A DNA stretch of 63,135 nucleotides, filler included, from Reticulomyxa filosa (lineage: Eukaryota; Protista; Foraminifera), in assembly GCA_000512085.1 (NCBI GenBank). It is 22 parts of 22 records of this genome, joined end to end, with 100 filler letters (N's around TTAATTAATTAA, not from the genome) between each part and the next. Parts side by side here need not be neighbours in the genome. Positions count along the whole stretch, not along the records: positions 38,576 to 41,181 come from ASPP01014647.1; 21 more parts are not named here. One strand, written 5' to 3'. The notes beneath the pieces are model-generated. The model was given only the letters and a program-made list of their open reading frames with translations, was not told the origin of the DNA and ran no database searches. This document shows positions 1-63,135 of this stretch, one piece after another. A program made the position numbers and the translations under genes. Every line of letters begins with the position of its first letter. Within the stretch, counting starts at the first letter, position 1.

Positions 1-2326
1 CAATAGCAATAGCAATAACACTAGCAATGGCAATAGCAATAACAATATCAATATCAATACCAATCCCAATGCTAATATAAATACGAATATGAATTTGAGT
101 GTGAATATAAATGCCGGTGCAATCCACCCGTAGGCAATGGTCTAGATATACCGCAACATATCCCTACCCCGAACAGTCCGACTAACCTCGCCATCCAGAA
201 CATGCCCGCTCCGCGAGTAAAGCAGACGGTGACAAGCAGTAAAGACTTGCCCATCTTTCAACAGCAACAGCAGCGGGAAAAGGAGTTACGGGAAAAAGAG
301 CTGCGCGAAAAAAAACAAACGGAAGAGTTGACCGAAAATAAAGACAAAGAGAAAACCGGCATAAAACAAGACCCAACCACTGCACAACCTCCCAACAAGT
401 CGCACAGCGTCAAGGCAATGCCCTCTTCGACTGCCACTTCTCTCCGAAATCCCAAGACCGGAAAAGAAGAACACGACATTGACGCATTTGAGGCTGGAAG
501 GCTTGACGACGACTTTTTCAGCGGTATTTGTCAACACACACACACACACACACACAATACACGCTGTCCATTTGCTTGTTGTCTTTTATATTTTGTGTAT
601 AACTTGTGTTTCACACGATACAAGACCTGAAAGAAAAGGACGAAAGAGAAAGGGAAGACGAGGAAGATCAAGAGGCTAACGAAGAAGAAGAAGAAGAAGA
701 GAAAGAGAAAGAAGAAGAAGATGATGATGATGAAAGTGATGATGACGATGATGATATTAAAAAGAAAAAGAACAAAAAAGAAAAACTAGACATAAAGGAC
801 AAACAAGAACAACCGAAATCAAAAATGAAACTGATTACCCCTCGTGCGGTGGCGGAGGATGAACTAAGCGATGAAGATATCGCCGATGAGGATAACGACG
901 AGGCATATGTGGAAGAACAGATGATTCGAACTGACCAAACACAGTCTGCCAAGTCAGTTGTGTTAAATGAGGTAACGTTACTGAGAAAGAAACTAAAAAA
1001 CAATACTTTTTTTTTTTTATCTATTTACTGCACATGATATATACATATATGCGAATAATATACATGCGAGAAAAGCAATCCAAGTCACGATCACTGTCTC
1101 CGGAAGTGAAAAAGCAAACAAGTGTAACGCCGGAAGCGATACAAACCACAATGAAAACCGAAACGTTGGATGACGATGTGAAATTACAAGGTACGGATTC
1201 ACCGTCACGATATGAGAGAGAGAGAGAGAGGAAAAAATGACAATTCATACCATCTTCAAACAATCTTATTTGCTGTGTTTATTTGTTTTGTAAATAGAAA
1301 AAAAAAAAGGAATCGACGATTTTACTTCGAAGAAAACACCAACAACAGATGAAGTAGACTTAAGTCAAGTCCATAGCAGTGAGAAATCGAAGCAATTTTG
1401 CGAAGCGGAAATGAAGGAACAGCCCACCACGTCCAATTCTCAATCGCAGATGCAACCTTTACAGCAAATCCTACCTGATGAGCCTAGTTCAAAAACAATG
1501 GCGACGACGACTATTGCGGCGACAAAGTCAAATGAACAATCACAGGATATTGCTATTGCAGAAAAAGTGACTTTGCCACAGGATAGGAACGAAAGTGTTG
1601 TCACAGGAGATCACATGCCATCACCGAGATCTAATGCTTCTTTATCCACAGAGGAGCAAAAGATAGCAACGGATGTAAGCTCACCAAATTCAAAAGAGCA
1701 AAACAATAAAACCAACGAACCAACTGTACAAGTCGGAGGCACTCGCGATACGAAAGAAAAAGAGCCAGGTCAATCTTTGCACAGCGCAAAAAACGCAACT
1801 TTGAGTTATCAGGATGACGAAGAAGATGCTGCAAACGAAGAGGATGAATCTAAAGAAGACGAAGAAAATGAAGAAGATGAGGAACATGATGATGGAGAGG
1901 ACAATGGTGAAGACGATAATGATCAGGACCAAAGCGAAGAAGAAAGTCCAAAAAAGAAATCCAGCAAAAAGGTCAAAAAGGTCAGCAAAGTAATTAGAGT
2001 TCAAAAACTTAATGATATAATTGAACTGACAGACAGTGAAGAGGAAGCTACGAAAGCAGCTTCCCTGAATGACAAAAAATCCAAAAAAAAAGAAACTGAA
2101 GAAGGCAGCAAGAAACAAAAGAAAATTAAAAAAAGTTCGAAATCCCAGGTAAAACATTTCCTCTTGGCATAAGCAAACACAATTGCAAGATTTGTGGTTG
2201 CACACTTAACAGAAAACAACTGAAAAGAGCAAATCGAAAAAGCGCAGCAAAAAAGTACGCATGGAAGGTGAAAAAAAGAAAATTCGTTCAAAGAAAGTGA
2301 AGGAAACATCTGGAGACGTGGAGTGA
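1..2326 (+). CDS. 5'-partial multi-exon low-complexity acidic/Lys-rich protein (unknown function)
   Basis: Same-strand ORFs 202-630, 606-1037, 1034-1240 and 1411-2172 can be joined by GT-AG introns (524-624, 972-~1070, 1191-~1309, 2149-2212). The last exon reads KTTEKSKSKKRSKKVRMEGEKKKIRSKKVKETSGDVE* (TGA 2324-2326). Poly-E/D and K-rich tracts; no globular domain recognised. Confidence 0.6.
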
Positions 2327-2721
2327 AGTTTTAACATCCTTTTATTTTATTCAATAGTAAGTAATAAAGTCTAAACAATCACATAAAGTTTCAATATAAT
2401 ATTCTGCATTTCGATTAGAAAGCATCCTCACAAGTTAATGATTACTTTTTTTGATTGAATTGAGTCAGTGCTAACATTTGTAACTTCATCAACACCACAA
2501 AACAAAAAGACCATGACCACTCAAAAAAAGAAAAAGGACGAAACAACAAAAACAAGTAAAAAAAAGAGAAAAAAAGAGTTAACAAATTTTACTTGTTGCT
2601 GTGCACAACAATAGCATGAGAAAAAGAAAAAAAGTTATCGAACAAAGGAAGTATAAGTGCACAACAAGGAACAAAAACACAACAAGACATGAGATTAAAC
2701 AATTAACAAACGAGTGAAGGA

Positions 2722-5700
2722 TCATCGAAAGTCATTATCAAACGTTCTGGCTGAGGGAATCTGGTTAGGAGGAACAGGTGTGCTCAGATTTGAATGTGGT
2801 GTCACAGCCAGCTTTGAAATTTTTGACCACAGCAAAAATTGTGCTTGAGCATCATTTCCACAGACGCTTCTTAAATCTTCCTTGGAGTGAATTGTATGCA
2901 GCACGTCCAAGAAAGTGAAGACACCAATATTTTCAAATTTACTTAAATATCTTTCGCAATGAATCTTTTTTAGCCACTCTTCGAACTATGCAATGCACAT
3001 ATACAGATATAAGATAAAACTGTGAAGTTTTCATTTTTGTATTGTCTGTTGTATATATTTAACAAAAAGAAAATTTGACGATATTTTGTAAAGAGAAACA
3101 AAGCCAAACTGCAACTAATTCCTCACGTAAATCTGCAGCTTTTTTCAAAAACATTTTTCGGTGTGGTTTCTTGTGCATTCCAACGTCATTGACAAGAGTT
3201 TGTTCGTCAATGAATGTGACCATACGAATATCATTGTACGCACAACTTCGGAAGTGAGGCAAATACTCTGGTAGCTTAACTGTGTCACGCAACCATTCCT
3301 CGAACTATTTGAAGCAAAACAAATGAAGTGTGCGAGTTGAACAATTGTTTCAAGTGGAGAAGAAAAGACCATAATAAGACAAACCTTGATAGTGCAGGCA
3401 CCGACTGGTGACACAATGGATTGGCTGGAGACAGCTGGCAGTGGATTCGAATCAAATTCTGCAATAGGTGTGCTGGAAGCTCTTGGAAAAGTGCTATACA
3501 TTGAGATTATTGAGTGTGAGCAACACCTTCGAAACAAACAAAGAAAAAGAAAACTTTCGCATACCCTTCATTTTGAAAGGATCTTTTCTCGGCTTTAAAA
3601 GTGTCATAAGCTCGCTTTAACGACTCATTTTTGGTAAGCAAATCGGGTTGCAATTTCAAGGCTTTGTTCCAATAAACCTCCACTTGTTCCAATCGGGTGG
3701 TAACTGGAACATTTTTTGTACAACGTAAACAATCTGCATACCAAGCGATTGAAACAGCGGAATTAGGTTCTATTTTAATGACAGCCCCTAAATATTGCAA
3801 TGCTTTCTCGCTTTCTTTATATTCGCGATGGAGAAGCATACCCAAGCATTTCATCGCCATCGTGTTATTGGCATCGTATGTGAGAGCACATTCATAGTAT
3901 TGGCGTGCTTGCTCGACATTTTTCTGAATATGATAAATGCACCATCCATATCGAGCAAGTAGCAGGGAAATATCTTTTCGTGTTCCTATTTTTAATGATT
4001 TTTCCCAACACGACACAACATAAATTCAAATAATTGCACATGTACATATATGCATATATAAACATATATATATATATATATATATGTGTACATGTTATAT
4101 GTATATCGGCATGTGCGCGTGCATGTTGTAGAGTATACCTCCAACACAGGTCATCAACTCAAAACAACGTTGCCAAGACCACAAAGCCTGAACATACTCC
4201 CCAACGATGAAGCATAGAGTACCATAATGTCGATATGCAGTGTGGTCTTTTTCATTGACATTCATAGCCGCCAAGTAATGATTTTGGGACTCTTCATATC
4301 GTTCCAATTCACACAAACACAGCCCATACTCCACGTGTACACCATAATGATGTGGCCACATTTGTGATAGTTCTACCCAATGTTTTTCGCTTTCAAGGAA
4401 TTGCTTGTTTTTGCGCAAACATCGAGCGTAACAAAACAAGGCTATGAAATAGCGTTTGAAGATTTCACTCCTGACTAAAGCCTCTGTGTTTTTTGCAATT
4501 GGAACGCCTTCGTTTTGTCTGTTATCCAGCGATTCCATGTTATTGTCCTTCATTTCTTCTTCTTCTTCTTCCTCTTGCTCTTCTTCTTCGTCGTCGTTAT
4601 CACCCTTGATCTCCCCAACGACAATCTTAGGGATGCCTTGGTCCAAAGAATTGCTATTGCTATTGCTATTGTTATTCTTCATTGCACCATTGCCACCGCC
4701 GACGACTTCATTCGCGTTGTTGGCATTTTTGTTATTCCTTTCTTCTTCTTCTTCTTCTTCTTCTTGCTCTTCTTGTTCTTCTTCTTGGCCATTTGATTTC
4801 ATTGCGGTTAAGTATTCTCTCTCGCGATAATTCACTGTGTATCTATAATACTTTACCGCTTCCGTGTAGTTTTCGCACTGTTCCAATCCATATGCATAAT
4901 TGAAGTTGATCTCATCTCGATTTGTCAACGGGATTCCTATTGTATATGTATATATGTACATATATACATATACATATATATTTGTATTTATATACGTATA
5001 CTACACAGAGTTGTTGTTTTTTTTTTCCCTCCCCCCCTCCTCCTTTTTTATTATACCGTCGTATCGATCAATGGTCTCATCGTTGTAAATGTCAATAATC
5101 TGCCGAAATTGCGCGACGGCGAGACTGTGCTTGCGCCACTCCATGTAAACATTGCCCAAATGTCGCCTAACGGCAATGTTTTGTGGTTCCAGTTCTAATG
5201 CCTTGAGCAGATACATTTCGGCCTCTTCATATTTTTTGAAGCCGAAGCAGAGCAACACGGCATATCCTCCAAACAAGTGCGGCATTTTTTCAGCGTGTGG
5301 CAGCAGCACTTTCCATTGTTCGAGCGACTTGTCATAGTCGCCTTCCAAAAACGTTTGCTCTGCACGTTGAATCATTTCCAAGATATGTGGAGGAACATCG
5401 TCATCATGTTCATTGTTATCGCCTTCTCCTTCGTCTTCATCATTGTTGCCATTTTCGTTATTGCGATTATCATTATCATTGCCAATATCTTGTTGTTGTT
5501 GTTCCTCTTGCTCTTCTTCCTCTTCTTGTTCCTCTTCTTCTTCCTCCTGTTCTTCTTCTTCTTCTTCTTCTTCTTCCTCGTCCTCTTCTTCGATTGCCTC
5601 CTCAATGACATGCTCCACATTATCGTTATTATTATTATTATTATTATCATCGCCGTCGTCATCATCATCATCATCATCATCATCATCGTCATCGTCTCGC

Positions 5701-7686
5701 TTGCTATCGTCGAACTCGTTGGCCGACAAACTCGACGTCGAAGGCGAGGGCGCGAACTCGACGGTGAAGTTGGAGGACTGACGACCGTGTGACTTGTCCA
5801 GAGACGCGTTTTGATTGGGTGGCGTCGGCGCCAAGTTATTATTGTTATATTGTCTGTGACGTACTTTGAGTTTGAGTTTGCGTCTGGGTTTGGACTTGGA
5901 CTTGGATCTGGACCTGGATTTCAGTTTGGATTTGTCTTTGAATCTGGGTTTAGACCAGCTGATTTTCGACGTATTTTTCTTTTTCTTGCGCTTGTGCTTG
6001 CGATCGCGTTTGGTTTCCAGAAACGAAATGGACGGACGTGGGATCATTTCGCTGGTGCTTCGTCGTGTCGTCTGACTTCGTAATTCCATCACTGTCAACT
6101 CCTCTTCGAACCCAATGTTTTCGCCGCTGGCCTGACTGCTGAACTTGGCGATGGCGTCCAATCGATCGATTGACGTTCCGGACATGGGCATGTTGATACG
6201 AGCTAGACGATTCGAAAAGTGCTTCCGCGATAACGACAACACGTGGCGATCGTTTGTCGCATCGTCCATTTCGTCGTTTGGATCTTGGATGGGCGTTGGG
6301 GTATTTGTCGTGTTTGTTGTATTTGTTGTCTGCGTTGTGTTCACTGATTCTACTGCTTTCACATCTTCCGGCATCACCGTGCAAAATTTGCTGGGAGACA
6401 CTTTTGGCAATGCATTCACATCGCTTTCTTCTGCTCGGTTCATTGACGCCACTGCCTCCAATTGCTTTTGCCAGTATCTCTTGTTGTGGTCATTCAAAAA
6501 GTCTGGAAAAGGGCTCATGTTGCTGTGATTGAGTGTCTTTGGTCCTTTCGAGTTGCGTCCTTGCTTCGCAGAGGGAATTCGCAAATTGTTTTGTCTATCA
6601 TCATAACACGATACATTTTTGTATACGTACTTGCGCATGCATATGTACATACATATATACATATATACATATATGCATATATAGACACCTAATGCTTGAC
6701 ACATCCAACGTTGGCACTTTTGGGTGATGCTTCGAGCTTGCGACGCTATTGTCTCTGCCTTGAATCGCCTCATTTCGCTTTTGAGCGGTGAGAGCGGAAT
6801 CGGACGCCTGCTGCCGAAGCCACAACAATTGATGATGAGGCTCCAATGACAGCGACGGATCTGGTGGCTGCGGAGCTCGTCGCAACGCCCCGTTGGCTCT
6901 TGACAGAGGGGAGTTGGAACCACTTTGTAGCAGCGACGATTCGCTATTTGTTTTGGCCATTTCCAAAGGGTGTTGGAATCGCATTCGATAAGACAGGCGT
7001 TTTCGATAAGCTTTTAAATTGCGACGACTGCCGTTATTATTATTATTATTATCATTGTTGTGATTATTATGATTATTATGATGATGATTATTATTATTGT
7101 TATTGTTATGAATTAGATGACTAGGATTAAAAAGTGAATCTATGGGATTATGATGATTTGGCATATCTTCAAAGGAATCACTCGTCTTTTTGCTATCACT
7201 TCGGTCGTTCATTTTCTTGCCTTCAATTCGACTATTGTATTGTGATGTATCATTGCTGTGATAATCTTCCAATGCATTGACATGTCGGAGATTGGGATTA
7301 CTGTTCCCTGGCGATATCATAAATGGCCCCGCTGGATATTTCCAACTCTCACTGTCCATCATTTGCAATTTGGGATTTTTTTTGGATAGTTCGGCGTTGT
7401 TGTTGTCATTTTCGTTTTCGTTTTTGCGTTTTTCACTTTTGCTTGGCTCTTTGTCTTTTTCCTTCTCTTTTTCTTTGTCTTTGTCTTTGCTACTTGTTCC
7501 CATTCGTTCGATTTTGGGTTCAATGCTTCTCGGTCGAAACTCTCGACCCGAAGCACGTCCATTTTGTCTGTCTGACGCCATTCGATAGCCCAGCTTCCCA
7601 TTGTTATTGTTTGAGTCATCATCATCGCTAAACCAACTAGCACCACCGCCACCTGCTGGTGACGTCACTGTGTCTTCAAGCACCAT
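2722..7686 (-). CDS. Multi-exon protein: disordered N/D/E-rich N-terminus, TPR repeats, two C-terminal SAM domains
   Basis: Exons join in frame through GT-AG introns (6688-6595, 5056-4937, 4138-3986, 3564-~3500, ~3384-3305, ~3109-2985). TPR-like helices include 'YEEAEMYLLKALELEPQNIAVRRHLGNVY' and 'EQARQYYECALTYDANNTMAMKCLG'. SAM-like segments are 'FEEWLRDTVKLPEYLPHF...DVGMHKKPHRKMFLK' and 'FEEWLKKIHCERYLSKFENIGV...LLWSKI'. Confidence 0.8.
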
Positions 7687-7793
7687 GGATTTGTTTTTTT
7701 CGTTGGCTGCTGCTTAATGATAATGATACATTTTCTTCATGTCAGACATCCCCACACACACACATTAAATGTGAATAAACAATATCAATCACA

Positions 7794-7893
7794 NNNNNNN
7801 NNNNNNNNNNNNNNNNNNNNNNNNNNNNNNNNNNNNNTTAATTAATTAANNNNNNNNNNNNNNNNNNNNNNNNNNNNNNNNNNNNNNNNNNNN
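7794..7893. other. Artificial contig linker (N44-TTAATTAATTAA-N44); identical linkers start at 13258, 14638, 16464, 18067, 25932, 27168, 34330, 35810, 38476, 41182, 42556, 44608, 47759, 49697, 50869, 55106, 57267, 58709, 59809, 61361
   Basis: The same 100-nt spacer occurs 21 times and TTAATTAATTAA places a stop in all six frames. Genes are truncated at the linkers. Confidence 0.98.
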
Positions 7894-7994
7894 GACAATT
7901 TCTTGTTTTTTAATGTGTTCTCCAACACCGACGGATTAAGATGGAGTTTCTCAAACAATTTCTTAGTTGTGTCGTCTGTTTGTTCTGAAGACAT
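7894..7994 (-). CDS. 5' fragment of probable glutaminyl-tRNA synthetase (eukaryotic N-terminal domain)
   Basis: MSSEQTDDTTKKLFEKLHLNPSVLENTLKNKKL resembles the eukaryotic GlnRS N-terminal motif 'LF..iGL.e..akeTLKNkkL'. Only ~33 codons precede the contig end. Confidence 0.6.
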
Positions 7995-9010
7995 GATTTC
8001 ACTTTTTTTTTGAGTTGTCAAATGTGAAACACCAACCAACAAAGGTGATCTTGTCAAAGGATTTAAAAAGCTGCAAGAATTATATTTCACAGGACGAAAA
8101 GCAAACACGAGCCGGCGAACAGAGAACATATAGGGGAACTCCAAAAAATTTTGAACCTTCTTTTTTTACTTTCAGCGTTTTTTCTTTATACTGTATTACC
8201 AGCTTCAAGTTTGGCACTTATTAGCATCTCTTTTGAATAATCCTTTTTTTAACATTTGCCATGCAATAAGGTACATATATATTCATCTGGACATTGCAAG
8301 CACATCTGATTTATTATGGTAATCTAGATTATCTACGTTTTAAGCTATGCTCAAATTCAAATTCGTGTATAATATTGAAGGTAACACGTGTAAAATTTGT
8401 TGCAAGCATTTTTTGTATGGCTATATTTTTTCCTACCGTAAATATAAAACGCTAATACTTGATTGAACTAACTTCTTTTGTTAATTGTTAGGTAGCTAAT
8501 GTAAAGGATAAGCTAGTCTAAATTTTCTCTAAAATTTATTTACTTTTCTAATTTATTTTGACTTTAGGAATTTCATATTTTACTGTTATACATTTTGAAA
8601 CATTTATTCACACATTTAGTTTACATATTTCATAAATCAACTGCACTAGGATCCCAGATCTTTGCATTTATGTAGTGTAATGCCCTACTAATTACAGGAG
8701 AAGCTTCATACGAACGAGGGAACCCTTTTTTTCCTCAACAACCTTCACTGTCTTCTTTCACTTTTCTGTTTCTTGTTTCTTTGTCAGTGAGTTGTTTATC
8801 TCTTGATTATTTAACTACTTTTGTTTGCCTTTTCGAAAACACCTTTCAGTAATAACTTTCGTATTACACTTGGTGCTACCTCAATCTTCCTACACTTATT
8901 TAAAAAATTAACAATACTCCAATTTTGAATAAATGAATAAAAAGGAAACACGACAAATTCATTCAAAACAAACTTTTATCAATGTTTCTTCAATTAAATT
9001 CAATGCGTAT

Positions 9011-9592
9011 TCATCCACAAATACAAACAAAACCTTCGAAAGAACCATAATATAAATGAGTATTACAATCATCATTTGATTTTTGTTGACTATTCTTTAC
9101 TTTCTTTCTCAATGATAAAAATATAAAAAATATTATTCCATTATTTTCTTTTTTATCTCCTTTAATCACATACAATTCTTTCTTATTTGATCGAATATCT
9201 AAAAAACGACTTGTTTTGATAACGATATTGTGAAAATTTCACACGATGTACATGATCTGAATATCTATTGAATGATTGAATTTGCTTGTAGTTTCCACAT
9301 AACATACAAGAACTGTTTTATCATCTGATACAAAGCAAATCAATTGAAAATTATCAAATATTGAATAATTAATACTATTCACACAATCTTTGTGCAAAGT
9401 GAATGCTTTGAGTAATGTAGATGATTGACAAAACGTGTCGATCAGAAAGGCTGTAACTGCCTACATAAAATAATAACACCAAATAAGCATTTTAAGTTAA
9501 ATGAAAAGCAAAAAACATGAGATATTTGATGACAAGTTTATCAAAATCATGGATTCATCCTAATTTAATGTCTAACACTCGGAATTAAAAAC
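9011..9592 (-). pseudogene. Degenerate WD40-repeat gene relic
   Basis: The minus strand reads FRVLDIKLG*IHDFDKLVIKY, then an intron-like gap, then AVTAFLIDTFCQSSTLLKAFTLHKDCVNSINYSIFDNFQLICFVSDDKTV..., then jumps to DIRSNKKELYVIKGDKKENNGI...YYGSFEGFVCICG*. This is the same family as 12799-13257, with a stop, a frameshift and an internal deletion. Confidence 0.75.
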
Positions 9593-9670
9593 CTGTCGTT
9601 GTACCTTTGGAAAAGTGGGTACCCTTTTAAGATTTCACAGCATCTTTTCCAATATTTTCAAAAAGACGTT

Positions 9671-10697
9671 ATGTATTTAAATGCTCAAAAGGCAGGTTTC
9701 CATTCGGAGACTGGCTTGCTTATTACTCTCGTGCTCAATTTGCTGTGTGTTCTGTACTGTTTTGGGTTGTTGTACGTAGTCAGACGCAATCTGTGGACGA
9801 GAGAGAGAGCAAGTAGTGAAACGACGAAAGAAACGAGTATAAGTATATCTACTACTACAGAGAAGGACGTGAAAAGATCTTCAGTAGTTGATGTCAGAGT
9901 CAAATGGATCGTAACTATGTATGTATTTGGGAGTTTTGGGATATGTACTGGACACTTGTGTGGGCAACTAGTTTCTGCATTGGTGGAGAATGCTGAGGGA
10001 ACGTGCGTTGGTGGGGCATATGTACTGTACTTGCGAATGATTGTGGAAGGGTTGTTTTTTTCGTTTTACTTGGTGCGTACAATGATACTTTTGCAAGGGA
10101 GTGCCTTTGAAGTTTCAAAATGCAAACAATATTGGTTTGGAATTGCGCCGACGGTTACCTTTGGCACTGCATTTTTTGCCTTTAACTTACATTCACAGCT
10201 GTCTAACTGTAACATGACAGGTGTAATTGCCAACACGTTGCTTTTATTGCCTATATTCGTTCAGTTGTTTTGGAATGTCACTTTGTTCAGTTTTTTGGCG
10301 TATCATGTTTACAAAGTTAAAAAAATAAATCTTTTTATTTTTTTTTTTTTGGCCCTTCTTTTTTTCGTATACGTACTTTTGATTACTGTACACAAAACAC
10401 TTTGTGGTTAAAAAAAAAAAGATTGCAAACGAAAAGGTGATAATATCAAACGGCCAACTCCAAAATGATTTGAACAGATATCTAAAAAAACTGTTTCGAT
10501 TGTTTTTATTTGCAGAGGTGTTCACTATTGCTCTTTATGTAAGCTTGTCTGTTCCTAGTTGGCGTGAAGCAATTTGGTCGATAAACCTCATCGAACTTTG
10601 TGTTAATTCCTCGACAATGGTGTTGTCTTTTGGCTTTGCAAAGCCTGCTTTTGATGCCATTTGCTTGTGTACTTGGACTAATGGCAATCAAACGTGA
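9671..10697 (+). CDS. Orphan 7-transmembrane (GPCR-like) protein, 2 exons
   Basis: ORFs 9599-10411 and 10404-10697 join via intron ~10316-10421. About 7 hydrophobic segments. Shares 'FY..R....lQ.s.Fe' and C-terminal 'vN...m.LsF.FA...f..iC' motifs with 61827-63025. Start codon uncertain. Confidence 0.65.
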
Positions 10698-12798
10698 TAT
10701 ATACGTATATGCATGGTACACATCACATATGAAAACGCTTTTTTTTTAAATTTGTAAAGGGATGTTTTTGTGTGCTCCTTTTTTTTGTAGTTTTTGTGAT
10801 GTGCTTTGCCTGTATATCCTCGTTGAAACATTTTGTTTGTTTTTGTTTTTGCATAAAAAATTTTTTCGAATGTCCCCATGTTTTTAATTTTTAGTTCAAA
10901 TTTGAACTCAAACTTCATCGCATAAGCATGAAGTCTTGATTCTGATCGGTAGTGAAATCAATGGATGATAGCTCAAAAGACAATTTGTACACATCACTAC
11001 AAAAAAAAAATAAATTTGCAAAATGCGTCGTATTGTGTGAAAAGACACAAAAGAATGAATATTTGCAAAGAGGAGCCAAATTAACAAAAATAATTAAATA
11101 TAAACGAATAATTTACATATGTGACATTACTGTCCAGGACATTCCTTCTTTTATTGATATGTCTTTTCATTGGTTTAGAACTCACCCCAAATTTGTCCAA
11201 AGGACATAACACAGCTGCATTACTGTTGCGTGAAATGTCAGCTACTGCTACTCAAGTAGAGTGTTCCTCCATTTTTTTGATATTTCAAATTTAAAGCGTC
11301 CATTTCATATTTTATTCTTTTACTGTTGCTATCTCTCATGTTTGAATTGTCTTAACATTGGGGAGAATATTGAACTTGGAGACTCTTTGTTTGAACTTCA
11401 AAAAAACACTCAGAAGCCGTTCACAATATTTTTTGTAGTTTTCTCGAATTTGTATTAACAAATTTTCTTTCATTTATTTAGTATTTTCTAAACGTAGAAT
11501 TTTTTTGGTTGGAAGGCAAGATCAGCTTGCCTTTGTGACTGAATGTTTATGTAAATAATTCAGGAAGAATTACCTAAATCTGCCATAAATGAAAGCGGAT
11601 TAAAATATTGAATGAAAATAAATTCGTAAAAATAAGAAATATTTCTACCTTTCAACAAAAAAAGGAATTTACATTCCATTTCGTGCTTGTTCATTAAAAA
11701 TGGAGTTAAATAACATTTCGTGCACATTACAGATTTGTTGTAAATTTCTTTTGACTTATCAATTTTTTCCTTTATTTGTAAAAAAGTTTCTTGGATAAAA
11801 TTCAAACGCAAATTTACATAAAAAATTGTTTTAACTTGAATAAAACCCTCTTTCAACATTTTACTTTTTCAATAATTTTTGTCATTTTTTCTTTTTCTTG
11901 TTTTTTGTTTTTGGTGTATGCAGAGATGTTGAGTTACTATCCAGGAGCTAACAAAAGGAATGATATTGAAATAATTAAAGCAAATGCTCAAGTCTAATTA
12001 CGTTTTAAAACTTTTTTTGGTGTGGTCTAAAAAACACATTGACAAAGGGAAAAAAAACGATCTAATCCACCCAAATCAACGTGAAAAAAAAAATTCACAT
12101 TTTTCGATGTTCTAATCATAGTGTGGTTTGTTTTTTTGAAAAGGAAATTGATGTTGACACAAAACAATGGATAAACAAACTTGTCCTTTTTTTTGCTGGC
12201 TTGTTGACTGTCAGACTGGCAGTGAATTTTTCAACGACAATTTGTATGAAGAAGGAAGATTGTAATTTGTATTGCATCTTTATTTTTATTGGAAGTAATA
12301 CAACAAAAAGCACGTTTGAAAAATATTTTTACGAAGTAATTCACAAATATTTTCTCTCTACTTTTGCATTCCATGCATATTCTTTATGTGTTTTCTCATC
12401 AAGAATGTGGTGTATTGTTGACCTTGCAAACAAAATTCACTTTCGTGTTTGAATGGAGATTCCATGAACCTTATTATTTCGATTTTGAATATTTTAATTG
12501 GATGTTTATGTAATCTTATCATTGTCAATCCATCCAATATAATTATTTATTTCATATTATATAAAAGTAAAGATAAAATTAAGAAAAAATGTATTTACTT
12601 TGATTATAGTATTTTAATTTAACAAAAAATAAACTGGACTTGGATAGCCATTCACTTACCAAGCCTAACTACAGCAAATGATAATTATTTTCATATCTAA
12701 ATATTTTGCAGACACTTTCATTGGTCTTGAGAAAAAAGTTCAATCATTTTTTTCATCTTGCATCATCGAAGAAATCTCAAAAAAAAACAGCTGAAACA

Positions 12799-13257
12799 AT
12801 GACCACTCATGGAAATGAAAAACAATCATTCCGATCAGTATTGGTAACTTTAATTCAATCTTTCAGAAAACTAGTTGTTTTTATGTTTTAATTGGTTTAT
12901 GATTGATCACAGTCAGAAGAAGAAGAGACTCAAATAATTATCCAATATTGGACTCGAATATTAAAAATCAAATTAGGATGGATCCAGGATTTCAACAAAC
13001 TTGTTGCTAAATATGTTAAGCCTGTTTGTTTACTTTATTCAATCACAAATATTTATTTGTTGTTTTTGCAATTTTTACAATTTAATACAGGCAACTGACT
13101 TCTTAATGTTTGAAGTGTTTCGTTCATCCAAATTAGTCAAGACTTTCACTGGACATACAAATAGTGTGCGGAGTATTGATTATTCAACACTTGATGGCGG
13201 CCAATTCATTTGTTCTGGATCATTTGATAATACAGTCCGTGTATGGGATGTTGATAA
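12799..13257 (+). CDS. WD40-repeat protein, 5' part (truncated by contig end)
   Basis: MTTHGNEKQSFRSVL | intron 12844-12912 | SEEEETQIIIQYWTRILKIKLGWIQDFNKLVAKY | intron to 13090 | ...KTFTGHTNSVRSIDYSTLDGGQFICSGSFDNTVRVWDVD, a canonical GH...WD repeat. Confidence 0.9.
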
Positions 13258-13357
13258 NNNNNNNNNNNNNNNNNNNNNNNNNNNNNNNNNNNNNNNNNNN
13301 NTTAATTAATTAANNNNNNNNNNNNNNNNNNNNNNNNNNNNNNNNNNNNNNNNNNNN

Positions 13358-14440
13358 ACAAAACACTGGTGAACATGGCGATCCAAGTGGAAGTAGTATC
13401 AGTCTGTTTGGTGATGATAAGATAAGCGATTTGCAAAGCGATTTGCGGGACATTGCCAGCAAGAACGTTCCAGGTGAAGGTAGTTCCAGACAAGCTGAGT
13501 AGTTCAGAGGAAGACAAGCCAAAGGCAAGCAATTCGATCCCAAAGCAGCGCGAGCAGCAAAGTTGCGCAGAGGCATAGAGACCACCAGTGCAAGTGGTGA
13601 AAAGCGTGAAAGCGAAGCGATACGTATCATACCATTGCAAGGCGACATTATTGTCACCAAAGTGACCGCAAAGTCTGTTGGAAAAGAAGAGTACATAGCC
13701 GACGTTGATAGCCCAAGGCAAGACAATGGTAATGATGCAAAGTACAAAAACGACAAAGAGTCGCTGTTGTTCGCTGGCGCTGGATACACTGTCATAGGCC
13801 TCCAACACGGACCTGGAGAACAAGATCTGGGATTAGAGATCCCAAATCTCCAAAGCAAAGTTGTAAAACGCCCAAGGATCGACTTGGTCGGAAGGATAGG
13901 GATATCCCCATTTGAAATACGTATGCATTTGAGCGACAAGACCAATGAGCAGCGCGATCAACGACACGACTTTGATGATAATATGTGCCAGGGGTGTAAA
14001 GCACTTGATCAAGTACTTGAATAATGACAACGTCGAAATTTCGATACGACACGTCCGTGACAAATGGGCTCTTTTGCAAGCTAAGCAAATACACTTGGTT
14101 GATTTTATCATGCAATATGGACGGCAGTCCCGAACTCGTGTTCTGCAAGCGCTGGACACTGGGAGCACTCAGCTGCGGACCCAGGACCACTGTGAGGGTT
14201 TGGTACGAGTCGAAGGACGACGACGACGACGACGAGGTAGGGAAGCGCGACGGTGCGCGTGTGGGAGAAAACGACGGTGAAACGGTGGTAGGTTTGGAAG
14301 GGGCTGCCGAAGGTGTCAGCGTCGGAGATGTTGACGGCAACAATGTGGGATGCAAAGTAGTCGGAAATGCAGTGGGACGTGGAGTAGTCGGCAAACGAGT
14401 AGGTCGTCGAGTTGGATTCGACGTGGGGACCACGAGGTCG
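13358..14440 (-). pseudogene. Mucin-like (PT-repeat) stalk plus multi-pass membrane domain, disrupted
   Basis: A PTxxPT stalk (ORF 13792-14538) shifts frame near 14010 into a TM region (ORF 13833-14168). That region continues in the same frame through TAA 13833-13835 into ORF 13302-13823 ('...GNVPQIALQIAYL'). Confidence 0.55.
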
Positions 14441-14779
14441 AGATACAGAAGGTTGATGTGTGATGTGTCACAATGGCTTGTGAGCTGTTGCCAATGCAAT
14501 CCCATTTGTCTGTGGTCGTATTGTATTCCATTTGACAATGTCCTGTTTCTGCATTTTTACCATTGTGAAAAAATACATTTTGACAGATCAAATCATTATC
14601 ATCTGGACATAGCAATGTTAATGCTTTACTATTATTANNNNNNNNNNNNNNNNNNNNNNNNNNNNNNNNNNNNNNNNNNNNTTAATTAATTAANNNNNNN
14701 NNNNNNNNNNNNNNNNNNNNNNNNNNNNNNNNNNNNNATGTATGCATATATATGTATATACTGTTTTTGTAAAAAAAAA

Positions 14780-16200
14780 GGTTGATGTGGAAGTGTGCAC
14801 ATAATTCCATCCAACAACAAACAGTTGCAAATCAAAAAGTGGAATCAAAGACAATTGGAAAATATTTGGATAATTTGAATCGGCAGCAAATACTAGTTAA
14901 ATGAAGATGTAAAGGAGGAGTAGATGAAGGAATATACAAAGATATTGTAACAAACATTATAAATGTATAAAGACATAAAATGTAAAAAAAAAAAGATGAT
15001 ATTTTCGCAACGGGTGAATGAGTTGTATCAACTGAATTAGTGATAAAAGCGTCCAAATCGAGAGCATTGCGCTTGTGCAAGAGCATAAGTGAGATAATAG
15101 AAATTTCCATTGTATTATATACAAATATATAAATATGCACTTGTGTTTGACTCTATCTTTTGCAGTTCTAACAATAGTATTCGACAACCAAAACTTGCTG
15201 CTTTATCGCCCATCGGAAAAATCGCATGAGCAAATGAACACGTTGTTTTTGGACGTGGCAAAATAACACGAATGTCGCAAGATAGCCAAGCGGACCAAAC
15301 GATCCCGAGTGACAACATCACCCGAAGGAGGAAAATTCCCATTAAACAGGTCACCAGGAACGCAAATTCATTTGCATGATATTCCATTTGGGAGTCAACA
15401 TCAAAGAAATGAGCGAAAAGAATAATATATTATTTGGCGACCAATGGAAAGGCTTCAAAGTCACAGAAGACATTGACACCAATAGTAAATGTGATGTGTT
15501 GATTGAACATAAGAACTACAAGTCATACAGATCCATCAATGGAAAATCACCGACGATGTCTTCTTCACCACAGAAAACAACAATTACTGCTCCAGTCACA
15601 GAGTTGACGCAACAATCAGTAGTCTCCGAGTCGATAAAGGCAGCGATAGAAACATTGCCTTACAACAAACATGCTGATTGGCAAACCATAGCAAAAAAAG
15701 AGTATGAAAAATATATTGTGAAACCATTATAAGTCAATTGCATATCATTCGATTTTCGGATTTAAAACGATAGTATTCAAATGAGGAAATTGCTCAATAG
15801 ACATTGACATAAAGGTTATCCCAAAACACAGAATTGCAAGTACTAATTTTGTCATTGTACAAACAACTTGAAATAAATGATGAAACGACTCCATTTACAT
15901 GGTAACAGGTGAAAATCGTATTTGTATTAATAATCAAAATTAATCCAAAAGTAGTGTTTGATTATTTGTGCCAATTAAATATGAATTAGAAGAAATATCA
16001 TTTGCAGTAACTGTTATATCTGACATTATAAAAGCAATTACAAATGATTGTTCAATTTATGGATGAATTAATGTTATTTAAATGTGATTTGTACAAACAC
16101 CAAATTATCTAAGATACAATAGAGTCATTATCAATGGAAAGACAATAATATCTCTTTGAAATCTCTTGTCACACTATCTAATCATAGAAATTTGATTTTT
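14780..16200 (+). pseudogene. Degenerate coding-like sequence, family not recognised
   Basis: A short ORF (15376-15732) is flanked by coding-like sequence with scattered in-frame stops. No motif recognised. Confidence 0.25.
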
Positions 16201-17285
16201 GCGTACAATCGTATAAAAATAACAATTATGTTGTCATAACTATGTTATCGATTCCACTCTATATTATCATATTGCCAGCAAAATATTGAAATAGAAGCAT
16301 ATTTGAAAATGATAATTATTCGCTTTCAATGCTTTTATGTCCGTGGGACATTACAAAAAGAATCAATATGACGATTTGCGTCTTGCATTGCTCACAAATC
16401 TTCGAATTCCATTTATGAAAGTTGTTTCATTCATGGTCCTTTCGTTGTTATTTATGTCCACTTNNNNNNNNNNNNNNNNNNNNNNNNNNNNNNNNNNNNN
16501 NNNNNNNTTAATTAATTAANNNNNNNNNNNNNNNNNNNNNNNNNNNNNNNNNNNNNNNNNNNNTTTTTTTTTTTTTTTTGTCAGTATTGTTAGTTACATT
16601 TCAGTTAATGATCTTTTCCAGTTAATTCATGTTTAAAACAAAAAAAAGCAAAACGTTTTCTTTTATTCGGTCTCACAAGTATCCTGTCTACTCAACAAAA
16701 TCTTTGAATTTTTTTTTTGAATGTCGTCATTCTTTCACTTTTCTAATTGTTCAAAGACATTTGCTTTCAACATGTTATGTAGTGGCTCTTTTATCCCCAA
16801 AAAGTTTGGAACCGGTGTGCATGTGAACTTGTAAGGTCGAAGCCTCACATTGACATCAAAACTGAATAAAATCCGTTGCAGGATATATCTTTGGCATTGT
16901 TTCCATGAAAACAATATCACAATTTAAAATGAAAAAAAAAAAAAAGTAATTCAGATGCATTGCTGTCCCAATGTCGGATACTTTGGAACGGAACTGCAAT
17001 TGTTTTTTTTTTGCTTTCTTTCTCCCGCTCCCAATATACCCTCCCTAAATGATGATTTATTCTTTGTTTTGTCTGGAGTATATATTGCATGAAGTGCATA
17101 TTTCTCTTTCTGCTTCTCTTATTTAGGCAATTTGCTTTTCTTTGAAAGTATGAAATGTTTTGTTTTATTTATAGTTTTCTCCGTTATTTTTTTGCAAGTT
17201 TGTATTTACTTATTTTTATTTATTTATTTTTTTTTACAAACGGAGGCGCAAGTAGTAGTAGTAGTAGTTGGGTTGATGACAAGTT

Positions 17286-18002
17286 TTAAGATGATAAGGC
17301 CTGGAGTCGTTTGGTCAAATCTTTCATGTCATCTTCTTCTTCCTCCTCTTCGTCCTCTTTTTCTTCCGTCTTTAGTTCTTTATTGGCTTCTGTCATTTCG
17401 CTCAAGTGAACATTCGTCACGTCAAACACGACCTTTTTGTCACATTCAAAAAAAAACAAAACAAAGCAAGTGTTTCAGTGTAATTAATTTGTATGAGTCA
17501 TTGTTATGATTTTGTATTTATATACATATATATATATATATGTATATAAATGTATAATGATTAATCCATTACACTAGCGAGTGTTTTTACATTCGAGGAC
17601 TTTTCCTCTTCTATAACACCCCATATAAAAAGCGAAAGCAATTACAAAACTTGGTCAATCAATTTTTCAGTGTCTTCTTCCATGTCTTCCGTTTCTGCCG
17701 CTTCAAAGGTTTCATCCACCATCTGTAGATTTTAGCCACATTTAAAAAAAAAAAAAAAACAAACTGTGGATATCCTAACTGCAGACAAAGAACAAGAAAC
17801 ACACTGATCATACAACAGAACACAACTATACACAATTTCACGCAACTTCTTGGATGAGTCCCATTTTTTGCATTTCCATTGCCATTTTTGTCGCCGACTG
17901 CTGGACGTCGCCTACCTTCACTAGCTGACCCATCAATGAACTGATTCTCGCCGATTTTTGCATTGTTTTTGACATTTTCAAATTCGCTTGTTGTTCTTTT
18001 AT
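17286..18002 (-). CDS. VPS24: ESCRT-III subunit CHMP3/Vps24 (Snf7 family), 3' three exons
   Basis: Spliced translation: IKEQQANLKMSKTMQKSARISSLMGQLVKVGDVQQSATKMAMEMQKMGLIQE | MVDETFEAAETEDMEEDTEKLIDQ | VVFDVTNVHLSEMTEANKELKTEEKEDEEEEEDDMKDLTKRLQALSS*. This matches the Vps24 helical pattern and the C-terminal MIM1-like 'RL.AL' motif. Absent from the ORF track. Confidence 0.85.
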
Positions 18003-18184
18003 CTGAAAGATTGTTAGTTTTTATGTGTGGTCATGTTGTTTGTTGTAGAGTGCTTTTTTTTTTTTTNNNNNNNNNNNNNNNNNNNNNNNNNNNNNNNNNN
18101 NNNNNNNNNNTTAATTAATTAANNNNNNNNNNNNNNNNNNNNNNNNNNNNNNNNNNNNNNNNNNNNAAAAAAAAAAAAAAAAAG

Positions 18185-18724
18185 GTACCAAAATCGATAC
18201 TGTCCCAACTGAGTGACCTGCTTTTGATACAGCCGTTTCAAGGCGTGTTGTGTCGCGTCACGCCGGCGTTGATAAAACAGCTTGTGGAGATACAGTCGTT
18301 TGTGACATTTGGGATCCCGTCTCAAGAGATAATCCGCGAGTTAATGATAAAGCGTGGGAAACTGCTGGATACGACGGGGATGAAGAGAGTACTAATCACG
18401 TCGAACGTAATAGTAGAAAGAATCTTGGGTAAATGGGACTGCATTTGCATTGAAGATATTGTGAATGTGTTACAATCCAATCCCTATGTCAGCGATGACG
18501 ACAATCCATCCTCCACACCTCTCCGAATTACGGACACCTTTCTAAAATCTGTCGCTGCAAGCAAAAAAGTGCAACAATTTGACGCCGTCTGTCAAGCCGT
18601 TAACCCCTTCCAACTCAATAAGCTCAAAATACCCATTCGTGGCTTGCAAGCCCCTTTTAATCGTAGGGGATATTGGGGATATCGAGGCAAACACATCACC
18701 AAATTTATTGAAAAATTAACTTGA
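18185..18724 (+). CDS. uL30 family protein (RPL7-like/RLP7 ribosome biogenesis paralog), last exon
   Basis: 'FVTFGIPSQEIIRELMIKRG', 'ITSNVIVERILGKWDCICIEDIV', 'NPFQL' and 'GYWGYRGKHITKFIEKL' match uL30/L7 motifs. The divergence favours the RLP7/RPL7L1 paralog. Confidence 0.8.
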   Translation, partial: VPKSILSQLSDLLLIQPFQGVLCRVTPALIKQLVEIQSFVTFGIPSQEIIRELMIKRGKLLDTTGMKRVLITSNVIVERILGKWDCICIEDIVNVLQSNPYVSDDDNPSSTPLRITDTFLKSVAASKKVQQFDAVCQAVNPFQLNKLKIPIRGLQAPFNRRGYWGYRGKHITKFIEKLT

Positions 18725-19124
18725 TTACTTTCTTTTTTTTTTTTTTTTTTGAGAAAAAAAAAGACTCTTGTTATGTTGGACGTGATTAATAAACAAGTTG
18801 ATTTACTTTTTTTTTTTTGAGTTAATGTTTTTATATTGTCACAGACTTCATCTTATTATCGATTTTTTTTTCTCTCTCTTTCCCTCCCCCTTTCCTCGCA
18901 AGACAATGCATGATTTTTGATGTCTTTTTAAACTCCGCTTTTTCAAAATTTGGTCGAAGAGGAAAAGGAGTGATAAACCAAAACATAGCAAAAAATATTT
19001 GAATGTCATCTAAATGTATAAACGTCCCGGCTTGAATGTAACGCATAGGATATTTCTAGTTTGTGTTGTCTCCAATTAAAAAAAGAGTACCACAAACAAA
19101 ACAAAAAGCAATACAATTCATATT

Positions 19125-20090
19125 TTATTTTAATTTGGCCAAGTCACTCAAGTTGATGATTTGCACTCCATGTTTTTTGAACGCTTCTTCCATTGCTTTT
19201 TCGGATTCCTACACACATAAAAAAAAAAAAAAGCGGAGTAACAAGAGTATATTAAAAAAAAAAAAAAAGAGCGTAGAAAGACAAAACAGGAGCAACAGAC
19301 GCAGAGCAGTCCTTCAAAACGAAGGACTTGAATTTTAGAGTGGCACCGTCGATGGCAGTGGATCCAACGCAATAGTCGTACGCCAAGCCAACACAGTATA
19401 TTTCGTGAATGGAAGCCTCCTTCAAAATCCCCTCCAATGCCGTCTTCGTTTTTTTGTCGTTGTCCATAAATGCGCTATAGCTATCCACCTTCGTGTCCGT
19501 CCCTTTCAATATTATTTTGTCCGTTTTTTTCGTTACCAACTCCTTGTGAATTTTTGCACCATCCGATCCTTGGACACAATGATCTGGCCACATCACCTTT
19601 TTTTTTTTTTTTTTGGGGGGGGTGTTGATTGGTTCAAAAAAAAAAAAAAAAAAAAAGTGAAGTTTTTTTTCAATAAAAAATTTTCGATAAGTAAACTTGC
19701 ATTTCACCGCTTTCCAATTTGCACAGCTTAAACAACTTTGCATTGGGGTCCCTTTTGGTGTTGTTAGATAAAAAACTGCAATGACTGGCTGGATGCCAAT
19801 CCATGCTGCAACACACCAGGTCGAACTTGGATTCATACTTTTCCCGCAACTCATTTATTCGGGCGACTATTTTGTCTCCGCCTGCCACTTGCAACGAGCC
19901 CCTGGGGGTATAAAGTCATATTGCATATCTATTATCAGCAGAGCTCGTTTCCTAAGACGGTCGGATCCGTATTATGTGCGCGTGTGCACGGCCCATACTT
20001 GTCTTTTGAACAATAAAATAAAGATATACAACGCATGATAAACACAAAAACAAACACTTTTGGTAGTTCGGTATATGGTGCTTGGGCCAT
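19125..20090 (-). CDS. pncA: Nicotinamidase/pyrazinamidase (isochorismatase fold), 4 exons
   Basis: Motifs ALLIIDMQYDF...GSL, DWHPASHCSF, WPDHCVQGSDGA, KG...VDSYSAF and GLAYDYCV (catalytic D, K, C and metal-binding D/H/H). GT-AG introns, e.g. 19696-19597. The first exon MAQAPYTELPKV is inferred. Confidence 0.92.
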
Positions 20091-20821
20091 CTTGTAATAT
20101 TTTACAAACAATAAGAGTTTTCTACCTTTTCAACTCACAAAGGATTTTTGTACTTGTTTGTGTTTTCAAATTTTTTCTTCTTTGCCTGAAATGATATATG
20201 GATGCAATCAACATTTTTATCTTCTAAATTTGAAAGGTTATGCTTTTTTAAAATTTTTAGTACCTATTTTATATATGTTAATTAAAGGTAAGAAATTGCA
20301 GATTTATTCCATCAATGAAAATTTACAGTCAATGGTGTTGACAACAAAGCCATGTAGAATTGCACAGCATGCGCCCAATTCCTAATGTCGGTCCAAATTA
20401 AATAAATAAATTGTTTTTTAAAATTGAATTTTCATGCATTGTAAACTGACAGTTATAAAAGTTTAGCAAAATACTAATAGAAAGTATATGATATGTTATA
20501 TGAACTGTAACACTGGCAACTCACCTAAGACAAGTGCAAACTTGTTTCTACAAAATTTATGAATATTGTTCGCTGCAAAAAATTATTAACAAAATCTTAA
20601 GGTTTATGCGAATGAATCAAAAATAATTTTATTTTATTTATTGTAGTATATAAATAATTGAAAATTTGAATAGTTAACATCTGGTAATGCAATAACTCTA
20701 TTGTCTTAATTTATTGCTGCCGTAAACAAGTTTAAAGCAGGCTAATCTTTCAGTTGTTACTTTTTTCTTGCCCCTTTTCTTCCCTAAAATTTACAATTCA
20801 CAAAACTCATCAGTCAGTAAA

Positions 20822-23698
20822 ATGCCGTTGTTAAAGCATTCAAAAAAAAAAAAAAAAACCAAATTTCAGTTTAATTTAATCTTCTACACCATAATCGGAG
20901 CTTTTCCCTCTAACTGCACTGCTAGCACTGAGTCTGGTGTTTACATTCGATTGAAACGGAAGAACAAATCGTATACGACTAAAGTGAGGCATTATGTTTT
21001 GGAGGGAGGACTGAATTTTATGTATTGAGTCCTTGTATTTTCTGTGAGAGCAAGGAGAAGCTATTCAATCTTGATCTGACAAGAATACAAACAATAGCAA
21101 TTTCAAAAAAAAAGGTATCATTTCCAAAGGATGGAGGGCATGTAGAAGTATTTGACACGATTAAACTTACGTCAACAATTTGCCAATCAGTACCGAACAC
21201 GGAAAACAGTCCGGAAATAGCCAATGTTCCAGGTGCACTTGGTCTAGTCAGCAAACCAAAAGAATTTGTGTTATCTGTTGTAACCGTCCATGACGAACGT
21301 GTTTTCTGGCAAACCACGATCGATTTATCCAAGTATGTTGAGGCCGACACAATGGAACTTTTTCATTTGCAATATAAAGTTTTGATTCATTTATTTGATT
21401 TTTTTTTTTTTGAATTACAATTTTATTAAATTTAAAATTAAGTAAATTAATTTTACCAAAAAAAAAAAAAAAAAGTACCAAAAAAAAAGGCAAAAAACAA
21501 TCGAAATTAAAACGCCAACTGAAATCCTTTACCTTAAAATCAAAACATGGCAGTGGCCAAGAGAAAAGCATACCTTTGCAAATAAGTGTGCGAGTGTCGA
21601 TTCAATGCACGTCATGTTTGAAAACGAATGTTCCCGGAACAGTGGACATCCCGATGCTCCCTTCAAAAACGCAACCTTTGTCGACACTACCCCACCACTG
21701 GGACGAACACTATCTAATGCAGAGACCACAAACGCAGCCGGATTTTGCATCGTCATTACATACTGCAAACAAGTCTGATCCACTTCATCACTTTTTCCAT
21801 TCCGTAGTGCCATCGCCTCAGTTGTTATGTACGCAACCTGAGCACCAATACGCCAATGAAAATACACCGCCACCGAAACACCTGGAAACGCTGCTACGTA
21901 TAAATAACAACCAATTGCAACCACCATCTACACAAGACTTAAACGAAACCAGCTGCTTGTGCAATGGACCGATTCAAAATGATACGCACAGTGGTAATTA
22001 TTCAGATGATCAAACTATCCAAGATCAAGAAAGAGAAGAAGAACAAGGAGAATCTCAAGTGACCCTCAACGAAAACAATGCCACGTCATCACCACCCGAG
22101 GTTCCTGTGTCATTGAACGAAGACAAGGACAAAAACATGGCACATCCGCTGACGACATTGTCGATTGAACTAGACACAACATCGACGACAGTTGCGGTGG
22201 TAGAAGATCGATGGCCGTCGGCAGTGGATATGGACAAACTGAACTTTGGGTTAATCCATAACTGCGCGTCGGTGAACACGCAGCAACGCTTTTGGGAAGG
22301 AATTCCTAAAAATGCGGTCATTTTGTTACATTGCTTGATCCATTGGAAAATGTTCCAAGAGGAAGATACGAAAGAAGAAAAAGAACAAAAGAATAACACT
22401 AATGATGACGACGATTTGAAAGCCAAACATTTTGATCTGTTAACCCAAATTAACAATTCCATTCAATTGGAAGTAAACCAAAGCAGGTTTGACAACCGCG
22501 AGCAAGCTTTTTGGCTGATTGTATGTACATCGTTGCGTCAATGGTTACAAACCATTTTCCAAGCCCCTTTATCTTCCTTTTTATCTACACAGCCAAGTGT
22601 CAATGAAGAGACTGCCAAATGCAGTGAATCAAAGTTAGTACTTTTTTTTCCCCTACTATATGCGCTTCAAAAAGTTAAAAAGGTATCCCCCTTTTTTTTT
22701 TTTTTTTGTATCGTCTATTCATTCTTTAAAGCACATCCAAAAGCAAAGAATTATTGAAGTGGTTTTTAAAGCAGCTGAAAGCACTAGCCGATCAATGTTA
22801 TCACAACATTATGCAACCAATAATCAAGCAAATGGAACAATTGCCTTTGGAAGATATTTTCGGTTTTGTTTTGTTTTTTGCTCCCCTTTCGGACTTTCTT
22901 TAAAAAAACATTTAAAAAAATGATAGAAAAAGAGCACGGGGAAACAGGCAGTCCGACAATAGATTTGGTATTCTCCAGCTTTGATCCAGTGATCAATTTA
23001 TTGGCTGACGTGAAAATATTCGACGGATTTCGGTCGCAAATGGCGTCGCACTTAATCGACTTGCTGGTGGTTCGAATTGGCAATTTGCTGCTGTTAAATG
23101 CTCAATTTTGCACATTGGCGAGCGGCTTTCGGCTGAAGATTGTCATTTCCATGTTCAACACTTGGCACTTCACGCATTTTGCACGCGGTGACAGCGCTAC
23201 CCTTCCTCACTCGTTAGCCGCTTTGACGGACATCTCGACCTTATTGCTCACGTGCGCTACCATGTCAAACTGTAACCAAGTATTGGCAATGTGCCAAAGA
23301 TTAAATGTTGTGCAAATTTATCATTTATTACAAAACTACAATTCCTTAGTGACAAAAGATCTGAAGGTTGATAAAGATCATGTTTTACGAGTTAATTTTT
23401 TTTTTTTTTTAATTCGAGCGCCCCTTTGGAACACAGGCACGTCCAAATTAAAAAATACTGTTGTTTCGCAAAATATGTACAGCCGATTTCAGTAAAAGCA
23501 TTGCGAAGGCCTAGTCAACAAAAAAAAGGACATAATCTGCTGTTGGAATTGAGTGTTGAGGGTATCGATTGGAAAAATGAAATTGCTGAACCGTTGTTGC
23601 CCAAAGTTGCTATCTCCAACATTGATGTTCCCCTTGATATTCTAAATCAAGCAGCGTTCGCATTCTTGCGCACACCAGACGGAAGCACTTTGCAATAA
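20822..23698 (+). CDS. NT-type C2 domain protein with C-terminal myosin V/XI-type cargo-binding (Dilute) domain
   Basis: The N-terminus 'KKTKFQFNL...VYIRLKRKNK...FDTIKLTSTI...KPKEFVLSV...TIDLSKYV' fits NT-C2. The C-terminus 'AVILLHCLIHW', 'QAFWL', 'GNLLLLNAQFCTLASGFRLK', 'MCQRLNVVQIYHLLQNY' and 'ILNQAAFAFL' fits the globular-tail/Dilute domain. Several introns. Confidence 0.75.
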
Positions 23699-25188
23699 AA
23701 CTAGTATTACGAGTAATATAAACATTTCGTTGTATGAATTTGTTTTGTGTTTATTTAATATTGTTATAATTCCTCCGTTTCTCGTGACAATAATTTTATC
23801 CACTTATAATTTTAATTCACTCAGTTGCAAAGCAGAACCTTGATAAAAATTTGTCCGAAGTGGTGTTGCTAATGTGCAGCTTTATTTGTGGAAAAATGCA
23901 CAATTTAAACCATTGGACTCTTTCCAATCCTTTATTTATTTATTCCATTTTCTTCAGCTCCTGTCGAGTCTGTGCGCTCTGGTAACATAATTTAAACTAT
24001 CTTTGTGGTCTTCACAAACGTATCGCGCACTGTGATGATTTTTTAATTAAGAAACCGAGTAGATACTTTTTTGAAAAGTGTCCTCGTGGCATTCTACTCA
24101 ACAATTTAATTTTTTGTTTTGTTTTTATGAATTTATCCAATTTATGCAAAATTTTCTCCAAAACAGCTTTCAGTCAGTTGAAACAATGGTGAATATGTTT
24201 CTTTTTTTCTAGTTCTTTAAATAAGAAAGACCAGTTTTTCTTAAAAAAAAATTTCGAACTTATAACATAATGAACAACACTCCACAAGTTCTGGGAACAA
24301 TGTGATCAAATTAGTAATATTGTAAATAAGTACTTTTTCTGACGTCAAACAAAACTATTAATGTGTTCGATTAATTGTCGTCACAAACGCTGTTTAAGTG
24401 GTAACGGCAAATATATGATAACGTGTGAATATTATGACGCAACAGCTTGGAAAATCGATTATATTAAAGTCAATAACAATTTCGATGATAATGGCGGGCA
24501 ATCCATTGGAGGATCAAGATGAATTAAAAGAAAAGACTGCCACAGAATATAATACTGTGAACTCCTATTGGAGCATGTTTTCATTATCGATTTAGATCTT
24601 TTAGCATTGCAAGTTTAAAAAAAAATGTAGTAGAATATTAAATGAAAATTATAACTCAACTATTAAAAAATAAAAGAAGCTGACGATGTGTTGTATGACC
24701 GAATAAATGACAATGTTTTGTTCACTGTACATTTGTAAATTGAGTTTTTCACCATTAAAAAAAAATATTTAAAAGTAGTAAAAATTACTTTTGTTTTTTC
24801 AGTCTATTATGAAAGATTTATTTAAGGAAACAATAGCAATTGTTGAAATTTTTTTTAGTAGTATAAAGTTTTACTGTACAAACAAAAAACATGTTTGATC
24901 ACAAAGAACGAGGGGCATGATTTAAAAAAAAGTTTGGAATATGAACAAATGTCAAAATCTTGCTAACTATCTTGTTGTGCAAAGGGCTTCTATTTGAAAG
25001 TTTAATAAAAAGCGAAAGGAAAAGGAAGAAATGCCATGCAATAGGTATCTCCCTCCTCTCGCATTATGTACTTAACCTCCACGCGTCAAAGGTTTTAGAC
25101 AAAGAGTAAGATTAAAACAAATAAAAAATAAAAATAGTGATTGTTGAATAGTTTTGATATATTATTCATGTTTATAATATTGTCCAGC

Positions 25189-25931
25189 ACCATAAGTCTA
25201 GCAATTTATTATAATGATTTTACTACTTGCAACTATCCATTTGGAGGATTTATGTTATTTCATTACTGTTTCACATTGTTACGTTTCACCCCAAATTTTG
25301 CACTATTTATTTTATTTTAATCATATATATTTATATTTATATATGAATAACATAGAATTTGGCGTATCCTTGATAACGTTTGCCAAGCCTTAAATGCTGA
25401 CCAATCGCAAAATCGCAAGCAAACATTATTGACACTAGTATACGTACATGTTTTTGTATACGTGCATAATGCACCTACGTATACGTATATATATATATAT
25501 GTATACGTTTTTTTTTTTTTTTAATAATAAAAAAAAAATGAATAGTTCCGATGTGTAGATATGTGTGTGGTCCGTGGCCTTTTAATAAGCAGTGTGATAG
25601 GATGTGGTGATCAATGGATAATCCGAGACCGTGAGTGTGTGTTTGGGATAATGAAGAGTAATGCGTGGTTAACAATGGTGTTGTGGATTGCGTTTTATCA
25701 GAGTTACCTCTTGTTTATAGCACTGCGAAGCATAAATAAAGCAGTGCGAGCGTATCATCAGTTGCGACGATATCCTGAGTCGCGATCGATGCGACAGCAA
25801 GTACAACACTTAGCACAGCTGCTTTGGTTTGATCTTTGTTTCACGTGGTTGTGCATGCGTCGTCCTTCGTACGCATTTCAACTGAGTCAAAGTTCGCACG
25901 AGCCTTTGTTCCAACAAATTGGCATCGAACT
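25189..25931 (+). CDS. Multi-exon membrane protein fragment (unknown)
   Basis: Exon-like segments TISLAIYYNDFTTCNYPFGGFMLFHY, IWRILDNVCQAL... and ORF 25561-25983 with a TM helix 'AWLTMVLWIAFYQSYLLFIAL'. Truncated at the linker. Confidence 0.4.
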
Positions 25932-27453
25932 NNNNNNNNNNNNNNNNNNNNNNNNNNNNNNNNNNNNNNNNNNNNTTAATTAATTAANNNNNNNNNNNNN
26001 NNNNNNNNNNNNNNNNNNNNNNNNNNNNNNNGGATACATTATAGTTCCAATGTTTTGTCTTTGCTTTTTTTTTTTAAGAATGTAAGGAGGTACATACATA
26101 TAATATGTTTGTTGTTAATAGGTACCATTGTTGGAGTTTATGTTGTGTCAACCAGATAATATAACTCAATTAATTAGTGTATTGAAAAAGATTGGAACAA
26201 TACTATGAATAACATCAAGTTGGTTCAATTGTTGACACTGCTAAAATATTATTGGATCTGAAAAATGTGAATAAAGGAAAACCTGAAGAGAATAAAGAAA
26301 ATGAAGATGATGATAGTGATAGTGATAGTGATAGTGATAGTGATAGTGAAGCAAGTGCAAAACGATTACGAACAAATTGATATGTTCAACATATTCCATC
26401 TTTATTAACTGTATTCAATAAAATAATAAAAAAAAAAATTGTTGAACTGTTAGGTGAAAGCAACTATTTATTTATCATTGAATATATCTCAAATAAAATA
26501 ATTATTGTCAGTTATCGTCGATTTATTTGAAAACTTGGATGAAAGTATCAAAAAGAAGTTTGTTCAAGTTATATTGTGGGACGCTCTCAAAGGACAAGTC
26601 GAAAATTTAATTACATAGCAAAACGATTCTATTCAAATCAATCAAAAAGAAATTTTAATATACCAAATCGGAACATACTACTGATTTATCGTGCCAATGA
26701 CGCTTTCGACACAAGATAAAAATGAGAGAAAACGTCGATACTTGCTAGCAATTCATATCAACAACGTATTCGTGGCACTAACAAGGGAGACGACGAGTGG
26801 GTTATCATGAAAGAGCAATCTATTCAAAAATTGACAGATTAATAATTGATTCCCTGATTTATTAACAAAACATGTAAATGAAACATTAGAAATCTGGAGC
26901 CACAAAAATCCTAGAGGAAATCGATATTGTGGGATCACACATATTTATAATTTTAATAATTGCTTTTTATTGTAATGGCTTCATTTGATTGTCACTGGTA
27001 AGAAAAACAACGAAACAATATTTTCCTTGAAAAGCAAAAATAATTTCCAAATATGAAACTAATCTGTTTGTTTTTATTTCTCTGTTATAGACAAAAATGG
27101 ATGTTAACACAAGAATAAGAGGGTGCATTTTCTTTTCAAATCGGATCATTGTTGTTTTGTTGTTGTTNNNNNNNNNNNNNNNNNNNNNNNNNNNNNNNNN
27201 NNNNNNNNNNNTTAATTAATTAANNNNNNNNNNNNNNNNNNNNNNNNNNNNNNNNNNNNNNNNNNNNCAAGGACATTGAGTTTTTTGATGGTTTGAATGA
27301 AAACTTTCATTGTACTTGGGATCCTACAAAGGAAAATATGGATGATTTTTAGGCTATGTTTTTGTTTTACGGTACTTTTCAAAATTAAAGAGTATTAATC
27401 GTTGCAATTTAAACAAAATATTTATTCATTTTTGTGTCTAGTTTTTCAAATGA

Positions 27454-29553
27454 ATGTGGTCCCTTAGGACGAAGCCAATTCTTAGTGTAAATCCATTCCT
27501 GAGATTTCAACATTGTTCAAGATATTACTCTCATCTCATGGCCACTAAAGTTCTTGAATATGGTACAGAAATCCAGGTTAGAACTTGTCGCTAGTTGTTT
27601 GAGAACTGCTTACACAGAACAAGATCTAATAAACAAATGAACGTAACATTGTTGTGAATGTTGGCTTTGGATAGACCGTTCCAAAGGTATTAGCTTGTCA
27701 ACGAAACCCATTTCTGCAAGAATTTTCGACGATGGTTGTATCATGCAAGTCATGGACTCAATCTGACGGTTTGTTATGTTACAAAAAAAAATGTAAAAAC
27801 TAATTGACATAAAATTACGCACATGAAAAAAAGAAAAAAGAGCAGGCGCAGATTCCAAAAAAGCGAACAAAAAAAAAGATTCGAAAAGTGAAGCCTTTTA
27901 TGAAATTCAATTCGAAGACACCATGTTTTGTCCCTTTTTTTTGAAAATAATGACACACAAACTTTTTTTTTGTTTTTAAAAAAAAAAAAGATTGTTCCCA
28001 GAAGGTGGTGGTCAACCGACTGACTTTGGTATTGAATTATATGACTGCATATAATTTGAAAAAGAGGATATCATATTATATGAATATATATGTTGAATGT
28101 GAATAAAAGGAACGGTGAATGGAACAGCAGTGACACAAGTGAGTCGAACAGACAAAGGTGAAGTATTACATAAGACAAGCAAGCCTTTGGAAGTGGGAGA
28201 CAGTGTGAAAATAACAGTGGATTGGAGTCGTCGATGGGATCACATGCAACAACATAGTGGACAACATTTGATAAGTGCTGTCGCAAAAGAGTTATTTCAT
28301 GCTCCGACGATGAGTTGGTGGCTATCTGCCGTTTAGTTTATATGTATTTATGTTCATAACAAGAAGAGCTGTCAATATTATCTATCGTTTGTCATGTGTT
28401 GTTGTGTTATGTGAGACAGTATCCCAAACCATCGATGATTGACTTGTCGATAAAAGAGCTAAGCAATGAGCAAGTCCAACAATTGGAACAACGAGTGAAT
28501 GAAATCATTCGAGAAGGTCGTGAAATGGCGGTTCACATCTTTCACGATGAAAAGTCCATTGAAGTTTTGTTTATTTGTCAATTAATCAAAGATTAGACAT
28601 TCGAATATGTTACATTATATACATATATATATATATAATAGGACTTTGCATCACAACATAGCACATTTCGACAGAAGCCATTGCCAGCAGGAACTGGGCC
28701 ATTGCGTGTGATTGAGATCGAAGGGGTTGAATACAACACTTGTTGTGGAACTCACTTGACAAATACTCGACAAATGCAAATGGTTAAAATTTGTTCGAGC
28801 AATTCAAATAACGACAATGGGATCACTCAGATTTCATTTTTATCTGGTCAGCGCATCCTCGAAAATGTTCAACGAATGCTTGACAATGAAAAACAAATCA
28901 CTTCTTTGTTGACATGTGCATCAGATGAATTTGTCTCAAACATTACTAAATTACAAACTGAATCAGTTATATTTTTATTCGATATCATCACAAATCAAAC
29001 TTTTCTTTTGTTTCATTTGATCATGACAGCGCAAGAAAACTGCAGATTTGAGGGCTGCTGAAAAACGATTGACCGAATTGGAAACTGAAAGAATCGTCAA
29101 ACTATTGCAATTATCTCCTGTATGTTATTTTTATTTTTATTGTATATTTACTGTTTGTTTAATTCACAAAAATAATAATACAAGATTTTTCATGAACACT
29201 CGGAACGTAGTTCAATGCAATCAGTGCAACAAATTGCAGATGGTATAATGGCAGAATGGCCAGAAGATAAGAAAGTGGTGTTGCTATTCACAATTGGACA
29301 ATCAAAAAATCAAGGACAATTCGTATTGGTATGTAATGATAAACAGGTTTTTAAAACTCACAAAAAAGATTTATTGGCTGTAATTGATGGTCGTGGAGGA
29401 GGAACTGATCAAAGATTACAAGGCAATGCAAATAATTTGAAAGATTCCAACAAATTACTCAAAATCATTGCTGATTTATTGGGCATTACTTATCAATGTA
29501 AAAATACAGTAAGCGATGAAAATGAAAATGAAAAAAAAGAAACTGAAACATAA
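27454..29553 (+). CDS. AARSD1: Alanyl-tRNA editing protein (AlaX/AARSD1), multi-exon
   Basis: Motifs LACQRNPFLQEFSTMVVSC, LFPEGGGQPTDFG, VDWSRRWDHMQQHSGQHLISA (HxxxH), LRVIEIEGVEYNTCCGTHL (CxGxH) and C-terminal GRGGG are spread over GT-AG-bounded exons. Confidence 0.92.
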
Positions 29554-30277
29554 TCGAGTTTAATTTTACATCCCTTGCTTGTCTTCAAAAAGACTATTCA
29601 ATGCGTTTCGTATTACTCCAATTCTGGGGAAAGTAAGGTGGCCAGAAAGATACAAGTTAACAAAATACGAAAGAAAGAAAATAGTCTTCTATCGAAAGTA
29701 TTGAGGACAAGGGGGAAAGAAAACAAACATAATTTTTTTAATTTCAATCGCAAACATCCTTTGATCAAACTTGTTTGTAATTCTAAGCTTCTTCAGATCT
29801 TGTAAGTTTTTTTTGTCAATTGATTGAAGCGAATCATTTCAATTGGATCAGTTGTTATTTTGAGCACTCTTTTTAATGGAAAACTTACTTCAAAAAATGA
29901 GCAAGTATCAATCGACAAATTTGAAGAAAAGTATGTTTTTTGTTGAGTTGAAATAACAGGATCCCGAGAAAGATGTATGCAACATATGTTGTGAAGATGG
30001 CCTTTCAGAACAAAAATGAGTCATTCGTTTACAAAGTAAAAAAATAAAAGTTAAGAGAAAAACATTGAATTAAAGATAAATCAAAGTAATTCAAACAATG
30101 CCAATAGTTGTGCGTCTTGTGTTGGCTCCTTTTCTTAGCCTATTCTGCAAGATCTGAATCAAAATGAGCGTTAATGTTGACATTCTTTTATTTGGTTTAT
30201 CTTGTTTGCCTTGTCCTATTGTTTAATGGTTGAAAATAATAAAATAATAAAATATAAAAAAAATGAACGGTATTTAG

Positions 30278-31936
30278 TTGGAAATAGTGCCCGAGCAAGA
30301 TTCAAGAGAGTATGAAAAAGATATAAACAGAATCGAAATAACAACAGAACCAGCAAAGGGAAATGAGAGTTGTCCAAAGCTGGAATCGCTTCAAAGTGAA
30401 ATGGATAAAGAATTGATGGCAGAATTGGAAAAACAGAAATATCAAAACCACTTGGGGGTAGAAATGGACTCAAGACCTCTCAGTCACTCCAAGCACCGCA
30501 GCCCTCCTCTGTGTGTGAAATCAGTGACACAACTAAACAAGAGATTCCAAGAAAACAAAGCAGGAAAGACTTACGACGACATCGTACCCATTCGTTTGCA
30601 ATCAGTTCCAAATTTACAGTAGATAATAGTTTTCATTGTGTGTGTGTGTGTGTGTGATTGTCTATTTGTAAATGATGAAAAACGTGTAAGCAATGTGCAA
30701 CATATGCAAATAGAAAAAGAAAGAAAGAAAGAAAGAAGTCGAGAGACAAACACAAATTGAAAAATGGCGAACAAATAATAGTCGCGTGAGTGGCGTGAAG
30801 CGAATCGTTGGGATGTTTGAGCGCTGGAATCGTACCGAACATCATTCTGAAAATGAACACGAGCATAGTAATGAAATCCGAGTTGGCCATGACACGGAAC
30901 ATGAAAATGATAACGACAATGAACATGAAAATAACAATAACAATAACAATAATAATGAAAATGAAAATGAACATGAACATGAGAATGAGGACGAAAATGA
31001 GAATGAGAATGAGAATGAGAATGAGATTGGACTTGGAGATAGAGATGGAAATGGGTCCAAAACAGATCACGAATTTACATTGTTTGGAACACGTCACAAA
31101 AAAGCAAAACGAAATGCAAACCAATCGAAAAAAAGTAAAATCAAAAAAGTGTTTCAAAGAACTCAAACCGAAGATAGTCACTATTCTAAGAAAGGCACTC
31201 TCATTCATCCTTCCAAAACTAATTCAAAAACAAAACTACCTTCTGTTTCGTTTTTTTCTTTTTTTTTGTACGTTTTTTTTTAATCTTGATTTTACTTTTT
31301 TTTTTTTTTAAAAAAAAAAAAAAATGAATGGAAAGGACAACACAAATGCATGGACTCCAAGCATTTTAACGAGTTATGTTGAATGAACCAAAAACAAAGT
31401 AACGAAAGATTGGAAGACATTTGTGTGATGTTTTGTATGTTGACGACAATAGTAATAAAAGACCCCGAGTTGCACGAGACCTTGTATAAGTACATGAAAC
31501 GTACGTATTGCGAAGAGAACTTGGAGTTCATTCAAGGTTTGTCTTTCTTCTCTTGATGAAAACAGTGTTTTGACAAGGGAGTCTTTTGTAAAAGATGTTC
31601 GGCACGTTCGAAAGAAGATAAAGAAATTCGAACAAAAGAAACAGCGTGTTCAATCGGACGCTAAAAGCATGGTCGAAAAACAGCCCCCGATGTCGGACAT
31701 TAGTAATGACGGCGATGTGCCCACAATATCTCCGCCTCTCGGCATTATCTCCTCCGAAACAGAAAGGGCCGAAACACCAGATTGTGGCCATCCTTTTGAC
31801 GGTAGTCTGTACTTTGTATTTGCGTTTGTGTTATGTTTGTCTGTGCAAGCAATACAAAGTACAGAGTGCATAAATGAAATGAACAGATGAAAAGAAAAAA
31901 GAGTCGAAAACATTGAAGTCAGTGAAATGGAATAAC

Positions 31937-32022
<86 letters not shown>

Positions 32023-33705
32023 CAATGGTAATGATAATAATAAGAATAAAGAAGAGGCGGGCACAAGATTGACGGTAACATTGACGCTGGATGCACCAGA
32101 GGAGGAAACACCCGAAAAGGAAGTGGAAGAGCCATTGCAAGGCATAGACGCGATTACATCAAAGGACGCTGGCACACCAGTGCTTCGCGCCATAACTCCG
32201 ACACACGCGTCGCAGCCTTCGCTATTGGAACTATTGGCCGGTGCGACTGACATTCACGCCAGTTATATCAAAGTGTCGTCCAGCGGACAAAGGAATAACT
32301 CTTTATTTCAAGATTCCAACAAAGTGGCATCATCTTCTCTATCCTCTCTGCTTCACTCTTCTTCTGCATTTGACTACGACGGACAAAAGTCTCCTCGTCC
32401 CAATTATATCCGTCCCAAATGGGAGAGTCGCTCTGCCAACTCCGTGTCCACTCCTTTTGAGGATGATTCCAACGCTGATCCAGACACCATCGCCGAGAGG
32501 GAAATCGAAAAGGAAATTTGGGGCTTATATGATCGCTATATTCACACCAAGGGATCCAAACAGGTATTTTTATTATTATTGTATTTTGTATGTTGTTTTT
32601 TAAAAATTTTTTTTGTGAAAGGTCAATGTCGGATATGAAGTCGCGCGAAATGTCCGCTTTTGCGTACATAATCTAAATTCATTGCCAACAAAAGTGCACG
32701 TCTTTGATAAAGCCGTGGAACAAATATTGAGACTGATTCGGTCGTCGATACTAACAGGTTTTTATGACTCGATCGAATTCCTGGCGTTATCGAAACGCAG
32801 AGAAAGACAGCAAAGACCGTCTTTGACAGACGTGCTTCCTTCTCATGATGAACATAAAAAGAAAAAAAAGTCATCGCAAAGATTACAACATTCCACACAA
32901 CTCAGTGCTGTTCATGATGAACCCAGAAGAATGGACGACTTGTCACCTTTGCAAACATCCAAATCAGAAGACGTAACAGACCCGTCATCCGTGCGTACGT
33001 TTTCGTTGGCCGATTTGTTGTTTCAATCTTCTGACGAGGAAAACAGTGACTCCCCACCCATTCCCGATCGTGTCACTGTTCTTACTCATAATCCCAGATC
33101 TGGTTTGTTCTTTTTCTTTTAATTCGTTCTTTACTAAGAAAAACAAGAACAATGTGGCTGTGATGAATGAATGATGGACAGAGGGATATCAGTGGCAATC
33201 ACCGATGCGCTCTTCTCCGATTGAGATATTATCTCCATCCGATTTGATTGGTCGTAATAAGACTGACATTTCCGAGTTAAAAACCAACGAAAATGATGGC
33301 AACGAAGAATACAAAGGAAAACGGTATGCGACCGTTGGAATTGGATTGAATAATGGTGCACAATTGGATCAAGTCAATGATACTGACAACGACCATGATC
33401 AAGATCATAATCAGGATCAAGATGACGATGAAGAGGACAGTCCAAATGAAGCAAGACATGCATGTTCTTCTTCGTCGGATGACAGTGATGATAATATCAT
33501 TTTCAGAAACAAAATGCAAACAAGAAAACACTCAAAAACTAGACCAAAAATGAAACATAAACAACCAAAAAAACCAAAGACAACCACTGCAATAAATGAT
33601 AACAATTTGCATCAGCCCTCTTTAACTGCTACAAGGCTTCCTTTTCAATTGTTTCATTTGGGGGCATTCGAAAAGAAAAAGGTCAAACCAAAGAAACAAG
33701 AATAA
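30278..33705 (+). CDS. RGS (regulator of G-protein signalling) domain protein with long low-complexity regions
   Basis: 'IKDPELHETLYKYMKRTYCEENLEFIQ' (~31453-31536) and 'IWGLYDRYIHTKGSKQ|VNV...VFDKAVEQILRLIRSSILTGFYDS' (~32500-32780) are the two halves of an RGS box. The start and some exon phases are uncertain. Confidence 0.7.
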
Positions 33706-34429
33706 TAATCCCTCTCTCCTGTTCCAATTACATTACATATTTTAGTAAACCCATCCAAACCAAGTATTCTGTTTCCATTTCAATTAACATTTTTGTGTAT
33801 ATTTTTCCTTTTTTATTTTGCTTTTTTTGATGTAAAGTTGTTTTTCTTCACAATGTTTTTTCTCTGCTTGAAAAGCTTTCTTGTCTTGGTTAATTACACC
33901 GTCCTTTTGGGGATTTTAAGACATGTTGGTTGAGCGTTTTTTTCCATCAAATTGTTTCAAGTATTAAAACAAGTAATTGACAAGTTTAAAAGTTCACACA
34001 ACACTGAAGCTTGTGTCTTTATTGCAATTGTAAGATTTGGAATATTTTGCATATGTTTCAAAATTATTTTTCAAATAAATATTTTTCGCATTACAGCACA
34101 AAAAACCAAAACATTATGCACGCCTCTTTATCAATCGGGAATCATAAAGAAAAATATTTTGTTTGTCATAATAGATGATGACAAAAAATACTGTTGTAAA
34201 CAATTAAAATATGGATCACATTAATAGAATAAACACAAAAAATGCACAAGAATGATACCCAGAAAGCAGCTCTTCTGAGTGATGCAATTTTTCGTCAGTT
34301 ATGTACGATTATTTTAAACATCTTTGGCANNNNNNNNNNNNNNNNNNNNNNNNNNNNNNNNNNNNNNNNNNNNTTAATTAATTAANNNNNNNNNNNNNNN
34401 NNNNNNNNNNNNNNNNNNNNNNNNNNNNN

Positions 34430-34790
34430 CATAAGAAACTTGACGATTTGTTGGTGCTGTGCGTTGATTGTGCTAACATCACAAATCTATACTTGGGTTG
34501 GAAAATTGCCGATTTTTTGGGTTGCAACATTGTGCAAGGAAATAAAACCGAATTGAAAGATTGGAAACTCCCTTTTCCCAGAAAAAACGTGTCACCGAAA
34601 AATGGACCCATTTCTCAAGCCCATTCTATCACCAACCGATCGTTGATTGATTGGAAACAATTTTTTTCATGAAGAAAGGTATATGTGGCCTTATGTTGTC
34701 AAAAATATTACCAACAAGATGCTGTCTTTACGAATGGTTTATAAAGGACCCAATTTTACACAAGAATGGGCTAAAAAAAATAAAAAATTC
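34430..34790 (+). CDS. C-terminal fragment of a possible sulfotransferase-family (P-loop) protein
   Basis: 'LLVLCVD...LGWKIADFLGC...LPFPRKN' resembles the 'LLv.dv.eGWepLcaFLG...pFPrvN' tail of Sulfotransfer_4-type proteins. The frame shifts in a T-run near 34665. Confidence 0.45.
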
Positions 34791-35179
34791 TTTTTTTTTT
34801 TTTTCTTCTTTTTATATGTATGTCATATCAAGTTAACATTGTATCATCAGTCTGCGATTGCACCTTTTTTGTTGAGTAGGTATTTCTTTTGTTTCTTCCT
34901 TTCAAGTGAATAAAAAAACGCAATCGCTTGATTTGACGGCTTTCAAGGTGCATGGTTTATACTCATCTTGCTCGTTTTTGTCACAGCAGGAATCGCAAAA
35001 TTTCGCCCGAATACTTGTTTACTCTCTTTGTCGTTTGTGAAAAAGAATTAATATACCTTCGCTTTTAAAAGATTGTGATTGAGTGTAACTGCTAATAGCA
35101 CAGGCTTAAATGTAATACGAAAGTATTTCCTTCCATTTAATAAATTATAACGCATAATGCTTTCCTTTTTTTTAATATT

Positions 35180-35450
35180 AGCAATTTAATGCACAGTATC
35201 TTATCATCGCATTTAATCGCGAACAATTCTTTATTATTTGATCGAATATCCAAACGAACACTTTAATCTATTGGTCCAAATAATATTACAATCTTTCTTA
35301 ATTAATTTGATGCATATTTTACAATATTTACTGTGTCATAATGTTTGTCGAATTTAAAGTCTTTTGTTTTATCAATGTCATATATACAAATGATTCTATT
35401 AAATGATCCAGAGCAAACACACTAATATTATTGCTTTTATTATTGTCATT
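35180..35450 (-). pseudogene. Degenerate WD40 relic
   Basis: The minus strand reads VCSGSFNRIICIYDID...HYDTVNIVKYASN*...D*SVRLDIRSN, with stops. Confidence 0.55.
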
Positions 35451-36002
35451 GTGAGATAATTCTTTCATATTCTCTTGATATATATATATATATTAGCACT
35501 TGTATTTGCGTCTATATATATTTTATTTTCATCTTCTGAAATAATATAATAGTATTGTCCAAACATTGTATAGAAGATCGTGATTGAAGATAAAGACGAA
35601 TGAGAAAAAATAAAATACTCAATGAAGAGTATGTTATATTCAACAGTTTTTAAATTAATGCTTCTTTGACTGAAATTATTTAATTTCTTTACTTTTCTTT
35701 TTGCAGTTTGTCAGATATTCGTGGAACGAAAGAAGAATTTGTTGCTCAAAGTTGATTTATTCAATAACGTAGAAATTACTGTTGTGGAAGGGGGAAGGTC
35801 AAGCCCTGANNNNNNNNNNNNNNNNNNNNNNNNNNNNNNNNNNNNNNNNNNNNTTAATTAATTAANNNNNNNNNNNNNNNNNNNNNNNNNNNNNNNNNNN
35901 NNNNNNNNNGTTTCTGTTGAAATACACAAATACTGTAATAAATTCAATTGATCATTTATTAATATGTTATCATTAAGTGTATTGAATTGTGTATGAATTA
36001 TC

Positions 36003-37591
36003 TTAATTTGATCCATATTTTATACTGTATACATGACTACTTTCATGTCCTTTAAGTATATTTAATACCTTGGCTGTTTCTATATCACATACGTAAATAG
36101 ATGCCCATGATCCAGAACAAATGGTATATCCATTACCACCAATCACACCAATACTATTACTTTTATTTTCATTGTTGTTATTACTTTGCAATGGTGAAAT
36201 ATCCATACACCGAGCACTACTCGTGCTGAAAACATGTAATCGTTTGGATGTTTCAATATCCCATAAACAAATATTACAGTCCCATGATGCAGAACACAAA
36301 TATCGACCACCATTAAATGGTGAAAAATTCAATGCCACAAACCCAAAAAGTATGTCCATTGAATACTTGCAATTGCCTATTATCTTCGATATCCCAAAAT
36401 CGAATTGTTTTGTCACCTGACGAAGAACAAATGACTTTACGATTATTATTATAATAATGATATGGTGAAAATTTCACACAATACACATCATCTGAATGTC
36501 CATCGAACGATCGAATTTGTTTGTTGTTTTCAACATCCCATACGCGAACTGTTTTATCAACTGATCCAGAACAAATGAATGGACGTCCATCAAATATTGA
36601 ATAATCAATACTGTTCACGAAATGTGTATGTCCAGTGAATGTCCTAAGTAATTTAGATGAAAGAAACAAATTAAATGTGATAGCTGAAGATGCAGTAGAA
36701 GATTGATACATTTCGTTGTTTTTTCTTCTTTTTGTTGAGATTTTAATTTTTGAAGCAATTGTTCGCAATCTTGAGTTAATTTGGCGTTTTTTTCTTCCAA
36801 TGATTTGACAATTTTTTCATGATTAGATAAAACTTTTTTTTCTTTATCATTGAAATCTTTTTTGATCATTTCAATATCCGCACGATATTTGAGCAATTCT
36901 TGTTGGCTATCTCTTTCCATTTGTTTGATTCGATTATCTTTTTCAATAATTTGTCTGTCTTTCAATTGTATTTCTTGTTCCATAGATTGGAATAATTTAG
37001 TAACCAAATCAAAATGTAATTTCATATTTGTAATCAAATGATCGTTTAAATTCGCCTGAAGCATGAATGATTGCAACCAAATGGTTTAAACCAACAATTA
37101 ATTAAGTTCAAAGGGCATTCATTGGCTAAATGAGTATCTAAATCTTTTAATTTTCCTTTAAAATCACATTTAATTACTCCATGTATTTCTCTTTCTCTTT
37201 CAGTTTCATGTAGTTTCTTCAATTCTTGTTCAAATTGTTTTATGCAAATCACTGTTAATTCGTCAATGTATTTTCGCACAGCATTGCTTTTCGAATATTG
37301 ACAATTGTCATGTGGTTGAATTGGACAAGAATTGTTGTGTTTTTCAAGGAATAGTTTTAAACAATGCTCTCCAGTAATTAATGCTTCATCCATATTTACG
37401 TGTTGTGGACAGTCTATGTCCACATGATTGTTTACAATTTGTTTACAAATTAAACAAATAAAATGTTTAATGTATTTTTGTTCATTGGTTAGTAAAATCC
37501 AATCTTTGCTAAAGCAGGGTTGCTCAAGTGAAAGCGAAGTTACTTCATTTTTTATTTCATCTTTTGATTTTTCTTCATTTACTTGCTTCAT
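36003..37591 (-). pseudogene. RING/TRAF-type zinc finger - coiled coil - WD40 gene, frameshifted and 3'-truncated
   Basis: Four overlapping ORFs in shifting frames: 'FICLICKQIVNN..CPQH...CPIQPHDNC', 'CDFKGKLKDLDTHLANECPL...CWFKPFGC', a coiled coil, then WD40 repeats 'FTGHTHFVNSID...TVRVWD'. At least 3 frameshifts; ends mid-repeat at KYGSN*. Some shifts may be sequencing errors. Confidence 0.8.
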
Positions 37592-38176
37592 TATCTCCGT
37601 TCTCTGCTAGGTTTTTTTTGTTTTATTAATGAAACTTAAAAAAAAAAGTTTTTTGAGTTGAGTTTCTGTCCAAAAAAAACCTTTTTTACAAAAACGGAGA
37701 CAAATTTGTTTTAAAAATTTACGTACAAATATGGATGAAATCATTATCTTTTTAAAAAATTTTGTTTTGATCAACGAATATTCTGCTCTGTCCAACATCA
37801 AAATTAAAAAAAGTCTATAGCAATGAGAGTTTGAATGCTGTCCTGTTGACATCTGAGTAATAAAACGTGTGCAATTTTCCACTATTCAAATATTTATTAT
37901 CCTTTATGTCTACTGCGTCGATTTTAATGGAATGTCAAATCTTTGATATAGTTGTTGGATGGCCATTCAATGGTCATTTGTTGCATTGCCCATCCTTCGC
38001 TTTTGCTAAACAATTCTCAAATTTTCTTCTTTCGTGTTGTTGATACCATCTTTTGAAATTTAAAATTTTTCTTCAGGAAATTTCATCTAGGTTTTTTTAA
38101 AAAAATAATTGAAATTATAGATTGTGAAAAGATAATTCATTCAACACTCTACAAATAATAAAATAAAAAAAATCAA

Positions 38177-38475
38177 ATGACAAGCCTTGTGGATGAGATG
38201 ATAGAGAAAGAAGAGAAGGAGGAGACACTGGGACTGCCTTCGACAGAGGACGTAACAAACATGGCAGCGCAGCAACAAAAGAGGTCTAAAGGCATAAAAA
38301 ACCGAGCACTGATCGGGACATTTGAGTCGCGAATGCCTTTCACTTTTCGTTTAAGAACGGAAGTGACCCACTGTCAATAGCACTTTGGCCGTTATTCGAG
38401 TATCCAAAAATGCCATTAATTTGCATCATACCGCCAAAACTTGGTTTAAAAAAAAATTTCATATTCCATTTCCAC
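38177..38475 (+). CDS. 5' fragment of unknown protein
   Basis: An ATG after an A-rich leader opens a 67-aa ORF with coding-like composition. Coding-like sequence continues in another frame to the contig end. Confidence 0.3.
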
Positions 38476-38575
38476 NNNNNNNNNNNNNNNNNNNNNNNNN
38501 NNNNNNNNNNNNNNNNNNNTTAATTAATTAANNNNNNNNNNNNNNNNNNNNNNNNNNNNNNNNNNNNNNNNNNNN

Positions 38576-40460
38576 GCGGTGGGCGTTGGTGCCTTGGTGG
38601 CCTATAATAAACATCAAACATCATTTAAAAAATAAAAAAACATCAAAAAAACTTAACATTTTTTTCATTTTTTGTTCACAGGTTTGTGTACCCGTTGGAT
38701 GCGAGGCGAGGTCGTTGGGGACTTGGTGGCCTATAAAACAAATTAAATATTATTTAAAAAAGAAAAAAACAAAAAAGAAAAACTTAACATATATTTTTTG
38801 TTTGTACACGGGTTGGGAACCCGTTAGAGCTTCGGTGGGAGGTGGTGCCTTGGCGGCCTATAAAATACAACAAGTGTCATTAAAAAAATAAAAAAACAAA
38901 TTAAAAAAAAACATAACTTTGTTTTTTTTTAATATACACGGGTTGGGAACCCGTTGGAGCGCGTGCGGTGGGCTGTGGGGCCTAGGTGGCCTATAAAATA
39001 CACAAAACACCATTAAAAAAAAGAAAAAAACCAAAAAAAAAACATAACATTATTTTTATTTTTTGTTCACGGGTTGGGGCACCCTTTGGAGCAGCGGCGG
39101 GAGTTGGTGGGCCTTGGTGGCCTATAAAACAAATCAAACATCATTAAAAAAATAAAAAAGCATAAAAAAAAAACTTAACATTATTATTTTTTTTTGTTCA
39201 CAGGTTGGATACCCGTTGGAGGCGATGCGGAGTGCGTGGGGTCTTGGTGGCCTATAAAACACATCTAACGTCATAAAAAAAATAAAAAAAAGAAAACAAA
39301 TACTTAACAATTTTTTTATTTTTAGTTCACGGGTTAGTTACCCGTTGGAGCAGTGGCTTGAGTGTGATTGGCCTTGTTAGCCTATAAAACATGACAACCA
39401 TTAATTAGTAATACAAATAATATGAAACAAAACATACTTTTTTTTATTATTGGACACGGGTTTGGACCCGTTGGATATTGAGAGTTTGGCATTGGGACTT
39501 GGTGGCATATATAACAAATTAACATCATTAAGAAAAATAAAAAACATTTGAATGAATTTAACTTTATTTTTTTTTTTTGGTCCACGGGCTTTGGTACCCG
39601 TTGTAGCAGTTGCAGTAGTGGGGTGGGCCTTGGTGGCCTATGCAACAAATCAAAAATTATTAAATGAAAAAATAAATAAAACAGAAACATACTTTTTTTT
39701 TTTATTGTGTACACGGGTTGGGTACCCGTTGGAAGAGTTTCGTTGGTCGTTGGTGGCCTATAAAACATAACAAACGTCGTTAAAAATAAAAAAAACATAG
39801 AACATAAACATACTTTTTTTTTTAATGGACACAGGTTGGTGCACCCGTTGGAAATGGAACGGTTGGAGTGGGATCTGCTTTGGTCACCTATAAAACATAA
39901 CAACCTTAATTAAATATTTAAAAACATAGAACAAAACATACTTTTTATTATTATTATTGACACGGGTTTGGTCCCCGTTGGATGAGGAGTGGTGGGCATT
40001 TGGAATTCAGTGGCCTATAGGACAAATTAAACATCATTAATAAAAGAAAGAAACTTAAAAAAAAACTTAACATTATTATTTTTTTTTTTGTTCACGGGTT
40101 TGAGTTCCCGTTGGAGCAGCGGCGTGAGTGTGTGGTGCATTTGTGACCTTTGCAACAAATCAAAAATTATTAAATGAAAAAAACATGTTATATAAACATA
40201 CTTTTTTTATTTATTGTGTACACGGGTTGAGTACCCATTGGAGAATGAGCGTTGTGCCTTGGTGCTATGTAAAACATATCAAACGTTATTATAAAAGTAT
40301 TGAAAACATTAAAAAAAACTTAACATTTTTTATTTTTTTTTATTCACGGGCTCGAGTACCCGTTTGAGCATCGGCAGTGATAGTGTGGTGGTGTCTTGAT
40401 GACCTATGAAATGTTGCAAGCGTCATTAAAAAAGAAAATGACAAAAGTAAAGCTTAACTT
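38576..40460. repeat. Tandem array, ~15 units of ~118-132 bp: conserved CACGGGTTGGGTACCCGTTGGA + variable 14-27 nt core + conserved CCTTGGTGGCCTATAAAAC + A-rich/T-rich spacer
   Basis: The CAC(G/A)GG anchor recurs at 38677, 38807, 38937, 39068, 39199, 39328, 39455, 39583, 39712, 39830, 39961, 40093, 40221 and 40345, with a partial unit at the contig start. Confidence 0.95.
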
Positions 40461-41181
40461 TTTTTTTGACTGCCATATGCCGGTTGCTGCTCGTTGGAGC
40501 GTGTTTTGATCATCGGTGTTCATTAATATAATGACCCCGATGTAATCGGTGCATTGCGTCGACTTGTCTGTACCCCGGTTTCGTGTTTGCTGGGGTCGAC
40601 TTGTCTGGCACCTGTAAATATCACACAAATCATTTTAGGTGAGTTATTAAATAAATAAATATATACCTTGTTTTTGGAGGTGGGTGTGAACCCATTTGTT
40701 TTGTTGGTGGAATGCGTGATTGTGATAGTGTGATAGTTGTTGTTGATGGGATTGATATGGTTGATATGGTCGAACGTCATATGATGGGAGGGTATGTGGT
40801 GTACATTGTGGTAATAATAATTGTGGTTGAGCATAGAGGGTATCATTATTGTAGTTGTCGCTGTCATTGTTTTGCGTGGTTGCGATAGGGATGTTGTGAT
40901 TGATTATGTGACTGGTGTGGTGATATGGTTGGTGCATTGGTGGCGTTGCTGTGGTATTGGTAGTGGATTATGTGTGAAATATGTTGGTATATATTTGGGG
41001 GATGCTAGTGTAGGTGATATATGTGTGGTAGTGGTATATGGCTATAATATGGGCGGTGGAGCTGTTGGTACATGTGTGGTGTATCTGAAGCGGGTGTGGC
41101 AGTGATGTGGTAGTGGTTATTGTTGTTTGGTTGTGTGGTGGTGGTGTGGCTAGGGTGGGAATATTGTGGCTGGTGTGGGTG
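38576..41181 (-). CDS. Putative Pro/His/Gln/Thr-rich gene (or pseudogene) whose 3' part is the tandem mini-exon array
   Basis: A C/A-rich coding-like region (40667-41181) is followed by a clean intron 40666-40612 (GTATAT...TTACAG), an exon, and an intron 40458-40404 (GTTAAG...CATAG). Most subsequent units carry a ...TATAG acceptor and GT donors. Frames are not cleanly maintained. Confidence 0.5.
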
Positions 41182-41281
41182 NNNNNNNNNNNNNNNNNNN
41201 NNNNNNNNNNNNNNNNNNNNNNNNNTTAATTAATTAANNNNNNNNNNNNNNNNNNNNNNNNNNNNNNNNNNNNNNNNNNNN

Positions 41282-41440
41282 ACATATACAGTTGAGAGTA
41301 TAAATTGCAACGTCAGGCATTATCTAGCTAGATTTAGGCGCAGGTCAGGATGCTATTCAAAATCTCCAGCTATGGTTGAATTAGCCATAGTCTTCTTATT
41401 TGAAGAAGGCTTGCTGATGTATCTTTAAGGTAGCAATCCC
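41282..41440 (+). mobile_element. insB: IS1-family insertion sequence, right end (InsB-type transposase C-terminus 41282-41428 plus terminus)
   Basis: TYTVESINCNVRHYLARFRRRSGCYSKSPAMVELAIVFLFEEGLLMYL* matches the IS1 InsB 'TytVE..N..lRHyLARl.R.t.CySKS..M' motif. The element apparently ends at ...GGTAGCAATCCC (41440), where virB6 similarity stops. Not in the ORF track. Confidence 0.85.
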
Positions 41441-42366
41441 AAATTAAGGCGTAGATTTTTTTCCACGTTTGCTCACTAAGCAATTCTGAAGCAGGCCAAT
41501 CAAATATACCGAATACATTCAATGGATCGGCTTGAAGATCGACAATATTAGTTCCAAAACTGCTTTTAACGATAAAGCCCATTAAATCTAGCCCACCGTA
41601 AATAAATAAATTGATGAAGTAGAAGCTAAAGAATGACCAACTATTAGGGGATATCACCGCAGTTAATACACCAATTTTAAATAACCTTTTGATTACATCT
41701 TGCTGATCTAATTGGGTTGTACCCATCATAAACATGATGGCATAGAAAATAATGTATAAGATCAACAATGCTCTTATCGTTTGTATATATTTGATATTCT
41801 TCTCTGCTACACCTACAAAAATCTTTTCAACCACTCCGGTTTTATTAGTAGCTTTATCACCTAATAGTGAAGTTTTTACAAAGCGCGCAAGCTCTTTAAA
41901 TGGTCCTGTAATATTGCACCAGCTTGGCCTTTTTTCTGGATCACAACATAATATTGGCCAAATCTATGAGCTGGATTGGTATATAAATCGTATACTGCAG
42001 AATCAACATCGAATCCAGCTGGTGGCGACAATGGCTTTATTCTAATAAAAAATAAACCAGAGTCAAGAGTAGGTGGCACTACAACTTGCATTTCTCCATT
42101 GTTTGCAAATATAGTGGTTGGAATATCAATCCAACTGCTTTCAGTTATATCTGCTTTATCTTTTACTACAGCATACTGGAGAAGGCTACCATCGTTAACA
42201 GGACACCCACCCCAGCTGACGTTCACTGTATATCCCCCCATATTATCTAACATGTTAGTTACATAACCTGAACCAGAACCTGCATCAAAATGGCGAAAAC
42301 CTAGTTCAACGGGATCATCACTATAATCAGTCAATTTCCCTGAAAACATATACGTTTGTTTTCCAA
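41441..42366 (-). pseudogene. virB6: Rickettsiales-type type IV secretion VirB6/TrbL fragment, frameshifted and IS-interrupted
   Basis: Intronless. 'IQTIRALLILYIIFYAIMFMMGTTQLDQQDVIKRLFKIGVLTAVISPNSWSFFSFYFINLFIYGG...F.IFD...LLSEQTWKKIYALI' is the Rickettsiales VirB6 TM core, preceded by a soluble extension ('DNMGGYTVNV'). Two frameshifts at ~41912 and ~41838. Confidence 0.85.
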
Positions 42367-42555
42367 TAGACTTCTTTCGAAACTCATAACTTCAGCTCCC
42401 AATTATAAAAAGCAGTAATAAGATTAAAACGTAGGCCAAACCTCTTTCTTCTATTGCGATACCGATCAGCAATAATCTTAAAACGCTTTAACATACCGAT
42501 AACATTCTCATTCAATACTCTCTGACTCGCAAGCTGCCGATTATTATTTCTATCT
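42367..42555 (-). mobile_element. IS5-family (ISL2 group, IS1381-like) insertion sequence, right end (transposase C-terminus 42554-42384 plus inverted repeat)
   Basis: The minus strand reads DRNNNRQLASQRVLNENVIGMLKRFKIIADRYRNRRKRFGLRFNLITAFYNWELKL*, followed at once by GTTTCGAAAGAAGTCTA (42383-42367), which resembles ISL2-group terminal repeats. Not in the ORF track. Confidence 0.88.
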
Positions 42556-42875
42556 NNNNNNNNNNNNNNNNNNNNNNNNNNNNNNNNNNNNNNNNNNNNT
42601 TAATTAATTAANNNNNNNNNNNNNNNNNNNNNNNNNNNNNNNNNNNNNNNNNNNNCAACATAATAATAAGTTAGGGTAAATTATTGTGTATGGAAAAGTG
42701 AACAAGGTATGAACAATATTTTTTAGAGATATTTATTTTTGTGGACAAAATAAAAAACAACTACTGTATCCTGTTTTAAATTACAATTGCAATAGTGTAA
42801 CCAACTTTTTTGTTAAAAAGAGTCCAAACAAAAAAAAACTTTGTACTTTAAAAAAAAAACTAGACTCCCATTTTA

Positions 42876-43955
42876 ATGCAGGACCATCAATTATTTCTTG
42901 TCACTCTCCACTCGAAAGATACTAATGCGAACAATAAGGTTTTGAGAGAACTCGATGCATGTCACAACAACGAAACACCGTATGTAACAGTGATAGAGAT
43001 GTTTGTTAGTGCAGGAGAAAAAAAAAAAGGGACGGGAAGAGGAAAAATAAAATGGATCAAATAAAAAAGGAGAAAAAAAAAAATTAATGCATGAATGCAT
43101 ATACAAAATAAAAATAAAAAGAGGTGTGTCAAAAGCAAAAGAAAAGGCGTCAACTCCAGTGCTAGAAGCAGCGACAAATGAATCGTGGAACGACGAACGA
43201 AGAAAAAGTGGAAGAAACAAAAGAAGAAGGACTAGGATTAGAACAGCAAGTTCAGACTGAGATAGGTTCAGAGCAGCAGCGGAGCGAAACAAAGCCCGGG
43301 AATAGTGTGAACATTAATGATAGCGATGATGACATCAATAACAATAATAATAATAATGATGATGATGTGCAATTGAATCAGATGCGAAGCAGCGGAAATG
43401 ATGATATCAACAAAGACAGTGGCAACACAAAAGAACACGTGATGATAAAGCATGTCATTCGCGGAGGGGGAACAAAGACAGAGATGCTCTCCGCCAATAA
43501 TGATGATGATAATGTCGACGCTGATCCAAAGGAACCACAGAAAGTTGAAGATATCGTCGCCATATTCAATCAACTAAATATGGATGAATTGCTGGCACAA
43601 CAATTGGATGGAGAAAAATTTCCCTTGATCGACGCTTCTTCTCTTCCTCATGAGACAACCAACACTTCTATCGACAAAGAAGACTCTACTGTCATGGTAA
43701 TGTTTTTATATATTTATTTTATTTTATTGAAATTGAAATTGAAATATCTTTTGTGTGATGATAATGTTTGGAATTAGAATGAAGGAATCAGCAGCAAACA
43801 GTAATAGTTATGACAATGCAGAAACAGAACAAGACAAAGACACTGATCTCATTCTTGCAATTCAATTGGAAATGAAAATGCAAATGGCAAAAAAACAAAG
43901 AACTAATGGAGCATCAGGACAAATAAATACAATGACATGGATTATTTGCGACTGA
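42876..43955 (+). CDS. Multi-exon acidic/Asn-rich protein, 3' part, unknown function
   Basis: ORFs 42876-43064, 43178-43777 and 43755-43955 are separated by intron-like AT tracts (e.g. 43697-43777, GT-AG). Confidence 0.5.
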
Positions 43956-44707
43956 TATTGGAGAAAAGGAATTATTCATTGTATTAAATTATATATATAT
44001 AAAAGATTGAACAAATTGACAGAAAAACAAAACTTTGGAGGCTGTTGAAATTGATTAAAAATTTTTCGATTGTGATTTTTTGTGGATCGATGCATCCTGT
44101 ATCATCCAACAATTAGTCAATGGTGATGTGATTGTGTTGAAGTATTTTGTTCGTTTGTATATTATTATTTTTTTTTAATTTTGATTGAAATAGAATAATT
44201 TTTTTTAATTAATTGTTATCAGCAAAAAATATTATAGACTGTTTGTACAAATTTGTAGTTAAAGCAGCTCTAGCTAAAAGATATTGAATAATTCAATTTT
44301 TTTTTTTTTGCAAATAGAAATAATATTAAAATTACATATTCAAAAGCATAAGATAATTAATTTTTTACTTGCAACTTTCACACAAGCTTTCATACAGAAC
44401 CAAACATTAATTGAAATCGAATAAACAAATAAATAATTTTTTTTTTTTGTTAAAAAGTGTAAAAATAGTACAAATTATTTACAAGAATAAAATAAATGAA
44501 ATAAATAAGTGCAACCAAATTTTGTTACACATTAATAAAATATTTAAAATATAAAATCAGATCGGTAAGAAATCAATTGCTTACCATTTTTTTAATTTTC
44601 TTCTTAANNNNNNNNNNNNNNNNNNNNNNNNNNNNNNNNNNNNNNNNNNNNTTAATTAATTAANNNNNNNNNNNNNNNNNNNNNNNNNNNNNNNNNNNNN
44701 NNNNNNN

Positions 44708-45611
44708 TAGTGATATTGTTTTGTTTTAAATATTCCATGGCTTTTTGTTTGCAGAATTTCAAAGCACCAATAAATACAATTTCAGATTTGACACAAACTC
44801 CATTTATCGCTTTCAACTCTCTTTTGATAATTGATTGTTTCTTTACTTGGTATTCATTTATCATACCTTTTTTTTTTTGGGATTGTGAATATAGCGTTCG
44901 TAAACATAAAAAATATATTAAACAAAATGAAAGAAGACCAAACCATATAAATGCATTTTAAATCTGTAGAATACTAAGTATTCATTGGCATTGCCAGTTT
45001 GGTACCTGTTTTTTTAAAATTTGTGACAAAAAAAGTTTCAATTTGTTGAAATCAAATTGAAATGAAATAACAAAACTGCTTCCATGCCTCATTTCCGAAG
45101 GCTTTCACTTGATGACTTTTATGCAGTAACAATGCCGACTTTGTTTTATGAACTGCTTCTTTATTATCAGATTGCCCACTGCTGTTCCAATCTGTGATAA
45201 GACGCACAGCGTTTTCTTCTTTAATATAAATGCCCATGGCCGTTCCGTCAGTCCCAAAATCAATTGCAATGATGCATTCAAATTCTCCTGCGTTTTTCCA
45301 TGGCACGCATGATCTTTTTTGTTCATAGTTTGCAATAAAAAAATGGAGTGGATTTTTTTTTTTGTTTTTTAATTAAAAGAAAAAGTGTAGCACTATAGAG
45401 ATTTAGATTTATTGTAAATTAATTTTAACTTTTCCTCTTCCTGTTGACAATCTATTTTTTGGTTGACCGAACTCTTTGGTTCGTGTTCGTTTTGAGGTTT
45501 ATTTTTTTGGAAGTTGACAAATCTCTGCCAGAAGGAAGGTACACTATTTGTATTTTCTGTTTTTTCTTGGACATCTTCGTTCTCATTCTCCTTTTCTTTT
45601 TTATTTGACAT
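44708..45611 (-). CDS. HSPA12-like atypical Hsp70 (actin-fold ATPase), 5' part
   Basis: 'IIAIDFGTDGTAMG' phosphate-1 motif and 'KTKSALLL...VKAFGNEAWKQ' fit HSPA12A/B. Multi-exon; truncated at the linker. Confidence 0.8.
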
Positions 45612-46919
45612 TTCAAGTTTTTTATCTTAATGAACTTTTTTTTATTTTCACTGTTCGCCCGTCCCTTCTTAACGACACCAAGAACAACAGTGTGTGATTT
45701 TTAAATTTGGAAGTACTGGGTAAACAACTATTGTGAATATTACTTATTTGAAAGAGCAGAATGATTGACTAACAAATTCGTTAGGCTTTGGTAGTTTTTT
45801 TTGAACAGCAAGAAAGATTAGAGAAAATTCAATGTTTGCTTTACGTCGTTAAGGTCGATTGATAACTGCAGATACTTTTAAAAAGAATTTGCATGAATGT
45901 ATGTCAAGATAGATTTTCTCTTTGCTGAACTTTATGAAAAAACTAATCGTTGTAACATTAAACATTAAATATATTTTATTTCATTGAAAACAAAAGGAGA
46001 AGTTTTATGATTCAAAATTGACTTGAGCTTGAAATGTAAAATTTAGATTTAACAATTTTGATTTTTCTGAATAAATTTGTCCCAGCAGTTGAACATTGAT
46101 CAAATTTTTTGGTCAGCATTTCAGATAACATTCTCATTAGAAAACAACAGTTGATGACGTGAAAAACAAAATGAAATTGCGCGTTTGCTCTTCAAAATAC
46201 AAAATTCAAAAAATATTTCTTTTGTACTCAGTTTTCCAGCGTTGCTTCAAATTTGTTACAGTTCTTGTCCTTTTTGTTTTTGTTTTGAAGTTGCTCCTTT
46301 TTTTGTGTTAAAATTTGGAGCTTTTTTGGAGTGATATTTTGAACAAATGAGGAATACTACTGTAAAGAATGAAACGTATAAAGAGAGAAAAGGCCTTGAA
46401 AAGCGATTTACAGGCCCAAAAAAGTTTGAAAAACACAGTCAGAAATTAGATCGGCCTGATCAGATTGATACTGAATACAAGATAAAATTAGATCCTTCTT
46501 CCTTTCCTTTTCGAGCGAATCAAGCACAAAATACGGAAACTGGCTCTAAACTTTTGGCAAACAAATCTCGTCCTTCTCTGTCTCTTCGAGAAAACCAAAT
46601 ACAAAACTGATGGATACTCCATATTTGTATCATTAGCTCCTTTGCCAACTCCATTTTTTCGGGCCCAATGTATGGTATATAAACACGAGATTCTCATTTG
46701 CATGTTTTTTTTTAAATAGTCATTTTTATGAAAAACCCTTTTCTGTTTGTCATATCTCTGTCAAATGAAGCTTCATATTCCAAGTCAATTTTAGACATTT
46801 GCGAAAAAGTTGAGTGATTGTTTTCAGTGTTCTTTTATAATAATTAATAGCACCAATAAACAGCACTTGTATTGGACAATTTAATTGGGATTTTTGCGTG
46901 ATTATAACTCTTTGTCACT

Positions 46920-47330
46920 CTATAGCAGAGATGTATCTCGCACGAGATGCGTTGTTTCATGTTTTAAGGGGATGCTCCAGGCTTGCAAAATTGTGCAATG
47001 TTCTTTTATAGGGATAGACGTACTCCATATTTCAGCTTGCTGAGCCCATTGTTTCATCATTGATTTGGCTTCTTCACTCCAAATGGCTGATACTGTTATT
47101 ACCCATTGGATTTTATTTTCATTCATAGTGATATTGTTTTGTTTTAAATATTCCATGGCTTTTTGGTTGCAGAATTTCAAAGCACCAATAAATACAATTT
47201 CAGATTTGACACAAACTCCATTTATCGATTTTAACTCTCTTTTGACAATTGATTGTTTCTTTACTTGGTATTCATTTACTACATCTTTTTTTTTGGGGCT
47301 GTGAATGTAGCGTTCGTAAACATAAAACAT
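46920..47330 (-). pseudogene. Isolated duplicate exon of the HSPA12-like gene
   Basis: 47126-47327 is a near-identical copy of 44708-44910 and continues with 'IQWVITVSAIWSEEAKSMMKQWAQQA' (HSPA12 'WVITVPAIW'). No upstream exons are visible. Confidence 0.7.
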
Positions 47331-47723
47331 AATAATAAAAAAGAAAACTTTTTGACCAATCCCAACACTATCAATTTTAAAAGTTAGCTACTATTTTCAG
47401 AAACTTTTTTATTTTTGATATGGTAAATTGAGATTTGCTACTAAGGTGGTATCTTCTAAACAGAAATTTAAGAATCAGTTCATGATATTACAAATTTAAT
47501 GTTGGCTTTTCTTTAAAGTTTCTTCTTTTCGTAGTCAATTATTACGTCAAAGAGTGTTTGAAAAAGTTTTTTTTTGTAAGTTATATGAAACAACAGTGCA
47601 GTTTAGTCTCAAGCTGGAACAACACCCTTAAGTTTTTTAAAAGAAGGGGAGTTTGTGAGTTCCTTTTTTTTTGTTTGTTCGGTTTTTTTAAAGTGTCATT
47701 TAGTTGTTTTTTTAACAAATAAA

Positions 47724-47758
47724 ATGAGAGAAGTTCTCACAATTGAGGTCGGCCAAGC
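47724..47758 (+). CDS. First codons of a tubulin (alpha-like, divergent)
   Basis: ATG AGA GAA GTT CTC ACA ATT GAG GTC GGC CAA GC = MREVLTIEVGQA, after an AAAATG context. This fits the tubulin 'MRE.....VGQAG' signature. Only 12 codons are present. Confidence 0.7.
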
Positions 47759-49796
47759 NNNNNNNNNNNNNNNNNNNNNNNNNNNNNNNNNNNNNNNNNN
47801 NNTTAATTAATTAANNNNNNNNNNNNNNNNNNNNNNNNNNNNNNNNNNNNNNNNNNNNTTAATTTCGTAGAAATTTATTTGATAATCGATAAATTGATTT
47901 TTGTTGTATTTGACAAGCGTTCATTTACTATTGTCAAATCATATTTACAGAATTCTACTAGCTCAAAAGTTGAACTGTAATTTTGAAGTGACTTTTTTTT
48001 TTTTTTGCTTTGTTTACCTCTTTTTAAGTGTTTGCTTTTACTCTTTAAGAACAACATGGAAGCTCTCCAAAAAAAACATAAAGAACAAATCCAAGAATTG
48101 GTGAAAAAATTTGACACTTCACCAGCCTGGAACAAACTCTCTTCAATCCACCCGTATATACGCTGCGGAATTTGAGTAAAATTTTTTTTTTTTGCGACAT
48201 CTGCTTGATTATTGAAATAAAAGTTGAATAAAAAAACTACCAAAGTGTGAATGTTGTAACAACGGTTAAAAAATAATAATTTTGTAATATTGACAACAAG
48301 TCAGCGTTGGCAAACAAAATTTGTTGGTTTTTTGGATTGAAATAATATATTAGTTCGAACTAATATACGTTTTGATTCAATAGCAACTTTTTGTTAGTTC
48401 TACTAATTGCGTATAGTTTTATTTTATAAAAAAAGCAAAACAAAATAATCACAAACTTTGGAAAAAAACAATTTCTCTCTGATAAATCGAGAAAAAAACA
48501 ATAATTACAGTTGGCACTCGTTAACCGCTTCGCGAATTCGCACTCTAAAAAAAACACATCATTTTTTAAAACTATTTTAAAATATTTGATGTAGGTCATT
48601 TGGTGAGTTAAGATAAAAAAATGATACAAAAAACATTTTCTTCGGATATTGACCTTTATTTTCGGAACGTTTATTGCTGAGTGTTCGTTAGTTTGTAACA
48701 TCAGTTTTATACCGTTCCAACATGTTTTCTTCTACAAAAAAGAAATATACTAACTTTGTAGTATTAGCAAACATTAATAAATTTCTATCTTCTTGTTTAT
48801 GAAAATAAATGAAACGAAAACTTTTCTTTTGTCATGGGGTTCTCGCAAAAATCAACTTTTTATCCTTACTTTTAAAACTTGTAAATACTTTAAAGTTGGA
48901 TAGCTGGAAATAAAACAAAAAAATTGATTAAAAAAAATATGTAATTTATGTTTACATTTATGTATACGTATATATGTACACATATATTTTGTATATTTAT
49001 TAGACGTGAACAATGAAAAATGCATTCCTGTGGCAATGAAACCGACGGCAATGATGTGTATATACTGGAATTAAGTGGATGGGAGCTCATGTTTGGTGAC
49101 GTCAAGTAAAGACAGCATCCGCTGTTACTGGATGAAAAAATAAATAAAAAAAGGAGTCTTTCAAGAATAATAGAGCCACCAAGATTCGTTCATACATTAG
49201 AAATCTAGAACAAATCAAAGAATTGTTTGAATATTGTCTGTGCCATTACGTGTGCCATCACAGACTGTCTTGAAAACCGAAAATATTGCTTTGGATCGTA
49301 AAGATTCTTTTTAACCTTGTATTTAGTCTTTTTGTCTGCACTTAAAAAGAATTTTTGTTAAAATTAGTAAAAAAAAAATGAAAGTAAGACCAGCATTTTT
49401 GTTTAATCCAAAAAATTTGTGTCTAAAATTGCTTGATGCTTCTGGCTTTTTATTTCAATCAATTTCTTAAAGATATATGACCTAACAGATTCAAGAAATG
49501 TAGGAAATCGAAAATCCAATGAAAAAAACTTTTTATGTTTGCATAAACTATTACAATTTGCAAGTTTGCTACTTTCTTTCTCTTTTTCTTTTTCCTTGAC
49601 TATATGTTTTGTTGAATCCATTGGACACAGAAAAATCAATCAAGTTTTCCGAACAATAAGAGCACATAAGTTAATGTGAGGGATTCCTAAAATAAANNNN
49701 NNNNNNNNNNNNNNNNNNNNNNNNNNNNNNNNNNNNNNNNTTAATTAATTAANNNNNNNNNNNNNNNNNNNNNNNNNNNNNNNNNNNNNNNNNNNN

Positions 49797-50868
49797 TATT
49801 CAGTCAAGGGCTCATCATACTGTGGGGACAGGACAGTTCTGCCTTACGTGACGCTTCGAAATCCCAATGTCGGCACCACAGTCACAGTTGCCATCAATTG
49901 GCAAGGAGGTATTCCATGCTCATGGAAGTTGCAAATGCAATGTAGTACTATTCAATACCATTTACTTCCAGAAGAAGAAGAAAGTGATGTTAACAAGTTG
50001 GACAGCTTTGAGATCCATGACTTGTTCATCCGCTGTCCTGTCGACGTATTCAAAGCCACTTTCACATGGTCTATCACGTATGTGATTGGCTTTGTTATCA
50101 TATCTGTGACCATCTCCGTCTATGCAGACTACAAAAGCGAAGGTGCTGACATTAAGTGCGCCGCTCTGTCCAGCACAGTCAATCGCTGGTATTTCGAATC
50201 GAGATTCCGCCACCAATTCACGGCCAGCAACAGCATTCGAATGGAATTGTCCAGCGGCAATAACTGGAACCTCATGGTCTATCTTCAGGGAATGTCTTTT
50301 CCAAAGACAACATTGGGAGTTCCAATCAACACTCAAGACCTATCTCATTTTCCCAATTCATGATGCAACAAACCACATTTTAACACGTAAGACAATCTGT
50401 TTGTCACTTCAAAAAAAAAAGTTATATTTTGGAAATTAATAAATATAAATGAATGTATTTGTTTAACAAAAAAATTAAAGACTTGTTCTTCCGAAGGCAT
50501 TTTGCGAATACAATCGCCCATGTGTATTTGATGAAGGATCTTTGCTGTGTGGTATTATACATCAGCGTTTGCTATTGCAAGACGGGTTGAACACGACGAA
50601 AATCAGCAATGTCACATACAACAACACCGAGGCATTTAACTTCAAATCCACTGAACAGGTTTGGGTCGATCTCGTCAGTCCGGAGACTAGTCTCTGGCCC
50701 AGCAGACCAAGCAGGGCAATCTCGACTTCGACCAAACCCTGAGTGCCATTGCCAATTCTTTTGAGTGCTATTCTCCTTGGGCGGACAATCAATGCAACTG
50801 TTTGTGTGGGTTCGCAGTGAGTCGATGCGACAATGATAGATCCTTGCCAGAGTATAGTATTATCACTT
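49797..50868 (+). CDS. Fragment of unknown Cys-containing protein, possibly disrupted
   Basis: GC-richer coding-like blocks (ORFs 49848-50363 and 50542-50742) flank an AT-rich intron-like gap. Frames do not join cleanly. Confidence 0.3.
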
Positions 50869-50975
50869 NNNNNNNNNNNNNNNNNNNNNNNNNNNNNNNN
50901 NNNNNNNNNNNNTTAATTAATTAANNNNNNNNNNNNNNNNNNNNNNNNNNNNNNNNNNNNNNNNNNNNATATATG

Positions 50976-51027
<52 letters not shown>

Positions 51028-51048
51028 TATTAACACATATTCGAACAG

Positions 51049-52512
51049 AGCACGGGTTCAAAATCACCACAGTCGATGGAGAGAAAGAGCAAAACAAGAG
51101 TGGGGGTGGAGGAAGTGGAGATGGACGGCAGCGATCTGGACTGCGACTTGGTGATCAACGAGCTCAATACTGAATTGGAGTCCAAGATTTTACTCCATGC
51201 AAGAAAGCGTGTGAAAGAGCGCGAAGAAAAGTCACTCAAGAAATCGGCCAAAACAATGTTCGAGTCATTGTTTTCGTTTGGCTCTGCCTTTGACTCCAAA
51301 TCGCAAGATCACACAATGACCAAAGTCGACTCGTCGGGTCCAAGCGATTCTTTTTCCCTCAATCCGAAAAGGAATACGTTGTCGCAATCCCAGCCACAAT
51401 TGAAGAGATACTTGCATTCTCAATCTCGATCACAATCACAATCACAATCACAATCGCAATCGCAATCACAATCACAATCACAGTCACCATCATCATCACC
51501 GATCATGTCTTCCACACATCAATTCAACGAAATGGAAAATCTCGAACTGTGGAGACAGATCGTCAAAGACGTCCATCGCACTTTACAGCATCGCGAATTC
51601 TTTCGCAAGCATTACAACAAGCGTCTCCTCGCCAATGTGTTGTACATATGGGCCAGGTCCTCCAGTCGAGGCAAGGGCTATCTTCAGGGAATGAATGAAC
51701 TCGTTGCTGTCATCTTATGTGCGTTGTCCTATGACTATCTTCAATTTAAAGAATATCAAAACACGTATACCAATCTTTTGTTTTTTCTTTTGTTTTGTTT
51801 TGTTTACTAATTTCAGCAATGTCCAAGAGTTCAATATCGTCTATTCGTTTTTTTTTTTTTTTTGCAAAGGAATGACCCAGTACTGAAAGAATGCATTAAC
51901 CCACATTACATGGAACACGATATTTTTACATTATATTTTGGTAATCACTACAAATATATATATATATATATATATATGTATATGTATATGTATACATATA
52001 TATATATACATACATATATATATACATATACAGAATTGATGAAAGTAATACTGAACTTTTTTGATTCGGCTATTCCCCCTCGCCACGTAATGAAAAAGAA
52101 ATCGAAAATATGCCGGTTGAACCAAGGACTTTATGACAGTGGGTCGAACACGTCTTTGTACGTGAAACTGCATTACATTCAACACAAACTGTTGAAACAC
52201 TTTGATTTACAGATTTACTCGCACTTGGAAAGAATCGGGTTGCAACCTCAGTGGTATTTGCTGCGTTGGATTCGGGTCTTGTTTAGCCGTGAGTTTTTTA
52301 TGGGCCAAATTATCGAATTGTGGGACGAGTTGATTTCTTGTCCTTCTCTTGTCGAATTCGTCGATTATCTTTGTATTGCCATGATTTACAACGTGTTATT
52401 GTTTCTCTTATACATATATATGTACATATATGTATATGTATATACATATACGTATACGTATACATATATAACTGGTTTGTTCATACCTGCGTGCAACAAC
52501 GTACATATTTAA

Positions 52513-52547
<35 letters not shown>

Positions 52548-52822
52548 GAGATAAACTATTGGAAAGAGAAGACATATCGGCAATCACGGTGCTACAAAAC
52601 TATCCAAAGCACGAGACTGATGTTCAGACTCTGGCAGACACTGCTCGCAAAATTCAGCAAGGTTTGATCAGTCTCGAATTTGACAAGGGATTGCACGAAC
52701 AATTGTCCAAGAAACAAGCTCGCAATGTAGTGAAAAAAGCGCAGCTGTTGTTCAAAAAGGTCGACCAAAGTAGTTATCCCTGTCATAACAACAATAACAA
52801 TAACAATAATAATAACAATAAC

Positions 52823-52879
<57 letters not shown>

Positions 52880-53600
52880 GCTCCTGACAATAGTAATATC
52901 CATGGTGATGATACTGATGCTCAACGTGCATTGGAAAATAACATGCAACCAAATATTCATATCCCTGGCTTTTGTCGTCTCTCTCCTCAGGAAAAAATGT
53001 ACGCACAACAAGTACTCTTCAACGTATACCAGTATACGATGCCAGGACAAGGACCCATTCGTATGGGCTATTTGGCTAAACAAGATGTTCACAATGAGGC
53101 CTTTGGGGATCGTCCCTTGAAATTGCGATGGTTTGTTATCGAAAACGAGACATTGATTTATTTCAAAGTTAAGTTTAAGTTTAAGTTCAAATTCAAAGTT
53201 GCCAAGGGTTGGAAACGACCTTTTGAAATCAAAGACCTATTTTGCTATACACTTTTTCATTTGCTTTTGATAATTTTTCCGACAAACAGAATTTGAAAGC
53301 ATACCAAAATAAAGAAAAGGCTTCGCGGGATCCAATTCATTTGAGAGGTAGAGCCATCCGTGCAATTGAAAAAGATTTACTGTGCTTTGAAGTGTCTGGA
53401 TTAGAGTTTAGTCCAATTGTAAAACATCTTCTCTGTTTTTTTAATTTAAAAAAAAAACAACTATTTATTTATGTTTCATTGTTTGTCATAGGACTTCAAA
53501 AAGGGCTTATCTGCTATTCGCTGCAAATTTTGAAGATTTTGTGTTGTGGTTGCATGCGTTAATGTATTGTGCAGATAAGAAACTGGAGGACATGATGTAA
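51049..53600 (+). CDS. TBC-domain RabGAP (TBC1D5-like) with C-terminal PH domain, 5'-partial
   Basis: TBC motifs: IVKDVHRT (IxxDxxRT), YLQGMNEL (YxQG), 'EHDIF', 'LRWIRVLFSREF...LWD', 'LQNYP'. PH motifs: 'RMGYLAKQ...LRWFVIENETLIYFK' ... 'YLLFAANFEDFVLWLHAL'. Stop TAA 53598-53600. Confidence 0.88.
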
Positions 53601-54526
53601 AAACTTGCAAAATTAATTATTTATTATTATTATCAGTCGGTTTACATCTTTCACTTAACATTTAATTTGTTCACATTTTTGTATTGACAAAAACGAATGC
53701 TTTGCAGGGTCTTGGAGTTCAACGTTTTTTTTTTTGTAAATATTTATGAATACTGAGTTTGCTGGATTGTAATTAGTGAAAAAATATTGTAACTTATCAA
53801 TTAAAAAGTCCCATCCCTTTGACGATTTTTCTAACGAGGTACAACAAAAAAAATAAAGAGTGGGAAGGTATTCAATGTAATATGGATATTGTCGTTTCAT
53901 TATATTATCCGTTCTTTCCTTCAACAGATTGGCAATCATTTTGCATATAATGCTATTGTTAGTGTTTAGAAAAAAAATAATATTCATCAATAAAATATGT
54001 TATATTATTTTTCAATCTACAACAATGATAAATTTAAAAATTTTAATTCGCTTGATGATATACTCTAAACTGAAAAAACTTATTGAAAAATTGTTTTACT
54101 ATAATTCAAAAAGAAATTTAAAAAAAACCGTTGAACTTATTTACTAATCCATGCAGAATAATAACAAAAGCATCGAAATAATTAATGTAAATTGAATCCA
54201 CCAGATCATAATGAAGCTCTGATAAAGTCATTTTAATAATCTAGAAGAAGCTATTCCAATCGCTTACAAATAAAAAGATCTCCTTAATTTCCCGAGTTAC
54301 TTATGGATCACTATCGTAAGTTTCATATCACACTAAATATTTTGCATGTGAACAAACTTTGCTTTCACCATTAATATATGTGCCGTAAGGAAAAGAGTAA
54401 AATGGCCAGAATTACTTCTGTCCAGCATATAAAAAAAAATTTTCAAAAATAGATGTTATCGGTGCTGATGTTTAAGTAGCGGGGGGGGGGACGTGCCAGG
54501 AGTGGGAAAAAAACTCGAAATTAATC

Positions 54527-54993
54527 ATGGCCGAAGCTGCAAATCAAAGAGATCCTAATGAAGCACAAGAGGGACAGGGAGGATTTTTGGGAAATTTCGT
54601 CCGTATAACGATGATTTACGTTGGTTTTCGATACTTCATGCAAACGTTTGGGGGAAACACCAATCAAGGAACTGCTGTTACAGCGAATCCAAACGAGTAC
54701 ATAGCAACAAAGCCACACGCTAATATGTGGCCACAGGAGGCAAGATATAACATCAGGCTAAGTTTCCCTCTTTGCAAATAGTACAAAGTAGAAAAGAGAA
54801 AGGGGTCATCATCGCCGAACAAAAAAAAAAAAAAAAAAAACAGGGTTCACCTAAGTGAATCAAGAGAAGACTTTATACCTGATGATACTTCGCTTGTCTG
54901 GCAGCAAAACATGTTGACCTACAGTCCTACCGCATCTCAATATTTCGAAAAAGATTTGAATTTCACGTTGACTCCTACATTGCAAAAAAATGG
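54527..54993 (+). CDS. CLPTM1: CLPTM1-family membrane protein (lipid scramblase-like), 5' part
   Basis: N-terminal TM 'FVRITMIYVGFRYF', then 'NMWPQEARYNIR|VHLSESREDF...LVWQQNMLTY...LTPTLQKNG', matching the CLPTM1 'Nl.p....dl.vy.Se......l.W....l.Y...p..vq.NG' pattern. Confidence 0.8.
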
Positions 54994-55066
54994 GTAAGTC
55001 TTTATTTATTTATTTTTTAAAAAAATTGACACGCTATTTCGCAACACATTATAATAACAATTAAAC

Positions 55067-55105
<39 letters not shown>

Positions 55106-55689
55106 NNNNNNNNNNNNNNNNNNNNNNNNNNNNNNNNNNNNNNNNNNNNTTAATTAATTAANNNNNNNNNNNNNNNNNNNNNNNNNNNNNNNNNNNNNNN
55201 NNNNNACTTTTATTCGCAAGTGATAATCTTCTAACACAATTTTTGCTATCTTTCATTACAAATTCTTTAAAAAAGCGTTTTAAATGCTATGCGGCTAGCC
55301 TTTTACTAACTTAAAAAGTAATCACAAGTTGTGCAGAGTGAATATGTCATTTTTAATTCACCGTTTTCTCTTTCACCAAAAAGTAAACAAAAAAACAATG
55401 CACAAATCATAAAATTTGCAACTAACAAAAAAACAGTATATTTATAAGCTTTGAAAATAAAAAATAATTAAAAACAAAAATTGATTTGTAATAATCTTAA
55501 AGCACGTAAACAAAGCTTTAGATTATTTGTAATTTCTACAGTATATTTTTAAAAAATATTACTATTACTATTTTAGGACAAATTGACAATAATTGCAAAA
55601 TAAAAATATAATTAACGCATTGTAAAACAAATAACAGATAAAAAAAGCAAAACTTATAATAAATACAAAATTAAATATTGACAACAATC

Positions 55690-56243
55690 AGCGTGCAAGT
55701 ACTATCGTCCAAATCCGAACAAAGTCATTGTTCAAAGAAGGAAATGAAAAAACGCTTCAAGAAGGAGATTACGTTTTGTTACATTCCGGCGAAGAAGGGA
55801 TTATTTAGCAAACAGGTAAGGGGATTCTTATTGTCACATTGATCGAAGAGAAAAAACTCAAATCAATCAAACTGGCCGACGTGAAGCAAAACTTGGGCAA
55901 ATATCAAACATCATTGCAACAGGAATTACTGAAACATATAAAGGTCGATGACCATGTAAGATTGATGGGAGCACGAACTGGCAAGATAAAGTATATTGCC
56001 CTGTGGATGACGAATTTTGACATGATTGATATCGAAATGGAATCATGGAATCCCAGCGGACACAATGGCAAGGATCTTTTTACCGCCGCTGACGATCACG
56101 GGTATTTTGCAAAGCTCTCCGAAATTTCCGAAATCATTAAGCAGACCGCCAGCTTAGAGCAATCACAAATCCAACTACAGCGACATAAGCAAATCCTTAG
56201 TCTGCAACAATTATATAATTCAAATGTTGATCAAGTTATGTAA
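55690..56243 (+). pseudogene. Divergent CAP-Gly-like domain gene fragment
   Basis: 'IKVDDHVRLMGARTGKIKYIA...IDIEMESWNPSGHNGKDLFTAADDHGYFAK' follows the CAP-Gly pattern (vGdrV...G.v.yiG...GvelD...hdG...yF.....GlF). Confidence 0.55.
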
Positions 56244-56329
56244 AAAAAATGTCATTGACCAACAAATCAGTCAATGTAATATTATCAAAATCAACTTATT
56301 GCACACCAAACAGCTTGCTTAACAAATGC

Positions 56330-57266
56330 AAACATTCTTAAACATTAAACCTTGCCCATTTTGGTTTGTCCATTGAATGTTCCGTCGTTGGCATTGGGAT
56401 TCCACGTGTGCAAACTCTAGCTCCAATGAGAGGCTTCGATCACTCGAGTCGTTGCCGGCCATTTGACTGTGCCGTCCGTGGCATTGGCCGAAAAATCATC
56501 CAACACGAGCCCGACCCATGTCCCTTTGGCAAACTCCGTGGTAAAACACTTTTTGCCATTTACATTCTCATCACCTCCATTGAGCCACCAATGTTGCAAT
56601 TTCAATTCAATAATTTCGCTGTCGCTGATTACAAGTTTAGTTCGGACAATTGTGGGAACACTTTGTGAATGTCTTTCGTCGTTACAAACAGTCCATGGCC
56701 ATGTCTAGTCGAAAACTTGCCTTTGCTATCATGGCCTTGAGAAAGTGATTCCAATGTTTTCATTGTTATTGATTCCATTTTGTGAATATATCAAACCATT
56801 CCTTTCATATATGTATATATGTATACGTATACATGTATTATATGTGTACATATTTTTGTTATTTATTCATTTGAAAAAACAAAATAAAATTATAAATTAT
56901 GAATGATAAATTATTATTAAAATAAACCTGTTCGTCCTGCAACTATGTCAACACGATCATCCACTTGTAATTTTTCAAACTTTTTACTCAATTCATCCTC
57001 TTCCATGTCGATCCTGTTGCCCGTTCGTGGATGGTACTCTTCGTTCAACAGATAATACAGGTCGAAATACTTTTAGGTTGGAAGGGACCTTCAAGACCTT
57101 GCCAGATCATCGACGGTTCATTCATGTCATTGTTGTCTGCAGGTGTGCTGTCGTCGTCAAGGTCAGTGAGTTAACGATTGTGAGTGGTGGAATGACCTTT
57201 TGCGATTTGGTCCAATGCAACTTCATTTACAAATTCATTTGAAAATATATGCGAAGGGGCCTGTTC
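56330..57266 (-). pseudogene. Degenerate multi-CAP-Gly gene
   Basis: 'EFAKGTWVGLVLDDFSANATDGTV', 'IELKLQHWWLNGGDENVNGKKCFTT' and 'KLQVDDRVDIVAGRT' occur with stops and deletions between them. Confidence 0.6.
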
Positions 57267-57399
57267 NNNNNNNNNNNNNNNNNNNNNNNNNNNNNNNNNN
57301 NNNNNNNNNNTTAATTAATTAANNNNNNNNNNNNNNNNNNNNNNNNNNNNNNNNNNNNNNNNNNNNATATATATATATATAATAAAGCAATAACATAAT

Positions 57400-58618
57400 A
57401 GGTTAGAAGTTCCATTCAGACATTGGCCACAACGATCGACAATATAACCTCCATCGCAAACACCATTACAATCTTTGCCATATGTGTCGAAGTTGGGCAA
57501 GGAGGCATTCATGCAATGATTGCAAGGATTGTATTGTTTGCCACTATTGACCACCCCATCGCAGCCAACGCACGAGTCCCAGGAGGGGTCACTTTGACTG
57601 AGACACTGTCCGCAGGAATCGATAGCATGTTGTCCGTTGCACGTGTCATTGCAATCCCTCCCGTATGTGGCAAAGTTGGACGAGTTATTCTGCAAACAAA
57701 AGCCACAAGGATTGATTTTCTTCCCACTGAAAGCCACTCCGTCGCATCCTACACAATCGTCAAACGATTCATCGTCAGACGGCAGACATTGTCCACACTT
57801 ATCTTTGCGCCACGTGCCATAGCAAATGCCTCTGCAATCTTTGTTGGACGAAGTGCAGTTGTAGTTCACCGTCGGTGCGGGCGTGTAATGGCATTGTTGC
57901 GGATCCGAACCTTCCACGAATCCCGCACAAATTGCACTCAGCACCGTGCATCCCTGCGGATCGATTTCTTCACAATCGATATTCCCGTGCACCAATATCG
58001 AGTTCACAATTATCGACGGCAATGCGTAAATGCCTTTTCCACCGAAATATATACACATATATTAAAAAACACATACATACATACATCACATATTGTAATA
58101 TCCTTTTTTTAAAAAAGGCGAATGAAACAACAGACACAAACAAACACTACATACCAAGTGTTTCACGAAGTCTGGTCTCAGATTCCAATATGGTATTGAC
58201 TCCTCCTTGGTAGCTAGATCCTCCTGACTGCGTCACGCATTGCTGCACCCATGAAGACAGTGTCGAGTTCAACTGGTTCATTTGCTGGTAACTGCACGAG
58301 GCCGTAAACGTGCTCACTTGATTGCCCATTTGCCAGCAGTTTTTATTCCATAAATTCTCATAGTCCCACCAAATCGATTCATTTTGTCTTAGTGTTTCAA
58401 TAAATCTGTTTTTTTTTTTTTTTTTTAGTTGTTTGATTTTGTCTCTTGGCCTTGGTACAATACATGCACACATATGTACATATATGTGTATGTATAAAAA
58501 TACTGGGTATGAATCAGTTGTATTAATTGTTGATGTGATTTATGTAACTTCCACACGCAAGCACTTCGTAAATTTTCTTGAACAACATCCATCCCATTCA
58601 GTCCTGTTCCTAAATCAT
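57400..58618 (-). CDS. Vacuolar sorting receptor (VSR/BP-80) homolog, internal fragment, followed by Cys-rich DCxGxCxG...DxCGxC repeats
   Basis: 'GMDVVQENLRSACVWK', 'WWDY', 'NTILESE..LRETL|GIYALPSIIVN..LVHGNI' and 'VLSAICAGFVEGSDPQQC' match the VSR thioredoxin-like domain. Three exons with GT-AG introns. Confidence 0.8.
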
Positions 58619-58808
58619 CTGTTTTCTCACAGTTCATTAATCAAAAAACCGTTCTTTAACTTATTTGTGTGTACGTATACACACAAATACACGTAAATGC
58701 ATCAAACANNNNNNNNNNNNNNNNNNNNNNNNNNNNNNNNNNNNNNNNNNNNTTAATTAATTAANNNNNNNNNNNNNNNNNNNNNNNNNNNNNNNNNNNN
58801 NNNNNNNN

Positions 58809-59040
58809 TAATGTTTTTTTATTATTTTTTTAATGTTTTTAAATTATTTTTTTAATGTTTTTAAATTATTTTTTAATGTTTTTTTATGTTTTTAAATGTT
58901 TTTTTAATGTTTTTTTAATGTTTTTTTAATGTTTTTTTAATGTTTTAAAAATGTTTTAAAAATGTTTTAAAAATGTTTTAAAAATGTTTTTAAATGTTTT
59001 TTTAATGTTTTTTTAATGTTTTTTTAATGTAATTTTAATG
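58809..59040. repeat. AT-rich ~11-bp tandem repeat (TAATGTTTTTT / AAATGTTTTAA variants)
   Basis: About 20 directly visible copies at the contig start. Confidence 0.85.
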
Positions 59041-59423
59041 TGTTTAGTTTACAAAATTTTTGTATCAGTTTTTGCTAATTAGAGATTTTTTTTACGATAG
59101 TCATATCAATAAAAAAATTTGTATTTTCTAGAAAGAATTGTGTTTGATGATGGTTAGTCTGAAATTGTGAAAAAAATAGTGCTCAATTGTCCTTCAAACA
59201 GGATGTTTCAAGCCAAACAAGCAATTTCAAAAAATGAAGCAAATAATGCAAATCCCACCTTTATACCTTTTAGTTTTGACTCAATGAAGGAACAAGAAAC
59301 AACAAGTAAAAAAATAAAAATACTTTTTTTTGTTTTTATTTTGAAATTAAAGTTGGCTTGCTCATAAAGGTTTGAACGTCCAATTTTTGTTTGTTGTAGA
59401 ATAGTAATAGTAGTTTGGGTCGT

Positions 59424-59808
59424 CTATCTGCTAACCATTTGCAGTACTCCGGCAGCCACCAACAATTCGATTTTTTCGGCAATTCTTGGTTTGTCTCGCA
59501 TAGCACGGAAGAGAATGCTTTGATCACCGCTTTGAGCTTGAAGTAGAACACTTGAAACTTCAGGATCATTCATTGCGGATTTAATATCAGGATCTTCCAA
59601 TACTCTTTGTCTTGCTGCATCATCCACTTCACCGCTCATGTTGCGTTCTTGAATGGCACGCATTGTCTAGTGAAGCAGCACATATAATTATAAACGACAA
59701 ACAAACAAAGCAAACAAATAAAACAAACAAACATCTTGTTTAGCAGCCTTCAAATCAGAATTATTGGCATCAATTTCGGCGGCCTTTCGATAGCAAAGTA
59801 AAGACTTG
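59424..59808 (-). CDS. STI1: Hsp70/Hsp90 organising protein STI1/HOP, 3' end (last TPR + DP2)
   Basis: 'CYRKAAEIDANNSDLK' | intron | '...QRVLEDPDIKSAMNDPEVSSVLLQAQS...AMRDKPRIAEKIELLVAAGVLQM' is the DP2/STI1 domain. Confidence 0.88.
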
Positions 59809-60023
59809 NNNNNNNNNNNNNNNNNNNNNNNNNNNNNNNNNNNNNNNNNNNNTTAATTAATTAANNNNNNNNNNNNNNNNNNNNNNNNNNNNNNNNNNNN
59901 NNNNNNNNCACACACACACACACTATGTCGACATTTTATTTATTTATTTATTCCTCACCTCAATAACATACATTACATACATACATGCAATGTATTAATA
60001 AAAAAGAGGTTGAATCACACAAC

Positions 60024-60293
60024 AAACTTTGCTCCAGTATTATTTGGATACTTGGGCTGATCGATTGCGATGAAGATGCAGTTTAGAATAATGATGAGCA
60101 AAATAATGTGATCAAACCATGTTTGATTGACGACAGATACACGAAGCCAATGACGCATCCAATGGATTGTAACACAAAAAGGTCTTTGATCGCACCACGT
60201 GACGACTTTGTCCACACTACTTTCAAGACGAGATCTATTACACCACTCACTGCAGTCGCAATTGCAAGTGCATTTACGACTACAATTATTGTT

Positions 60294-60326
<33 letters not shown>

Positions 60327-61195
60327 GCCGTCATTGTCCTCGATATCCTCGTCGCTTCCTTCATCATCGCCATCCTTTTTATGATTGTCATTAGTCCCAT
60401 CGTCGTCAGAATGTCCCCCGCTTTTGCGGCGCCGATTTCGTTTGTGTGCGTCCACACTCGAGTCTCGGATCACAATGCTGAATTGCGAGGACTGCGAGTT
60501 TCTTTTGTTGGGCCCATTTGCAAGCACATCAAAGTGGGATGAGTCCTTTCTCAGTGCTGTTTGTTGAATGCTGTGTTGCAGTTTTTCCGAGTGGATCGAG
60601 TGTAACACTGGTCTTTGACTTTGAAGTTGTATCTGTCGTTGCATATTGTCACCCGTACTATTGTTATCCTTGTTATCATTGTCATCATTATGATCAGCTG
60701 TGGTATTTTTTTCAATATTATTATTATTATTATTATTATTACTATTATTATTGTTATTATTATCATTATTATTATTATTATTATTATTGCTATTATTTTT
60801 TTTATCATTGTTATTGTTTGCATGATTGGGACTATTGCCACTATCGCTACTATTGGATAACTCATCTTCTCCAGCACTGCTTGGCTCCTCTTTTTTCAAT
60901 CGCTTGCTTTTGTTGTCATCACTTTGTGCATCGTGATCCATCAGCTCGATTTCATTGAACGCAGACTTGATCTTCCTCTCGAAAGCGCTCATTGGATTGT
61001 CATGGTTGTCCGGCCCGGTCACGACCACGGCCATGTGTTTCTCCTTGTCGGTTGGGACCCACAACGGCGGGGCCTGCTCTCTCTGACTGTTGCTAGTGTA
61101 CGCCGTTCTTAAATGATCACTCCAGGACAGTTCGTGTGTTCCTTCTAATACCGGTTCTGTCGTCATCATTTCCCTGGTTGCTTTTAGTGGTCCAT
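60024..61195 (-). CDS. Internal exon of a voltage-gated Ca2+/Na+ (four-domain type) channel: long cytosolic linker plus an S1 helix
   Basis: 'RHWLRVSVVNQTWFDHIILLIIILNCIFIAIDQP' is the typical pre-S1/S1 motif (WFD.fIl..IllNci.lA...P), following a poly-N/D linker. Confidence 0.75.
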
Positions 61196-61316
61196 CTATT
61201 TTATTGTGTACAAATAGGTTTAATTGTTCAGTCAAAATGATGGATACACATTTTTTGTTGGTATGTGTGAGAGAGAGAGAAGAGAGGAAGGAAAGAAAAA
61301 AAAAAAGAGTTCGTTC

Positions 61317-61355
<39 letters not shown>

Positions 61356-61826
61356 GGGGGNNNNNNNNNNNNNNNNNNNNNNNNNNNNNNNNNNNNNNNN
61401 NNNNTTAATTAATTAANNNNNNNNNNNNNNNNNNNNNNNNNNNNNNNNNNNNNNNNNNNNCAGGTTCCTTCAACGTTCAGATAGTTATAGGGCCTTGCCC
61501 TACATACGTAACAATGTCCGTTGTAACTTGTTAGCCGCGGATGTGCTCTATAATGTGTTACGTAACTTTTATTATACAGTAAATTACAATATAGCTCAAA
61601 TAATTTATGCAAAGGTTTCGCTTTTGGGTCATATTTAATACAAATTAAACTAAATTAAACGCTAAAAAAATTAAATCAGTAAAACAGGAAACTGATTCAA
61701 TTAATTTAAGAATTTTGACTTGAAAATTAGTTTTTGGATTACTTTAGTGGTGCAATCGGTCAACTAAGTTTTGCAAAGTACTGTTTAAAAGGGACTTGGC
61801 TGTGTGCTTCATATAAAGCAGGTGAA

Positions 61827-63025
61827 ATGATAAAGTCTGCGTATAATCCTTTTCCCAGTGTATGTGGTGTCACAAATAGCACAAAGTATGATCCCACGCT
61901 AAAAGGTTTTTTGGTATTATCTCTATTGATATTAATGTGCGCGTTGGTGCCGCTGGCAGCTTTGTATTACAGCCTGCTTTGTAGTAACCGCAAGCAAGAG
62001 CACTTGAAGAAATTTTTCCGAGTAGCGACACTGGTATTAGGAACGGTATATATTGTGTCAAGTTTTATAAGTCCAGTGATGTTGATATCGTGTCTGCATC
62101 ACAAGTTGACATCGTTGCCAATATTGACGACAATTTACGTGTTGTTTTATTTCTTTGGAACGTTTAACATGTACCTCTATTCGTTGGGACGTTTGTACAT
62201 AACATTCCAGAACACGATATTTGAATTGCCGGAGAGGCATATATTTTTGTTGTCTCTGCCTTCTTGGATATGTTGGATTTTGGTGATTGTGCAAATATTT
62301 TTCTTTGCCTGGAGTTAGCAAAAGTGTTTCCGTTTCTGGAAAAGTGGAAGAAAAAAAGGGGGGAGGGGGAGGTCGAAAAAAAAAAAAAAAAAACAAGTAG
62401 TTGTATATTTATGCGAAAAGAAAATATATACATGTACACATATACAACAGATATCCGATGGTGGCCAATAGTGACCTGTTTAGCAGTGTCGATTGATATA
62501 GCAGCGTTCAAATTTTTATGTTTGTTATTTATCCGTCGTTTAATGTATCTTGTGACGCAGAGAAGGGATTCGATGGCAGTATCGCCGGTGAGCAGCAAAG
62601 ACAAAGACAAAGACAAAGAGATAAATGCCTCTGCAAGCATGTCGGGAGAGAGCAGTCATGACCCACAAGCACTGGAGTTAAACGAACGGCAACAGCAATT
62701 AGTGAACGTCATGACCAAGCATTGCGTATTGACGCTGACAACTGTCGCTACCACTTTTTGCTCCGCGATCTGGTCGTGCTATGTGATCACGACAGGCATG
62801 GGGCAAAGAGATTTCACGCTTTGGATCGGACTCATTGTGTCCAGTGTTAATGGCTGTGTCAATATTTGGTGTCTGTATTTGCAGTTTTCTTTCGCAAACA
62901 ACTACTACCGCTTCATTTGCTACTTTTTGGAAAAATTCGTTCACAGGCACTTTGTTCATAGAGTTGCTGCTCAGACTACTCGCATGATTGAAGTTGAGGT
63001 TCTTGCTAGTCAATCCATACGTTGA
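61827..63025 (+). CDS. Orphan 7-transmembrane (GPCR-like) protein, 2 exons
   Basis: ORFs 61734-62318 and 62264-63025 join in frame via intron 62314-62450. Seven hydrophobic segments with a long third cytosolic loop. Motifs 'GRLYITFQNT.F' and 'VNIWCLYLQFSFA'. Confidence 0.7.
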
Positions 63026-63135
63026 AATTTGGGTTACTCAAAATTGTACACTTTTTTTTTTTTTTGTATATTGTAACCCTTATTTTTTCTCATCTTTGGC
63101 TGATTGTACTTTAGTATATGAATGTGGCCTTTTTT

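What the first reader, a model, noticed from the sequence alone, without database searches (positions are those of the whole stretch)
38576..40460. Tandem array of mini-exon/intron cassettes with a hypervariable core between conserved splice-flanking arms
Seen: ~15 units of ~129 bp, each with a conserved arm, a core that differs in every copy (e.g. tgcgaggcgaggtcgttgggga, gcagcggcgggagttggtggg, agagtttcgttggt, aatggaacggttggagtgggatctg) and a second conserved arm. On the minus strand most units have a TTTTATAG acceptor just before the GC-rich block, followed by two candidate donors (CCC|GTG and GTTAAG/GTATG). With the GTG donor the blocks are 51, 48, 51, 51, 50, 51, 49, 52, 43, 55, 51, 52, 41 and 56 nt, so the commonest length is 17 codons. 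One acceptor (39507) is mutated. The array lies downstream of a Pro/His/Gln/Thr-rich exon and two 55-nt introns, and the exon between those introns already contains the core motif GCTCCAACG. Inference: this is a gene built from serially duplicated mini-exons whose middle diversifies while the splice arms are conserved. It is a candidate combinatorial (exon-skipping or mutually exclusive) diversity locus for a Pro/Thr-rich protein, and the strongest candidate for an undescribed system in this window.
Basis: partly seen in the sequence, partly recalled or inferred. Interest (0 to 1): 0.85.

Follow-up and report, generated by a model that had tools for sequence, protein, structure and literature searches.

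The report
Tandem exon-like blocks with mini-introns
A real 130-base tandem repeat alternates C/A-rich blocks with very uniform 54-60-base spacers that carry all the marks of short introns, but no reading frame is kept, so it is probably not a protein-diversity generator.

Summary
The minus strand of 38576-40667 carries 14 full units, one unit cut by the piece's edge and two degenerate units of a ~130-bp repeat. Each unit has conserved arms, an unalignable C/A-rich core and an AT-rich spacer.

New here: the conserved 5' splice-like site is GTTAAG/GTATGT, not CCC|GTG. It gives 16 intron-like intervals of 54-60 nt, with GT in 16/16, AG in 15/16 and a YTRAY motif near -26 in 11/16. The sequence switches from A-rich to T-rich exactly at this site. 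The two "upstream 55-nt introns" belong to decayed units of the same array, so they are not independent evidence for a gene.

The core, A-tract and T-tract are no more alike than their base composition predicts. Only the arms and the splice-like signals are conserved.

The coding reading fails:
- The arm-to-arm distance modulo 3 is scattered (7/4/3).
- No single donor gives an open frame, and unit 9 is closed in all frames.
- The "Pro/His-rich exon" has no 3-base periodicity and no homologue.

Best reading (about 45%): an amplified exon-plus-minimal-intron module in a minus-strand transcript that is non-coding or decayed, with cores turning over by slippage. Main rival (about 30%): an unspliced satellite with a palindromic box. 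No RNA or DNA reads could be obtained.

The parts
38576..40403 (-). Main array: 14 full units (u01 at 40403 to u14 at 38730) plus a unit cut by the piece's edge (38601-38576). Unit lengths are 117-139 bp.
   Evidence: TRF period 130, 14 copies; unit table; alignment A1 with 73% mean column identity.
40404..40611 (-). Degenerate unit 0. It has an expanded 153-nt block (40611-40459) ending in GCTCCAACGAGC...A9, then a 55-nt intron-like interval (40458-40404, GTTAAGC...CATAG).
   Evidence: The 3' arm has decayed and CCYGTG is absent, but GT, AG and the 55-nt length are kept.
40612..40705 (-). Degenerate unit -1. It has a 3'-arm-like stretch (CAAATGGGTTCACACCCACC), a short A-rich stretch and a 55-nt intron-like interval (40666-40612, AAG|GTATAT...TTACAG).
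   Evidence: The tail of the interval (AATGATTTGTGTGATATTTACAG) resembles the array spacers by eye.
39693..39757 (-). Representative exon-like block (u06): 5' arm GCCACCAAC, core, 3' arm TCCAACGGGTACCCAACCCGTG, A-tract. All blocks (GTTAAG/GTATGT donor): 40403-40325, 40264-40202, 40147-40072, 40014-39942, 39887-39814, 39757-39693, 39637-39563, 39505-39438, 39381-39309, 39251-39180, 39121-39049, 38990-38918, 38857-38789, 38730-38658.
   Evidence: Block lengths are 63-79 nt (mean 71.9, sd 4.3).
39638..39692 (-). Representative intron-like interval (55 nt, GTATGT...TTTAAT...TTGCATAG). All 16: 40666-40612, 40458-40404, 40324-40265, 40201-40148, 40071-40015, 39941-39888, 39813-39758, 39692-39638, 39562-39506 (AG lost), 39437-39382, 39308-39252, 39179-39122, 39048-38991, 38917-38858, 38788-38731, 38657-38602.
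   Evidence: Lengths are 54-60 (mean 56.6, sd 1.9). GT is present in 16/16, AG in 15/16 and YAG in 14/16. YTRAY starts at -26 in 11/16. T is 45-71% inside the interval; A is 45-85% in the 20 nt before it.
39713..39729 (-). Representative small hairpin in the 3' arm (ACGGGT, 4-6-nt loop, ACCCGT). It is present in every full unit, and the GT of the CCC|GTG candidate donor lies inside its 3' strand.
   Evidence: Coordinates for all units. 96.4% of cells are paired, with 6 single-sided changes that all give G-U on the minus strand, and no compensatory double change. RNAalifold predicts only this helix.
39506..39507 (-). The single lost acceptor: TATATG|CC where other units have TATAG|GCC.
40676..41181 (-). 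C/A-rich, G-poor flank (on the + strand G 39%, T 38%, A 18%, C 6%). It contains a 5'-arm-like GCCACCAATGCACCAAC at about 40930-40946.
   Evidence: Composition. Stops occur in all frames; the longest open stretch is 100 codons, 40967-40668. No periodicity. No homologue. Arm-like repeat D11.

Best explanation
The array is a tandemly amplified 'block plus minimal intron' module on the minus strand of a transcribed locus.

Each unit offers the spliceosome a complete U2-type intron of about 56 nt. It has a GT(T)AAGT or GTATGT donor, a TTAAT-type branch site about 23 nt from the end, a T-rich tract and a YAG acceptor. This intron sits between C/A-rich blocks of about 72 nt. Selection keeps the splice signals, the intron length and the two block ends. 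The 5' arm abuts the acceptor. The 3' arm holds a 6-bp hairpin that buries a decoy GTG.

The block interior is cryptically simple C/A-rich sequence that turns over by replication slippage and unequal exchange. The spliced product would be a long C/A-rich, G-poor RNA without a maintained reading frame. That makes it a non-coding RNA, an untranslated region, or the decayed remains of a low-complexity coding region, not a combinatorial protein-diversity device.

Shown here: the anatomy, the pattern of conservation and the absence of a frame. Inferred: transcription, splicing and the role of the arms.
For: (1) All 16 intervals, including the two in decayed edge units, keep GT (16/16), AG (15/16) and a length of 54-60 nt (sd 1.9). 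YTRAY sits at -26 in 11/16.

(2) Pairwise identity against the value expected from base composition:
- 5' arm .72 vs .31
- 3' arm .81 vs .27
- donor motif .69 vs .40
- branch region .73 vs .39
- acceptor .78 vs .34
- core .35 vs .34
- A-tract .61 vs .61
- T-tract .55 vs .58
Only the arms and the splice-type signals are constrained.

(3) Composition flips from A/C-rich to T/G-rich exactly at the GTTAAG/GTATGT site.

(4) Where the TATAAAA-like reading on the + strand is lost (CTTTGCAAC, CTATGCAAC, CTGTAAAT), the AG is still kept. This favours an acceptor over a TATA box.

(5) In nearest-neighbour unit pairs the core mismatches 57% and the interval 21%. Cores contain short internal duplications, for example ACCAACGACCAACG in u06 and ACTGCAACTGC in u07. 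The same exon-faster-than-intron pattern, attributed to slippage, is reported for the Flag silk gene (PMC3563967, citing Hayashi and Lewis 2000).

(6) No frame is maintained.
Against: There is no expression evidence. No sequencing run was listed, so splicing is inferred from sequence only.

There is no independent gene evidence. The upstream 'exon' has no periodicity or homologue, and the upstream 'introns' are part of the repeat. The signals could therefore be inherited from one founder unit.

GTTAAG has T at +3 and A at +5, so it is a good donor only if one U is bulged. An A9-A13 run at every block end is not predicted by splicing. A transcript with 16 introns and no ORF is unusual. No relative of the array was found anywhere, so conservation across species could not be tested.
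Confidence: 0.45

Rival explanations
1. The array is an unspliced satellite or minisatellite. It could be subtelomeric, centromeric or an rDNA-spacer-type sub-repeat. Its conserved element would be a protein-binding palindrome (ACGGGT-N4-6-ACCCGT, containing the Myb-type site CAACGG/CCGTTG) set in bendable A-tract/T-tract DNA. The core would be a spacer whose length and composition matter but whose sequence does not. The splice-like motifs would be coincidental or inherited from the founder unit.
For: The array is head-to-tail, and its edge units are more decayed than the interior ones. A 4-unit (about 510 bp) higher-order duplication is present (D6 and D7). The best-conserved stretch is the palindromic 3' arm. 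The strand asymmetry (G/T-rich + strand) continues into a 500-bp TG-rich flank that ends in GGTGTGGGTG at the contig edge. There is no ORF and no homologue. The piece is a short contig that breaks inside the repeat. From general knowledge, the + strand arrangement of a T-run followed by G(T/G)ACCCGT resembles Reb1/TTF-I-type terminator sites. This was not tested.
Against: This reading does not explain why GT and AG are the best-kept G positions in the spacer (16/16 and 15/16). It does not explain why the interval length is held to 54-60 nt while its sequence is saturated, or why the A-to-T switch falls exactly at the GT. It also does not explain why the decayed edge units keep these features after losing the palindrome. 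Satellites normally homogenise whole monomers; here part of the monomer is unalignable.
Confidence: 0.3
2. One reading: the blocks are protein-coding cassette or mutually exclusive mini-exons of about 17 codons, using the CCC|GTG donor, in a Pro/Thr-rich protein. Conserved arms would serve as splice-flanking or recognition sequences and a diversifying core would supply variety. This would resemble Dscam clusters, schistosome micro-exon genes or the multi-core peptide precursors of sponges.
For: Seven of 14 units read A-T-K-A...P-T-G-(T/S)-Q-P in one frame. Seven of 14 GTG-donor blocks are multiples of 3 (five of 51 nt, two of 48 nt). In u11 and u14 a 1-nt shorter core goes with a 1-nt longer loop, keeping the total at 51. 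The core is far more diverged than the neighbouring intron-like sequence. A precedent exists for conserved recognition sequence plus hypervariable core with conserved introns (PMC10945851).
Against: The arms are in three different relative frames (7/4/3). Seven of 14 multiples of 3 is not above chance (binomial tail about 0.15, my own estimate, not a tool result), and equal lengths are shared by descent. Two of the four units that are both in-frame and a multiple of 3 carry stops (u09, u12). No single donor gives an ORF. The GTG donor never has G at +5, lies inside the hairpin and is absent from the two edge units. The only open stretch entering the array region ends at a TAA at 40525-40523, before u01. 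No periodicity or homologue was found upstream. The sponge recognition motif FMPDEVKKQ is absent from every frame.
Confidence: 0.12
3. The array holds small-RNA or promoter units read on the + strand. The conserved palindrome would be an upstream element, the core a spacer and CTATAAAA a TATA box. The product would be a short A-run/CTTAAC/T-run hairpin RNA ending at the T-run. A related variant is an array of guide-like RNAs.
For: TATAAAA lies about 50 nt downstream of the palindrome on the + strand. The A-tract and T-tract form an inverted repeat around CTTAAC/CATAC (I2-I8).
Against: The TATA quality is lost in five to six units while the AG is kept. The predicted RNA is low-complexity, and its sequence is no more conserved than composition predicts. 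Whole-unit folds are no more stable than shuffles (z from -1.4 to +1.4). Rfam and ARAGORN find nothing.
Confidence: 0.05

Closest known systems
Iterated exon-intron modules of spider silk genes (Nephila Flag, Argiope MaSp2)
   Same: One exon-plus-intron module is amplified in tandem within a single gene. The introns stay nearly identical while the simple-sequence exons diverge faster, which is attributed to slippage (PMC3563967, citing Hayashi and Lewis 2000).
   Different: Silk exons are long and keep a reading frame. Here the blocks are about 72 nt, no frame is kept, no protein relative exists and transcription is unproven.
Sponge proline-rich macrocyclic peptide precursor genes
   Same: They have repeated units of conserved recognition sequence plus hypervariable core, with similar introns between the repeats. 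The authors suggest recombination and alternative splicing as sources of diversity (PMC10945851).
   Different: Those precursors have a signal peptide, a fixed frame and the FMPDEVKKQ recognition motif, and their introns are long. None of these features is found here.
Cassette or mutually exclusive exon arrays (Dscam clusters, schistosome micro-exon genes, titin PEVK exons)
   Same: They are tandem arrays of short, duplicated exons with conserved splice sites and variable interiors.
   Different: By general knowledge those exons are phase-symmetric or of equal length class and sit in a verified ORF. Here the lengths modulo 3 are scattered and stops are present.
Satellite DNAs with a conserved protein-binding box (CENP-B-box-type) and minisatellites with G-rich strand asymmetry
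   Same: They have tandem units of about 130 bp, one short highly conserved (here palindromic) box, A-tracts, strand asymmetry and higher-order duplication.
   Different: Part of the monomer is unalignable between neighbours, while GT/AG and the spacer length are kept. The genomic copy number is unknown.
Repeat-built non-coding RNAs (e.g. Xist A-repeat: GC-rich hairpin cores separated by U-rich linkers) and tandem snoRNA host genes (SNORD115/116 units of exon plus intron)
   Same: They contain many copies of a small conserved hairpin separated by U-rich sequence, or non-coding exon-intron units amplified in tandem (general knowledge; 10.1101/476010 for the SNORD arrays).
   Different: No small RNA fits in these 56-nt intervals, no Rfam family matches, and the hairpin shows no covariation.

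Membership tests
U2-type GT-AG spliceosomal (minimal) introns | GT at the 5' end, with a donor close to GTRAGT | tested here: met
   GT is present in 16/16 intervals. Donors are GTATGT/GTATAT in 6, GTTAAG in 7, GTTATG in 2 and GTTAAA in 1. The GTT types fit the consensus only with one bulged U.
U2-type GT-AG spliceosomal (minimal) introns | YAG at the 3' end, preceded by a pyrimidine-rich tract | tested here: met
   AG is present in 15/16 and YAG in 14/16. T makes up 45-71% of the interval.
U2-type GT-AG spliceosomal (minimal) introns | Branch-site motif YTRAY 15-40 nt upstream of the acceptor | tested here: met
   The motif starts at -26 in 11/16 intervals, lies elsewhere within -16 to -39 in 4, and is absent in 1.
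U2-type GT-AG spliceosomal (minimal) introns | Actual removal from a transcript | not testable with these tools
   The look-up of sequencing runs listed no run, so read laying could not be used.
Protein-coding cassette or mutually exclusive exon array | Exon lengths congruent modulo 3, with arms in a constant frame | tested here: not met
   Lengths modulo 3 are scattered under each of the three candidate donors. The arm-to-arm distance modulo 3 splits 7/4/3.
Protein-coding cassette or mutually exclusive exon array | An open reading frame through the exons | tested here: not met
   Every single-donor model dies at a stop. Codes 1, 6, 10, 29 and 30 were tried. u09 is closed in all frames.
Protein-coding cassette or mutually exclusive exon array | A recognisable protein product or homologues | tested here: not met
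   There were no hits for the 100-codon open stretch in 1.84 billion representatives, the Atlas or Pfam. There were none for a read-through ORF of the array.
RiPP-like multi-core peptide precursor (sponge PRMP type) | Signal peptide plus recognition sequences in a fixed frame around each core | tested here: not met
   No frame is fixed, and FMPDEVKKQ is absent from all frames (motif from PMC10945851).
Satellite or minisatellite DNA | Head-to-tail tandem monomers | tested here: met
   TRF reports period 130, 14 copies.
Satellite or minisatellite DNA | Whole-monomer homogenisation and high copy number at heterochromatic loci | tested here: inconclusive
   The arms and spacers are homogenised, but the core is not. 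Copy number and genomic location are unknown.
Known structured RNA families (snoRNA, tRNA, SL RNA and others) | A match to a curated covariance model or tRNA model | tested here: not met
   The best Rfam hits are far below the gathering scores. ARAGORN found 0 genes.

The most novel reading that the evidence does not exclude
The array is a working eukaryotic cassette system. Splicing of uniform 56-nt introns would assemble or select among blocks whose about 25-nt cores are deliberately diversified between two fixed recognition arms. The product would be either frame-tolerant Pro/Thr-rich peptides or cores for processed short peptides, or a non-coding RNA that displays many different C/A-rich 'guide-like' segments, each next to the same small hairpin.
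Probability: 0.1. Interest if true: 0.85.

Novelty: new variant of a known kind. Interest (0 to 1): 0.45.

Why it matters
If the intervals are really spliced, this is a compact natural example of an amplified exon-intron module. In it, selection visibly acts on the splice signals, the intron length and the block ends, while the block interior is free to change. That makes it useful for studying exon definition and minimal-intron constraints, and for seeing how such arrays arise and decay. It would also be a caution for gene finders: perfect-looking mini-exons need not code. If it is not spliced, it is a satellite whose conserved positions happen to mimic a full intron. In that case its palindromic box deserves a binding-protein search. 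Either way, the headline claim of a combinatorial protein-diversity locus is not supported by the sequence.

Tried and rejected
- **Exact-product look-ups.** Four ATG ORFs of the piece are not on record.
- **Read-through array ORF.** The 173-aa ORF found no homologue in the 5.8-billion-protein search.
- **Arm pattern scans.** In metagenome, viral and prokaryote genome collections the pattern gave only single chance matches per locus, or none.
- **Phage and plasmid BLAST.** No match.
- **Literature string search for the arm.** Only chance primer matches.
- **Known RNA families.** Rfam and tRNA searches found nothing. C/D snoRNA was rejected because the UGAUG-like and CUGA-like motifs are not conserved between units. 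Spliced-leader RNA genes were rejected because the would-be leader is the variable part.
- **Organellar coding on the G/T-rich strand.** Mitochondrial codes 4, 5, 9 and 14 give no clean ORF.
- **Ciliate nuclear codes.** No frame opens beyond chance.
- **Mixed donors.** Choosing a donor unit by unit can be made to give an ORF. I discount this as over-fitting in G-poor sequence.
- **Collapsed-consensus artefact.** Judged unlikely, because 14 neighbouring units differ by 18-49% and carry distinct cores. It could not be tested with reads.
- **Joined sequences.** Joined models were only translated inside scripts to count stops. All database searches used uninterrupted stretches by reference.
Full report
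**Scope.** Only 38576-41181 was used; the rest of the window is filler. Joined models were only translated inside scripts to count stops.

**1.
- Tandem Repeats Finder reports a 130-bp period with 14.0 copies at 38576-40368. It also reports periods of 260 and 391, which reflect unit sub-types.
- GC content swings between about 10-15% and 50-67% every half unit.
- On the minus strand I placed 14 full units (u01 at 40403 to u14 at 38730) and one unit cut by the edge at 38601.
- Arm-based patterns occur 4-5 times against 0 in 100 shuffles.

**2. Anatomy of the unit (minus strand, alignment A1).**
- The 5' arm is GCCACCAAG(G).
- A core of about 15-30 nt follows. It is C 49%, A 25%.
- The 3' arm is TCCAACGGGTACCCAACCCGTG.
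- An A-tract of about 20 nt follows.
- Then comes GTTAAGT, GTTATGT or GTATGT.
- A T-rich stretch follows.
- Then comes TTAATGA(T/C)G.
- The unit ends with GTTTGATTTGTTTTATAG.

**3. What is conserved.** Pairwise identity was compared with the value expected from each segment's base composition.

| Segment | Observed | Expected |
|---|---|---|
| 5' arm | .72 | .31 |
| 3' arm | .81 | .27 |
| GTTAAG/GTATGT motif | .69 | .40 |
| TTAAT region | .73 | .39 |
| 3' T/G-rich tract | .70 | .46 |
| Acceptor | .78 | .34 |
| Core | .35 | .34 |
| A-tract | .61 | .61 |
| T-tract | .55 | .58 |

- The core, A-tract and T-tract are no more alike than their composition predicts. The array is therefore old or fast-evolving at unconstrained positions, and specific islands are held.
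- The core is "hypervariable" relative to its flanks. In nearest-neighbour unit pairs it mismatches at 57%, against 21% for the intron-like interval (pooled odds ratio 5). Two caveats apply: neighbours were chosen by interval identity, and the T-rich composition inflates that identity.
- Cores are not all unrelated. u03/u07/u09/u11 share ...C(T/C)GCTCCAACGG-type cores (60-78% alike) and u10/u14 are 63% alike.
- Core and interval similarities are discordant, which points to mosaic exchange.
- Many cores contain short internal duplications (u06 ACCAACGACCAACG, u07 ACTGCAACTGC, u14 CCTCGCCTCGC). This is the signature of slippage.

**4. Which splice-like donor.** Three GT positions were compared.
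- CAACGG|GT is missing in u03 and u04.
- CCC|GTG is present in all 14 full units. It never has G at +5 (GTGAAC, GTGTAC, GTGTCC and similar), gives 75-83-nt intervals, and lies inside the 3' strand of the hairpin.
- GTTAAG/GTATGT gives intervals of 54-60 nt, mean 56.6, sd 1.9.
- The two "upstream 55-nt introns" are the intervals of two further, decayed units of the same repeat:
  - The block ending at 40459 ends in GCTCCAACGAGC...A9.
  - The block ending at 40667 ends in CAAATGGGTTCACACCCACC...AAAAACAAG.
  - Both intervals resemble the array's spacers.
  - These edge units have lost the palindrome and have no CCYGTG. They still keep GT, a YAG end and a length of exactly 55 nt.
- Over 16 intervals, GT is present in 16/16, AG in 15/16 and YAG in 14/16, and YTRAY starts at -26 in 11/16. 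The sequence switches from A-rich (45-85% A in the preceding 20 nt) to T-rich (45-71% T) exactly at this GT.
- Interval length (sd 1.9) is held more tightly than block length (sd 4.3), even though interval sequence is saturated. This is the behaviour expected of minimal introns.
- On the + strand the acceptor could be read as a TATA box. However, in the units where TATAAAA is spoiled (CTTTGCAAC, CTATGCAAC, CTATGAAAT, CTGTAAAT, CTATAGGAC) the AG survives. This favours the acceptor reading.

**5. The hairpin.**
- ACGGGT / ACCCGT with a 4-6-nt loop is the only helix RNAalifold predicts for the unit.
- 96.4% of cells pair. The six single-sided changes all give G-U on the minus strand and would give C-A on the + strand.
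- There is no compensatory double change. Four of the changes are CpG-to-TpG transitions, so this is only weak evidence for an RNA-level role.
- Whole units fold no better than shuffles (z from -1.4 to +1.4).
- The same palindrome could be a DNA site. It contains CAACGG/CCGTTG, a Myb-type core, and on the + strand (T/G)ACCCGT preceded by a T-run. These resemblances are from memory and were not tested.

**6. The coding test fails.**
- The distance from the acceptor to the end of CAACGG is 44, 30, 40, 40, 43, 32, 40, 38, 40, 39, 39, 40, 37 and 39 nt. Modulo 3 these split 7/4/3, so the two arms are read in all three relative frames.
- Block lengths modulo 3 are scattered under each of the three candidate donors.
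- Every single-donor, full-inclusion model hits a stop in each starting frame. This also holds under codes 6, 10, 29 and 30.
- With the conserved donor, the blocks carry A9-A13 runs and many TAA/TGA codons. u01 and u09 are closed in all three frames. For u09 this happens within GGGTAACTAACCCGTGA, which has no homopolymer that sequencing error could excuse.
- u12 has TAG inside the 5' arm.
- In favour of coding:
  - Seven units read ATKA...PTG(T/S)QP in one frame.
  - Five GTG-donor blocks are exactly 51 nt, twice through a compensating 1-nt change in the core and the loop.
  - This could reflect a length constraint of any kind, and the equal lengths are largely shared ancestry.
Positional composition is uniform (chi-square p=0.47; p=0.05 for the last 300 nt).
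- That flank has no Pfam, Atlas or 1.84-billion-representative hit.
- Its one open stretch (40967-40668), if spliced at 40667|40611, ends at a TAA at 40525-40523, ahead of u01.

**7. Relatives and expression.** Nothing could be obtained.
- No sequencing run was listed.
- No exact ORF is on record.
- The read-through ORF has no homologue.
- Pattern scans of metagenomes, viral contigs and prokaryote genomes gave only chance single hits, or none.
- There is no phage or plasmid match.
- The source organism remains unknown. By composition and signals it is a eukaryote with very AT-rich short introns.

**8. Interpretation.**
- *Best reading (about 45%).* This is an amplified exon-like block plus minimal intron, in a minus-strand transcript that is non-coding or decayed. 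Splice signals, intron length and block ends are under constraint, and block interiors turn over by slippage.
- *Closest precedents.* The closest precedent is the iterated exon-intron modules of spider Flag and MaSp2 genes. There the introns are nearly identical and the simple-sequence exons diverge faster (PMC3563967). Sponge macrocyclic-peptide precursors are a precedent for conserved flank plus hypervariable core with similar introns (PMC10945851). The present array fails the frame-based features that define those coding systems.
- *Main rival (about 30%).* It is an unspliced satellite or minisatellite with a palindromic protein-binding box, perhaps subtelomeric or of the rDNA-spacer type. 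Support comes from the TG-rich flank, decayed edges, the 4-unit higher-order duplication and the short contig. This reading leaves the GT/AG, length and composition-switch pattern unexplained.
- *A + strand small-RNA or promoter-unit reading* keeps about 5%.

**9. Verdict.** Interest is moderate. The anatomy is unusual and clean, but it has no organism, expression data or relatives. The sequence itself argues against the most exciting claim.

Noticed in passing
window 39653-39786 vs 40162-40295, and 39026/39541/40051: There is a higher-order duplication of about 510 bp (four units). u02 and u06 are 81% alike overall, 85% alike in the interval and only 46% alike in the core. Both share the same 12-nt core deletion.
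   Followed up: partly
window 40676-41181: A 500-bp flank shows extreme strand asymmetry (+ strand G 39%, T 38%, C 6%). It ends at the contig edge in GGTGGTGGTGTGG...GGCTGGTGTGGGTG, which resembles irregular TG1-3-type telomere sequence. This raises the possibility of a subtelomeric location. It was not tested.
   Followed up: no
window 40595-40606 and 40558-40569 (minus strand): AGACAAGTCGAC occurs twice, 37 nt apart, in the expanded block of degenerate unit 0. Each copy contains a SalI site (GTCGAC). A short inverted repeat, CCGAT-TAC-ATCGG, lies next to them at about 40537-40549.
   Followed up: no
every unit, e.g. window 39164-39198, 38900-38933: The A-tract before and the T-tract after the GTTAAG/GTATGT motif form an inverted repeat of 13-19 nt. 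This places the candidate donor in the loop of a possible A-U hairpin.
   Followed up: partly
units u01-u14: There are two linked unit sub-types. GTGAAC goes with GTTAAG/GTTATG (u01, u03, u09, u10, u11, u14). GTGT(A/C)C goes with GTATGT (u02, u04, u05, u06, u08). The two types partly alternate, which explains the 260-bp period that TRF reports.
   Followed up: partly
window 40930-40947: A copy of the 5' arm with the start of a core (GCCACCAATGCACCAAC, compare 38601-38585) lies inside the C/A-rich flank, with no intron-like interval in front of it. The flank may be made of old units that lack spacers.
   Followed up: no
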